Shown here in pieces: positions 1 to 64,000 of a DNA stretch of 64,000 nt. This DNA is from Podarcis vaucheri (lineage: Eukaryota). Numbering within the stretch: position 1 is the first letter of the stretch; each line of letters begins with the position of its first letter. Under the pieces are notes generated by a model. That model saw only the letters and a list, made by a program, of their open reading frames with translations. It had not been told where the DNA came from and did no database searches. Made by a program: the position numbers and the translations under genes. The stretch is taken from NCBI GenBank assembly GCA_965113315.1, contig OZ220364.1. The stretch is one strand, 5' to 3'.

Positions 1-233
1 TGGTTAAGAGCGGTAGTCTCGTAATCTGGGTAACCGGGTTCGTGTCTCCGCTCCTCCACATGCAGCTGCTGGGTGACCTTGGGCCAGTCACACTTCTGTG
101 AAGTCTCTCAGCCCCACTCACCTCACAGAGTGTTTGTTGTGGGGGAGGAAGGGAAAGGAGAATGTTAGCCGCTTTGAGACTCCTTAAAGGGAGTGAAAGG
201 CGGGATATCAAATCCAAACTCTTCTTCTTCTTC
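1..233 (+). mobile_element. tRNA/CORE-derived SINE, Squam3-like, with (CTT)n tail; 5' end cut by window edge
   Basis: A-box remnant TGGTTAAGAGC, B-box-like GGGTTCG, CORE-like tgggtgaccttgggccagtcac, tail ctcttcttcttcttc. Confidence 0.8.
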
Positions 234-712
234 AAATTCACCCAGCTGGCAGTTTTGAGATTTGTTTCATTCTATTAGGTGGAGAAGGGAAGAGGACGTC
301 TTTTCATTCCATATGCTTATTGTGACCTTCGTCAGCATTTATGCGTTAAGACCACTAGTGGATTTCACACACTAGATTTGTAGCCACCTATTCAGATTAT
401 CAGGGATCTCAAATAGTAGGAAAGTTAAGCCACACCAGGTGCCACTCTTTGCTGTGGAATGGTTGACTGTCATCTACTTTTTATATGATTTACCCCCACT
501 TCTCCCTTTATGGTGAGCATAGATACTTCCAGAGTTAGCTAGCTAGCTGTACCTGTGCCAAAACAATTGTGTTCTAAGATTTTATGGTTGACAAGGAAAT
601 AGCCTTCATAGCAGGTCTTTCGCTGTATTACTTTTTCTTAGCCCTGTGAAGAAAAGCACCTAACTTCCTTTTCCTGCTTTCCCCCCTCTTTCATCTTGTG
701 TATGCCCTGCAG

Positions 713-801
713 GTACCCAAATTGATGAAGGTGTTCGTGCAGCAAGCAAGCGCATTGTAGCACCTCCAGGAGGCCGCTCCAATATAACATCTCTGAGTTA
801 A
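713..801 (+). CDS. DPYSL3: DPYSL3 (CRMP4) final coding exon
   Basis: Polypyrimidine tract and AG at 711-712, then (G)TQIDEGVRAASKRIVAPPGGRSNITSLS* with TAA at 799-801. This matches the CRMP4 C-terminus. Tail-to-tail arrangement with STK32A matches known vertebrate synteny. Confidence 0.95.
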
Positions 802-1480
802 GCACCCAGTACTCAGGGAGGGGAGAAGGGGGGGAAGGGAAGGGGGAAACTGTTATTTGAGAAAACTAAGCAATGGTACCTTGATATTTAAGAAGGAAAG
901 AGCAACCTGAAGAAGCGTTCAGATTTTGAAGAATCAATAAGCCTCAAGCCTTATGTTTCATAAATGCTACTCGCTACCTAGCTTTAAAAAATATTGCGGG
1001 TTTTCTTTTCTGTTTATTCATAGCCTTAATATCCCCCCTTTTTTTTTACATGCATGCAAATCTGACAGGTGACTAAGTTAAGAGTATGTAATTGTACATG
1101 GTGAGTGCTTGTGTGATAACACATTGTAAGAAGGGGGTTGGATTAAAGATGGGAAACTAATGACATGAGCTGTTTATTTAGCCAGTTTACTTGGGCAGAA
1201 TCAACCAAGGAGTTTTAGTGTTGGGGAAGGGTGGGGGCAGAAGGTGGTGGGGCAGGGTAGTGGGAGGTGGACGGGGGGCAGACCAAGTAGATCTGTGTAT
1301 TGTGTCCATGTTCTTCTGTTTCCGCTAAATTCAGACAAGACATAGTTGCCTCAGAGCACTACATGAGGCCATTGGAAAATTCAGCCATCTTTGTAATGGT
1401 TCTGTTGTATCACCTTCCTGTTAGAGATTTTATTACTTTGTACATTTTATTGAATAAAAAATGGAAAGGCATGGTTTCCC
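802..1480 (+). other. DPYSL3: DPYSL3 proximal 3' UTR with candidate polyA signal AATAAA at 1453-1458 (true UTR may be longer)
   Basis: Follows the stop codon; AATAAA at 1453-1458 in an AT-rich context. The end coordinate is an inference. Confidence 0.5.
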
Positions 1481-1789
1481 CCCCACCCTCCTTGGCTTGT
1501 CGAGGCAAAGTAACAGTTTCTTCCTCCCTCACAATTAATTTCAAGTTCTTGGGGTGGGGGTAGGGGAAAGGTATGCTCAGTTTGTACAGGACTGAACTTC
1601 TTGCCAAATCCTCCTTCTTTCATATCACACAAACTGGTTAGTGAACTGGAAGTTGTAGCATCTCCTCTCATGAGGGCTGTGACTGATTTCCATTCTGCTC
1701 TGTAATCATTAAGGGCTTTTTGAATCTCTGGCTCTGTTGATTGATTGGATTTATATACTGCCCTTCATCTGTAGATCTCAGAGTGGTTC

Positions 1790-2020
1790 ACGGCATAAAA
1801 ATACAAGATAAAAACACAAAATACATAATAAAAGCAAAACAAACCAATAACCCCCAACCCCCTCCCACAAACACATTTAAAGGGATTTAGGATGTTAGTC
1901 AGCCAAAGGCCTGGTTGAAGTGGAATGTTTTCTCCTGGCACCCAAAGGTGTATAATGAAGGCGCCAGCGAAACCTCCCTGGGGAGAGCCACCACAGAAGA
2001 GGCCCGTTGCCACCCTCCAG
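1790..2020 (-). mobile_element. Degenerate L2-type LINE 3' end fragment
   Basis: Minus strand gives ...LPREVSLAPSLYTFGCQEKTFHFNQAF-like text resembling an L2 ORF2 C-terminus, followed by a T-rich tail. Confidence 0.5.
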
Positions 2021-2161
2021 GTTGGTGTTAGTGGCATGCCTGCATGACCACTTTGAAGATAGGCGAAGCTCTTCTCAGTGTTCCTCACATTCTTCAGTGC
2101 CGTTTGGTACCATGGGTTGGCAACAGGGATCTGCATGGGCTCTGCATTCCACACACTGGTA

Positions 2162-2387
2162 CAGTGGTACCTCGGGTTACATACGCTTCAGGTTACAGAC
2201 TCCGCTAACCCAGAAATAGTGCTTCAGGTTAAGAACTTTGCTTCAGGATGAGAACAGAAATTGTGCTCCAGCGGCGTGGCAGCAGCAGGAGACCCCATTA
2301 GCTAAAGAGGTGCTTCCGGTTAAGAACAGTTTCAGGTTAAGTACGGACCTCCGGAACGAATTAAGTACTTAACCCGAGGTACCACTG
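2162..2387. mobile_element. Tc1/mariner (Tigger/pogo-like) MITE
   Basis: TIRs CAGTGGTACCTCGGGTTA / TAACCCGAGGTACCACTG; TA on both sides (2160-2161, 2388-2389). Confidence 0.9.
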
Positions 2388-3919
2388 TAGTTGCCCATGA
2401 AAAAGTGTATTTATAAAGCATCTACTTAATTTGCTTTCAGTTCAGTACACAAGCACCAAACAGACCATAGAATATTGCTGATTTTATCCGTATTTACACC
2501 AAAATACCTTTTCACTTTCTCTATTAAAAAGTGCTTTGTCAAACATTAATATGTGTCAGGTAGATTTCAGTCAGGTATAAACAAACAGCATCTATGCCAG
2601 AGAAGTGGCCGCAAGCTTCCTTCAGTTTCAGCTGCAATAATCATGAACATTAAGTTATGTCAGATAAAACCAGCTGAGACCCTGTCTTTCCACAACAGTT
2701 GATAATATAGCCTGCGCAAGAAACAAGAAATGTGCTTGTAAATTAAAGGAGGCCCAACACAATAGGTTTACCTGTCGGCTTTTGGACTGCCCTTACCTGG
2801 CAGATTAGAAAGTGACAAGGAGCAGTTTTGTGATTTAAACAGATAAAATTCACACAAAGTTAGCTAGTAGGCTTAAAATGTGGAAGCTGCCTTGTTTTAG
2901 GAGAACTAAACACACTTGGTGAAATTCCACTTGCCCTATTAACATTTAGTCCGTCAGCACAAACATCTCAGCTTGCCAGATAGAATAATCTCACCTATCC
3001 TTCCTCCTTGCAGTTCCACAAATGAACTATGATGATAAAAACGTCCTTTGCAAAGAGCAAGACAATAATGTGGGTTTTGAGTCTCTTAGTCATGGCCTTG
3101 TTCCACATGATTTAAATGGATAATTTTGTTGCCTGACATTGGGCATGGTGAAGATGGAACATAAGAGTGTTTTTAAGGTAAAGCACTGTAGCTAGTATAA
3201 CAACATTGGAAGAGGCCTCTGTCATCTATGTGCCCAGTCTGCTTGGTTTGCTTCTCTGGTTCTTGGAGGAAATGCATGAGCATTATTGTATCCTGCTGTC
3301 TTAACTCCAATCTTTGCCAGGTTCATGCTTAAGAATATCCTTCACAGCAGGCTGCATGTTCAAATAACATCCTATTTAATAGCTGTTAAATTAATATAAG
3401 CTAGAAAAAACTTTTCTAACCAAAGGTATAATATGGGCCCTTTGTAAATATGCCAAATGACTCTAAGGTAAACTTGACCTCACATTGCCTAAGGTGCACA
3501 AATATGTATATGTTGTCAGTCACATTTCTATTTCGCCATCTCTTTGGTATGCTGGAGTAACCTTTCCTTATGTGCCTCTAAATATAATACAGAATCTGTC
3601 ACCATTTTTTCTTGGTTGGCAAGCTGACTTCACCAGTGACATCTGTGGTCTGCTGGCACATACTTTGCCTGCAAAACATCCCACATTATATCCCTGGTAT
3701 CTCCAGGTAGGACTAGAAAATATCTATCCAGAACAGGGGAGCTACTGTCTGTCAATGTGGAGACAATATTGAGCCAGATGAACCAATAGTCTCAATAAAA
3801 GACAGCTTACAGTGTTCCTACAATAGTTGCATTATTCCCAAGTTGCCACAAGATGGGGCCAAACTACAAAAAAGGGAACACATACTGTTGAGCTGTGGTT
3901 TGTACTTGCTTGATCTCAG

Positions 3920-4092
3920 TTACAGATAGGTAGCCGTGTTGGTCTGCCATAGTCAAAATAAAAAAATTCCTTCCAGTAGCACCTTAAAGACCAACTAAGT
4001 TAGTTCTTGGTATGAGCTTTCGTGTGCATGCACACTTCTTCACTAACTTAGTTGGTCTTTAAGGTGCTACTGGAAGGAATTTTTTTATTTTG
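3920..4092 (-). mobile_element. Penelope-like element terminus with inverted duplication and clipped hammerhead core
   Basis: Flanking direct repeat TTGCTTGATCTCAG (3906-3919, 4090-4103); perfect 51-bp inverted arms 3954-4004 / 4042-4092; minus-strand loop reads UGAAGA-AGUGUGCAUGCACAC-GAAA. Confidence 0.75.
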
Positions 4093-7000
4093 CTTGATCT
4101 CAGAAATCGGATTGTGTGTTTTAAGAGGAAGAAATGTGATGAGAGATGGGAGTCAGTTTCTGCAACACGGACATGAGCACACTCCTTTCTGTGTCCACAA
4201 TGGGACTTTTCACAAGTGGAAAACTACATGCTGGCAGCCACCTCATGCTCATACAATGTAGGTTTTGTACACATTTTGATTCTGCAGGCTGCTTTTTTAT
4301 ATTTCTTATTTAATATTTTCTAGAATTGAACTTGATTATATCCAAGCACCTGTCTTACAATTGGCAATTCTTACTAGCTTTAATGGAAGAGGGGTAAATA
4401 TATGCATTCTCACAGAAGCATTAATGTGCTTCCAAATGTGATTCATGGAAGACTTGTGAAATGACTGCTGTACATCTTCATTTGTGGCATCCCCCTAACA
4501 TCAAACCATCAGCATCACAGAGCATACCTTACTTACTGCAGTAAGTTACCTGTTCAAATGAGACTAACGCCACTTCTGGCCACATTCTACTGGGCTCTGT
4601 GGATGACAGCACAGACCTAATACACATCAGATGTGAACTGAACCTTCTGTAATTCACAAGAATAGATTCAGCTGATGAAAATTTCAGAAAATCAATGAGC
4701 TAGTCAAGGATGGCCATTCTTGCGCTTGTGACAAGTCAGCCTGACAGCAGGTGATCTATATGCAGGTGTGGATCAGTCCAGAAACTGACAAACAGCCTCT
4801 AATTCTTGTCAACAAAAGTTTTAACACAACATGGATATCTTGATTGCTGTTTGCAATTGTCAGTTAACAAACTTGATCACTTTTTAACATAACAGATTGG
4901 TTGAGACTTTTTCCTGCCTTTGCGATTTGAGGTAAGTTTTTGCAATCTGGGATAAAAAAGAGGATGTCATCAAGCTTTGAAAAATACATAAAACTGTTAT
5001 TAACTGGCGCTCACTGGAGCTCCAGCAGTGAAAATCAATCAGATGTGTGATCTCTCCAACACATCAATGTCACCTTAAGTACTTGGAATTGGAAGGTTAG
5101 GAACATTCTATTCCTTTCTGAGAGTTGTTTTACAACTACGTAAAAGAATAGAAAAAAAACCTGAAAGATCACATTTGTGAGAATTTTATCTAAGCTTCAA
5201 ATAAAATGAAAAGTGGCCAGAAAAGGGGGGGGGGTGAAAGAGAGCTCAGATTCCCACAGAAGCTCCCCTACAGAGTCTCTCTACTATGATACTTTCACAT
5301 ACAACCAGACACCTGTTGAGTATATTACAAATGTTGGGGACAGTCTAGCAGGATGTTCTTTGCAAACTGCAGTTTAAAGATATGGGGCTGTTCAAGAGCA
5401 TGGATTGTATATATAGTTGGTTTAGAAAGGTGCCAGGCAAACAATCTAGGGCCTTTTAGTCAGGGTTAGTGTTTTCATGTGTTACTATGTTCTGTATTTT
5501 TATATGGTAAACTGCCCTGTGAATGTCACATGAAGGGTGGTATAGAGATTTTATAAATAAAAATAAGTAGACTATAATGTGGCAATTACAATGTAAATTA
5601 ACTTCATTTTAAAAATGAAGTTCTATTGCCAAAAGTTCCAACTCACAGTTTATTGAGCAACATTTAATTCTGCCACTGTCCAAGGTGCTGTGTAGAACAT
5701 AGGGCAGGGACCCTGCTGTCTGATGACAACCCTCATTAAATTAAGAAGAGAGCAAGCAGGAGTTGGCCATGGAAGGGAATGCAGGAGAGGAGAATGACTA
5801 GTGCTAAGATGGTTTGGCAGAGAGTTGGGTCTCACCTTTATATACAACTAAGCAGGTTTGCTGCTATTCACATTCTGGCTTGCCTTATAGGAAGATCCAT
5901 GGCTATATGACATCCCCTCTTGGTCATCCCTTATCCCCTTAGCTACCTCATCAAAACAGACTCCGCAAACCTACAAATTTATTGAATGGGACAAGTCTCT
6001 CTTATCTATCCAACAGACTTTTTAAACATGAACATTTAATAAATCAACACAAGGTTTTTTTTAAAAAAAATAAATGCAAGGGTAAAAAAGAGTCATTGCA
6101 GTGTTAAGAGTCTTATAGAAAGTTTAATAGACCATGTTTATAAAATGGAAGAGAAGAAAAGTGCCAGAAATACCACTTGTGTATTTTCATTAAACCTGAC
6201 ATAATTACTAACCTGTTAACATTGATAATGAGCAAGCTGTCTTCGCAGCCCATTTCTATGCAAGACAAAAGGATGAAGCCTAAAACCCAATTGCTTACAA
6301 TTGTTAGATATGTGACTATAACCAGATTTAATGCCTCCTATTTATCGCTGCGCAGAAAGCTATCCAGGGCAGACAGTGCCTAGGCGGCCATTTTACTGTG
6401 GCATGTTGAACAACTGTTTACCAGTTAAACTTTTCACGGGAAGGTTATTGCTTGAAAGTGACAAGAGATCAAAACTGCACCGAGCAAGGGTGGCCTACAC
6501 AGTGCTCTTCAGATGCTGCTGGGCACAAACTCCCATAATCTCTGACCATTGGTCAGGCTGGCTGGGGCTGGTCAAACAACATCTGAAGGGGACCATGTTG
6601 ACTACCTCTGGAATGCAAAAAAACCAATTATTGCTGCTGCTTGGCCCTAAATTGGTAGTTCTGAGATAGCCAGCAGCTCATGTCCTCTTCAATCCAAAGT
6701 GCTGTCTTTTAGCGTTTTAAAATAGTGCAATACCTCACAAGTTGTGGCATACTCCGGGATTCAAATTAGACATAAGGCACTCCTGCCCACAAAAGTTTTA
6801 TTCTGCCACAAACACAGTTGTCAGCTACTGATTCTGTTGCTGCAAAACACATTTACCAACAGAGCATCAAATAGGATAGTATGTTTAACGCATTGTTGCA
6901 TCTCACTATCTTTAATTCAAGAAAACAACCACCCTGGAGGAAGGGAGTTTTAACCCTCTCGCCTAGTGCAGTTTTTCTGAATGAGAGGCTACAGCATAAA

Positions 7001-8762
7001 TAGCAACTTCAGGGGAAAGTTTTTGGGAAAATGGGACAGGGTTGAGTTCCACAGTTCCACTCAAGATGTGTGTGGGTGTTGATGGGGAAGTATACCTGCA
7101 GAAATATGCTTATGCATTTACTGTTTGACCCTAAGCCCACAGTTTGATATTCAAAATAATAATAATAATAATAAAATAAAAAATGGTGTCTTGCCCCATA
7201 ACTCACAAACCTGCTTTACAAGTGGGTGTTTCACAGATTATCATTGAGTTTTTTGGGCACCGATTGGGTAGTGCCAATGACATCACTAGTAATATCAGTC
7301 TTTTGAGGCTGTCTGTTCTACATTGTACAAATCAGGCCTAGTAGCTCACATTCAGCCTTAAAAAAGCAACACATCTCGACAAGGCTATTCCCTGGTGCTG
7401 CAACAATCCCAATTTACTTCTAGGCTTTACATGCAGCTGAGATCTCAAGCCAATGGGATTGGCGTACAGATTGTCCTAGCACAGCAGTAAGACTTAAATT
7501 CAATATAGTGTGAATAGTGGAAGTTGGACCAAAGCTGTGTTAAAGGGCTTTGTGGATTTTCCTTGATACTATACAGTGACATGGGCTCCTCCCAGTTGAG
7601 AAGCAATGCCATGACCATTCAGCCTGGTGCAGCAGGCCAGGCAGAATGATGGCAGGGAGAGCTGGAGCCTGGGAGCCCCCAGTTAATCATCTCAGCTGTA
7701 CAGCCCAGGCAGAGAGCACAGTAAGGCTATAGTCTTAGAGCTTATTCAGAATGTTGGCATCTATTATGCTTAATGCACCATAGCCAAAGGAAGGGTAGTT
7801 TGTGATCACCTTTTGTGCTGGGTAATGATGAGCTTGGGTATCTAATGATTAACTTTATACAATTGCATTCATGCCAGGTCTACAGAAGAGAAATTGATAA
7901 AAGCAATACCTCACAAGTTGCGTCTCCAACGCAGGATGAGTGTCACTACAAAGACACTGCTTCTTATTGAATGCAATGATCTCAACAGGCACACAAGGCA
8001 ATGCTCTGATCCCAACTACTTTGGAACCCGCTTCGACTCTGGTTCTGGGAAAATTTCATACCACATATATTTCATTTTGGAAAGATTTTGGTCCCAAGAG
8101 AGCTACTGGCCTTTCACCTTTAAAAGCAGCGGAGAGCTGGGTCACAGCCAGCTACTACCTGGGGCGGTTTTCTTTGGCAGAAAGAAGCCAAAGTGTTTTG
8201 TTGAAAAATAAATTGCGGGTTGTTATTATTATTATTTTTGCAGGAAGTACACATAAAAAGGATGTAGCTAGAGGGCCTTAGAGAACATTTTATCGATTTC
8301 AACATCCAAGGCAGCAATTTTAGCTTAAGCTGCCTGAAGAAATAGATGGGCTTAAGCAGCCCGTCTTTCTTTGTGCATGCAGATAAACTACTTATTCCAG
8401 ATGATTGGTCCCCTCCCCACAAGGCAGTGGCTTTCCTTGAGTGCAAGAGAAACCAGATATTAATAGAAAGCAGCTTCTCATATGTGAAAGCAGCCCAGTG
8501 AGCCTATAAAGCGAAGACGGGATTGCTTGCTCAGTTAGCCAAATGTATGAAGTGTCTGTCTGCCTTGCTTCAATACAGTGATGAAAACCCAAGATGCTGG
8601 GCACAGTCTAGCCACAGTCTAGTTTAACTCTAATTTTGAAATAAATGGCATTGAAAAGTACTGAACTTACAGCTGGATTGTGTCTATTCCTTGCGGAGTT
8701 TCTTTTTCTTTGCTGCTTTTCTTTTAAAAACATTTTTGTACATGAGTGTGCACGAAAATGAA

Positions 8763-8781
8763 AGGCCACCAGGGGGCAGTT
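8763..8781 (+). promoter_or_regulatory. Candidate CTCF binding site
   Basis: AGGCCACCAGGGGGCAGTT matches the core consensus CCASYAGRKGGCRS. Confidence 0.6.
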
Positions 8782-10092
8782 GGCCGCAAGAGTGGTGGAA
8801 TAATCACTCGGCTCATTTTGACTCCCGGTTGCAAACTATGGGCTTGACTTTCACATCGGTGAGATCACTTGGCCAGCTGCGTTCCAGCGGAAACATGGAG
8901 AGAAGAGAACATGGCGAGACGATGGCTAAAGTCCTGAAGCAGGACAGAGCAAAAATCTAGTGAATTTTTGATACATATAATATTGGTTTTCCTTAAAGAA
9001 CTATTCTTAATATTGCCAAAAATGGAGGCTTATGTAATTGTTATGCTTTGTACGCTCGCTCCACCTCACTTGCTCATTCCCCTTTGGCAGCTCCTAGCAG
9101 ATCTGAGTGCATACAGTGTCAATTAGCAACCTAAGGCTACAAAGGTAATAGGCTTCATACAGTTAAGTGTGATGTGCTGTCATATTGTTTTTAGGGGGCA
9201 TCAACCTTTGCTGAATGACTATTCCTGATTATGCAGCCTTTATTTCATTTTTAAAAAACAAAAACAATGTTTTAAGTTCAGCCCCATCCCCCACAGTTAG
9301 AGTTGTCAGTTGTACTTGCTGGTGAGTTCTATCTAACCACATCCCCTTAGAGGATTTTAGCAACTTATATCTTTGTTTGTACCTACCTGCCAACAATTCA
9401 ATTTCTGATTCACATAGCAACTCTAAGATCACACACTCACCACATCCATTTGCCCTTGAACGCTACATATATAGTGCCAATAGTGTGTGGAGGGGGGAAT
9501 CCATGGCAAATAATAATTCTTTGTATATTTTGAGCTGGTGTACTAAATATAAGCTTTAGATCAGAGTAGATGCTGGTGCAGAAAAAGCTGGTGTTGACAT
9601 TGGACTCTCTTGTTGTCCATTTGCACAATTTTAGTTTCGGACCATCTCTTTGAAACATCTATTAAAATATGCAGCCACCCACCCAACAAACACTTAATAA
9701 AAACCTTATCACTTTCCTACAGGCAGTTGGCTGAGCCCAGTAATCAGCAAACCCTACATCCTGCCACAGAAAAGCTACATAAAGAAAATATGACCTTTCT
9801 TCATTCTTGTTCCCTTTGAGGGGAAAACACCACCTTCTTTCCTGCTTTTTTAAAACACCGGAAAAGGCATAAAATGAGAATTTGCGCCTTATGCACTGCT
9901 GCAAGAGACTAGGCCCTAACTCCTTATGGTGGAAGGAGACACTCAGCTTCTGGTTTGGAGAGCCCATAGTAAGGGAAGCTGTCTGCCTTGTCTTGATAGC
10001 AGTGTGCAGTTTGATTTGTTGAGCTCCATGAAGTAGGTAAAGTAGACGCCTGGACCTTGGACAGCAAGACCTCAGCAGAAGCTAAACTGATT

Positions 10093-10186
10093 TCAAAGAT
10101 TATTATTCTGGTCGTCTTCTTCCTGATTGTCTTTGGTTTGTGTCAGTGTCAAGTTCTCTTGCATTTCATTATGCTGTTTCCTCATC
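10093..10186 (-). CDS. STK32A: STK32A last coding exon: MRKQHNEMQENLTLTQTKDNQEEDDQNNNL*
   Basis: tttgtag|G ATG AGG ... AAT CTT TGA; 94 nt; STK32A-type C-terminus. Confidence 0.92.
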
Positions 10187-11333
10187 CTACAAAAACAAAA
10201 CAAAACGCACAAGAGAAATCAAAGTCCATAACAGAGATGCAGCAACCAGGGTCAATAGCCTTCTGCAACCAGAATGACCAGGTTGGGAAGTGGGAAACTG
10301 ATGCCTATCACTTCAGAACTGCTGAGACACATATGGAGCACTCTGCTATTTACATACTAATAGACTTAGTTGTCGACAGAAATGGTAGGGATGACACAAA
10401 ACACAATATAACCTGATATCAACAATCATGTTGTGCAATGATGGGGATCCAAGAAGATATGCCGGGTCTAAAGACCAAGTTATTTCTGCTAATATAAAAT
10501 TTACCCTGTTGTTGCTCAAGCCAAGGAGCTGTGTGAGGAGGTAGGATGTGGGCCTCTTTAAATGCTCAAAGAGCGAACCCAAGTGAAGCCTGGTGGTTAG
10601 CTGGTCCTGCCCCTCAGTGAGTGCCCACCCCTTTGCACACATGCCATCGGCTAATTGGGCAGGAGGCTTGTACCCAACTTTCTTGGCCAGTGAGGAGGCC
10701 AGGATGGCATCAGGGGAAGTGGTGGCCAGCTTGCAATCCTGTGGCACCTTTAATAGATAAAATCTGCTGAGTTCGCTTTTGTTAAATTACCTAAATATCT
10801 AATTATTTCTGCTAATATAACATTCATCCAGTTACTGCTCGAGCCAAGAGCTTGTTCTTTGTCATTTATTTTAATTATTAGTTTATTTGAAATATGTATC
10901 CCCTGCCTTTCCTTTTTAAATGTCAAGGCAGCAAGCGACAAAATCAAAACATAATTCAACTATTTAAGATGTCAGTCACAAATTCATTTCTCAAAACTAT
11001 GCATTGTTCCCTAGAGAGGTGCAGACGAGAACAGAAGAGAGCTATAAACCCACCACAGTCACCATATACTTAATCACATGAATTTAGTAGGACTGCCTAC
11101 TTCAGGGAAATGGGCTGGCATTGGCTTTTAAAATAATTTGTTCTAGTGGCAGTCCAACGAAAGAGCCTGTGAACATTACCTAACCTCCCAAAGCCTTTCA
11201 ATAGATTTCATGCCAAACTCACTGCTTAATTATTGGAGGAATACTGATCAGACTTCCTTATATCTAAATAGTCTTAGTGACATGCAGTAGCACACTTGCC
11301 AAGATAAAGTCTACTTTTCAGCTCAATACTTAC

Positions 11334-11398
11334 TTCTCCCTGTTGAAAATGATGAAGTCCCTTTGGATTGACTCCAGGTGTTTCTGAAGCTGGCAGGT
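11334..11398 (-). CDS. STK32A: STK32A exon 12: TCQLQKHLESIQRDFIIFNREK
   Basis: atggaag|ACC TGC ... GAG AA|gtaagt; 65 nt; FIIFNREK motif. Confidence 0.92.
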
Positions 11399-12848
11399 CT
11401 TCCATTGTGAAACAAACAGAAAAGTTTATGTGATGAGATGACATTAAGGCCATAGACAGTTCACTGGGATATAGGGAAGTGATAGCAACAACAATAGTAA
11501 GCAATGGGTTGAATCCGGACAGCTTAAGCCTCGGACAAGTTAATCATGATTTAGTGAGATTAACTAAGTTCATCTAACTTTGATCCAATGCTTTGTTTTT
11601 CACATGTCTCCAATGCTTTATGCACCAAAGATTCGAAAATTCATGTGATCTCTCTACATTCTAGCACAAAGGAACATTAAAGTCATCTGAAATCTAGGGA
11701 TACCGGTAATGGTGGGCAGAAGATATCATACCCCTCTGTCACTCCTGGATCCAGATTCTGCTGCTTTATGAAGCTACAGAAAAATGAAGGGTTGCAGAAT
11801 AAAGTTGTATGAGACTAACCCAATATATTCTGTAGGTGGGTCACATACAGAGTTAAAAGAGTGGACAATTTCAGAAAAAAATAGAAAGATGTGTGGGAAG
11901 CAAAAAGCTTAGGAAGATCCTCTTATTTTTGCCCATTTGTTCTCTTAACAGAATGCAAGGGTGCCTACTACTGACAATTCACCAAAGGGTAAATTTACCA
12001 ACATAGCCACTTATCAACTATTTCAATCTGCCAAGCAGCAAGGAGAGTTATAGCATTATTTCACATCTAATATTAAATCTCAGAAGGGAGAGTAGTCCAT
12101 TCTCAGACACATTCATAGACAGACAGACAGATAATAGGTTTCAACTACACCAAGTGATGGGGGGTTATGGTCTAAATTATTTGCCTTTGTACTATGTATT
12201 TATATTATATTTTGGAGCATCTCATATGAGCTCAACTCCATACAGCTGGGAGAGGGTAGAAGGATGAACCTAGAGAAAAGCATTAGGGTGATTGCCAAGA
12301 AAACAAGAATGTGCTCTCCTATCACAATCAGTAAATAGTATAGACACAGTTTACTTTCCCCAATTTCTTCCCTGTCTGAACATGAAGGGCTAAGAAAACA
12401 GAAATAATTATACACCTGTCTGTTGTAGAAGGGGAGTTTCTGTAAGGGCCCTTCAAACAGGTTATTGCTAAAAAAAAACTGACACCAAAGTCAGAAAGCA
12501 TTATTTGCTATTAGCAATTATTTCATATTCCAGCAGTTTTAAAAGTGGACGTATAGAAAATATAGTACCAGTGACACACAGTAAAAAAGCAAATAATTTA
12601 GAAACTGAAGGAACTACTACTTCCATTATTATCCAAATCTGCAGAGACAGGCAGCCAAGTAGGGTGATGCCTTGCCTGTTTTGGCTGCAATCTTCTCTTC
12701 AAGCCACTCATTTGGAGCACTGCCATTAACGTCAATGCGATTAGACCTGAGTAAGCAGTTTGAGCATCACTGTCTCTTGTCTTTTGAGACCAATATGTCA
12801 GGAAGACATCTAACAAAGCTGGAACGCATTAAAATGCTGGCATCTTTA

Positions 12849-13136
<288 letters not shown>

Positions 13137-13149
13137 CTATACTTGGAAA

Positions 13150-13320
13150 AGAAACCATACCAAGAGCTCCCAATCACCCTGGCAACGCCTCCCCAGGCGG
13201 GATTGGGCAACTGGCTGAGGTAGGCGGAGACCTCCAGGTATCCCACTTGGGGAAGGCGAAGCATAGGGTCCACGCAAAGGGCACCCCCATTTAATGTGGG
13301 GAGCAGTCATCATCCTATTC
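13150..13320. repeat. Unclassified GC-rich interspersed repeat, copy 1 of 2
   Basis: 13180-13262 is highly similar to 37265-37350; GTCCACGCAAAGGGC is shared downstream. Confidence 0.75.
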
Positions 13321-13568
13321 ACCATCGTCTAACTGGCAGGGGAGACCTGTATGATCTGTGTGATTCACTATTTGTTGCCAAACTTTAATAAAAAGCAAAA
13401 AAAGCCACCACATTTTTGGTACGTAATTACAACAAAGACTACTCCCCCATCATTCCCCCTCATCCCCCAAAAGAGGAGTTTGGCCATCACTGCAACCAAT
13501 GAACTTCAATCTGAAAAGCGGGCTAAAAATGTTCTAAAATTTAAAAAACCCTATCATTTGAGACTTTA

Positions 13569-13718
<150 letters not shown>

Positions 13719-15009
13719 CTAGAAATGGGAATTAAATCAACTTGTAAACATGATAAAGATCAGAACAGAGAGAAAACAACAAGATTTTTTACTGTAAATT
13801 AGATACAGGAAATGACGGTGGTTTGAATCACTGTGCATTTCAGTCAGGCATGAATCCCCATTAATAGCCATACGACTTAATTTAATCATGACTAATTTGC
13901 TGCATTGGTTTCAAATGCAATGGATCTTAGTCACAACTTTCCCTAGATCAGGACCATTGTGCCGTAAGCAGAAAAGAAAAAAGGGCAGGTTACCAGTTTT
14001 ACTCCTGATAACTCAATAGAGAATCCTCTTCTACAACTATATTGTGTAGCACAGCATAGAAGCAAGTCTAATCTATTGTTCTAATTTGAAAATATAATTA
14101 GGTTTTCCAGGAAGGAGAAAAGTCGTAATCCAGTCTATTTATCTTTACAGTAAAACATCTGATTGGGTTTTACGTAAGAAATCAATAAAATTTTGAGACA
14201 AAAATAAGGAAGCAGTCTAGGGCAGAAGACCAATTGGAAATTCATACGCTCCATTTTTTCTTAAGTTGGCATTTACTTTTGCAGGCAACAACTGGTAGAT
14301 CTCAAGCTCAGTTGGGTTATCTGAAGAGTTGCAACACATGAAGGGCAGTACAACTGTCACTTGCCATACAAACTTCAAAAATCTAACTTGTTGAACTAAG
14401 GGCAACAATATAGGGGTCTTTTCTGACATTCCTTGGGCAGTTTGGGAAGAAGCAGTGGCTCTTGTATTACCTCACAAAGAAAGTGTCAGAAGCCCTGGGT
14501 TATATGAGAGAGGTCCATGCTGCAGCTCCTTCACAATGCACTAATACTCTAGCTTTCATGAAGGGTGGTAGTGGCAGAGGAAGGAGAAGCATCACAGACT
14601 CTTCCCTGAAGGCTCCCACCATCGCTTTAGAAGCCAAGAGGGAGCTGCACTGTAGCAATTTCAACAGGAATGTAACATCAAAACGGTAACCACAGTTTTG
14701 CAATTTAGGCTTTTGACAGTTTTTATCCATACAAAAGAAACATATTCAATTTAGTGACGAGTTATCCGTGGAGTTCAAGGACTACAGGCCCTACATTTCC
14801 TAGATATTTGCTCCATGGTGGACTGGTGACTATTCTGGCAGTTTCTTCAAGCTGCCTTGTTCGTATTTCAAAACTTGCCACTATTCATTCTGCATAGCCC
14901 TGCAAGTTTGGTCTTCAGCTAATGCTATGAGAAGAATTTGAAAGGGAGGCAATTATAGCCGTGCAATAAGCAATTTAGGTATCAAAAAGCATTTACAAAG
15001 GCCAACATG

Positions 15010-15225
15010 CTCAGTGGAATGCATGTTGGTCTTGAACTTGTGAATTCAAATTTATGACCCATGGATTCATTGAGTAGCCTTGGGCAAAGTTGTAATCTCT
15101 TCACTCCCTTTCTGTGAAATGGGAATAAGTGTGGCTGTTCTCATGGGGTTTTTTGTGAGGAGAGCTGACAACTGAAGATAAATGGAGAACTTTCCAAGAG
15201 AAAACCAGCGTTCTAAGTAGCACAG
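15010..15225 (+). mobile_element. Old MIR/Ther1-like CORE SINE
   Basis: ccttgggcaaagtt...tttctgtgaaatgggaataa...ctcatggggtttttgtgagga pattern. Confidence 0.55.
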
Positions 15226-18218
15226 CCTCAACTAACTTAAAGAGTTGGCTTTGGACAATGAAAAATCCTTCTACCTTCTGTTCTCCTGTAAGACTTGGCA
15301 TTACAACCAAAAGCAGTTAGAGCTAAAGACCACAATTTTGGTTCCAAAGGTCAAACAATTTAATTTGCATTGACCAGAAATCAGCACCACCATAGAAGGC
15401 CTTTCAATCTTTTCTCTCATTTCCATACATCACACTATCCATGACTGAGTACAGAATCTGGTTCTTTTCCTTGCTGGATGCTTGGCTGGCTCAAAATGAG
15501 AAAGTGTTCTACTTCAGCAGTAATTTACTGAACTCTTTCTTCTAAGTAAGTTAAGCCAAACACTCTACAAGTATCTACTGCATTTGAACAAATTATTCAA
15601 AAAGTCCTGTTCTGACAGATTTATCTCAGAAAGATTTTGCAGCAGTACTTTATTTTTATGACTCGATAAATACCCACATAGTTCAAACCAACTCCTGTTG
15701 AAATCAGACCCGCCTGTGGTTTATACGAATGCCACCAGTGTACACTGCCCATATAGTGTTGAATATTTTTCTTCAAACATTGCCCAGGAATCAGCAAAAC
15801 ATTTCAAAATGATTCATGTAGAACATGAATGCAAACAGATTGTTTTTGTGGGAGCTGCAAATCATTCACGGAAATCAAAGCCAGCCAGTTACTTCATCAG
15901 CCTGCTTCCATTCATATGCCAGACTGACTGGAATGGGATACTCCTGCTGAACTGCAAACCTACAATTACAGTATGCAAGTTCCTAAAATGCTCCTCTAAC
16001 ATCTGCAAGCCCATATAAGCATTTTTCACATGAGAGATTTACTTAGTTTCCCTTTGAATCTGCCTGTAACGCAAACATAAAACCTACACAGGTTGCAGCA
16101 CACATTTAATTTCTATTTTCTTCCCTTTTCCATCCTGCATTACCAGCCTTGCATAACTGGAAGGTGTTCAGTTTGTATGTGGAAATGCCCCATGCCTGAT
16201 TTAATGCACTGAAACCTTTCTTATGAAATTTACTTGAGACAAGTGAGAGCCAGGACCAAACTTGACATCCCAGTTGGTCTCATCTATAATGCATAATGGC
16301 TGCTAAAACAGAGACAAAGGGGGGCACAGTGGAAATTTAAATAGCGGTGACATTGCATCATTAATTTAAGAAGGAACAAAAGGGCCTGTGGGAGTTCCAG
16401 AATGTCATGGCACAGGATAAAAAGCAAAGTAAAATGACATAAATAAATATAAAGGAAATCTACAGAAATGTGGAGTTATTACTCTGTCTTGACTAGTTTC
16501 AAATGCAGGGTTTTTTAAACAGTTTTTATGTGTATTTAGGTATATATCTGGACAAAACAGTTCTTTTGATCATACAGCTACCACCATACATGCAGGTTTT
16601 TTCAATTGCCGTTGGGCAATTTTCCATCTCCATGGTGCCATCTCTTACAGTGCCACTGTTAGGTCTCACATAAAGGCAGTGGGGATGAAGAGTCAATATG
16701 TAGCCAATGCATGCGTGTATATGGGACTCTGAATATATGGAAGCTTTTCACCTTGTGCAGAACTATGTGAAGAGCATATATATGATAGTAAATTTTGAAA
16801 AAACATTCAGGATTGGGCTGTGCATTTGGAGTTTTAGCCTAGCATAACCTGCTATGCAATTTTTTTTTTTGGGGGGGGTAGTGGTAACTAATTCACTGTC
16901 TACAGTTTAGGGTCCCCAGCCAAAATCATGTCTTCCAGATCTATTAATCCTGCCTAAAAATATTAAAATATTGTCGGTTTTGTCTTTACTAAAATGTAAA
17001 ATGACTAAAAACATTTCTAGCACGCTTGGTTCATGTGTGTGGGTCAACAATATGGATCTGAAGTTCACTGATACACTCTATCTCCACCTTGGTCTGGGGG
17101 TCATGTGGCAAGGCGAACATCACCCCCTTCTGAAATCAGACTTCTCCTTGCTACATGGAACTGTGCACCTGAGTGACTCTGGCCAAAGACAGACAAGAGA
17201 TCGTCTCAGTTCTGCAGAGGTTTTTTAGCTAGAGATTCTGAACACCAAAAGTGGAGATTCATGAATAAAAAAAACACCTCAGAGTGCATCACTGAATGAT
17301 AGCCCAATTTCAGGGTCATTTTGTTAAACTGCCTAATATATCATCTCTACACCACTTGCTGTTACAAATATTGCTGCCACTGGGGGCTGTGTAATTGCCA
17401 CTTCCATTCTAGTACCACCCGTGCCCCCTTCTGTTTTCTTTTCCCCTGGGGTAATAATGAAATATAATAGACCTTGTCCTTAACTTTTCTCAGCCTCAGC
17501 AGCAATAGCAGCAGCAGTCTTCTCAACTGAATGGCCTGCCAAGCCTTCAGGTTCTCGAGGCAGTTCCGTACAACATTGATTTAAAAATCACAGATAGAGA
17601 CAGAAACACAAATACCAGAACCTGCACGCAGCACACATATTAACCTATTTTCTTTTCCATAGTCTCTTTTGAGGGGGTTATAGGAGGATACTGAGGCTAT
17701 ACATACATAAACCTGTGCAACCAGACTCCCTCTCCTCTCTCCATATGGAACCACAACAACCCTACTTTCAAATCTGGGTTTGGGGAAAAACCCGAAACAG
17801 ATTTTGGAGGATGCATGAGTAGAGGAAGTCCACTGAGCAGGCAGAAGTCCTTGAGCTAATGCAAAGATTTTGCTGGATATAAACCCATTCTTTTAACAGT
17901 GCAAACCTATCTGTTTTCTCAGATGAAGGCTCCATTGACTTAATGGAAATTACTCGCATAGGATGGTAGTCTATCTCTTCTTCTCCAAGTTACCTATATC
18001 AATGAACCCAATTATCTTATTTTACTTTTTTAAAAAAAGCTTATTTGGGAGAGAGAAATGTAACCATCTTTCATAACTGGAAATCGCTAAAGGGTCCTGT
18101 TTATGCCATTAATCTTGGATGTGAGACCAAATTAATTTGTACCAGAAATTAGGTGAATCTCCTTATGCCATTTATTCCATATTATAAAGTATTTTGTTAT
18201 GTAAAAATGGTTCACTAC

Positions 18219-18500
18219 TGTCAGGGAACTGCCATCAGTGCCGGAGGGAGAGAGCAAGCTCCAGAGGGATCCCAGAGAGCGTCCCTGGATTGGGAGAGGC
18301 AGCCCATCTTCTGGGGAAGGGAATCAGCTTAGCTCCAGTGGAGAAGGGGGGCAGATGGGGGAATCAGAGAGGCAGTCACATGACTCCTTGCCGGGGACCA
18401 GCGGGGAGAAGAAGGGTCCTCCGCTGCCTACGCCCTCCTTGCGCAGAAGGCTTCCGCGCAGGGAGAGTAGGAGGAGACTGGGTGTCAAAGAACTTCTTTG
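18219..18500 (+). mobile_element. Probable LTR fragment (TGTCA start), truncated
   Basis: Abrupt GC/CpG-rich block beginning TGTCAGGGAACTGCC within an AT-rich intron; no 3' CA end or TSD found. Confidence 0.4.
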
Positions 18501-18527
18501 GATGAATTTATTTGGAATGATCTTGAA

Positions 18528-18667
18528 CGGTGATGGGGAATTTGTAGTCCTCTAGATATTGTTGGACTACAGCTCCCATCACCCCTGACCACTGATCACA
18601 GTGGCTGACACTGATGGAAGCTGAAGTCTAACAACATTCAGAGGATCAAAAGTTTCTCACATCAGGG
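18528..18667. mobile_element. Degenerate palindromic hAT-type MITE (same family as 58755-58890)
   Basis: agatattgttggactacagctcccatca ... tgatggaagctgaagtctaacaacatt. Confidence 0.6.
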
Positions 18668-19312
18668 TCTTGAGGCTTTGAAATATTTTTTTATGACAGG
18701 AATTGCTACTATGGGGAGAAGGGTGTCCCACTGCAAGCGCCATACTGAGCATGAATCAGTTAGTTGCAATCAAGTATTAACTGAAACTATTGGACTTTTA
18801 AGTTAGACATGAGGTCCTGTTAAGTCAATATTCATTTATTTCAGTGGGTCAGCTGAAACTTAGCTGAATACCACCTAAGTTTCTGTTGAATTGTGCTCAC
18901 TGAATGTTTGAACATAGATTCACATTTTCATGGACTAAACCCATTGTTTTTTGCTGCATTTTTTCATTAACTTCACCTTTAATCAAATCATGTTTTCAGG
19001 CATTACCAAAACATTCCCTTTACAGAAAGAAAGAGGCTGAACGATATAGTTGTACTGAGACTTTCCCAACAGCAAACCTTCCTAAAAGGCATCCCATTCC
19101 AATTTCCTCTGTCTGATAAAGAATGCCTGTCAGCCATATTTTCTGATAATTCTTATGCTGACAAACTGTTACCACGTGGAAATATGTGAATAGAAGTTAT
19201 GAATAAATGATGGCAAGTGAACATCTCTACAGAAGCTCGACTGTCACTTTGCCACAGGGAAAATGTGATGTCTGGAAACCTTCTCAAGTGAAAGCATGCT
19301 GAACTAGCAGGT

Positions 19313-19315
<3 letters not shown>

Positions 19316-19356
<41 letters not shown>
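19316..19356. repeat. (CT)n microsatellite
   Basis: About 20 consecutive TC units. Confidence 0.95.
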
Positions 19357-19359
<3 letters not shown>

Positions 19360-19704
19360 AATTTTACTGAAAACCATTATGAGGTGGGGGGTTTTAATTT
19401 ACAGCAGTATTTAAAAACCCATAAAATCTAATAATACAAAGATGTAACATAAGTCCACTGCAAATTTTTCTCTATGCCTCTACAAGTGGGAGCCAACGAA
19501 GTGCAGCAGGTGGTTTTTGTGTGGTAACCTGAAGTCATGTAAAATTATGTCACACATTTTGTGTTAGCAGAAATTACTGTGAGGGGTGGGGATGGAGAGG
19601 CGAGATATGGGCTTCTTGCTTTTTGCAGCAGTCGCACTTCTCCTATAAGTCTTGGTGTACTGAGCTTCCACTCAGAAGGTGTGGGAAATGTTTGGTCTTC
19701 TAGA

Positions 19705-20070
19705 TATGTCTGTGTCCAGTCCTGGGCACCACAGTTTAAGAAGGATATCGACAAGATGGAACATGTGCAGAGGAGGACGAACGGGATGATAAAGGGCCTG
19801 GAAACCAAGCTTGAGGGAGTTGGATAGCTTGAGTCTGGAGAAAATCAGACTAAGAGGTGATATGTTCACCACCTTCAAATATCGGAAGATGAAGCAAGCT
19901 TTTTCTGGATTCAAATAACAAGGAAGGAGATTCTAAGAAAACTTTAGGGGAAATGTTCTGATGGCAATAGTTGTTTGACAGTGGAACAGACTTTCTTGGA
20001 AGGTGGTGGACTCTCATTTATTGGATGTTTTTAAATAGAAGTTGGGTGGCCATCTGTCAGGGATTCTTTA
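19705..20070 (+). mobile_element. CR1 LINE 3' fragment (RT C-terminal region), degenerate
   Basis: [31 protein letters not shown], then slekirlrgdm-like and qwnrl-like segments typical of the CR1 ORF2 end. Confidence 0.85.
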
Positions 20071-20131
20071 CCAGTCATTGAAGGGAACTGAACAGTGGTC
20101 AATGGCCAGGAATGATGGTAGTAGTAGTTCA

Positions 20132-20398
<267 letters not shown>

Positions 20399-23300
20399 TC
20401 ATCCAGCAGCTGCAAAAACCACATTATTTCTTTCAGACCATTTCTAAGTAAATGACCTCTGCTCAGGTGGTCATTGTGCTGATTTTTCCAAAGCCCACAT
20501 TCTTCCTGTTCCCACCCGCATCTCTCCTCCATCTCGCCCTGCTGTTGTTCTCAATTGAACCATTGAACTACAGTCACTGGGGAGCCTAATTCAATTGAAG
20601 TAAACAGATCAGTGCAGGAGAGGGCAGCAGCAGCAACAACAAAGCTACATTTGAAAAGCAAAATGTAAGGGAAGGGATCAAGGCTTTGCACTGTCATCCA
20701 ACCAGCGTTTCACTAGGACAGCCTGAGTGCAGAGGAAATCAATTTACTGCTGTTTTTAAAAAACAGAAAACAAAATTCTTTCCATATCCCCTGAAACATT
20801 TAAAGACTGCATTATCCTGTTTATGTCTGGAGTCGGAGCTTAACTGCCATTGAGGTAAACTTTTGTTTTTATCTCCTTTGAAACAGACATTGACCGTGTT
20901 TGCATATCATGCTAAGCCATAAAAGGATGGTTTGGTAAGTCACACTTGCATGAAGTGCAGGCTGACAGAGACATCCGGGGGACTCCCACTTTGCTCCTCC
21001 CACCACAAAGGGGATAACCCAGGAACATGCTGTGTTTTGTGCTAACAAACCATGATGCGCTAAGCCAACGACAAACCATGATTTGCCAAACATCTCATGA
21101 AAACGAAAGTCAAGGTTCTTGCCGTATAAAGAACTACCCATTCAAACGGAGTGCTGAATTAGTTCAGCATTGCTTGCTATATCGTGGCTGACCTTATAGC
21201 CTCTGGAAATAGTGAGTTAAACTATGGAGGGCAGTTTCAAACGCTCATAGAGATCATGGGCAGCTAACGTACAGCACAGCCACCGTAAGTAGCACAGGAA
21301 GTCGGGATATATGTGACTCCTGGACAGTTATGGTTAGTATTTTCTGTACAGAAAGGGGATGCCCTTCTCAAGGCGACTACCAAAATGTTAAAAAGAACCT
21401 ATAACAATATCACAAATAATAAAATTACCTAAGACACATCTAAATCTCAGAAATGTAGCAGATTAAAAACGATATCAGAAGACAAAAATCATCCAAGTGC
21501 AAAAGCAGGTAGTAAAACTAGCACATTTCTGGGTACAGGCTGGAGTACAACCTGCATTCCTGCCTGCCTCTCCTGTGCAGTTCAGTTAAGACTCCCCGGC
21601 ATGGGGAGATACATAAGGACTGTAGGGAACAACCCTCTCGTCCTCTGGATTTTTACTTCTGTCCCATTTGCCAGAACATTCAGCCATTACTAGTATAGAT
21701 GATCTTCAAAAGTGATACATGATGGGCAAGAAATCTGCCAGGGTTCCAGGAAAGATTTAGATACAAGAACATTTCTGAATTATTATAAGCAACTTCTGTT
21801 CATAAGATTCAACATTACAGTATTTTTTTTTTCTTTACAGGGAAGATGGAGGAATACTTCACCATGCCTGTAGTGTATGGTAACAAGGCATGAACATTTT
21901 AATTTCCTGCTATGTCAAAGGACTCCTTTGGGCAGAGGAGAAATCCAATAAAGCAAGCTTTAAAACGCATTACTGTTTTTCAGGTCACCAATACCTGAAT
22001 GTTACTGCAACGCTGGATTCAGGGCTTTTCACTCTTGCTGACAACCTTAGCAAGTGGTTATTGAATAATGCCCATGTATAACAGGAGAGTGAGAAGCAAA
22101 TATCTAACCCTAAAAAATGTAGACCGCTTTAGGGAGCATTGACTTTGGGAGACATTCCCAGGCATGTGGAAGAATACATGCAACTGAAAAGGCAAAGTAC
22201 ATGTGTAGTAAGAACTAATTTTTCAATCCCTGTTTAGGTTTTTATTAGCAGCAACCATATGCATAGCTTACCAGTATATATTTAACTAAATCTAAATGGA
22301 TGGTGGAAACGACTAAATACAAATACACAATTCTGTCCAGCCAGCAGCACATTCACAAATAAAATATATCTATCTTCAGTTGCGTGTATACATAATATTT
22401 TAACATGAGATTGCATTGCTTGTTTTCCCCAGAAACAAAGTGGGGACTGAAACGATATCTAAACTTGGCTACTTCATTTCCCCACCAACATGCAGTTGTG
22501 ACTTAAATGACGTAACATTTTGGACGCTTCAGAACAGCTGTTTTTGATGAAAAAGCTAAGGTACCCTTAATTAAGACTAATTAAATTAAAAGTAATTAAA
22601 ATTTAAAACTATGAGACTTTTTTAAGAAGCAATTTTAAGCAGAGGTTTAAATTATTTCTGCCCTGCTTACTTTACCAAAAGATCCGACTGGTATAAATAC
22701 AATTATTTAACAAGAGCAAAACAAAACAGAAGCCTTCTCCTGTTTTATTATTATTATTATTAAGGTTGAAATCCAACAGAAGGCTGCAATCCTGGGTAGT
22801 CACAGATGAAGAACATGTGCAGCAAAATGCCTTTTTTCTTTTACTGCAGCTATCACTCTGCTGAGCAGCTTGTAGGTTGTGCAAGGTGATCGGCTGCAGC
22901 AAAAATACTCTTAACATCTCCAGCTAAGCATGTGCTCCTCCCACACCTTCGCTTGCCTATGTATCTCCAGGGCTGCGATCAATGGGACTGTTCACGCATA
23001 GTTTATCGCAAAATTGATGCTAATATTCTATATGCTAGCAATGCGGCATATTGCTCACAAACGTTTATTTACTTTTTTTTAAATAAAGCTTTTAGGTGTA
23101 TCCATTGCAATAAAGTTCCCATTTTGCCTACTGGTTTGACCTAACTTCTAAAGACTCCCAGAAAACGTTTTGGAAATATGTTGTCATCCAGTCCAGCAAC
23201 AAGGCATGCTGGAACATGAAATGTGTTTGATTACTAATTCACACACAGCGGTCCATTTCTTCCTCAAACCGCAGGTTCATTCTGCAATTGTAAAATATCT

Positions 23301-23531
23301 TTCTACATTTTGTTCCTGCTGAACTCTTGGTATATTGTCTAGCAACTGCTATAGCAGAAATTCATATTTATCAGTAAGATAATTCCTTGTTTTAAACAGC
23401 AGTGATTCTCTCTGGAATTTTAATGAGTCTATCATAAAAATGGACACAGAGCTTGAGAGCTGGACAACCTGAAAATGATGGGTTAATGGATGTATAGAGC
23501 CAATAAAGTATATAAATGAACAGTACAGTAC

Positions 23532-23629
23532 CCGGCCTCTAAGAAGTTCATAGGCTGTAATGCCTAATGACCACCAGTCAACAGCATAGGAATAGCCAAT
23601 GGGTTTTATAGAACTGAACATCTCGGGTG
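23532..23629 (-). CDS. STK32A: STK32A exon 8: [32 protein letters not shown]
   Basis: ccccag|CA CCC GAG ... GGC CGG|gtactg; 98 nt. Confidence 0.95.
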
Positions 23630-23952
23630 CTGGGGAAAAAGAGAAAGTTGTTATTTGCTTTCGTTAGGAATCTTACAGCAAGATTATTGCCTTTGCTTCC
23701 ATTGGTGTGAGCATATATTCCAAATGTCCAAATGGGGACAGACCCTTTGGGGGCCATGGCTGGCTGGCTGGCTACTGGGCCCACCTAGTCAAGAAGGGCT
23801 TCCTGATTTGCCTGGGCAACAGTGAGCTATGGGAAATGAACTAAAAGAAATGGGAGCTGAGAGAAAGGCTGCTATCTAATGTGTGTATCTAAGCCTTGTG
23901 GAATGCCTTGCGAAAACGGGACATCAACAACTATTTTTATTTCTGTATTAGG

Positions 23953-24031
23953 ATTTAGTCTGCCTCCTTTTTAGTTTTAAGCTGTTAAGCCTTATTTAAC
24001 AGCTTAAAACTAAAGAGGAGGCAGACTAAAT
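23953..24031. repeat. Near-perfect inverted repeat, 36-bp arms, 7-nt loop
   Basis: 23953-23988 pairs with 23996-24031 with a single mismatch. Confidence 0.9.
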
Positions 24032-25671
24032 TTGTATTGTTTTATACACAACTGTATGGGCTATTTTTAAATGACGCTTTACTTATACTGACAGTATGTC
24101 AGTATGACAATTGTTCTTATTTTAAAAAATAATTTAATTTTTTACAAAATGTTATCACTGTTCATTTGATATTTTTTGAACTGTTTTGGGGATAATCTCA
24201 TGAAAATGTAGCCTACCAAAAAACATGATGATGACAATAATCATCTCCCTGGCTCTGGTGTGTTTTGGGGTGACATTTAGCTCTGATTCCTATCCTGGTC
24301 CCTTAAGTCAGTTTCTCTGACTCAGTCATTAGCTCCCTGTTCCCATTCCCCTCTTACAGCTGCTTATGGCTCAGCCCTGACACTTTATTTATCAGGAGGA
24401 GTCAATATTTTGCCTTTCGGAGAGATACAGCTTTAAACATCTGTCAACTAACAAGGACACCAGAGTTCTTTAGGTTTTGCCTTCTAGAGCAAGGAACAAA
24501 TGCATCTCAAGTTTGGTGCACATCCATCTAAAAGGTTATGTCCATGCACTGCCAATATACTTCTTCCCTTCCATACCTCCATAATAATCTATTAATCAAA
24601 GAGCCATTTTTGCTGAACGCATTTTGAATTTTGACCATATTTATACTAATTGCAACCAAGTTCACTGCAAGATAAGAATTCTATTCAACCATCATAATTT
24701 ACTTTTCAGCCATTGTTATGATCAGTTTACTAACTACTTTAGACGCGTGTGGCCATCAAGCTCTGACAGAGAATGCTTTCCCTTTGGAAGTGTGTAGAAT
24801 ATTCATTCCTGTGCCAGTAAAGACTCACCTGTCTGCCTAAGCATTTTTAGTGTATTTAATGAGTTAATTGACTTGGGGTGAGTAGCCCACTCTGAACTTT
24901 CTTCCACCTGCTTTTACTCTTCAAACTGACTTTATGGTTTATGAATTTTTTTAATGATTTATTGTCATTTGTATTTGGATCATGACCCATTGTGAACAAT
25001 CGCAGAATACAAATATCCCCAGCAAATATATAAACAAATATAGAAGGCAAAAAAGTATTTTCAAGCAATGTATTTTTGGGAGCGGGGAGATACTTAAGAA
25101 ATGATATTTGGAATGAGAATGGGGGGGGGAGAGGTATAAGCACAAAAGTTTCCCCCTTCCTCTGTGAATGTTCTCATTGCCCTCTAAAAGAGAAGATGAA
25201 GGCGGCATGACATCCTTCTACTTTTGTCACCTAACCAAAACTACCATCAAGAAAATGAGCTGGGAGAATTCTGCCATGTTCTTGAGGTTCAGAAGGTCAC
25301 TGCACAAATGCACAGAGCACTGGGGAACTGACTCACCATGCTTACGTTCTCTGGTTCTGTACAAGTTTTTACACTTATGAATCACAATTTCCAGGTCACA
25401 CTTTGGCTGACTGTTTGACGCAGATGGGTTGCAAATGCACAAATACCTATCGATCTATCGATATACAGTATATATGCATGAAAGTCCCTCTCCTGTTCCC
25501 CCTTGATCACAGATAAAATGCTTGTAGCTGCTGAGCCGATGCGTGCATTATAGCCATCAAAACATCATTTAATATTGTTAAATAGAAGTGGCCTAACTTT
25601 TGCTCAAGTGCTGGGAGGGGAGATGCTAATTCCGGGGTCTGACCCATAGAAATGTTGTCCTCCTGAAGTGG

Positions 25672-25872
25672 AAGACCGTGGCTCCTTAAGCTTGGACCTG
25701 GGAGACCAGGATTCAAATCCCCACTCAGCCAGAAAGTTCTTTGGGCCACTCAGAGTCTCTTAGCCTAACCTACCCTGCAACGTCGTTGTTAGGGGGGAAA
25801 AGGCAAGAGGGGAAACCATGTGACCACCTTGAGCTCTTTGGAGGTAAAGTGGTCTATAAGTGTAATAATAAG
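25672..25872 (+). mobile_element. Squam3/Ther1-like SINE, diverged
   Basis: B-box GGATTCAAATCCC, ttgggccac, agcctaacctacc, accttgagctc, (TAA)n tail. Confidence 0.65.
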
Positions 25873-26516
25873 CAAACAAACATTCAAAATTAAAACAAAC
25901 ATGGGAAAAAATACAGCCATATGAAATAAGTGATCAAAGGGAGGGTACCAACACACAAACCCCACTGCCACAGGCAGCCAAGTTAAACAGACAATTCCTG
26001 GAAGTGAGCACTTGTTAAATTCTCAAAGGGTATGTAATAAGTTCATTATATTTCTTGGTAACCAAAAAAAAAAGGGGAGCAGTGTTGCCAGTTATTCGAG
26101 GATGATGCATCAATATTCTGTATATCCATTTATATTTCAAAGGCTTCTCCCAGTCTCATGTGTCAAGCCAATGGGCTGGGCCACCTTTTATCATCTCTAT
26201 AGGGCCTGCCCACCCAACTGCAGCATACATCTCACACACAAAACCCAAGAACCAATCATGCAGTTTTGCCCTACACTCCTCAGATTTTAGGCACCCAGGC
26301 AGCAATGAGGTGGGGTTGGAAGAGGTGGAACCAGTATGCGGGTTCCATGTGTCAGACTGGATGGAGTCTCTTCTAAGCTGGCCCTTTGCTTCTTAAAAAG
26401 AAGAAGAAGCAAAACTGTTTTAATATCTGGACAGAATTAGAATGAAAATGCTCAGAGCACAACCCTAGAACAGAGGTATTACCAACAGAAGTAAACTGTG
26501 CCTTAATTTTTAGCTA

Positions 26517-26651
<135 letters not shown>

Positions 26652-27277
26652 TCACATCTACATAACATTCCATTCTGGCATGGCTATTCATTTTACTATA
26701 TATAATTACGAGGAAACAGGCAGCAAAGAGTATCAATCATTTGCACCATGTCCTTTGAATTTGCTCTCTTCCCTGCAACTTTTCCTATTAAACACCGAGA
26801 CCCCAAGGCAGGAAAGTGCAATGTGATTGCACAAGCCAACACCTATCAACTCCCTTACTGAACAGCCAGGGAGGAAATATAAAAAGTACCCTGGCTGTTG
26901 AGCTGGCAAGGTGCTATAATAAAAGCAACACAGTAAATCCCTAGGCTCAGAGGTCCACGTCCGTGGCACTGCTGATCAGAAATCAAAGCCAAAATCTCGC
27001 CCCAGCTGAAGCAAATGAGTACTCTGTTTGCTCAACGGAAGAGTGAAAATGGGATTTATAAATAAACTGTGGCAGTAGAAGTAGTGATTCCTCCAGGGGA
27101 ATGTTTCCCATGATCACCTCAAGCATACACCTCTAGTGGCTATACTGCAAACTGCTCAAAGATGGCCAGACATCACACTCTGCTATGGTCCTCTGCTAGC
27201 CACACTGCTGCAATGAAGTTTTTTGGGTGAACAAATGTACCCACTTGGTACTGCTGATGCCTTTTTTAAAATTAGAA

Positions 27278-27411
27278 TGGTCTTTCTCAACCTTGGGTCC
27301 TCGGATGTTGTTGGACTACAACTCCCATCACCCCCAGCTAGCAGGAACCAGTTCAAGGATGATGTGAGTTGTAGTCCAACAACATCTGGGGACCCAAGGT
27401 TGAGAAAGGCT
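27278..27411. mobile_element. Palindromic hAT-type MITE
   Basis: ttctcaaccttgggtcc..gatgttgttggactacaactc pairs with gagttgtagtccaacaacatc..ggacccaaggttgagaa. Confidence 0.8.
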
Positions 27412-28518
27412 GCATTTGAAGCTTAATCTCAGCAGGCAGGGAGAATGTTTTAAGGGCTATTGTCACCTGCAGTATGAGAAAACCATGAATTATGATGCCA
27501 GAGTACATCTGACATGCGCCCCCCTCCCCAGCAACTGATTTGGCAAGCAGCACATGCATAGCCTGAACCATCTTAGAGAATCAGACACCATGGTGCCCCC
27601 TTCCTTGTGGCTGTAGAGTGAAAAAGAGAAAAGAAAAGGCAAGCCCCAAATGACTCCTCAGAGAACTCTTAAGAGAGGAGGCAGTGAAAGGCCAAGGCAA
27701 TATTCCATCCTTGCATCACTTTTCATTTCCTCTCTATTGCTCTCCTTTCCCTGCGGGAAATTGCATTAATAAAATAATGAATTATAGATGCCATTATTTT
27801 TATTCAACCTTTGATATTCTTTGGGAAAGAAGTAGGGAGATGGCATATTGGCTGTCTTGTTTGTCAGAAGTTAATTCTTGAAATACAACCCAAAGTTTCT
27901 TAAAAAGCAGAAGTAATTGGAATAGTAAACTGTAAAACTGAACTATTAAAAAAGCATGTTATGGGGAGCACCTCACACAGAAATAACTTAACTTTTAGTA
28001 TTTTGAGAAGACGCTTGGTGTAGTTACTACCACACATAAGATGTGAATGTAATTTTCTGAGCAGCACCATAAATAATTGTGCATCCAATTTGGTTTTAGA
28101 CTCTAGAGTTGATTAAAAGAAACTTTTAAAAAACCTAAATAAAAATGTAGTTAACATTAAACTACCAAAACAGAATAAAAAAACGCAAGGTGTTGTGCAT
28201 GTTAAAGAAATGTTTGAAAACATGATATTCATTTGCGAATGCTGACAATCCCTGACTAATTTTGTTAATGGTGAAAAACTTAAGAGATATTTCATCAGTG
28301 AAGCACAGTTACACCTGGACTAAAATATATGTATATATGTATATTTAGATAGTAACAAAATTTATCTGGGATTACCAGCATGCAGATGTAAATGTCAACA
28401 ATCATAAATTGTGAACATTCAGTATAATGGTATGAGACTTTAAAAAATGTTTACCAAGCAAAAGTAAGATTCCCCCCCCCCCACCAAGTGAAAGGAAAAG
28501 CTATGAACTCCCCCTGCC

Positions 28519-28647
28519 CAGTCCCTTTTTTCTGGGGATACTCAAGAGTATGCAGTGCCAGAACCTTCCCCCCAAATGTTAGCAACTTACTGTAACAACT
28601 TTGTGGTGAGTACTGACACCTTTTTTTCTACCAAAAAAAACCCCCTG
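28519..28647. mobile_element. hAT-type MITE (second family), diverged copy of 45587-45715
   Basis: CAG...CTG ends; 8-bp TSD CCCCTGCC / CCTCTGCC; shared internal motifs tactca, tatgcagt, tggtgagtac. Confidence 0.7.
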
Positions 28648-29714
28648 CCTCTGCCCAGCTGATCCTGCCCATTGAGGTCAGCCTTAACATAACCTCTTTG
28701 TCACACAGGGTGCTTTCACACAAGCTGCTTAATGAACATTCAGCCTGATTTGCTTGCAGGGACATTAGATGATTTTTAAAAAATGGAGCATCCATTCCTA
28801 TTTATTTGTGGGGACTTTAGACGATGTTGCATCAAAGGAAGTGTCATTTCACACTTTCCAGTGTGTTTTCCCATCACCTTCCTTGTTGCAAAAACCCCCA
28901 GTATTTTGGAGAAGTGGGCTTGTTTCACAAGAGCTCCAAATCAGCCTTAATTATGCAACCTGAATTTGCCAGGGGGTGACTGAATCCCACCCAAAAACAG
29001 AGACAGACTGGAAGCACCCACAGTTTGGCATAAATGTAGCAAAGGTGCAACAGATTGAGCTTGAGTTTGAACGGCCATTCCCAAGGAGAGAGCAAGTCAC
29101 TGGAAAACAAGCACAATCTTAGCGGTCTAAATATAGATAGAGATGCTGCTAAAACAATGGCTGAGGGGAAAACCAAGAACAAAATTGAACTTTAGGTAAG
29201 AGGCTCTTTGCACGCCTGAGTGGAACCACACAACTCTCCTGCCATGGTTGGAGAAACACACAGGGAAATTGCAAAGAGGAAATAGAAGGCCATGGATTTC
29301 AAGGGCACATAGAGAAAAGACAATTCCAAATAGAATTCTGATGCTGTCCCAAATGCATCAAAATTTGAAAAGCCTCTGAAGCAGTTCTTTTCAAGTGTCT
29401 TCCTTGAGCCCAAGCCTATGACTGTAATATCTGTCCATTCTCCAAAAATTAAAGCATTTAGACACATATTAACATCAATGGAAGTGTGAGTTCCTCCTCT
29501 TGAATTGTTTCTTAATGTAAAGTTATCAGAACATTGCCCGTTCCTCGCCTTCTCAGAGTGCCTCAGTCTACCACAAAGTGGACTATTCTGGGAAAGAGCA
29601 GGGAATAGCTCACACAATATCCACACCTTGTGGAGGCGAAGCAGGGAATTTACTTTGTATTTAAATGGTGTGAGAGCAGCATGACAAGGAAGATGCTCTT
29701 GAGGAACCTCTTCA

Positions 29715-29842
29715 GAAGCACCTAAACCATGGATGTTGCTGGGCTCCAACTGCCATCACCCCTGGCCATTGGCCATGATGTCTATGGTGTATATGAGTTT
29801 GAATTCAACAACCTTTGAAGGACTCTGGGTTCCCCACCCCTG
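29715..29842. mobile_element. Degenerate palindromic hAT-type MITE
   Basis: gatgttgctgggctccaactgccatca ... gaattcaacaacctttgaagg...ttccccacccctg. Confidence 0.5.
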
Positions 29843-31136
29843 GCATAAATGGTTTTCATGTGAAAAATGCATCCATGACCCAGTGATCCCATGCATACTG
29901 GAACAAAACTACATTGAACCTGCATAGGGTGGGAGTGTTTAAAAAGGAAACTTGCCTTCAAACAGGCTGCATAAAACTTTTGCACATTCCTGGGGGGGGG
30001 GGAGAGCAAGCAAGGAGGAAATGCTCTGCAGCTCAGCATCCCAAATGCACCTATAGTACTCTCCAAACACATTTCCCGTTATCTCTGATTGCACAGCTAT
30101 GTTGCACTGCGGTGCGTCTAAAACACTGAGCCACAGCAGGTTCTCCTTCAAAAGCATCCAAAATTAAAACCTTATTCTACGGAGGAAAACATGATGGTTG
30201 TTCGTGATAAATTTATCAGCCTGGTTCAGACATAGCGCTAAGCCAGAGAAACTTGGTTATGTATGGGCAGCATATCAATACCGTCAATAAATAAATAAAT
30301 TTATGACTCCACGCCACAGTGAGCTTCTTATTCACTGAGTCCCTGTTCCCCTTCCCTAGAAAGACAGGAAGGTGACACAATGGGCCAGATTATTTGTCCA
30401 GTTAGCATTGCCTACTCTTACTGGCTGCAGCTCTCTAAAACCTCAAGTACAGGCCTTTCCCATCACATGCTGCATGATCCATTTAGTTGGGGATATGAGG
30501 AATGGAATCCCAGACCTTTAGAATGCAAAGCATATATTCGACCACTGAGCTTTGGCCTCTGCTTGAATCCATCGCACACAAAGAAAAACTGGAATAAAAA
30601 GGTTCCACTTTTGATTTTGAATAAATCATAGTTTCTCACTCAGAGAAACTGTGATTGGTTCCTACTACGAATAACAAACCAGATCCTGAAACCATCAGTT
30701 GATCCTGGCAACTTTGAACTAACCTTTGTGAGATAGTTTCCCCATGTTCAGACATAATGGTAAACTGTGGTTCATTCAAAACTAAAAGTGGATGTTTTCA
30801 AACTCCTCTCCTGGCACATGAAAGAAGAATGGTATAGCATGCAAGAGGAACCTTTGAATGAGACCACCACTCTAGTTAAAAGCTGGGCCACAAGGTGCAG
30901 ATGAAGAACACCTATAGTTAATCTGGCCTGCTGTAGAGTCATCTGTCATTCATGCCTTAATTCAACAGAAGCACAGAGCTAAGGTAAGATATATATATTT
31001 TTGCCTCAGACTGTTTTCCATCTCATAGTGACATGGTGGCTTCCTAAAGCCTGCACTGCTCACCTAGGAGACAGTATTTTGCTACAGGTTTGCATGCGTG
31101 AGGATACTATTATAGCAAGAAACAATTGGCTCTTAC

Positions 31137-31174
31137 CCTGTTCATCCAGCAAGATGTTATCAGGCTTTATGTCC
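31137..31174 (-). CDS. STK32A: STK32A exon 6: DIKPDNILLDEQ(G), catalytic loop
   Basis: tttag|G GAC ATA ... CAG G|gtaag; 38 nt. Confidence 0.95.
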
Positions 31175-32965
31175 CTAAAATAAAAGATGGAGAGAGAGAG
31201 AAAGAGAGAGAGAAGGTTCCAGTAGTAGTTAGTATTATATCGGGGAGGGGGGGGATTTACTGCAGCATGATCACGTTCCTCGTAAAAACTGAAGGACACC
31301 CAAATCACTCTTAGCAATCTATAGAATGATCCTCAAGTCCTTCTGCTACATGCCACCCACTGATTGTAATCATACCTGCAGTTAAAACTCTGTAAAATGA
31401 ACAAAGAGCCCATATGTCCCATTTAGTAATACAGGGACAACTTCTGATCTTTCACTCTGGGCACAATCAACTTGATTTGTCTACAAATAACTTTTTAATT
31501 GCCCATCAACTTCCTCAACAGCTGTAATGCATTGCAGAAAGTGCTTCTGGCCATGTCCTCTATTGAGCAACATTATTTCCCCCTTCTCGTTCCTTTCCCC
31601 TTATTTCTTTGTGTGAAGTTTGATGAAGAGTTCTGTGACACTTGAAAGTGATTGCACTACTTTTTAAAATAGTCCTTATAAAGATATTATACTACCGACC
31701 ATGTTTGGATTCTCCCCACCACCACCAATAGAACTGCTTGCAGTTGTCTCCCCCATTTTGTGGTTGAAATGCCAAAGAGCCCAGTAAACATATGAGGCCA
31801 TTGATTTATTAGTCCTGTTAGCAGAAGCATGCACAAGGATTTCTGCTAGTGCAACAAGGCTTCTCCCATGTCTCTCAAATATAGCACTGGGGGAGTTGGA
31901 AGAACCCATAGAATGGTGTGCAGGGGGAGGAGAGAGGAGAATGTTCTGTTGAACTGAAATGCTTGAGCTGAAAGAATATTTACCTTCGCACAACAATGAA
32001 TTTCTCCCATGGCTATTAAGATTTGAAAAGTGTTAAAATAGAATATATTGGTGCAACATTATTGAACATTATTGGTTGAATCCAAGGTGCCCATGCAGTT
32101 CCCCTAATGGGACAGGACTTCTCCTTCCTCTCCTTACACACTCTCAAAATCTGCTCTACAGAGTCTTCCAATCTGAAGACTATCCCAAAAAAATGGCAAC
32201 AGGAACTAGGTATTACCATCCCAAATGAAATGCATAATAATCGCACCATACTCCTTCTCCCCCAACGTTACTGTCCAAACATAAGGTTTGCCATTTCCCT
32301 TGAACATCCTGATTGTCTTCTGGGATAACTAATGTAATCCCAAGTATAAACTCCAAGACACTCTATATATTATAGATTACTGTAAACACTAGAGCACCTT
32401 TTCCTTTTCAATTTTGTATTTTTTAAATATCCTTTTCCTTTCAGTGTTTTAGAAGTATGACCCAGATAGGCAGACAGAGCTCCATCAGGATATGGAACCC
32501 AATTTCACTGATTTTTCACTTGGAACAAACACAGCAGGAAACACAACTTCTATTGGCTTTGACTTTTCAGCTGCTTTCCTTAATGCATCAGGCTCTTTTT
32601 CCCAAAAGCAAAGTACCCTTGGCAAGACATTTAGGACATGCTTAGTCCATTGAAAGCACTTTTACAACAATGAACAAAAGCTTCTATCATGTAAGGTGCG
32701 ATTGCAGGAAGACTGTAATGGCAAAAAAAGTTCAGTGTTCTTTTTGAACTTATCGACTGACATACTTCCGACTAGGCCACCTCCATGACAACATAATGTA
32801 CGTTCTGGATGTGACTTCTACATCTTCTTTTATATGTGAATGTTGGTACTCACCATGATAAGTTCCTTATCTGTAGGGAGAAACATGATCCTATGTGGGT
32901 TGTCACTACCCATCTCACCACTGGCAAGAAGTAACTTTTTTAAAAAAAAGTTTATCTAGCTTGTA

Positions 32966-33309
32966 AGGGATGTGGGTGGCGCTGTGGTCTAAACCACAGA
33001 GCCTAGGGCTTGCCGATCAGAAGGTCGACAGTTCAAATCCCAGCGACAGGGAGAGCTCCCGTTGCTTGGTCCCTGCTCCTGCCCACCTAGCAGTTCAAAA
33101 GCACGTCAAGTGCAACTAGATAAATAGGTACCGCTCCACTGGGAAGGTAAAACGGCGTTTCTGTGCACTGCTCTGGTTTTGCTAGAAGCAGCTTAGTCAT
33201 GCTGGCCACATGACCCGGAAGCTGTCTGTGGACAAACGCCGGCTCCCTCGGCCTATAGAGTGAGATGAGTGTGCAACCCCAGAGTCGTCCGCAACTGGGT
33301 ACCTTTACC
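32966..33309 (+). mobile_element. Sauria SINE (Squam1), near full length
   Basis: GGTGGCGCTGTGGTCTAAACCAC head, B-box GTTCAAATCC, (ACCTTT)n tail, 15-bp TSD TTTATCTAGCTTGTA (32951-32965, 33310-33324). Confidence 0.92.
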
Positions 33310-33524
33310 TTTATCTAGCTTGTATACTCATGAAGGTGGAAGGCGAAGGTCAAATGGCCACCCAGAGGAGCTCAGGTACCAAGTGCTGCCAAGGCAGTGG
33401 TGCTGCTAATGAGATGGATTGCGATTCCCAATTATGCCCCCCATAGGACCCCCCACATACCACCTGGTGAAGCAGATCCTGATCCCACCTGCCAATGATG
33501 CTGGGAACATAGACATACAGACAT

Positions 33525-33830
33525 CATTTTATTTGTATGCCACCTTTCCACAGTTCAAACCACACTCACGGTGACTTACAACATGAAAAAACCCCACATA
33601 ACTACAACAAAAGTAGTCATAAACAGGAAGCAAAACATTAAAAAAATATAACCACACTGAACAATTTCCACATAAATCATAACAGGATCTAAAACAAAGA
33701 TACAAAAAACCAACAGCAGCTCTCCAGCCCAAGAGTCTGTTCAACAACCTCTGCTTTTGCAGCTGGAGTCAGTCCAGGCTCTGCCCTCCCCGGCCAGGTG
33801 GGGAAAGGCCTTCCAGGACTCCCAGCCAAG
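33525..33830 (-). mobile_element. Degenerate L2-type LINE 3' end
   Basis: tttatttgtatgccacctttcc...ggtgacttaca tail motif, A-rich spacer, then ggggaaaggccttcca motif. Confidence 0.45.
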
Positions 33831-35123
33831 ATGGGTGCTTACTGCCAGTCAACCCTGCAATTTAATAGCTTTTGGGTTCTTTTTGTATTTCCCTTTTAAT
33901 AATTTCTGTAGGCTTCCCTGCCAGTGTAACAATAGATTCCCAGTACACCTGGTGTCTTGTGGGAAGCTTGTGAAATTCTGCATAAAAGCATTGAGTTTAC
34001 AGCTAAAATGGTTGTAACTCCTGGAGAGTTGCCCGATCTTTCCATTTCCAAGAGCAGCACTTATGCGTCTGGCTGTGGCTCTTGGGAAGGAAGAGCCGAC
34101 CCTGGAGAATGAACCCTCCTCTAAGGGTGGGTAGCTTTCCTAGATCAGGAGCGACTGAATGCTGCCGCTCCCGTGGCCAGAACAGAGCTACACAAGGGGA
34201 GGCCTTCTGCCTCTTGGCTCTGGATGGGAGGGAGCACATCCTGGCCTCTGATGTGCAGGAGATCCTGATGGCCCTGCACACATCCAGTGTGCCATTCCTT
34301 CCCCCTGTCGGACTTTGGGTAGGGGGAAAGGAGGACCTCTCTTGAGCCCTGTGAAAGATGGAATTACCCTTTGGGATGAAGCTGGGGTCTAATCACAGTG
34401 TGACAGGAGCCTTCTGAATGATACATGACTCCTCACAGATGAAAAGAGTTGATGAAAGAAGCATTTGACCAAGGAGAGAGAACCCCAGGGGTTCCAGCCC
34501 TGGCCCAGGCTGCCACCCATCTGAGGATGCATTCAAGATTACATTGCTGCCACCCCCACTGCACCCCAAATCAGTGTATTTTAAGAGCAGTTGTCATAGC
34601 TATTTTCTATTGAAGGAAAAATCGCCCAAATTCCTAAATGGTACCTCAGCAGCAAAGTTATCCTAATTACTCAGTTGCATTAGCTGCTATGTTCATACGT
34701 TCATGTGAACAAGCCCATGTTGTATGAAGTTAATTCCCCACCCTTTTGTTGTAGCTGTTGCATTAGCAACATCATCCAGGCCACATAAAAAGTATTTGTC
34801 AGTCTTGCCATGAGCTACTGATAAAAACAGTGACAGCCACTCACGCAGCATCTACGTACGAGGAACAGCTGGCTGTCTCTGTCCTACTTACAGACAGCAA
34901 CAAGCAACAACCAGTTTGTCATTCTAGTCCACAGCAACCAAAACAAAAGTCTGCATCAGCTGAAAGAAATATGATGCAAGTCTCCAGTACCTCTTAGTAA
35001 TATCACTTAATTTAGAAAAGGCTGCCATTTCCACAGAAGAAACCTAACAGCAATTTAAAAGCAAAGAAAGGATGTGAAAAAGCTTAAAAAACAACAACCA
35101 GCCTGCACCATGTTCACTGCTAT

Positions 35124-35370
35124 TAGGGATGGGCAAATCTGTCCATTTTAGTTTCACATTTTACCAGTCTTCTACTTAGTTCTCCACATGAGTTTACAGA
35201 AAACTTTTAAGTCTTTATGAAAATTCATCAGTATTTTAGTGCAAACGTTTTTCAAATATTATTTTTGTGTGTGCAATTCTGCCTTATGCACACATTTCTG
35301 TAATGCATATTTCCCCTAATACTTATGTTTTCCCCAATACGTGTTTTTATATATAGTTAGCCTCACATAA
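35124..35370. mobile_element. Old non-autonomous DNA transposon fragment (TAGGGATGGG terminus)
   Basis: Begins TAGGGATGGGCAAATCTGTC; recalled as a common squamate repeat; opposite end not found. Confidence 0.4.
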
Positions 35371-35853
35371 CTAAGCACTTCTCTAACTGCAAAAGTTTCC
35401 AAAACGGAGCTGGGGGGGGGGGGGATTCCAGAGCCTGACATCTCTGATGCATTTGTGATTTCTTTCTTTTTTTCCTGAAGAATAGCCCAGGAACTTTTCA
35501 TGAATGTTTAATTGTGAGAAACAGCTGGGGGCAAAATAATTTCCCAGATGCAAGAAAGTATTGCTTGGCCACTTTGTGAAGTGCTCAGATTTTATATCTA
35601 AGCAAAGCTCTGCTGCATAGCTGAGATTGTCCCTGACCTCAAGCTGAGGTTTGGCGGTGCAGCACGAGGTCACAGACATGATGCCAGAGGAACAGAGTGC
35701 TGTTCACCACAATCTTTGAGATTTGTATATTTCGGCTTACACCATGTCTCAGCATAATTTCACCAACTGAACATTTCCTGTTCCCTGCCTCACAGCACAG
35801 ACTGCTGGCATAGGTGGGGATAATGAGGCCAAGACATGAGATAAGTCTAACTA

Positions 35854-36085
35854 CAGTGGTACCTTAGTTTCCAACTGTTTTGGATTACAACCGTTTTGGA
35901 TTACAGCCACGTCAAACCCGGAAGTGCTTGTCCCTTTTTTTGGATTACAACCCCCTTTTTTTTAAATTACAACCCAATTTTTTTCTGGAGGCCCCATTGG
36001 CGAAAGTATGCCTTGGGTTACAACCTGTTTTGGTTTACAACCGGACCTCCGGAAGAGATTATGGTTGTAAACCAAAGTACCACTG
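35854..36085. mobile_element. Tc1/mariner-type MITE A
   Basis: TA-CAGTGGTACCTTAGTTT ... AAACCAAAGTACCACTG-TA; internal repeats of (gg)ttacaacc. Confidence 0.88.
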
Positions 36086-36087
36086 TA

Positions 36088-36323
36088 CAGTGGAACCTTG
36101 GGTTACTTACTGTCCTCCTTACGAACACTTCAGATTATGAGCTCCACTAACCCGGAAGTAGGTGTTCCGGGTAGCAAACTTTGCCCCGGGATGCAAGAGG
36201 AAGTCGCACACCGGCGGCGCAGCAGGAAGCCCCATTAGCAAAAGTGCGCCTCAGGTTAAGAATGGTTTCGGATTAAGAATGGACCTCCAGAACAAATTAA
36301 GTTCGTAAACGGAGGTAACACCA
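36088..36323. mobile_element. Tc1/mariner-type MITE B (same family as 2162-2387)
   Basis: TA-CAGTGGAACCTTGGGTTAC start; shares ccccattagc, caggttaagaa, ggacctcc.gaac.aattaagt with 2162-2387; right TIR decayed. Confidence 0.82.
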
Positions 36324-36694
36324 TAGTTCCAGACCCTTGATCATCTTGGTTCTAGCCTTAGTAAGACTGCTGTGGGCACCTATTTGTCAGGGCACATAGT
36401 GTGTAGCACCTCATTTTCTGAAAAGGATGGATCTGAATGGATGGGTGCTTATTCACAGCTGCAATCCCTGTGCTAGCTGCTCCTCTGAGCAATGTGCTAT
36501 CTGCTGAAAAACATTTCACTGCTTGTAAAATCCATTCCCACATGGACAGTACCTGCTCCGGCATCACAGTGAAACATACTTATTCCTGTTCATTAGAAAA
36601 GGAAAGAGCAGAGATTTTATCCCTCACATCAGTCTAATGAAGGAGATTAGACCTAGTGTCACCACAGCAGTAAGGTAAAAGTGTCACTTCCATA

Positions 36695-37055
36695 GTTACA
36701 AGATTCTGGACAGAGAAAAGAAAGTATTTCTTTACTCAGCATACAGTTAAACTATGGAACTCACTCACACAGGAGACAGAGATAGCGACCAGCCTAGATG
36801 GCTTTCAAATAGGATTACAGAAATTCAAGGAGGAGAGCGCTATCAAGCCACAACTGCTATGCTCTGCCACCACAGCTGCAGGCAACAATGCTTCTGAATA
36901 TCAGTTGCTGGAAACCACAGAAGGGGAGAGTAGTCCTGTACTTGAATCCTGCTGGTGGGTTTCCTACAGGCATCTGGTAGGTCATTGTGAAATCAGGTTG
37001 CTGGCCTAGACAGGTTATTGGCCTGATCCAGCCGACTCTGTTTATGATCTTATGC
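36695..37055 (+). mobile_element. CR1-like LINE 3' end with 3' UTR
   Basis: aaaagaaagtatttctttactcagc...ctatggaactcact...ggcctgatccagc...cttatg tail; related copies at 40608-40920, 41790-42100 and 63530-63830. Confidence 0.65.
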
Positions 37056-37199
37056 TCCACAGAAATAATCAATCATACAGTCTGAGTGGGAGTTTTGTTT
37101 CTAATTGAAAAGTTAATGAAATTTAGCACAATCATAATTGCTATCATAGGAGTACGAAGCCTTTACATACAAACAAATTTTTGGAGCCAAGTGAGGATT

Positions 37200-37440
37200 C
37201 CCAGGTAAGATCCTCCCTCTATTGTGTGGGCAGGTAATCCCTCCCCTACCTGGCCTGGTCTCCTTGGCAACGCTTCCCCCAGGTGGGATTGGACAACTGA
37301 CTGAGGTAGGCAGAGACCTCCAGGTATCCCACCTGAGGGAAGGCAAAGCCAAGCCTATGCTGTTGGAGCCGCTCCAGATCTAGGGGCTGCGCGCGTCCAC
37401 GCAAAGGGCGCCCCCCGTTTTAAGCGTGGAGTGGTCATTA
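37200..37440. repeat. Unclassified GC-rich interspersed repeat, copy 2 of 2
   Basis: Similar to 13150-13320, with about 40 extra internal nt. Confidence 0.75.
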
Positions 37441-37834
37441 CATACAATCAAAATTCCCCAGAAATCAATTTAGGATTGAAACAGAACCATCTCTGGGGTA
37501 TAGCACAATCTCCTCAGTGGTACACAGCAAAAAAAAAAATGTTTTAAGAAAAACAAAATAAACGTTGCAGAGTTCCCGAAAGGTAAAAATCAAAGCACAG
37601 TTAAGAGAATCGCATTTGTAACCTTGGGGAAACTTTCAAAAATTTCACAGCAGAGTTAAGTGCAATTTTTAACGTGTTAACAGTAAAATAACAACCCAGC
37701 AAATACAGTTTAAATTCTTTTCTGTTTCAGAATGCATAGATAAACTAAGAAACTTAATCTATTCAGTTCAGTTTATTGTGTTTTACGGAATATCAACAGC
37801 TTATGTAAAAAAAAGTTAAATCTTTCATTCTAAT

Positions 37835-37836
<2 letters not shown>

Positions 37837-37881
<45 letters not shown>
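37837..37881. repeat. (ATT)n microsatellite
   Basis: About 15 ATT units. Confidence 0.95.
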
Positions 37882-40172
37882 TTGTTGAGATTTTCAGTTA
37901 TACATTTTACACAATAAAATACCCACCAATAAAATAGTACATTTGTTTACTTCCCTTCTCCTTCTTCCATTGTTCTTTTAATTTTCCCATTATTACCGCG
38001 TACTCTGTTCCAACCATCCAATTCTTAACAACGTTTAAAGGATGAACTTCCCCAATGGGTTGTTTAGCAACCTCTTTTCTAGCAGCAGCTAGTAATAGCA
38101 TGATTTTTAAAAATATAATTTAGCTCTTGCACTGAAATATATTTCAGTTGTTATAACATATGCTTTTTGTTTATCTAGGTTTTTTTAAGGCAAAGAAATG
38201 CACTCCAAACAAAAAAATCATAGCCAAGGAAACATGGGATTTCTGATGAATTTCAGTATCTAGTCATTGAAATTTAGCTTCTCTATGATGGGGGGGGGGA
38301 GGGGAGAGACACTAATATCCCAAAACTAGGGAGGGGGGAACTGGAGGCAAAGTGGCAACTGATATGCCTGCTCTATGCACTTGATTGACTTTACAAGAAA
38401 TTACCTGATCTTAATGGGCTAATTACATTGCTTCCCAAGCACCTGCCATGGGAATTAGTCAAGCGCCTTGTAATCTAATACCCAGTACAAAGAGCACGGA
38501 AAACACCATGCAAACATCTTCACTGACAAAAGGGGAGGTTTGATGCTTTCTGTACCCATGTGATGGCAAGTGTTGTGGCCATGCAAGTCAGACTCTATTA
38601 GACAGGTCTAAGTTGTTTAGTGATCTTCTTGCCACTTCACCTGATGGCTGATATATTAAAAACACAGGTCTGACTCACTGCTGCTGTCTCCACAGAGCTT
38701 TGTTCCTACAAAGTAAACAGTTTTCTGCACATCTCTTGAGGGTTCTAAGTACAGATGTTGCATTCTACAGGTAAGGTGCTGCTTTATCAATTTAATGTCA
38801 CCCCGTATGGGAATAGCGTTAATTATAAGACTAGCAAAACCTTCCAGGTGGCCAAAACTGTTGCATCATGTTACATTTATCTCATGTATATAACCTGTTT
38901 TCCACACTGTCTCAAGGTTTCGGGAAGGCTTGTAGTCTCCCACGTCCTGTTAACTCTTGCATTTCAGCATTTCAGCCAGACATCTAAAGGCTACAATTTC
39001 CACTCCAAAAAGACAGCTGATTGAAACAAATGGGATTACACTGTGCACTAGAATTCATGTTTCTGGCCAAAGTAACCGCTTCAGTCGCTAAATGTTCCCA
39101 ACACGTTGACACACTGTTTACAGAATTGTTTGGGAGTGGGGGAGAAGAGTTTATAATATCTTAATAGCCACATTCTGAGGAGTAATTGAAACAAGTTCCT
39201 ATTTTTTAAATCATAAACCAGGATTCAAAGGGAACAAATAAATTATTACCCAACCCATTCGTCATCAGCAACCGTCTCAAATGAAATAAATTACTTTGGG
39301 GGGGGGGGGAAGAATCTGGGAAAATTCACACCACTCATCTCTTAATAAATTTAAGACTGTTGATAAACTGCAACTTAGAAAGGAAGGAAAAAGTCAGAAT
39401 GTTCAATATACTCACCCAGGGGTCACACAATATACTGTAGGGATATAGCACTGTGGAATTAATACAGGAAACTTTTAACTTACACCCAAATTGCATCTTG
39501 GGAATAAGGCCTATTGGGAGATGCGCTGGCAATTGTACAAAGCATTTCAGCTGTTAATATGAAAATGGAGAACAACCATAGGAGGCCAGCTACTGATGTT
39601 TTTCTACCTCTTTGAAATTATACCCTGCTGCTCACTTTTCCAAGCTATGCAGGGGAGATGATTCTATCCGCCTTTACAGATTCAAACAGCCATGATCCAG
39701 AGGCAGAGAAAACTGCCTTAAGATATCACACTATAGGATGCAAGTTACAATGGAGCAGGTGTCTTTTGAATAAACATATGTACTGAGCACAAATGCTAAC
39801 TGCGCAAGTCCATGTCAAAAAGGCATGAAGTATAGGGGGGAAAGTAGCCCCACACACCACAGGGGAACAAGTCCACTGGTGCCACAGAGCAGGAGAGCGG
39901 GAGACATCCTTAAAAGAAAGTCAACACAATTTGACCTATGCTCTTCGGGGGTATTCTGTGCACATGAATATCTATCTTTTTTAAATGAAGATTTCTATCC
40001 CAGTTTGCATCTGTATTTGAACTATTTTTAACCGTTTTCATCTGTAGAAGTGTTTTTGATTGTTTGTAACTGGTATTATATGTGGAATTGTTTTTTAAAT
40101 GAAAACTATTTTTCATTGTTCTTACAATCATTTTGTGGTTGTAACTAACCTAGCCTAATAATGTCTCCATTG

Positions 40173-40532
40173 TTGTTGTTGTTGTTTAGTCGTTTAGTCG
40201 TGTCTGACTCTTCGTGACCCCATGGACCAGAGCACGCCAGGCACTCCTGTCTTCCACTGCCTCCTGCAGTTTGGTCAGACTCATGCTGGGAGCTTCGAGA
40301 ACACTGTCCAACTATCTCATCCTCTGTCGTCCCCTTCTCCTTGTGCCCTCCATCTTTCCCAACATCAGGGTCTTTTCCAGGGAGTCTTCTCTTCTCATGA
40401 GGTGGCCAAAGTACTGGAGTGTCAGCTTCACAATCTGTCCTTCCAGTGAGCACTCAGGGCTGATTTCCTTAAGAATGGAGAGGTTTGATCTTCTTGCAGT
40501 CCATGGGACTCTCAAGAGTCTCCTCCAGCACC
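40173..40532 (-). mobile_element. Bov-B (RTE) LINE, 5'-truncated 3' end
   Basis: ORF 40312..40656 gives LWCWRRLLRVPWTARRSNLSILKEISPECSLEGQIVKLTLQYFGHLMRREDSLEKTLMLGKMEG; (CAA)n tail; 15-bp TSD ATAATGTCTCCATTG (40158-40172, 40533-40547). Confidence 0.95.
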
Positions 40533-40607
40533 ATAATGTCTCCATTGCACTTAATAAACACTTTTTGTAAAATAAAGTATAGACCTCGGCAACAGTATCA
40601 GGTCTGT

Positions 40608-40920
40608 ACAAGAAGAGGCCTGCTGGATCAGACCAAAGGCCTATATAGTCCAGCATTGTGTATTCCGCACTGGCCAGTCAGATGCCTCTTATGTGAAGTC
40701 CACAAGCAGGGGATGAGGGCAATATCCCTCTGCTGCTATTGTTTCCCAGTGAAAGGCATTCAGAGGCATGCTGTCTCTGATCCTGTAGACAGCATGTAGC
40801 CTTCATGACTAATACAGCTTATCCATGCCCTTTTCAAAATTTTGTCAATATTATTCTCTTTTTTAATTATTAAAAGGTACTTAGGCATCAATGACTAGTA
40901 GCCACTGATAGCATTGTTCT
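40608..40920 (-). mobile_element. CR1-like 3' UTR fragment
   Basis: aagaagaggcctgctggatcagaccaaaggcc..tagtccagcat; reverse complement of the 36695-37055 family. Confidence 0.6.
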
Positions 40921-41789
40921 CCAGCTTCCCCATCCCCTTTCTATCTTGATCCAGGCTGAAGTTCTTGAGAACCTGAAAGCTGACTTGCTTGCTATTTTGT
41001 GATACTTGATTGATTATATTATTATTATTATTTCAAAAAACAAACCATTATCCTGTTCTTATCTTATGAAAAGTAAAAGCTCAAAGTGTTGCTGAAAGCA
41101 GCACACCTGTGTGTCTACAGTATGGAGCATAAATAATAAATACCAAGGGGAGAGATCAACCTTATCTAATCTAGGATGAATAGGACTCTATCGCTGCAAT
41201 TTATGGCAAAAAGTTCTTCTTACAAAGAAATCCCACATACATTTTTTTTTGTAATTTAATTCGATGAGAATGCAGCTGTATTTTAGTTCATGAGTTCTTT
41301 CATTCCAACCTATATTTTAGTTGTTAAACTGATCTGTTCCTAACTAGCATTTACAGAAACAAGAAAAATGACATACTCCACTGTGCAGCATATTTGCAAA
41401 TAATCTCTGAGTCTGGGAAAAACATAGGGCTTTGCTTATTGTTAACTTAAAGTGTTTCTGTATAGAGATGTCAGGTTATGATTACCATCAATTTGAAGAC
41501 ATCTAAATTCTGGATATAGGGACAATGGCACAGAAAGATTGGAGCAGAGCAATATGTCAGGTTATTTTTTCATACAGCTGAGTCAATGAAGCACATGGTT
41601 TATAAAACAGTAAAGAAGTTAAATATACATCTCTAGCATCTATTTTAAGTTATCAGCTGCCAATAAAAGAAAATTATTATCTCCACAAAACAAAAAATGC
41701 CACAAATGTATTGTGTATTTGCATATGCATATGTAGAGGATCTTTTCTCAGCTGCCAAGAGGCAATTCACATGCACACAAAAACACAAA

Positions 41790-42100
41790 AACACAAGAGC
41801 CTTGCTGGATCAGGCCAATGGCCTGTTCTATTGTTCCCACAGTGGCCAAACAGATGCCTACAGGAAGTCCAAAAGCAAGACCTGAGTGCAGCAGCACTCT
41901 CCCCAACGTAATTTCCAGCAACTGGCATTCAGAGGCATCTCACCTCTGACAGTGGAGACAGAATATAGCCATTGTGGCTAGTAGCCATTATCTTCCATGA
42001 ATTTGTCAAATCCTCTTCTCAACTCATTCAGGTTGATGGCCATCACTGCCTCTTGCCAGAGAGAATTCCAAAGTTTAACTATACACTGTGTGAGGAAGTA
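41790..42100 (-). mobile_element. CR1-like 3' end fragment
   Basis: aagagccttgctggatcaggccaatggcc...gaattccaaagtttaactatacactgtgtgaggaagta. Confidence 0.65.
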
Positions 42101-44898
42101 TCTTTTTGTGAGGAGAAACTGGGGTCTTCAGGCAAACTAATTTCAGTCTATTTCAATCCAATTAAGATGGGATGAACGGAAACAACGCCATGCCCCAGAA
42201 CAAGGCCTTCCTCTTCTCTTCCAAGAAACAAATATTCAGCAATAAGGAACTGAAACTCCCCCCCTAACTATTTTCTAAATATGCATGCATCAAAAAGGTA
42301 GGAGGTAACTGGAAGGCACTGAAGATCATCAGCCGTGGGTAGTGCAGGTGTTTGCTCTCCCCTTCTCCTTACAGAGTCGACCCTCTGCCCAGTCTGTTCC
42401 ACACTCCATGTAGATACACACCCTTTGACTACTCCCCTCCTTTCCCTCTCCCCTTCTTTTAAAAGAGAAGGTTTCACCTGAGTCTTTTGTTGCCGTTATC
42501 TCAAGATGACGCCCCAACTGCCTTTGCAAAGATAATCATGTAAGAGGAGTAACATACTAGCAAAGTAACCAACAGCTTTACATCTCACTCCCAGTAACGT
42601 TATCTTGATAGACGTTGGGCTTATGTGGCATTAGTCCTGTGCTCAAAGGGTTCAGCAACTCATTATAAAAAGAGGTAACATACAACTGGCACCAACTTTT
42701 ATCTCCTTACTTTTATTATCTGATAACTTTTTCAACATTTGGTCACCCTAACCACCAACAGCCAGCTTATCAAGTGAGGCCTATGTTACATCCATGGTAA
42801 CTGCCTCCTCAGGAGAGTATGAAATTCATCTCTTTAAAAAATCCAGAATGGTCAGGGATGTGGGGCTCACCCAGAAGCCTTGTTCATCAATGTGTGCTTT
42901 AAGACCAGCAAATTATGTTACTAGTAATCCTCCTGCTAAGAAGAGTAACATAAAAACAAGCTGGATTAGGATCCTTCCTAGCTACATCATCATGGTGTCC
43001 ATTATTATTAATTGATTTATATAACACCATCCATCCTTGGGTGTTTGCCCAATATAGTTTCCAGGCTTTTTCAAAGCCAGTACAAAACAGCCTTATTCCC
43101 TCTGTGTCTCCCAGTGTAATTCATCCTCATTCATTATTTGGCGGCTGTGTGAACAGGTGCAGAGCAGAAAAAGTGAACCTTATACCTTCATTACCACACT
43201 GTTTTGTCTTGAAGTCTCCTTTGGTTACGCAAGCATGAAATAGGCATTTGAATTTGTCCAAGTGCAGACGTTTAAACATATTACAAAGGAAGTTGAAGTG
43301 TACATTATTAGAAAGTAAACCATAAATGGCAAATATCCTGAAAAACAAAAGAGCTGTAGGAAGACAATTCCAATCCTGTCCAGAGGTATGGAAGAAGTTT
43401 GATAATGAAGTATGAAAAAAGGAGTAGTCTAAGTCAACTCCACTCACTATTTTATAGTTAGAAATCTTGGATAATGACCTTCAGCATCACTATTCTTCCC
43501 AGTGAAGTATGATGCCCATTGAATAAATATTATTTAGGTTTGAAAGGCAACACCTGAAAGTCTCTTACCAAATGCATATAAGCTTTCAAATTCTCTGCCT
43601 ACTTGAGAAAGCAAGGCCAAACACTCTCACCAAATGGATCATTCCTACAACTCTTTCTATGCCATTCCAAGGGATTGCATCTATCCAGGAAGATAGCCTC
43701 ATCTTGCATGATCATCTACTCCTAAGTACACAGATAACACCTCTGGTTGCATTTTTAAAGGTGTGTTTGCATCAATTGGGAATTACGCCAATCTGATGTA
43801 GCTGAGAGTCATTTGATCTGTAGACTTTGAAGCTTCTGCTTCAAAGAGAGATGTTAGAAGTGTGGGCTTGAACATATTTATATTAAAATTTAGATTTCAA
43901 TGTAAGCCAGGTTATTTATTAATAAGGAGACACCTAGTATTACTGATTTCTTTTAAAAAACAAACAAATAAATATAATCCAATTCATCCAATTCACATTT
44001 CTAAAATACAATTTATGTATTTTTAATTAAAAAAACAAACAAACAGTTTTATGGGTCAAAAGTTTGCAACCCATTTTTCTCATAGCACATGTGATTACAG
44101 CATGCATTACATTTGTTTCTAGACCCTGAAGTTTTGCTTGAGTAATTTCATAGGCAGTTAATAATACATATACTTAGTACACCAATATTTCTATTCTTCC
44201 AACTTTATCACTTGTTTAACTTCTTAAACTGCAATCTCCCTGCATTTTTTTTATTTCCCAAGCTCTACAACATTATGGCATACACTCTGCATAAAAACAG
44301 ATGAAGTGGAAACCAATAACGTTTTGATGGTATGCAATTATCCACTTACGAGCTGAATCCTATAGTATTTACTCAAGATAGAATTCTGTTAGATGCATCC
44401 CCCTCTCTGGACTTCAAACCTTTAAAGAGTTTCTATTGAACTTGTCCTTGGGATAACACACTGCAACCTTGTATATATTAATGACTCTCAAAGGAACGCA
44501 CTATCAATACTGGTCACAAACCAGAGAACCATGCAACTAGCTATGCCCAAACAGCAAAGGTTTTGGATATCATTCTTGAATAGTTAAACTTCTCCCCTCA
44601 GTTACATAGTGAAATGATGATAGATGCAGGTCACAGCATGAAAAGGCTGCTTCCTCCTTCATGGGCAGGGGGGAGTCAAAGTTCTTTATGAGTGCATGGA
44701 TTGGTTAGTAGATAGTGATGGCTGTCACCAGCTCATAAGAAATGCTCATTCAAAATTCACAACACTCAAAATAAAGTATGCTATCAAATTAAATTTTTTG
44801 AAACTATTGTTATGGATTAAAACAATCTGTGGGCAAATGTCCGATCCCAACTAATCTTCTATGGGTTTGCTATATGGATGATTCATCTGAACCAAATA

Positions 44899-45139
44899 CA
44901 GTCAAACCTCGGTTGTCAAACGTAATCCGTTCCGGAAGACTGTTCGACTTCCGAAACATTCGACAACCAAGGTGCAGCTTCTGATTGGTTGCAAGAGCTT
45001 CTTGCACTCAAGCGGAAGCTGCATCGGACGTTCGGGTTCCAAAAAATGTTCGAAAATCGGAGCATTTACTTCCGGGTTTTAGGTGTTTGGAAGCTGAAAT
45101 GTAAGATAACAGAGGTGTTCAGGAACCAAGATTTGACTG
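44899..45139. mobile_element. Tigger/pogo-like MITE
   Basis: TA-CAGTCAAACCTCGGTT ... AACCAAGATTTGACTG-TA. Confidence 0.85.
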
Positions 45140-45586
45140 TAGCAGCTATATGGCTGAGATAGTAGACTGAAACAAATGTGTGTGAATGTTTTGCATATAA
45201 CATGTTATATTATATATTATGTTTTATACGTATATATATATATATATCTCAATCAGTGCATCAGAAGCCTTTTGTAGAACTTTTCTAAAACAAGTGCAAG
45301 CTAGATATTTATGTTATTATTCCTTCCAGCAGCTATTGAAGCATTCGTAAATGTTAAATTAAATTATTTATTTAGGGCATTCCCCAAACACCTTGAGGAA
45401 TCCCTTTATTTCTACAGGAGGAACAAAGACATTATTTGTTTTGTTGATTATTTCAGGGTGGAATATAATACTAATACTCGTTGGTAACTGAAATAACCAC
45501 ACGTGCGTTCATCCCAATATTCCAAGTGTTTGTCGACCCACAAAAGTAAGCATACAGAAAGTGCTGTCATTCATTGACACTACAGA

Positions 45587-45715
45587 CAGTGCTTTTTTCA
45601 GTGGGTACTCACAGATATGCAGTACCATCACCTCTTTTGGGGTTAAAAAGTATGGCATTTATGAAACAACCTCATGGTGAGTACCAGCACCTATTTTTCT
45701 AGGAAAAAAGCACTG
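45587..45715. mobile_element. hAT-type MITE
   Basis: TIRs CAGTGCTTTTTT / AAAAAAGCACTG; 8-bp TSD ACTACAGA (45579-45586) / ACTACAAA (45716-45723). Confidence 0.85.
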
Positions 45716-45800
45716 ACTACAAATACCTGGCAGGATTAATGGTGTCTCATGATGGTATGACTGCTAACAGTATCAATGTATCTCTATAGTGCGTAGCTCA

Positions 45801-46085
<285 letters not shown>

Positions 46086-49000
46086 TCAATGCAAAACACA
46101 ACCCTAAGTCAAGAACTGGGGTTAGTAGTGTCGTGCTTGCACAGCAAAATATCTTAAGGTTTGAGCTATTCTGGGTATGTTGGACAATTAATAGGACATG
46201 TGGCCAAAGTTTCATTTCCATAATTCTTCTAGACATTGAACCCCCTTCCCTTTTCTCGTGTGTGGGTGGGGGGGAGGAGTCCAACAATAAGGCTTATTCA
46301 AGGACACATGAAATACAAACAAAAGTATGAAAATGAAAACAGCAACTGTGTTGGACAAGAAGTGGGAAACAAGGAAAGTAGCAGAGAGACGCACAACTGG
46401 TAGCAAACAAAAACAGAAGGCACTCCCAAGCCCTTTATTCAATGCCTTCTAGCTAGAACTCTAACCTCTAGTTACAAGGGTTCAAGGCTGTCTAGAAATA
46501 TCACTCTCTAGTTCTGAATTCCTCCCTCCCTTAACCCCTAATGTGTGGAGGCTCCCTGGGGTTACAAAGGAAATGCACTTGACACCTGCTCAAGGGGACC
46601 TCCATCTATTCCTAGTTGATGCATTCGAAAGTTATGCCCTGGCACTGCAAATAAATGGCAGGGCTGAGCCCCAGCACAAATTAAGCCTCCACCCCCAACA
46701 TTTTCATATTGCCTTCGAAATTTCCCTCCCAAGACTTTTCTGCTTGACTTCGTTTAAATAACAGCGAGTTAAATGTGGGCTCAAGAAATCAATACGTTTT
46801 AGACTTGGAGCAGTCAATGCTCTTGAATACAGAGAGGAAAATTAGCTGCTTTTGTGCCAAAAGATTCCCTGAGGTGCCAGCATAATTAAATACAAGGTAA
46901 AATCACATCATCTCTAAGTCAATGGACAAAGAAAGATGCATGAATATAAGCAAGCAGCACAGAAGACAACCATGCATGTCTTTGACAGTCTATAAGATGC
47001 AGGAACATTAAGACAACCCCTTCACAAAAAGCAAGAGTGCCCAGACCCACCTAAATATTTTGTTCCCATATCTTCTCTTTTGGGGCAGGCCCATACCTGA
47101 GTGCTAGGGGTTACAGTGTGCATACAGAAGGTCCCCGGTTCAATATCCAGATAGGGCTGGGAAAAGAGTCCTCTGAAATCCTGGAGAACTGTTGCCAGTC
47201 AGTGTACATAAGACTGAACTAGATGGACCAGCAGCCATCTAGTATGAGGCAGCTTCTTTTAGATTGAGCAAAAATAACCCACAGAAGCTTAGGAAATGGC
47301 ACTTCTATATTTCGAGAATGAATTTGCAAATAGCTATTATGATTTTTTTCATAAATGTTTTGTCATCACCCCTTACCATTGAGATTTGGGGACAGATCCT
47401 AAAGAAATTTCCTTACTACCAGCTACTGTATGCTGAGCTGCAATGTGTGGACACAGCTACTGATTAATGTGAAATCTATGGCAATCATTCAAGCAGCTAT
47501 ATTAACACATATCTGTATACAAGGAGTGTTGCTGTTTTACAGCTCTCCAAGTTTCAGTCAAATGAGATTTCCAGAGTGACTTAAAAATCCTACTCAACAG
47601 AGAGGGATGAAATAAATCAATCTATTGAGCCGTTACTTGGTCGTAATGTTCTACACAGATTTCTCCATCATGCTAGGGGTGCAGGTGGACTGTGTTTAAA
47701 ACAGAAAGAGAGAAAGAAAGAAAGAGAGCAAACAGCTCTAAAACAATTCTTTTTCTTATATGCAGGACTGAAAGGCAGCTGGGGATCAGCAAATTGGCAT
47801 CAGAAATACAGTCAGTTCACCACTGCATAATCACAGTGAATAGCTTCTCCCCAGGTTGTCCTTTTGATTCCACCAGGATCACACAAAGAAAGAACCAGCC
47901 TTCAGAATTTCTCACGGAATGACAGGTTTATATGGCTTGGGTGGACTGCTTCAGCTGTTCCCATCTCCAGAAGCTGGCCCAAATGGGGGAATTTCAGTCC
48001 ATGCTCCTGTCGTGCATATCTGCAGGGCTGACAGAACTCTACAGTCTGCATGTGGAGGACCTTCCATAGTGAGTATGATGGTAAGAGAGGGGGAAATAAT
48101 GACTCTTCTTTGCATTTCTTTGTGTATTCCTGGTGGTTGTATGTATAAGTTACCCTGAAATGATTTGTATCCCTAAATATAGGATATAAAGAACAATGGT
48201 AAGGACAGCAACACCAGATACAGTGTCAATTATTATTATGTCAGGCCAGAAGACCAGGAATCTGCCATCTGGGAAGAAGGAAAAGGAAAAAGAGGAGAGA
48301 AAAAATTATCTGTTATATTGTACTCTATTTTTATTGTATCCATTTTACTGCAACTTTTTGTATCATTGTTGCTTGTTGTATCATTGCTGCTTGTTGTCAT
48401 AATCTTTTGTAAACCATATGGTGTGGCTCTTCACCAAAGAGATATATTTATTGATGAATGAATGAATGAATATTCAATACAATACAATACAGTGCCAAGC
48501 TAGGTGAAAGCTACCAGCTGGTATTGCCCTTAGTTCAAGAAGTTCAGTCAATCAGGCAGGTCATACATTCTCTCATATGTAACATGGAAACTGGTCCAAG
48601 ACGATGCTTAAAATCAGACTTTGGCGGGAGTTAAAATAGCTGAGAGATGAAATGTAAGTTTCCCCAAGTGAAATTACACCAATAATCTTAAAGACCACAA
48701 TCATGGATCTACAAGTACAACTTAGGTTCAAAGACAAAAACTCAATTTTGACTTTATTTTGCAAGATGTAGCTTGTTAGAGAAACCCCCTATGATAAAAT
48801 ATTTGCTGACTGTTGCAGTTAACCTTCAGCCACTAGTTTCAGTAAATCTATATTTGTTAATACAAAGTTTTCACTTAGGAAACCTATCCTGAGAAAACCT
48901 ACAATTATTATTCTGAACACACTCCTGCAAGGAGTAGAACACACAGGGAATAATATAACAACGGGGCTCCTGCAGGTCTCAGTGCAAGTGGACTTATAAC

Positions 49001-51179
49001 AAATCATCAATGCAATCACTTTTGATGGTGCTTGTTAAAGGGGCAGCCACACCCTTGGCAGCTTACATCTCCCAGTTAACGTATTCCTCTTTCAAAACTG
49101 ATCCAGACTATTATCTTTTTATAAATAAAACAAAACAAAACCCCAGACTGTATAAGGAGGCTGCTTAAAGGAAATGAACAATACAGAGGTGGCATCAGAG
49201 TAGTATTCAACATAAGTTGGGTAGTAGGGTAGTATTCAACATAAGACTAAGAAGGCTAAGAAGATCACTTTCTCCTTGCACAACAGAACTATCTCTCCCT
49301 CTCTTCCCTGCTGGAGCAACTTGGTGCTCGTGGAAAGGCTGTCTGCACATGTGCTGCTGAATCATTCTTTTTCAGCCAGTCTGCCAATGCAGACAGTGTG
49401 GGCACTACCATGCAGCAGCTTCAGGCGTTGTCTGTGTGTGTGAGTCTGGGAAGGAAGGAATCAGTGCCTGAATGGTGTATCAAGACTTTTTCAAGTGTTT
49501 ACCCTTGTAGCCAGAGGGCATCATTGTCTTGGGGAAGCACTGAACACAGAGAAAAGGATCCCAGCTAATGAATGATATAGGAAACTGGAGCCTGAGCTGA
49601 ACATTTTTGACAGAGTACAAACTTCTCACATGATTCTAACACCTCCGAAGTGATGTGGGGTACCCTGCTTGTTTGAAAGCACCTTCCCCAAAATCACCAT
49701 CCTTGTGAAAAGCTTGCTCATTAGACAAGAAATATGTACCAGGACCCTGCACCATTGGACTGAACCATTTCCTGAAAATGTGAAGTGAGATATTCATTCA
49801 TTTGCATCAATACTTCCTGTGAAGACAGCACATCTCCCAAGCTTTTACCACTGTCTTCCCATTCTTATTCCACAGGAGTACTAGCAACATCTGCTACAAA
49901 TTGATCCATATTCAGGGCATGTAAGATAGACCCAGCTGGAGGATACACAGTTAGACTACGTTCTACGGTCAGAACAAGGGAAGAATCAACTTGAGCTAAG
50001 TTTTAACAATGTACCCTCTGGCCTGAGAGTCTCCCCTGACCCTAAGCTACTGGAAATCCCTATATAAACCTAAATAACTCTGCCAACAGACTTAAGACTG
50101 CACAGGCTGCAAGCTGGGCTTTTCTCCAAGAACTGTTGTGTTTGAGAAGGAATTAAAAACTTAGGGTGATATATGCAGATGCACTCAAAATCACTATTAA
50201 CCTCCTTGCATTTGAGGCTATTTGGTAAGGGAAAATTAATCTCCCAGATTTTTTTTCTTTTTTCTTTTTGGTACTGACTGCCAAAGGCATATTATTAATA
50301 GTCTAGACCAATGGCTCAGAGAGGCAGATAAATTATTTATTTCCCTAGCTTAAGGAGCACCATAAGATGCCTTCATTTATCATGCAGTCTGCTTCTCAAG
50401 CATCCGTCACTAAACACTCAAGCAACACTTGTAGACAGCAACTCTCCTGTGATAAGCTATTACTTTCACTCTCTCCTTGCCTTGATGGGTTAAGCTGGTA
50501 AAAAAGAAGCTAAGGAAACTAACAAGCAGATAGATAGTTAAGTAAGCAAAGATAAGCAAAACCTTTCATGTGTAGAAAAGACCAATTATCAGAGTACAAA
50601 ATTAGATGCAGCACTAAAATAATCTAACATATATCAAATCACTATTTGATGAGGAGAGGCAGAGTTTTTTGTGCGGCAGGAACACAGGCAGCAGAGGAGT
50701 TTAAATAGCCCCCATCCCCACCTAACAGGGGATCTCTTGTTTGATCCAGACTGGGAAACAGTTCTGCTTTGTAGTGGTATACATTTATTTGGAATTCCCT
50801 GATATTAATTTCCAGTTTTGCTTTGGTTTATTTGTTCCCCGTGGAAAGGAAGGGCCAAATTAGACAATACACTGTTCACATTAGTTGCTGTATGGTGACT
50901 TCTTAAAAATGTGAATAGCAAATGGGGGGGGGCATACTCCTCACTCCCAACTTTCTTTCTTTTTTAAATGTTGAGGCACAATTTTGCTGATTTGTTTTGT
51001 GAGAAACAAGCCTGCTCCTGCTTTCAGTGTTGTTGATTTTTAGCCAATGAATGAAGTCATAGGCAATGACTGGCATTTAGGAAAGCAAATCTAGTCAATC
51101 AAGCAAAGAGTAGGTTAGAGTGAATGACCCACTGTCTACAGAAGGAACTTCATGGTGGATTTTTAAATATCTTATGCTG

Positions 51180-51295
51180 GTCTTCCCTGGTGGAAGTTTT
51201 TATCAACCTGTGAGGGATTATTTAGCTGGGATTTCTGCATTGCAGCAGGTTGGACTAGATGACCCTTGGGGTCCCTTTCAACTCTACAATTCTTT
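51180..51295 (+). mobile_element. CR1 LINE extreme 3' end
   Basis: ggttggactagatgacccttggggtcctttcaactctacaattct is the classic CR1 terminus. Confidence 0.75.
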
Positions 51296-52164
51296 AATAA
51301 TTTTTATTACTGGCTTTTATATGTATTTGGTCAAAACAGAAGAGCAGGGTATAATTTAAAAACAACTTATTCCTTTGTCAGCTAATACTTTGGTACCTCT
51401 GGTGAAAAGACACTGAGATCTGTTTTATTACCATTACCCTGCAACAGGGTGATTTTGCTGGAGGTTATTTACCAATGCTCTACCAGTAAAACCACCTGAA
51501 AACAAAATAAAAAATTGCAAAATAATCTAATTCCCCATTACTTGAAATATTACTGTGGCTCTTAACCGAGTTTAGTGTCCATTGTTAGCAGAACCTTATT
51601 CCATCCTTCCTGTTTCAGGGCCACTGAAAGGGGGAAAACACACTAAATCAAAGAAAAAAGGAAGGATCAACATGCCTTATAAGTGTGCTGATTTCATTGT
51701 TGATGGCACGCAAGCTGCTGAAAATGAACTGTGCCCCCATCAAGTGTCCTCAGAGAAAGAACTGTTACAGACATTTCCCCAAGATATCGATCTGGTTTCA
51801 GAGTCTGCCCTGCAGCAGGGTGACTTGACCTTATTCAGGTGGCACCATGTGGGGACAGGGAGGAAACAGATAAAGGCAGGAATTGGTATCTGAAAGGTGC
51901 AGCGATGTCCCCAGTAGCAGGCAGTGTGGCTAGATGCCAAAGAAGGCAGGGTTCCTGAACCTTTACAGAGTTATGCAGAAGGCAGAATTTCAGAAATTAT
52001 TAAAGATGCAGGAGCCCTGTTCCTTTTTGAAACTGACTTTGCTAATGGAATGAACAGGTGGAATTTGAGTTCTGCTATAGGCAGCAATATGCCTTGGGCC
52101 ACGCCAATAAAAGTGGAACACTTCATCCAAGTTGTAGTGTAGTGGGCCAAATCTGCCTCAGTAG

Positions 52165-52275
52165 AGGAGAGACTTTGTGCTGCAGTGGTTGGAATGTTGG
52201 ACTAGGTCCCGCAAAACCAGGATTCAAACCCCTGCTTGACCCTGAAGCTCACTGGATGTCCTTGGGCCAGTTACT
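52165..52275 (+). mobile_element. Squam3/Ther1-like SINE 5' part
   Basis: A-box gcagtggttggaatgttggact, B-box ggattcaaaccc, ccttgggccagt. Confidence 0.6.
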
Positions 52276-53225
52276 TTACAAGCCTTTGCAATGAGGAGTC
52301 ACCAGTCTTTTGGTGTCCATGGGCACATCTTTTGGGCCTCATGCACAGCACAACCTAATCTTTGTCAGATTCCAGCTCTCCTCAGCTGCATCACATAGCA
52401 CAGAAAGCACAAAGAAATGGGGGAAATGGGCAGCAGAAAGCAAAGCAGAATGTTTATTAGGAATCTATTGTCAACTAGTGCTAGCCTGAATGATAGCTTG
52501 TTACAGTCTCTAAAATTATCACATGAAAATAATGACAAAGGTTTTGGGCAGGTGAGGAGATCCTAGCCACATCAACCCCTTCTCCAGACTTGTATAGATC
52601 ACATGGAATTCCTTGAGACTATAATTTCAGGCTACAGATGGGAGACTATAAACTGGAATATTCTCCAAGAAACCAATGGAAAACCAGCAGTATAGGCAGG
52701 GGGCTCTATCTAAGCCTTCTCCCCAAAGGCACAAATTTTCCAGGTACGGGTAGTTGTTTTCAAAAGTGGAGTTCTTTTGCACTACCAAAGTATATTTCCT
52801 ATTCAAAACAGTCACGGTCCTAGATCTAACACATCTGCTGTTGGGTCAAAATACTACATGTATTTATTTTACTGTGAAAGAAATAAAGGGCAAACAGCAT
52901 GGCACTTCGATGCCTCAAGCCAGGAAGAATGAAGCCAGTTATAAAAGGAGCTGAACAGGGGGCTCTTTTATCCAGGCCCTGCCTAAGACACGAGTTTAAA
53001 CCACAGGCAGTCCAGGGACCTGTTGTTTCTCTCAAAGGCCACTCAAAGAAAACTAGGTTATACGTAGAAAAGAAAAGAAAAAAGGGTCAGCCAGGCAACA
53101 AGTACTGTATTGTGGAAACCAATAATGGTAAATAAGGTTAAAGTGAAACAAACAGAACCAGGTTTCCAGAAAAGTGAAGGCAACCTCCTCCCAGGAAAAT
53201 AATGGGAAATATGGTGCTCAGCTTA

Positions 53226-53378
<153 letters not shown>

Positions 53379-54267
53379 CTAGCAAGGACAAACCAAGGCG
53401 GAAACATGGCGCAAACTGTGGGATATGTAGCGTCGCGTTGTGCTGAGGACATTCATGTATCCTACCCTAACTTAGCAATACACCTTTATCCTACCTTAAC
53501 AATGTACATTGCTAAATTGCCGCCTCATTTTTCTAGATCCTGCTCTTCCCCACCATATACAAATGCACAGGCATGTTGATGAGAAGAGTCACCAACTAAC
53601 TGGACATGTCACCACTGTAAATGAGTGGGACTAAGATGAAACTGTGTCCAATCCTTGGTTTATTAATTGGTCTGATGAACTATGTTTTCCCAAACTCACA
53701 TTCTCATAGGCCTCACCCACCTCTCACCGTTCTTTAGCCTTCTTCGTCACATTATACCTATTCTTGATGGGCAAAGTGGCCCTGATAGCTTCCAGATACA
53801 GATCTTGACATAAAAATGAGAACTAATGAGAACACAGCAGCCTTAAAATCACATTAAAATCCCACACAAAAGGCATCTTAAGCACACTTCCTTTGGCAAA
53901 AAATGTAGAGGCTGAACAGGACCAGGCTCAAAGAACTAGGCTCGCACACCTCAAAAGGCATTGTGACTGTGCAAGAGAAGGGAGAGATGAGGCACAATGC
54001 CAGGGTGTCCTGAGTTGCTCTGGTGGAAAGCCTCCCTTTACCGGATGTTTACATATAAATTCAGCAGCTCTGGTTTTATCAATAAGAACAGTTTAATATC
54101 CTGTAATATAATTTGAAGATTCTGAGCATATGAGGGACAAGGCTCTAATTCTTCCTGACGGTCTGAGAGATAAGGCTCAGCTTGTAGACATTGACAATGC
54201 AATATTATCTAAAACCTGCTTACTTGCTGTCCACCTTGTTATTTTAAGAAGAATCTGTGGATAGCTA

Positions 54268-54411
<144 letters not shown>

Positions 54412-56229
54412 CTATTCAATATTTGAAATAACCAATTTCAGAATTATAATACAGCAGGGATAACCATTTGTTCCTTAGTAAGCAGGTCTAAACATTATAT
54501 ACTTCACTATTGCTTGAAATAATATTTTTGTTCTACATTTTTCAAAACTGATAAGATTCTATCTAATAGAATAAGTGCTCACTTTTTAAATGGAACCCTG
54601 TTTTATTACTATTTAAGGTAAGGGTATACAGAATGTAAAGAGCCATTTTCCCTCACATATTTAGCTCTCTTTTCCCATACCCCTCTTCCCACATGTAGGA
54701 ATACCAAATAACAGTTATCTTTTTGGATTAAGTTCTGCTGCATTGGGATACTATAAACTTTCAAGTTACAAATGAATTTTATTTAGATAAAATGGTAGAG
54801 GAAACATTTCCTGCAATTTATATTGCAGGAACAAACCCCAGTAGAATCTGTAGATCATTTTGTTAAAAATTAGATTTTTATTTTTTTAAAGGCTGAATAA
54901 ATCTGGCAAGGCAGCCCAAGGTAAGCATCTGTGCAAGCAAGATAATTCCAGGATTACATTTACATGCAAAACTGTGCTTCACCCTAAAATTTTAGTTTTT
55001 AGTTGTTGTTTTAAATCAACATATAACAAACTAATGTAATAGCTTCAAAATCTGAACTTTTGTACTTTTGTTTCCTGCTCTCTTTCCGTGCTCCCACAGT
55101 GCCACTGTAACATGGTTTACCATTATGTCCTTGTGCCATTACACGGCTTTTTCTGCCCTATCCCAAATAATTTTAAGCAGCCATCGGATACCAACCCACC
55201 ATTCTTGAAATCTCATAAGTGGTTCTAGCAAGGCAGTACAGCTGCAATTCCTAAATCACTATCTTTGAATTCTGCTCATACTAGCTCAAGTCCTCAGATG
55301 GAGATCAGGCAGCCCTAAAGCCACAGAACTATTAGTGAAAAAATGATAATAATGAGAGCAGTCCAGTTGTCATACCGGGCACAAACGTAATAGCACTTAA
55401 ACCTCATTAGGGGGCTGATTGGAAGCACCAATTCAAGGCTGTGGATTACTAACAGCGGCGGCTTTAATGATTGTGACCCCAGAACTGTCAGGTAATGCCA
55501 AAGTGACAGAGCCTGAAATTACAACATTTGCCTCATCCATCTGTACATTTCTAACCAATTAAGAAGCAGAAGGAAATAGACCATGTGTATGACCTGCTTT
55601 TGCCCGAAACCCCCTCCTGCAACAAGGGACAATACAGTTCAGAAAAGATGTCTGTAAAGTGTGATAGGGAACAGAGGATACAGTGAACAAGACAGCTTAT
55701 TCTAGCTAGTCAGCCAGTACAAAGTATTCTAAACCATCTATGAACTGAATGGGGGGGGGGGTATTTGTGAGGGAACCTGCCAATGTATATAGCTTTTGAG
55801 AACCAAGTTTGGAGTCATGGGAGAGAGCTAGGCTAAAGACCCAAATGGCATGCGATTACCTCTGTGTCCCTCTGTCTTTCTCTCTGTCTCTCTCTCAGCC
55901 ATCCTACTTATAATAGAACTGAAATATCAAGCCACCATTCTGATTCCTTATAACCTGTAGGGAGCCCACTGTTGTGATTTTGAATAGCAACCAGGAATCT
56001 TGACAGGAACATCTGTGGATATTCTGTCCAAGTCACAGGTTCTGACACCAATATGCAGCCTGTCAGCCAGAAGCTCCTTGAACAGAGTCTCAAAAAATGA
56101 AGCCATTCCTCCCTCCCACAATATAGCACCCTTTGAACAAGATTCCCTGTGATACTGGCTTTCTTAACACCAAGGACCAGATCCAACAGGCGGCCATTTC
56201 CTTTTTCTGCAAAGCCTTTTTTAATAAAG

Positions 56230-56867
56230 CCCCTTGCGCCAAATTTGTGGTGCGCAAGGCTGTGGTAGGCTGGGCACTCTATCCCCTGGGGTAAGGAAGC
56301 CTATAACTTTTGATTTGCTGACCAGCATGCGCTCAAAGTTGAGGAGCATTTGCTGGTTCAAATATGAAGCACGGCGTTTTTCAGCCGCCTTTTCTTTATC
56401 CTTTTTTGGCGGCCCGAGGGTAGGTGAGGTGGTATTGGAGTTCACCCGCGGCAGAGAGTCAAGGGGACTGCTTTTGCAGGACGTAACTCTATCCCCTTCG
56501 GAGGTGGTCCTGTTTATCTGGAATTCGAAGACAGACCAGTTAGGCAGGGGTGTCACTCTTAGGGTGCCTGCCACTGGAAATAAGGGTCCTTCGCCAGTTA
56601 AGGATACCTCCAGGTATTTGGATCACGGGGGGAGGGTCCATTCCTTTTTCATGAGGATGGTGCCCCGTTGGCTAGGCATCAATTTGCTAAGGTGATGCGG
56701 TAAGCGATTGCAGCTTGTGGTTTGAAAGCAGCAGGTTACGCCCCTCATTCTTCCGCAATGGTGCTGCCACTACAGCAGCTCATTGGGGACTGTCTGTAGA
56801 AAGAATTAAGAACATGCACCGTTGGAAGTCCAATGCATTTTGTGGATATGTGCATAGACATCATTGA
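56230..56867 (+). pseudogene. Tyrosine recombinase of the DIRS/Ngaro element, with frameshifts and an internal stop
   Basis: AAFSLSFFGGPRVGE (Arg), SKTDQLGRG (Lys), PFLFHEDGAPLARHQF, YAPHS/RNGAATTAA (HxxR across a 1-nt frameshift), RWKSNAFCGYV (Trp, Tyr), TGA at 56865-56867. Confidence 0.88.
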
Positions 56868-56900
56868 TCACCCATACTTATATTTGCTTGTCTTCTCTTA

Positions 56901-57448
56901 GGTGTGGCTGCTGTTCGCATTGTGGGCCACAGCATTGTCTACTGGGCCGGTATCAGAGCAAGGGAGTCTGGATTGGACTCAGTCTTGGCTTTCCTCAACA
57001 CGCGCAAGTGTCTTGGCTGTCCAGGCATGGAATGCTGTGGGCCGAATTGCTTCCCCTTGTTCGGAAGCATGTGAGGTTGGAGGGGCCCCCTACAGCTATC
57101 GTGCTGCAGTTAGGGGGAAATGATCTGCTTTCCACGGACTGTTGTTCTTTACGTTTTACAGTTCAAAAGGACCTGGCTGAATTGGCAGAGTTTTTGCTGG
57201 GTGTGAAAGTTTTTTGGTCCCAGTTGCTGCAGAGACGCACCTGGCGTGGCAGTCGCTGTCCGGCCGCCACTGATGGAGCCAGAAAGCATGTTAATAAGGT
57301 GGCAATGAAAGCAGTCATTGCTCATGGTGGTTCTGCGATTGCACACCCAGATATCACCTTCAAGGCGGCCGTCCTTTTCAGGGACAATGGTGTGCATCTT
57401 TCCCCGTTGGGAAATGACACATGGTTAAATTCTGTTGTGTGGGTTTGA
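56901..57448 (+). pseudogene. SGNH/GDSL hydrolase (esterase) ORF of the element, one frameshift near 56970
   Basis: Block I VRIVGHSIVYWA (frame starting 56901), block II HGMLW, block III VLQLGGNDL, block V FRDNGVHLS (ORF 56864..57448 frame). Confidence 0.85.
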
Positions 57449-58754
57449 AGGTGGGGCTGCAGTTGTGAGTGGTTGGCGGCGAGCTTGAGTGCTCGGTGGC
57501 GGTTAGGCATTGGTTTATGGTTTGGTTGGTGGAGGGGCAGTGGTTGAGTGCCTGCCCTTGGTAGGTTGAGTGCCTGCCCCTCTAATGCTGCTGCTGCAAG
57601 GGATTCCGTTAAAGGAACTGGGGGCTAACTATTGCTTGTCCACTCTGTCAAGGGGGCTCGGGCCATAGCAATGAGCTCCTGGTTGCATTTGGGGTGAGGG
57701 CAGGTTCCCTGCTCCGCGTAACCCCCAAGTGTATTCCCCTATTCTGACTTTCGCATCGTGCGAATGTCAGTCTGTCCCCCATGGTGGGGGCAGATAGTCG
57801 CAACCAATGCCTAAACAACCACTCACAAATTTGTATTTCAATAAAGTTGTGGCCAAAATTATGCCAAAAATCTTAAACAAAAAATTCTGTATGATGTGTG
57901 AGTTATTGGGGTGGCCCTGGGGACCTCAACACGCGACTGGTTAAATTGTCTCTCTTTTGCTTGGATTAGCCATTGCCTGCTGCAGCACACATTTAATAAT
58001 GTCAGCCCCTCTCTTCACATTGGGAGGAAATTGATTTAATTAAGTATCTCCATACGCTTAATTCATCTTATAATGACAAAATCATCATGAACAACAGTTA
58101 TGGAAAACAGACATTTTCTGAATTGCCCGGGAAGACAAGTGAAGTAACATTCTAGTCAATACAAATCAAAGGCTTGCAGGATATGTTTTGTGATACTAGC
58201 ATGCAGGACTTTCTCCCGATCCTGCAAATGAGCAGCAAAACATTTTTCATGTGGAACAGCACAACCGAAGCTCATTTGCTGATAAAAGTAAGTCTTAAAA
58301 ATAGCTCCCAACATGCTAATATCCATCAAGAAGTAATTATGTATGTTTAAATTGCTAAAAATCCACACATATCCCTCAATACAGTATTAAAACATTATAG
58401 CTAGCCACTTAAAAAATACTGCCCCATAATTCCATACATGGCCAATAAGAGGAAATTTGGATGGCTTTGAACAAGCTTTGTTAGAAGATAGGAATGGCCA
58501 GAACTAGGGGTTCTTACAATCAACAACTGATACACGCAAAATAGTTCTCCTCCCTATTATATGAATCAGGGTTATCCAAATTTCCTAATTTACTATGTTC
58601 AGTATATAAATGTTCTAGATTATTTGTTATTCCCATAGTTATGGAAAGAGAATTTGGAGACTGCCTCTAAGGACATCACCTCTCAACTGTTCTTAAGTTC
58701 CTCTATTCCAAAGCAATAAGGAAATGAACAGAAGTTCTCTCCTATGCTCCAAAC

Positions 58755-58890
58755 CAGGCATAGCTAAACTTGGCCCTCCAGATGTTTTGGGACTACAATT
58801 CCCATCATCCCTGACCACTGGTCCTGTTAGCTAGGGATGATGGGAGCTGTAGTCCCAAAACATCTGGAGGGCCAAGTTTGGCCATGCCTG
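58755..58890. mobile_element. Palindromic hAT-type MITE, young
   Basis: CAGGCAT...ATGCCTG ends; arms of ~58 bp nearly fully complementary; 8-bp TSD CTCCAAAC / CTCTAAAC. Confidence 0.9.
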
Positions 58891-58965
58891 CTCTAAACTG
58901 AAGACAAAAAACTCGTACCTGGTCCCTCCCTGCTTCAAATGTCTTGATGAATCAATATCCTAAAA

Positions 58966-59071
58966 CAGGTGTGGGCTCCAGTTGTTGTCAAACCCCAGTT
59001 CCCATTATTTTTGGAGTTCAAGAGAGCTGGAGTTCAACAGCATCTGGAGGGTCAACAGTTCTCCATCCTTG
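58966..59071. mobile_element. Degenerate palindromic hAT-type MITE adjacent to the young copy
   Basis: ctccagttgttg...cagttcccat ... gagctggagttcaacagcatctggaggg. Confidence 0.55.
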
Positions 59072-59455
59072 TTCTAAATCCTCTGAGAATACTTACATTC
59101 TCTCTCGATTTCTGTTGCTTGACAGCACAGCTTAGATGGTTAGACAAGAGCGGATGAGAGAAAAGCCAATAACTTGGGACTTGTCTCCTAGTGAAGTGGT
59201 TCAGTTTCGCTAAGTGTATCTGATCTCTACAACTGTAGATGAAGGCCCATACGAATAAATGGTTCCTGGACAAAAAAAAAAAAAAACCCTTCCACATATT
59301 ATTCTATTTAGATTTCTATGTGGATGAATGCCTTTTTCTCATGGAGGAACTTCCCACCTGATATCTGAAGTGGTACAGCCCACTGGTGTTCAGCTGGTGG
59401 GCTGCAACTCACTACTGAGTCGTGGCCTAATTCAAGTGGGTTGCAACAGCCGCAT

Positions 59456-59794
59456 TAAAGGTAAAGGGTAAAGGGACCCCTGACCATTAACTCCAGTCGC
59501 AGACATCTCTGGGGTTGCGGCACTCATCTCGCTCTGTAGGCCAAGGGAGCCAGCATTTGTCCGCGGACAGCTTCCAGGTCTTGTGCCCAGCATGTCTAAG
59601 CTGCTTCTGGCAAACCAGAACAGCGCACGGAAACGCTGTTTACCTTCCCACCGGAAGGTATTTATCTACCTATTTATCTACTTGCACTGGTGTGCTTTCG
59701 AACTGCTAGGTTGGCAGGAGCAGGGACCGAGCAACAGGAGCTCACCCCATTGCGGGGATTCGAAGCACCAACCTTCTGATTGGCAAGCCCTAGG
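59456..59794 (-). mobile_element. Sauria SINE, 5'-truncated
   Basis: taaaggtaaagggtaaagggacccct tail in reverse orientation; body is the reverse complement of 32966-33309. Confidence 0.9.
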
Positions 59795-61814
59795 TAAGAA
59801 TTATTTTAAGATACTGGTCCCACAAATGCATGTTTGGGTTCTGGGTCAGACAAGGTTGACGATTACTGGTATAACCTGCTGGGAACTAAGTCTCAGTTTC
59901 AAGGGCATGTGAAGGACAAGCAGATTAAATTGTGCAATAGGAGTTGGTGGTAGCATTATCTAAGATGTAGTATATGCATTCCTGGGCAGAACAAGTGGCA
60001 TGTAAACTTGCAGCCTAGTTTCAACAGACAAAACTAAAAAGTTATAGAGAGACATTTTCTTCTGTTTCTTATCTGTTATCAGTTTTGGCCTGTTGAAAAC
60101 TATCAAGACAAGACTTTTTGACGTTCTGTAGGTGAAGATAGTATTTACACTATATTGGGATTTCAGACTTATAGACTATTATGCCTGGTGCCAACAACTA
60201 TGGATACTGAGGCCACTTTGCAAGCTAGTATGGTATGACACATCATTTATGTTTTTAACCTTTCTGTAAATCAGCAGCTGTGTCTTCTTTGAGTAAATAT
60301 CAAGGAAAAATAATGCCATCATTGTTTTTCTACTTGTGGACAAGTAAAGCCCCTTGAGGTATCTGTTTCAAGGAAAGCAATTAAGCAATTAACCCAATAA
60401 CTGGAACACCTAGAACAGTGTGAAATGTGAAATCTAATTCCTGTGCTGGGCCCAGAGATGTGGGGTAGAGCATTTCCCAAAACGGAAAATCTTCTGAAAA
60501 CTTTTCCAGTGCTTACTTTTTCTATGGAAAATTCCACATTTCACAAGTTCAATAGTAGCAATGAATGGATGACTCCCAATTGCAAAAAAAAGGCAACCTA
60601 ACAGTTGCAAAGTTTTTACCTTTGTTTAGTAAGTACAGGTAAAATAAATATGCTAAATTACATCACTTTCGAGAGCATCTTGCATAGGATTCCACACACA
60701 CGCCCATTCTTCCCCAGTTCAAGTAACCTCCTGTAACCTCCAGTACCAACTCAACTAGTTTATCTACTGTTAGGCAGTGGAGAAGCCTGACATACCAGCA
60801 GAATCCTGATTGCCACCCGCAACTTCAGCAGCAAAAGTACAGATGTTCTGTATCACATGAATTTGTCCCTCAGTCATTTTCTACAGGCTAGAATAACTTA
60901 GTGATCACAGCTACTTGTCTATCAGAATCTACACCGATCTTGTAGCAAGTATACAGGTAGAAACCATCCAGGCAGATTCTAGTCCAGACATAGCGTCAGA
61001 CATTAGTAATATATTTCAGAGCAGTAGGCTCATTGCATGTTCAGAACAAAGGCATTTGTGGTGTGATTGAGCATGCAGGACAATTTCAGTTTCACAGAGC
61101 AACGTGCACAGGCCTCTTGAGTGAAAATGGCCTTAGGTGGTAACCCTATAAACATTTCCTTGTGGAGTAAGTCTCACACTTGCACTTACTTCCAAGTAAA
61201 AACACATAGGATTGAACTATTAACAATGTAGCTATTACACATTAACTGCTGGTTACTAAGCCCTTATGAATCACTAGCCAAGTTATTTTGGAAGTTTGGT
61301 CACAGATACACCCACACACCCACACCAACAAAGCTGCTTCTAAAGACTTTGGAAAATCTAATAGCAAAGAATAATCCCAAACGCTGGCATAGGCCCATAG
61401 AAAATGAACCCCTGTTTTTCCAGGTCTTTATCTTGATCTCACCACTGGAAGTCAAGAATGACCACAAACGGGATCACTGACTCCTTAAGCTGCAAATAAT
61501 AGGTTTCTGTGGCTAGATTGATATTGGGATAAGCAAATTAAAAGGGAAAGACCTCATAGGCTCACAGTGTATTTTAAAGTTGGTCAAGGAAGCAGACTGA
61601 GAAAAGAAACAAAGGCATATTGATATCCAGCAATGACTATAATCACAAAGGGCAGGGATATAGATGGATAGGTCATAGTGATTAGGAAGAGTGACTGGCG
61701 TAATATAAAGCTGGTCCAATGAAGACACATTCTGGGAACAGTCAGGGAGACAGAGCACACATCAGCAATTTTCTCTGCTTATTTGCAGAGCTGGCACTGG
61801 GAAGTTGCAAAAAG

Positions 61815-62030
61815 AATGAGCTGGGAAGCCTGCAGTTCAAATTTCAGCACCCCCAAAATTCTCTTGATGACTGTCAGCAAGGCATTAGCCCACATCTGCA
61901 ATGCAGGAATAATAACCCTGGCCTGCCTCATGTGGCTGCTGTAAGGATTACTGATGCAATTATATATGTGGAGCCCTTAGTGGGGCCAAAAAATGGGATG
62001 AATATGTTTTTATTGTGTTTAAATAACTAA
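61815..62030 (+). mobile_element. Old MIR/Ther1-like SINE
   Basis: gttcaaattt, catctgcaatgcaggaataataa, cctgcctcatgtggctgctgtaaggatta. Confidence 0.5.
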
Positions 62031-63524
62031 TTAAAAATAGCATGTTGCATGCTTGAGTGAACCCTACTGGTCTTTCTCTTGAACCCTGCTGCCATATCAC
62101 CCCTATAGCATCTGCATGGTGAAACATAGTGGCACTTGGAGCTGGAGAATCCTTGTTTTAAGACACTCCACAACATTAAAGCAACTTCTAGACTCTGAGG
62201 CTTGGTGGCACCTCCATCCATACTACTGCCTCAGTTGTTGGTTCCATCGCCTAGTCCTTTCCTTGCTGCTGCAGTATCTCTGCCTGAACACCCTACACCA
62301 CTGTGTACCCACATGTATTCGCTATGTGTCCGTTGCAATCTACAACAGCACTTGCTTGCTTCTAGAGCTGACAACCACAGAACAGACCTTCCAGAGACAA
62401 ACATAACCTTGGCTTTAGAAGCAAATGTCAGGCAGGTGCCTGACAAGATGGGGAACACACCAACTTCCTGGAGGTGTCCTTTAATTGCCTCTGGAAATCA
62501 GGTAATTGCCTCTGCTATAATTATTGTGGAAATGTATTTGAAGAGTTCAATTAATGGCAAAAAAAACCCCAAATATTGAAGAGCTTAACCTGTCAATAGT
62601 GAGATAAATTACTTTTGGCAAGTAATTAGAATCAGATATTTCTGTATAAGTTGCATTTCCTTAATTATGCAGGCCAGAAACAGTGTGTGTGTGTATCACA
62701 GCTAAATTCACAACTATGGGGCAAGTCCCCTTTGCCATTTTCAGCCCTGTATAAATTAGTTTGCTGTACCTTTACCATGTAGCATCATCATTTCCAATGG
62801 GACTTGAACATTAATGCACTTTGCAAGGGCTCTTGAAGTGATTGTGTCTTTTCTTACAAAATCTAAGAGGATATAAGTCTTTTGCTCTTGCAATATGACC
62901 CCATTCTACAAATGTTTTGCCAGTTTAAGTAGCTTGGATCTGTGTGGAAAAATCTACAGATCAGCATTTGGGATGAAAATGATGGTGATGATGATGATTT
63001 TAACAGTTTGGATAGCAGTACATCTGGAGTTGAGATGCAATTGTTCATTTTTTCTCCACTTTATTTCTCACTGGACACTTCCAGAAATATGTTTATCTTA
63101 GGATGGCTGCTCCTCATGCATGCAGTTTTTTGCAGCATCCACACAACATTTATAGCATCAAAATGCCAGCCCGTATTCCCCCACCCCATTTAATCAGTAT
63201 TTATCCTTTCCAGGAAAAATGCAGTAAGTTTTTTTAAAAGACACACACACAAACAAAAACCTATTGCCAACAACTTGCTTATAATATCTTATTGACACAT
63301 TATATACCCTTAGATAATGTTGAGCACTCCTCTTAAACACTTCTGAATAACAATCTTTAAGTAATTGCATTTGCTTGCCATGCCCCCACCTCCCCACCCC
63401 AATTGGCAAGCAAAATTATTATGGTACATGGTATCATCCCATTTTATCTTCCTAACAACCTGCAGCAAGTGACTTGCCCAAAGCCATTCAATGAACTTCA
63501 TGGAAGATCACTGAATGTTGGCTG

Positions 63525-63835
63525 CATCAGGACAAGCAAAAGAAAGTACTTTTTCACACAACTATGAATTTCACTTCCTCACAGGTTAGTGATAGCCACC
63601 ACCTTGGATGACCTTAAATGAGGATTAGACAAATTCATGAAGGATAAGGCTATCAATGGGTACCAGTATCAATGGCTATGTTCTGCCATCACTGTTGAAG
63701 GCAGTATGCCTCTGAATGCCAGCTGCTGGGAATCACAAGAGGGGAGAATGCTCTTTTGCTCAGGTCTTGCTTTGGGGTTTCGCATAGGCATCTGGCTGGC
63801 CATTGTAAGAATAACCACTGGTTAAAACAGCAGGG
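63525..63835 (+). mobile_element. CR1-like LINE 3' end
   Basis: ggacaagcaaaagaaagtactttttcacaca...aggattagacaaattcatgaaggataaggctatcaat; same family as 36695-37055. Confidence 0.65.
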
Positions 63836-64000
63836 CTTTGGCTTTAAATATTGAGCAGAGGTCAGATTATTTAACCACTACAAATCTGTCCTCTTGAGTG
63901 GCCTTGGGCAAGTAATTTCCCTTTGTTTTTGTGACAATGAAACAGAGCAACCACGCGTAGCCTGCCCCAAGCAAGTTGAAGGAAATGGTGCTATTATAAT

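What the first reader, a model, noticed from the sequence alone, without database searches (positions are those of the whole stretch)
56230..57937. YR retrotransposon relic carrying a tyrosine recombinase and an SGNH hydrolase, antisense in an STK32A intron
Seen: all YR catalytic positions (R, K, HxxR, W, Y) can be reassembled across frameshifts, followed directly by all four SGNH blocks (GHS, G, GGND, DxxxH-like RDNGVH). Known: Ngaro-group DIRS elements in some vertebrates carry an extra SGNH hydrolase ORF of unresolved function, and esterase domains also occur in some LINE ORF1 proteins. Inference: a lacertid family with this architecture. The 5' end stops abruptly inside YR while the 3' end and polyA signal remain, which does not fit recombinase integration of a full circle and suggests later deletion or another insertion route.
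Basis: partly seen in the sequence, partly recalled or inferred. Interest (0 to 1): 0.7.

Follow-up and report, generated by a model that had tools for sequence, protein, structure and literature searches.

The report
Lizard retrotransposon relic, spliced esterase exon
This is an ordinary broken copy of a lizard jumping gene that likely lost its front half by deletion, but its intact relatives show that the element's puzzling esterase is likely made by splicing it onto the first half of the Gag protein, a join that another family of copies appears to have frozen into DNA.

Summary
Observation confirmed. Window 56179-57936 (+) is the decayed 3' third (recombinase tail, SGNH esterase, B repeat) of a Ngaro retrotransposon, antisense in an STK32-family intron (likely STK32A). 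Relatives in this genome have gag-RT-YR-SGNH and A1...B1-A2-B2 repeats. The 3' end is a precise recombinase junction with no poly(A) tail. Four species labels share the same truncated copy; a fifth lacks it and has at least 317 extra bases there, so deletion is likelier than another insertion route. The interest lies in the family. SGNH (dN/dS about 0.17, catalytic residues kept) often has no start codon. It sits behind a conserved splice acceptor, in phase with a donor in gag. 15 of 18 database gene models use that join. A 7.2-kb non-autonomous subfamily carries the spliced junction in DNA (8 of 8 copies read). The predicted product (helical hairpin, Arg-rich motif, esterase) mirrors LINE ZfL2-1 ORF1p. 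Solo A-B end units vastly outnumber coding copies. SGNH in Ngaro, solo AB units and truncated copies are in print; I did not find the splice in print. This scan already noted the splice on other DNA. No RNA reads were tested.

The parts
56179..57936 (+). Whole Ngaro relic: YR 3' part, SGNH exon and one B repeat; A repeat, gag and RT/RNase H are missing
   Evidence: 87% identity over 1783 bp to bases 4172-5932 of a 5.9-kb genomic copy; no A repeat anywhere in the window; 94% to the C42 copy
56179..56867 (+). Broken tyrosine recombinase remnant with R, K, HxxR, W and Y; 3 frame-changing indel sites and 1 stop
   Evidence: intact copy hits phage-integrase Pfam families
56875..56901 (+). Predicted 3' splice site: branch-like motif, pyrimidine tract and AG at 56900-56901
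   Evidence: same layout and phase in 10 of 10 elements scored
56902..57468 (+). SGNH esterase exon, frameshifted in this copy, with block III and V decay variants
57495..57934 (+). B split direct repeat, about 440 bp
   Evidence: matches B1/B2 of full elements and the B half of solo units at 90-98%
57840..57845 (+). AATAAA inside B, not followed by a poly(A) tail
   Evidence: sequence
57929..57936 (+). Right recombination arm ACACGC plus core bases: the precise element end
   Evidence: the outgroup contig joins the host flank at 57936
54316..54371 (-). Host kinase (STK32A-type) coding exon 2; exon 1 lies about 7.3 kb beyond the window end, so the relic is antisense in this intron

Best explanation
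This is a dead copy of a Ngaro tyrosine-recombinase retrotransposon that was likely integrated by its own recombinase and likely lost its 5' two-thirds, with neighbouring host DNA, in a deletion; in active relatives the SGNH esterase is likely made as a spliced fusion to the first ~225 residues of Gag. Shown: the family anatomy; a palindromic B-A junction (ACACGC-AAA-GCGTGT) at which intact ends fall without target duplication; the same truncated allele in four species labels; purifying selection on SGNH; a conserved in-phase acceptor and donor; and the junction preserved in DNA in a non-autonomous subfamily. Inferred: a circular copy is integrated at the palindrome into A-rich host sites. One RNA serves as genome and as Gag/RT/YR message, while an alternative splice skips the Gag core, RT and YR. 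This gives a ~413-aa protein (helical hairpin, disordered linker, Arg-rich motif, esterase). By analogy with LINE ZfL2-1 ORF1p, it would co-assemble with Gag, bind RNA through the basic motif, and bind or deacylate membrane lipids through the esterase. That last step is untested.
For: Ends: 49 of 49 solo units end at the two arms, with no junction-adjacent repeat except one in a microsatellite. The 11 both-ended elements printed start at the left arm and have no flanking repeat of 10 bp or more. Deletion: contigs of four species labels bridge the same 5' junction, and three of them the 3' junction. In label F the left flank stops at 56178 and runs on into 32 and 172 other letters, and the right flank is preceded by 317 letters that fit nowhere on 55000-58740, so B is absent. 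Breakpoints differ among the family's copies: gag, YR, SGNH, and one 3' truncation. Selection: SGNH dN/dS median 0.167 in 32 of 36 pairs with finite dS; YR 0.102, RT 0.051. Fold: AlphaFold pLDDT 88, Foldseek top hits GDSL/SGNH hydrolases; the only PDB sequence hit of the profile is ZfL2-1 ORF1p esterase 4C1B, E=0.025. Splice: 5 of 9 elements have no Met before block I. The acceptor ranks 1-36 among 261-411 AGs in 10 of 10 elements. The best conserved GT column is a phase-1 site in gag, GGT in 8 of 8, also present in a distant family. This donor was predicted before I saw that 15 of 18 longer database models join exactly there, from several RefSeq accession series and two Podarcis species, with Zootoca models joining at the matching place. 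In 8 of 8 non-autonomous copies read, the SGNH exon is preceded by the 8 bases that end the gag exon; that 8-mer occurs once in each of two autonomous elements, exactly at the donor. The fusion model gives helices 34-68, a disordered linker and the esterase.
Against: No RNA reads were laid; both read-laying runs went to DNA. RefSeq XP models are automated and their transcript support was not seen; 2 of 18 longer models join from YR instead, and 16 shorter models exist. The donor is weak in most families (score 0.5-3.6 on an approximate, recalled matrix; 8.1 in one). A second invariant GGT at gag residue 48 shows that such a column can have other causes. The captured 8-mer is absent from 3 of 5 autonomous elements checked (7 of 8 bases in two of them). 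The label-F contigs were seen only as coordinates, so the extra bases could be an F-specific insertion, and a deletion during insertion cannot be told from a later one. Two truncated copies carry 61-bp and 21-bp flanking repeats, which could mean one-ended insertion. Label E's flanks were not covered. Esterase activity and lipid binding are analogy only.
Confidence: 0.72

Rival explanations
1. The copy was truncated at insertion: the recombinase joined only the 3' end and host repair joined a broken 5' end, deleting or duplicating target DNA.
For: One 5'-truncated copy has a 61-bp flanking repeat starting at the junction core, and one 3'-truncated copy has a 21-bp repeat. No full-length allele was seen at the window's locus in the 4 carrier runs. 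DIRS-1 has linear single-stranded cDNA intermediates (PMC7192593, title and passages).
Against: The window copy has no junction-adjacent flanking repeat. Four other truncated relics examined show none of 10 bp or more. The same repeats would arise if a break in a new heterozygous insertion were patched from the empty allele (inference).
Confidence: 0.22
2. A LINE enzyme retroposed a polyadenylated Ngaro RNA (target-primed), giving the 5' truncation.
For: 5' truncation with the poly(A) signal retained; 3 of 8 internal-sequence copies of this family are 5'-truncated.
Against: The copy runs about 90 bases past AATAAA to the exact recombination arm, with no tail and no target duplication. A 3'-truncated copy exists.
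Confidence: 0.03
3. SGNH is expressed as its own ORF or as a YR read-through or YR-splice product, and the splice signals are incidental.
For: 4 of 9 elements have a Met just before block I. Some gene models start in YR or are SGNH-only. PMC9210276 (section 8) describes it as an additional overlapping ORF in Xenopus.
Against: That Met is absent in 5 of 9 elements and lies inside the first strand of the fold. YR ends in a stop in all 9. The donor, acceptor, gene models and the DNA-frozen junction all agree on one join.
Confidence: 0.12
4. Side question: solo A-B units are only relics of host recombination between A1 and A2, as proposed for Cafeteria, and are not integrated directly as mini-circles.
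For: A solo is exactly the A2-spacer-B2 cassette, which either route gives. PMC8547959 (passages) proposes recombination.
Against: At 99% or more identity to the reference, solos outnumber coding copies 16:2 in the window's family but 1:7 in a sister family with repeats of the same size (Fisher p=4e-4; copies are not independent and identity is only a proxy for age). B1-B2 recombination should leave many A-ORFs-B dead ends, yet only 3 were found in this family against roughly a thousand-fold excess read depth on B (not a copy number).
Confidence: 0.4

Closest known systems
Ngaro-like YR retrotransposons with SGNH ORF, Xenopus DIRS-53_XT / DIRS-54_XT (PMC9210276; passages and section 8 read)
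   Same: gag, RT/RH, YR, then SGNH; A1 ... B1-A2-B2 split direct repeats; A of about 220-236 bp; function of SGNH unproven
   Different: Squamate host; B of 420-440 bp and a 170-bp spacer between A2 and B2; here SGNH behaves as a spliced exon joined to Gag, which the passages read do not describe
Cafeteria burkhardae Ngaro elements (PMC8547959; passages read)
   Same: Solo AB repeats and 5'-deleted copies occur
   Different: No hydrolase mentioned (0 hits for the word); solos are ascribed to recombination, while here solo:full ratios differ strongly between families of like age
ZfL2-1 LINE ORF1p esterase, PDB 4C1B (PMC3905857; passages read)
   Same: SGNH fold with Ser-Asp-His triad and Gly/Asn oxyanion hole; layout of helical domain, Arg-rich motif and esterase; only PDB sequence hit of the profile, Foldseek rank 6
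   Different: Belongs to a non-LTR element and is a single ORF; 22% identity; activity and lipid binding were shown there, not here; the Ngaro helical part is a predicted hairpin whose oligomerisation is untested

Membership tests
Ngaro superfamily (order DIRS) | gag-like ORF, RT/RNase H and tyrosine recombinase in overlapping ORFs | tested here: met
   Family copies: (RVT_1 and phage-integrase hits; RNase H read from motifs only, no Pfam hit). The window copy itself keeps only YR.
Ngaro superfamily (order DIRS) | Split direct repeats A1-ORFs-B1-A2-B2 | tested here: met
   7 of the 13 stretches show it, with A1/A2 98.6-100% and B1/B2 99.5-100% alike; the window copy keeps one B only
Ngaro superfamily (order DIRS) | No methyltransferase domain; SGNH ORF after YR in the vertebrate type | tested here: met
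   No methyltransferase family among Pfam hits of the four ORFs; SGNH fold
Ngaro superfamily (order DIRS) | Integration at a short junction motif without target-site duplication | tested here: met
   49 of 49 solos and 11 both-ended elements; exceptions are two truncated copies with 61- and 21-bp repeats
Ngaro superfamily (order DIRS) | RT falls in the Ngaro clade rather than PAT, which also has split repeats | not tested
   No named Ngaro or PAT reference sequences came from the tools, so no tree was built
DIRS1-like elements | Inverted terminal repeats plus internal complementary region; methyltransferase domain | tested here: not met
   Terminal repeats are direct and split; no methyltransferase hit
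SGNH/GDSL hydrolases | Blocks I Ser, II Gly, III Asn, V Asp-x-x-His and the flavodoxin-like fold | tested here: met
   Motif tally over 34 proteins; model and Foldseek; Pfam Lipase_GDSL in 13 of 15 at E<=0.1, the one listed score below the gathering cut-off. The window copy has Asn for the block V Asp.
SGNH/GDSL hydrolases | Ester hydrolysis | not testable with these tools
   Needs an enzyme assay
LINE-mobilised processed retrocopy | Poly(A) tail after the signal and target-site duplication | tested here: not met

The most novel reading that the evidence does not exclude
Lizard Ngaro elements build a LINE-ORF1p-like protein out of an LTR-like Gag by alternative splicing: the Gag N-terminal hairpin and Arg-rich motif joined to an esterase. 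The spliced RNA is packaged and reverse-transcribed, as shown by a successful non-autonomous subfamily that froze the junction in DNA, and the recombinase also integrates sub-genomic A-B mini-circles by the thousand.
Probability: 0.55. Interest if true: 0.68.

Novelty: new variant of a known kind. Interest (0 to 1): 0.52.

Why it matters
The SGNH ORF of vertebrate Ngaro elements has no proven function in the papers read (PMC9210276, PMC6681497). Knowing its likely real protein form makes the question testable: the thing to express is a ~413-aa Gag-N-esterase fusion already present as RefSeq models. Its layout matches the LINE ZfL2-1 ORF1p, pointing to a shared lipid- or membrane-linked step in two unrelated retrotransposon orders. 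The relic in this window is itself ordinary and matters only as a shared insertion marker.

Tried and rejected
Target duplication around the window copy: only scattered 8-9-mers far from the junctions. A repeat or gag/RT elsewhere in the window: none. Empty site in label E: flanks not covered at 85% likeness, no conclusion. Single-sequence PDB search with the SGNH domain: 0 hits. A whole processed (fully spliced) copy in this genome: none among 102 matches to one fusion protein, only the 8-base junction capture. Selection on SGNH inside the non-autonomous subfamily: 2 synonymous and 4 non-synonymous variant codons in 9 copies, too few to say. Gag-N fusion outside lacertids: N-terminal parts of models from geckos, a newt, a frog and a mussel gave no BLAST match to lacertid Gag; 26 of 69 mid-sized hits have a basic stretch before block I; inconclusive. 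One apparently 3'-cut locus (L060) ends at withheld N and was dropped. The dimer prediction for the helical hairpin did not run, so it gives no verdict. Goodwin and Poulter 2004 is not held; Poulter and Butler 2015, Repbase and Dfam were not seen and may already note the splice or solo units. PMC9004415 passages had nothing on this. No supplements were read.

Full report
1. The observation. The plus strand of 56179-57936 holds the 3' part of a tyrosine recombinase, an SGNH hydrolase and a 440-bp repeat. Aligned to an intact copy from the same genome, all catalytic YR positions and the four SGNH blocks are in place, with three frame-changing indel sites and one stop in YR and two frameshifts in SGNH. 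Pfam on the raw pieces is weak (SGNH E=0.088, YR pieces none); intact relatives hit phage-integrase and RVT_1 families. A model of an intact SGNH domain (pLDDT 88) matches GDSL/SGNH hydrolases in Foldseek. A 15-sequence profile finds only the ZfL2-1 ORF1p esterase in the PDB (E=0.025). The window's GGND and RDNGVH are decay variants of GEND and DGVH (33 of 34 relatives each). Host kinase exons flank the relic on the minus strand; one hits only STK32A in the PDB. The paralogue name is also supported by recalled motifs.

2. The family. Searches of the own genome (at most 40 candidates scored each, so lower bounds) gave 8 copies of the window's own family with internal sequence. One is A1-gag-RT-YR-SGNH-B1-A2-B2, three are A-ORFs-B, three are 5'-truncated (breaks in gag, YR and SGNH), and one is 3'-truncated. 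Several sister families at about 66-71% identity have young copies with open frames. A is about 220 bp; a 170-bp spacer separates A2 from B2. The B-A junction is a palindrome, ACACGC-AAA-GCGTGT. Of 50 distinct loci examined, 49 were solo A-spacer-B units. All 49 end at the two arms, with AAA left of the left arm in 37 and AA right of the right arm in 48, and no junction-adjacent repeat except in one microsatellite. This is the pattern expected of recombinase integration of a circle (inference, in line with PMC7192593 passages on junction trinucleotides).

3. The truncation. The window's 3' end is that same arm (57929-57934), about 90 bases past AATAAA, with no tail and no target duplication. 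Contigs from four species labels (X1-X4) bridge the same 5' junction. X2-X4 also bridge the 3' one by 26-27 letters, under the tool's 31-letter mark. So insertion and truncation predate their split. In label F (X13, X14) the left flank ends at 56178 and continues into 32 and 172 letters that fit nowhere on the stretch, and a low-depth contig carries 317 unrelated letters before 57936. F therefore likely lacks the element and holds at least 317 bases that the window's lineage lacks. Deletion of the 5' part with adjacent host DNA is the simplest reading. An F-specific insertion or loss during insertion is not excluded; label E was uninformative. Two other truncated copies have 61- and 21-bp flanking repeats next to their intact end, and four further relics have none of 10 bp or more. 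One copy starts at an internal 10-bp copy of the element's own first bases. Truncation is thus heterogeneous and occurs at either end, which argues against a LINE-type route.

4. SGNH is under selection and looks like a spliced exon. Across 9 elements, pairwise dN/dS (Nei-Gojobori) has median 0.167 (32 of 36 pairs finite; four unsaturated pairs 0.05-0.22), against 0.102 for YR and 0.051 for RT. Five of the 9 have no Met before block I. All have a branch-like motif, a pyrimidine tract and YAG in the same phase, ranking 1-36 among 261-411 AG sites in 10 of 10 elements on my ad hoc score. Scanning aligned elements for conserved GT, the best column was a phase-1 site in gag about 665 nt after the ATG (recalled approximate matrix; mostly weak scores). 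It is a GGT Gly in 8 of 8 and is kept in a distant family. Only afterwards I searched for longer proteins. Of 18 hits, 15 join Gag to SGNH at that Gly, 1 (Zootoca) at the matching place, and 2 join from YR; 16 shorter models also exist. These are automated RefSeq models; I did not see their transcript support.

5. The junction frozen in DNA. Searching the genome with one fusion model gave 102 matches, 32 of them with a 194-codon open frame behind a run of TAA stops. These belong to a 7.2-kb non-autonomous subfamily: A1, decayed RT-YR-SGNH relics, an A-rich tract, an intact SGNH exon and B1-A2-B2 or B, with copies 95-99% alike. In 8 of 8 copies read in full, homology to the autonomous element begins exactly at the acceptor. 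It is preceded by TTCTTCAG, the end of the gag exon, not by the intron's pyrimidine tract. That 8-mer occurs once in each of two autonomous elements (395 and 381 AG sites), at the donor, and not in three others. The likeliest origin is a template switch off a spliced RNA during reverse transcription (inference). If it is instead a newly selected acceptor, that too implies the exon is spliced.

6. What the product would do. The fusion folds as helices 34-45 and 50-68, a long low-confidence linker with an Arg-rich stretch, and the esterase. ZfL2-1 ORF1p has a coiled coil, an Arg-rich motif and an active esterase that binds negatively charged phospholipids (PMC3905857 passages). I commit to the same role by analogy: the fusion shares Gag's N-terminal module, joins the particle, and uses the esterase to engage membranes or lipid esters. 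This step is not shown.

7. Solo units. At 99% or more identity to the reference, solos outnumber coding copies 16:2 in the window's family and 1:7 in a sister family. This favours direct integration of A-B mini-circles over host recombination alone, at about 60:40.

8. Prior knowledge. SGNH in amphibian Ngaro with no proven function: PMC9210276 (passages, section 8) and PMC6681497 (passages). Solo AB and 5'-deleted Ngaros: PMC8547959 (passages). Searches for the splice or for lizard Ngaro-SGNH (listings only unless named above) found no description. Goodwin and Poulter 2004 is not held, Repbase and Dfam were not available, and no supplements were read. After my splice calls I looked up the scan's notes: it had already proposed the spliced SGNH exon in another lizard genome and in shellfish, and a long flanking duplication. 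These are unchecked AI notes and not support. What those short notes do not mention are the DNA-frozen junction, the cross-species empty allele and the solo ratios.

9. Verdict. The window copy is an ordinary fixed relic and the proposed puzzle about its insertion mostly dissolves. The family-level splice is a well-supported, RNA-untested new variant of a known kind. Interest 0.52.

Noticed in passing
L155-L168 (e.g. G000:C1:2730000-2739999): Young 7.2-kb non-autonomous Ngaro subfamily (32 of 102 matches) with decayed RT-YR-SGNH relics, a duplicated ~210-bp unit with A-rich tails, and an intact captured SGNH exon starting at the spliced junction
   Followed up: yes
L031/L032 (G000:C28:~78.71 Mb) and L094 (G000:C31:~43.26 Mb): Truncated copies with perfect 61-bp and 21-bp flanking direct repeats abutting the intact end; one is 5'-truncated, the other 3'-truncated
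   Followed up: partly
L079 (G000:C31:~51.62 Mb): Copy whose 5' end falls at an internal copy of the element's first 10 bases inside SGNH: a cryptic recombination site or a microhomology deletion
   Followed up: partly
L033 1153-4250 (G000:C17:~121.43 Mb): Seven 100%-identical tandem copies of 442 bp inside gag of the only complete copy of the window's family; may be an assembly artefact
   Followed up: no
L070-L077, just upstream of gag: Pyrimidine tract and tandem AG acceptors directly before the gag ATG in most families, suggesting a 5'-leader intron; A repeat carries CCAAT- and TATA-like boxes
   Followed up: no
L157/L163 and G000:C10:84456448-84457619: Extra tandem A-B units after B2, i.e. 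head-to-tail end cassettes
   Followed up: no
L082 + L035 (G000:C28:60.24-60.256 Mb): Three Ngaro elements of different families lie within 16 kb, although integration sites otherwise look dispersed
   Followed up: no
window 58766-58890: Short palindromic MITE-like repeat with extremely high read depth
   Followed up: no
window 59460-59790: SINE-like repeat also seen beside other loci; resembles a squamate SINE (name recalled, not tested)
   Followed up: no

Follow-up and report, generated by a model that had tools for sequence, protein, structure and literature searches.

The SGNH hydrolase encoded at the 3′ end of a group of lizard Ngaro-type retrotransposons is very probably made from a spliced message in which its exon follows the first ~220 codons of gag; its reading frame opens at a conserved putative acceptor and has no conserved start codon. 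The hydrolase ORF of Ngaro elements was already known, and what is new is its expression by splicing, a proposal well supported by comparison of genomic copies. The copy that drew attention to it lies in a 64,000-nt stretch of Podarcis vaucheri DNA (contig OZ220364.1, assembly GCA_965113315.1), hereafter the window. A preliminary description of this stretch had offered two routes to the hydrolase, a spliced RNA fused to an upstream ORF such as gag and readthrough of the preceding stop codon. The first is now strongly supported, a phase-matched donor having been located in gag.

Searches of the 1.6-Gb genome recovered full-length relatives in which gag, RT/RNase H, tyrosine recombinase (YR) and hydrolase ORFs follow one another in this order, overlapping, between split direct repeats (A1 ... 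B1, A2, B2), of which the window has B1 alone. The A repeats measure about 210-223 nt and the B repeats about 386-453 nt, nearly all being 99-100% identical, and A2 is separated from B2 by 158-187 nt. Pfam assigned the RT ORF to RVT_1 (E 8e-13) and matched the YR ORF to phage integrase families at E 0.006-0.04 only, to which an HSFRIG motif can be added. DIRS and PAT elements carry a methyltransferase domain, unlike Ngaro elements; no methylase was found by Pfam in the four ORFs of the full-length copy L041, and the RT ORF stops just past RNase H. Judged by its layout, its repeats and the missing methyltransferase, the element is a hydrolase-bearing Ngaro-type retrotransposon, and its nearest named proteins are from lacertid lizards.

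The window copy (positions 56180-57937) is 5′-truncated, and its features are collected in Table 1. It is a dead fragment because of frameshifts in YR and hydrolase and the loss of gag; without gag and RT, it also has no donor. The YR ORF does end at the TGA previously reported, and the frame behind it reads SPILIFACLLLGVAAVRIVGHSIVYWA, which runs into the GHS (SGNH nucleophile) motif with no ATG between 56868 and 56933 and holds three Leu residues, not two as first described. The strong 3′ splice site reported in this spacer is likewise present and is unusual for an AG: only 12 of the 4470 plus-strand AGs in the window score as high with a crude home-made tract score. One of the two branch-point candidates proposed at the time, CTTAT, sits at the position conserved in the family. 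The putative exon starts 29 nt upstream of the Ser codon at 56931. The window copy and its sister L002 alone share two small changes: the pyrimidine tract is lengthened by an extra base near 56895, and Trp-Met codons present in L003-L006 have been lost through a 6-nt deletion after 56921. The deletion accounts for the 29-nt spacing in both copies, and it is the insertion that places the window hydrolase in frame with the YR stop. This shared frame is a 1-in-3 chance event, not a conserved trait. The spliced mRNA would probably be polyadenylated through the AATAAA at 57840-57845, inside the B1 repeat.

Table 1. Features of the Ngaro-type copy in the window (a slash marks the predicted cut; fold and catalytic residues of the hydrolase exon are assigned from intact relatives)
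Feature	Positions	Strand	Remarks
YR ORF, 3′ two-thirds, frameshifted	56180..56867	+	87% DNA identity, from 56180 on, to the closest full-length copies, L032-L034; gaps near 56276, 56625 and 56751; 5′ truncation of the copy falls here
YR stop codon TGA	56865..56867	+	read from the sequence
Branch-point-like CTTAT	56877..56881	+	A 22 nt 5′ of the exon start; at the conserved position of the family motif
Polypyrimidine tract	56883..56899	+	exceeds that of sister copies L003-L006 by one base
Putative 3′ splice site AG (TAG/GT)	56900..56901	+	phase 1, the first two exon bases completing a split codon
SGNH hydrolase exon (predicted)	56902..57468	+	Ser codon 56931-56933; broken by the 6-nt deletion after 56921 and by frameshifts near 56972 and 57439
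B1 split direct repeat	57499..57937	+	matched by B1 as well as B2 in L032 and L033

The acceptor is a property of the whole group. A readable motif was found at 166 of 180 loci, which reduce to 112 distinct contexts and to 24 clusters at 90% identity. Among these related copies of one genome, 107 contexts and 22 clusters have the AG, together with its tract and YAG, exactly 35 nt upstream of the catalytic Ser; the five exceptional contexts are the window copy, L002 and a decayed cargo, described below, in three copies. The base 5′ of the AG is a pyrimidine in all 21 representatives. Upstream of the AG extends a T-rich tract with free indels, while downstream of it conservation is of the codon type. 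Of the 22 family representatives, 21 have the branch-point pattern YTnAY at 21-31 nt upstream of the exon.

A matching donor is found in gag. We aligned 31 gag ORFs, related copies of the same genome that fall into two deep clades and are 33-99.8% identical (L093 and L166, which have no donor region, were dropped, and of 45 loci, 12 were missing either the hydrolase motif or an ORF labelled as gag). The predicted junction codon is a Gly that follows an Arg/Lys-rich, Ser-rich stretch and is written GGT in every ORF. The donor reads G/GTACGT in 19 ORFs, GTATGT in 7, GTGAGT in 3, and GTACCT and GTACAT in one each, and its phase is 1 in 31/31, the same as that of the acceptor. Measured against the donor consensus CAG/GTAAGT, it is the best or tied-best site among the 65-97 GTs of each gag ORF. 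The residue after the Gly varies (Thr, Met or Glu), always in a way that keeps a donor, and the third base is fixed in only 2 of 23 invariant four-fold columns, namely the donor codon and one column in the gag/RT overlap. Splicing here would remove 3358-3474 nt encoding the Gag core with its zinc finger, RT/RNase H and YR, and the second exon would count 190 codons in every one of the 31. In L044 the donor lies at 4279 and the acceptor at 7669. The gag stop was considered as a donor site as well and rejected, there being no GT at that place.

It is improbable that the acceptor is real and yet mainly served by a donor elsewhere, either at the end of a noncoding first exon or inside YR. Such a donor would find a counterpart in the donor-like GAGACG/GT that follows the A1 repeat in several copies and in the 7 of 41 NCBI protein models that join YR to hydrolase, some of them at TDQxG. 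However, GT occurs at TDQxG in only 17 of 38 copies, for which reason this site was discarded as the donor, and its use would cut off the catalytic end of YR; a noncoding first exon would leave no start codon in the clusters that have Trp-Leu or Trp-Ile; and the gag donor is kept without exception.

In the aligned copies, the start codon of the hydrolase ORF is replaced by the conserved putative acceptor. No position of an in-frame ATG is shared among clusters, and 9 of the 24 have none at all. Met occupies the fourth codon before the Ser in 8 clusters, Leu or Ile being found there elsewhere, and other clusters have ATGs 10-40 codons upstream of the Ser. The earlier statement that the ORF has no ATG needs qualifying in this respect. 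These Met codons would be the starting points if the hydrolase were translated alone, either by ribosomes that reinitiate past the YR stop or from the transcript of an internal promoter, which we regard as less probable still than a donor elsewhere. Against it speak the lack of a common position, the location of the -4 Met within strand beta-1 of the enzyme (residues 5-11 of the structure model), and an invariant AG and donor that would be left unexplained.

In the 82 contexts with a locatable YR stop, the hydrolase follows in frame 0, +1 or +2 in 32, 32 and 18 cases, respectively, at a stop-to-Ser distance of 66-94 nt. All three frames are seen among copies with four open ORFs and again in distant loci. 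A tree of frame changes, given for illustration only since five of its rows were picked for differing spacers, counts 11 changes over its 26 rows, against a mean of 11.7 after shuffling. A YR-esterase fusion made by stop readthrough or ribosomal frameshifting is thus most unlikely: the two ORFs are in frame in the window and in 32 contexts, but out of frame in the other 50, and the frame of the window itself stems from the one-base insertion. The readthrough alternative of the preliminary description is hence refuted as a general mechanism, and the alignment of many copies gives what had been named there as the signature of splicing, i.e., a conserved tract and AG with a variable spacer length; the frame is free. 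A 519-aa open frame at the hydrolase start, examined as a YR fusion, proved instead to be a hydrolase running into a downstream insertion.

The second exon predicts an intact enzyme. Its Ser, Gly, Asn and Asp-x-x-His residues are present in four blocks; over 20 sequences, G11, S13 and G46 are invariant and N76, D165 and H168 nearly so. The structure model (pLDDT 94.8) has the SGNH fold, its top Foldseek matches are GDSL/SGNH enzymes (TM about 0.7), and the best PDB match by sequence is the ZfL2-1 ORF1p esterase 4C1B (E 4e-8). The modelled product is accordingly an SGNH hydrolase and a predicted esterase, with a fold other than that of the membrane-fusion glycoproteins of the retroviral or errantiviral env type. 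With a median dN/dS of 0.18 (79 unsaturated pairs from 19 representatives), the exon is, by this estimate, under purifying selection.

Annotated protein models (XP_077779627.1 is one example) include the predicted product. Among 41 NCBI lacertid proteins found with the hydrolase, 22 join it to the Gag N-terminal half (residues 1 to ~223), 20 of them at the predicted codon; these models are themselves predictions, and the donor was found through them, so they are only partly independent of the genome comparison. Besides the YR-joined models, 11 have other starts and one is without the motif, and several read through the spacer. Three ZNF638-like host models from two lizards use the same acceptor for their last exon, and a fish cold-shock-domain model also ends in the hydrolase (P0019-P0021 and P0070), which suggests exon capture through the acceptor. 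More distant relatives (26-44% identity) are encoded on nineteen metagenome contigs, 15 of them with a YR end just upstream. In the distant animal loci, where the comparison covers the acceptor side, the YAG closest to strand beta-1 on its 5′ side keeps the phase at 16 of 18 (15 of 17 distinct), versus 14 of 35 internal control positions. This nearest-YAG rule was picked after viewing the sequences, and choosing the best-scoring AG instead put only 8 of 12 in phase. At the two loci that fail the nearest-YAG rule, a strong acceptor in the right phase lies 53 nt upstream.

In RNA the evidence is indirect. The donor-acceptor joint is not listed in reads or contigs of the seven runs inspected, so that spliced RNA has not been seen directly; depth at the acceptor was about 1 or less in the raw-read runs X16 and X18, and two contigs of X1 run unbroken across the donor. 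In run X3, tentatively taken to be RNA, one contig ends at 7697 (L044 numbering) and a second begins on the G of the AG, position 7668; to account for the tabulated depth, a further, unlisted record of depth 6.3 must cover exactly 7668-7697. This pattern, seen in one of four runs of one sample, is that expected of a 31-mer graph in which a second path joins at the acceptor, and we take it as one indirect hint. The scored hits of the genome searches, which are lower bounds, included no copy lacking the intron. That the splice signals merely survive from an exon-capture event and expression of the hydrolase has ceased would fit the lack of a listed junction, but is as improbable as readthrough given the purifying selection, the retained catalytic residues, and a donor and acceptor kept across clades whose Gag proteins are only about one-third identical.

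If the gag donor is used, unspliced RNA would provide full Gag and the genome, and a splice of ~3.4 kb skipping the Gag core, RT and YR would likely yield a Gag-N-SGNH protein of ~414 aa. As modelled, this fusion would consist of a short helical hairpin (residues 35-68), a long linker disordered over most of 68-223, an Arg/Lys-rich motif and a confidently predicted, intact esterase; its Gag half had no usable Atlas match. By analogy with ZfL2-1 ORF1p, the Gag N-terminal half, shared with full-length Gag, might tether the esterase to the ribonucleoprotein of the element, and the esterase might direct this particle to acidic membranes. The esterase of ZfL2-1 ORF1p binds acidic lipids, is active and has been proposed to target the RNP to membranes (PMC3905857). 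It has a self-association helix, an Arg-rich motif and an SGNH esterase in this order (PMC3905857), similar to the helix, basic motif and esterase of the predicted lizard fusion. ZfL2-1 ORF1p is, however, a single unspliced ORF of a non-LTR retrotransposon, whereas the lizard fusion would be spliced.

Comparable arrangements are known from other elements. Xenopus DIRS-53_XT and DIRS-54_XT, Ngaro elements of the DIRS order, encode gag, RT/RH, YR and then an SGNH ORF, and share with the lizard element the ORF order, split direct repeats and absence of a methyltransferase (PMC9210276). The accessible text of that paper calls the hydrolase a fourth overlapping ORF of unproven function and contains no occurrence of "splic"; the hydrolase ORF of animal Ngaro elements is annotated as free, whereas the lizard hydrolase would be a 3′ exon joined to half of gag. 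The 158-187 nt between A2 and B2 also set the lizard element apart. In the Drosophila errantivirus gypsy, env is made from a spliced subgenomic RNA lacking gag and pol and encodes a fusion glycoprotein (PMC4276936). Both systems would thus express a 3′ ORF from a spliced RNA that skips the enzymes; the gypsy message lacks gag, whereas that of the lizard element would keep about 220 Gag residues, with an esterase as cargo. Conserved alternative splicing also balances the products of plant Ty1/Copia elements, where the shGAG splice yields Gag alone with early termination, whereas the lizard splice would exchange the C-terminal half of Gag for an enzyme (PMC5580714). Bdelloid Vesta LTR retrotransposons have a GDSL/SGNH ORF3 at their 3′ end, and such ORF3s typically derive from spliced messages; Vesta elements differ in having LTRs and a DDE integrase, and the consulted text describes no Gag fusion (PMC5408684). 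How the Ngaro hydrolase is expressed is not described in the searchable literature, a scope that includes the accessible portions of PMC9210276, PMC7192593, PMC6681497, PMC3783388, PMC9341512, PMC4157794 and PMC3212892.

The YR ORF resembles the hydrolase ORF in having no conserved Met. It opens in phase 1 with YAG/AT (invariant TTTCAG/AT) in 33 of 33 copies, and an invariant pyrimidine run with this YAG/AT (L041:6645-6660 and equivalents) overlaps RNase H codons. The YR-start AG may be another acceptor used by the gag donor, which is no more than a lead, because the site encodes part of RNase H and the phase is dictated by the -1 overlap. A single gag donor might then feed a retrovirus-like splicing programme of animal Ngaro elements in which unspliced RNA gives Gag, the YR-start acceptor a Gag-N-recombinase and the other acceptor the Gag-N-esterase, a tentative scheme toward which we lean rather less than away.

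Several further features of these elements were recorded. The leader between A1 and the gag ATG (L041:2438-3612 and equivalents) is 1.2-1.9 kb long, with the donor-like GAGACG/GT near its start and, in one clade, a YAG right before the ATG; it may be a 5′ UTR intron. The A2-B2 spacer (L041:8904-9078 and equivalents) is well conserved between families and has a similar multi-branch fold in 10 copies from both clades, with z-scores of -0.4 to -2.6 against base shuffles and no Rfam match. A high-copy non-autonomous family (L040 and L045-L048, e.g., L048:2385-9557) combines the A1 of an active family with ~4 kb of decayed Ngaro cargo and an intact YR-hydrolase-repeat 3′ end that is 97% identical to L044 from ~70 nt before the YR-start AG. 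The same cargo recurs in L131-L160 (e.g., L135 and L147; also L180), followed by an (AAAAT)n run and the 3′ end of a different active family beginning ~8 nt before the hydrolase AG; the cargo thus seems to have swapped ends with several families. One copy has seven head-to-tail 442-bp repeats in the gag N-terminal region (L033:1087-4184), and about half of the 104 hits of the divergent clade are concentrated on one contig (G000:C41).

Should the splice be real, the true product of the hydrolase ORF would be a chimera sharing the N-terminal half of Gag, which would be the right protein to express and assay and whose location in the cell could be predicted from it. Its occurrence would also point to convergence with the esterase-bearing ORF1 proteins of LINEs and would explain why the hydrolase exon is the last exon of host gene models. 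The proposal challenges the assumed frameshift-based expression of Ngaro elements; frameshifting was proposed for YR by Poulter and Butler, as quoted in PMC13003380, and the one-donor programme, if true, would replace that model. The esterase would then be a counterpart of matrix or env that is bound to the particle and targets it to membranes, and its conservation would extend from invertebrates to lizards.
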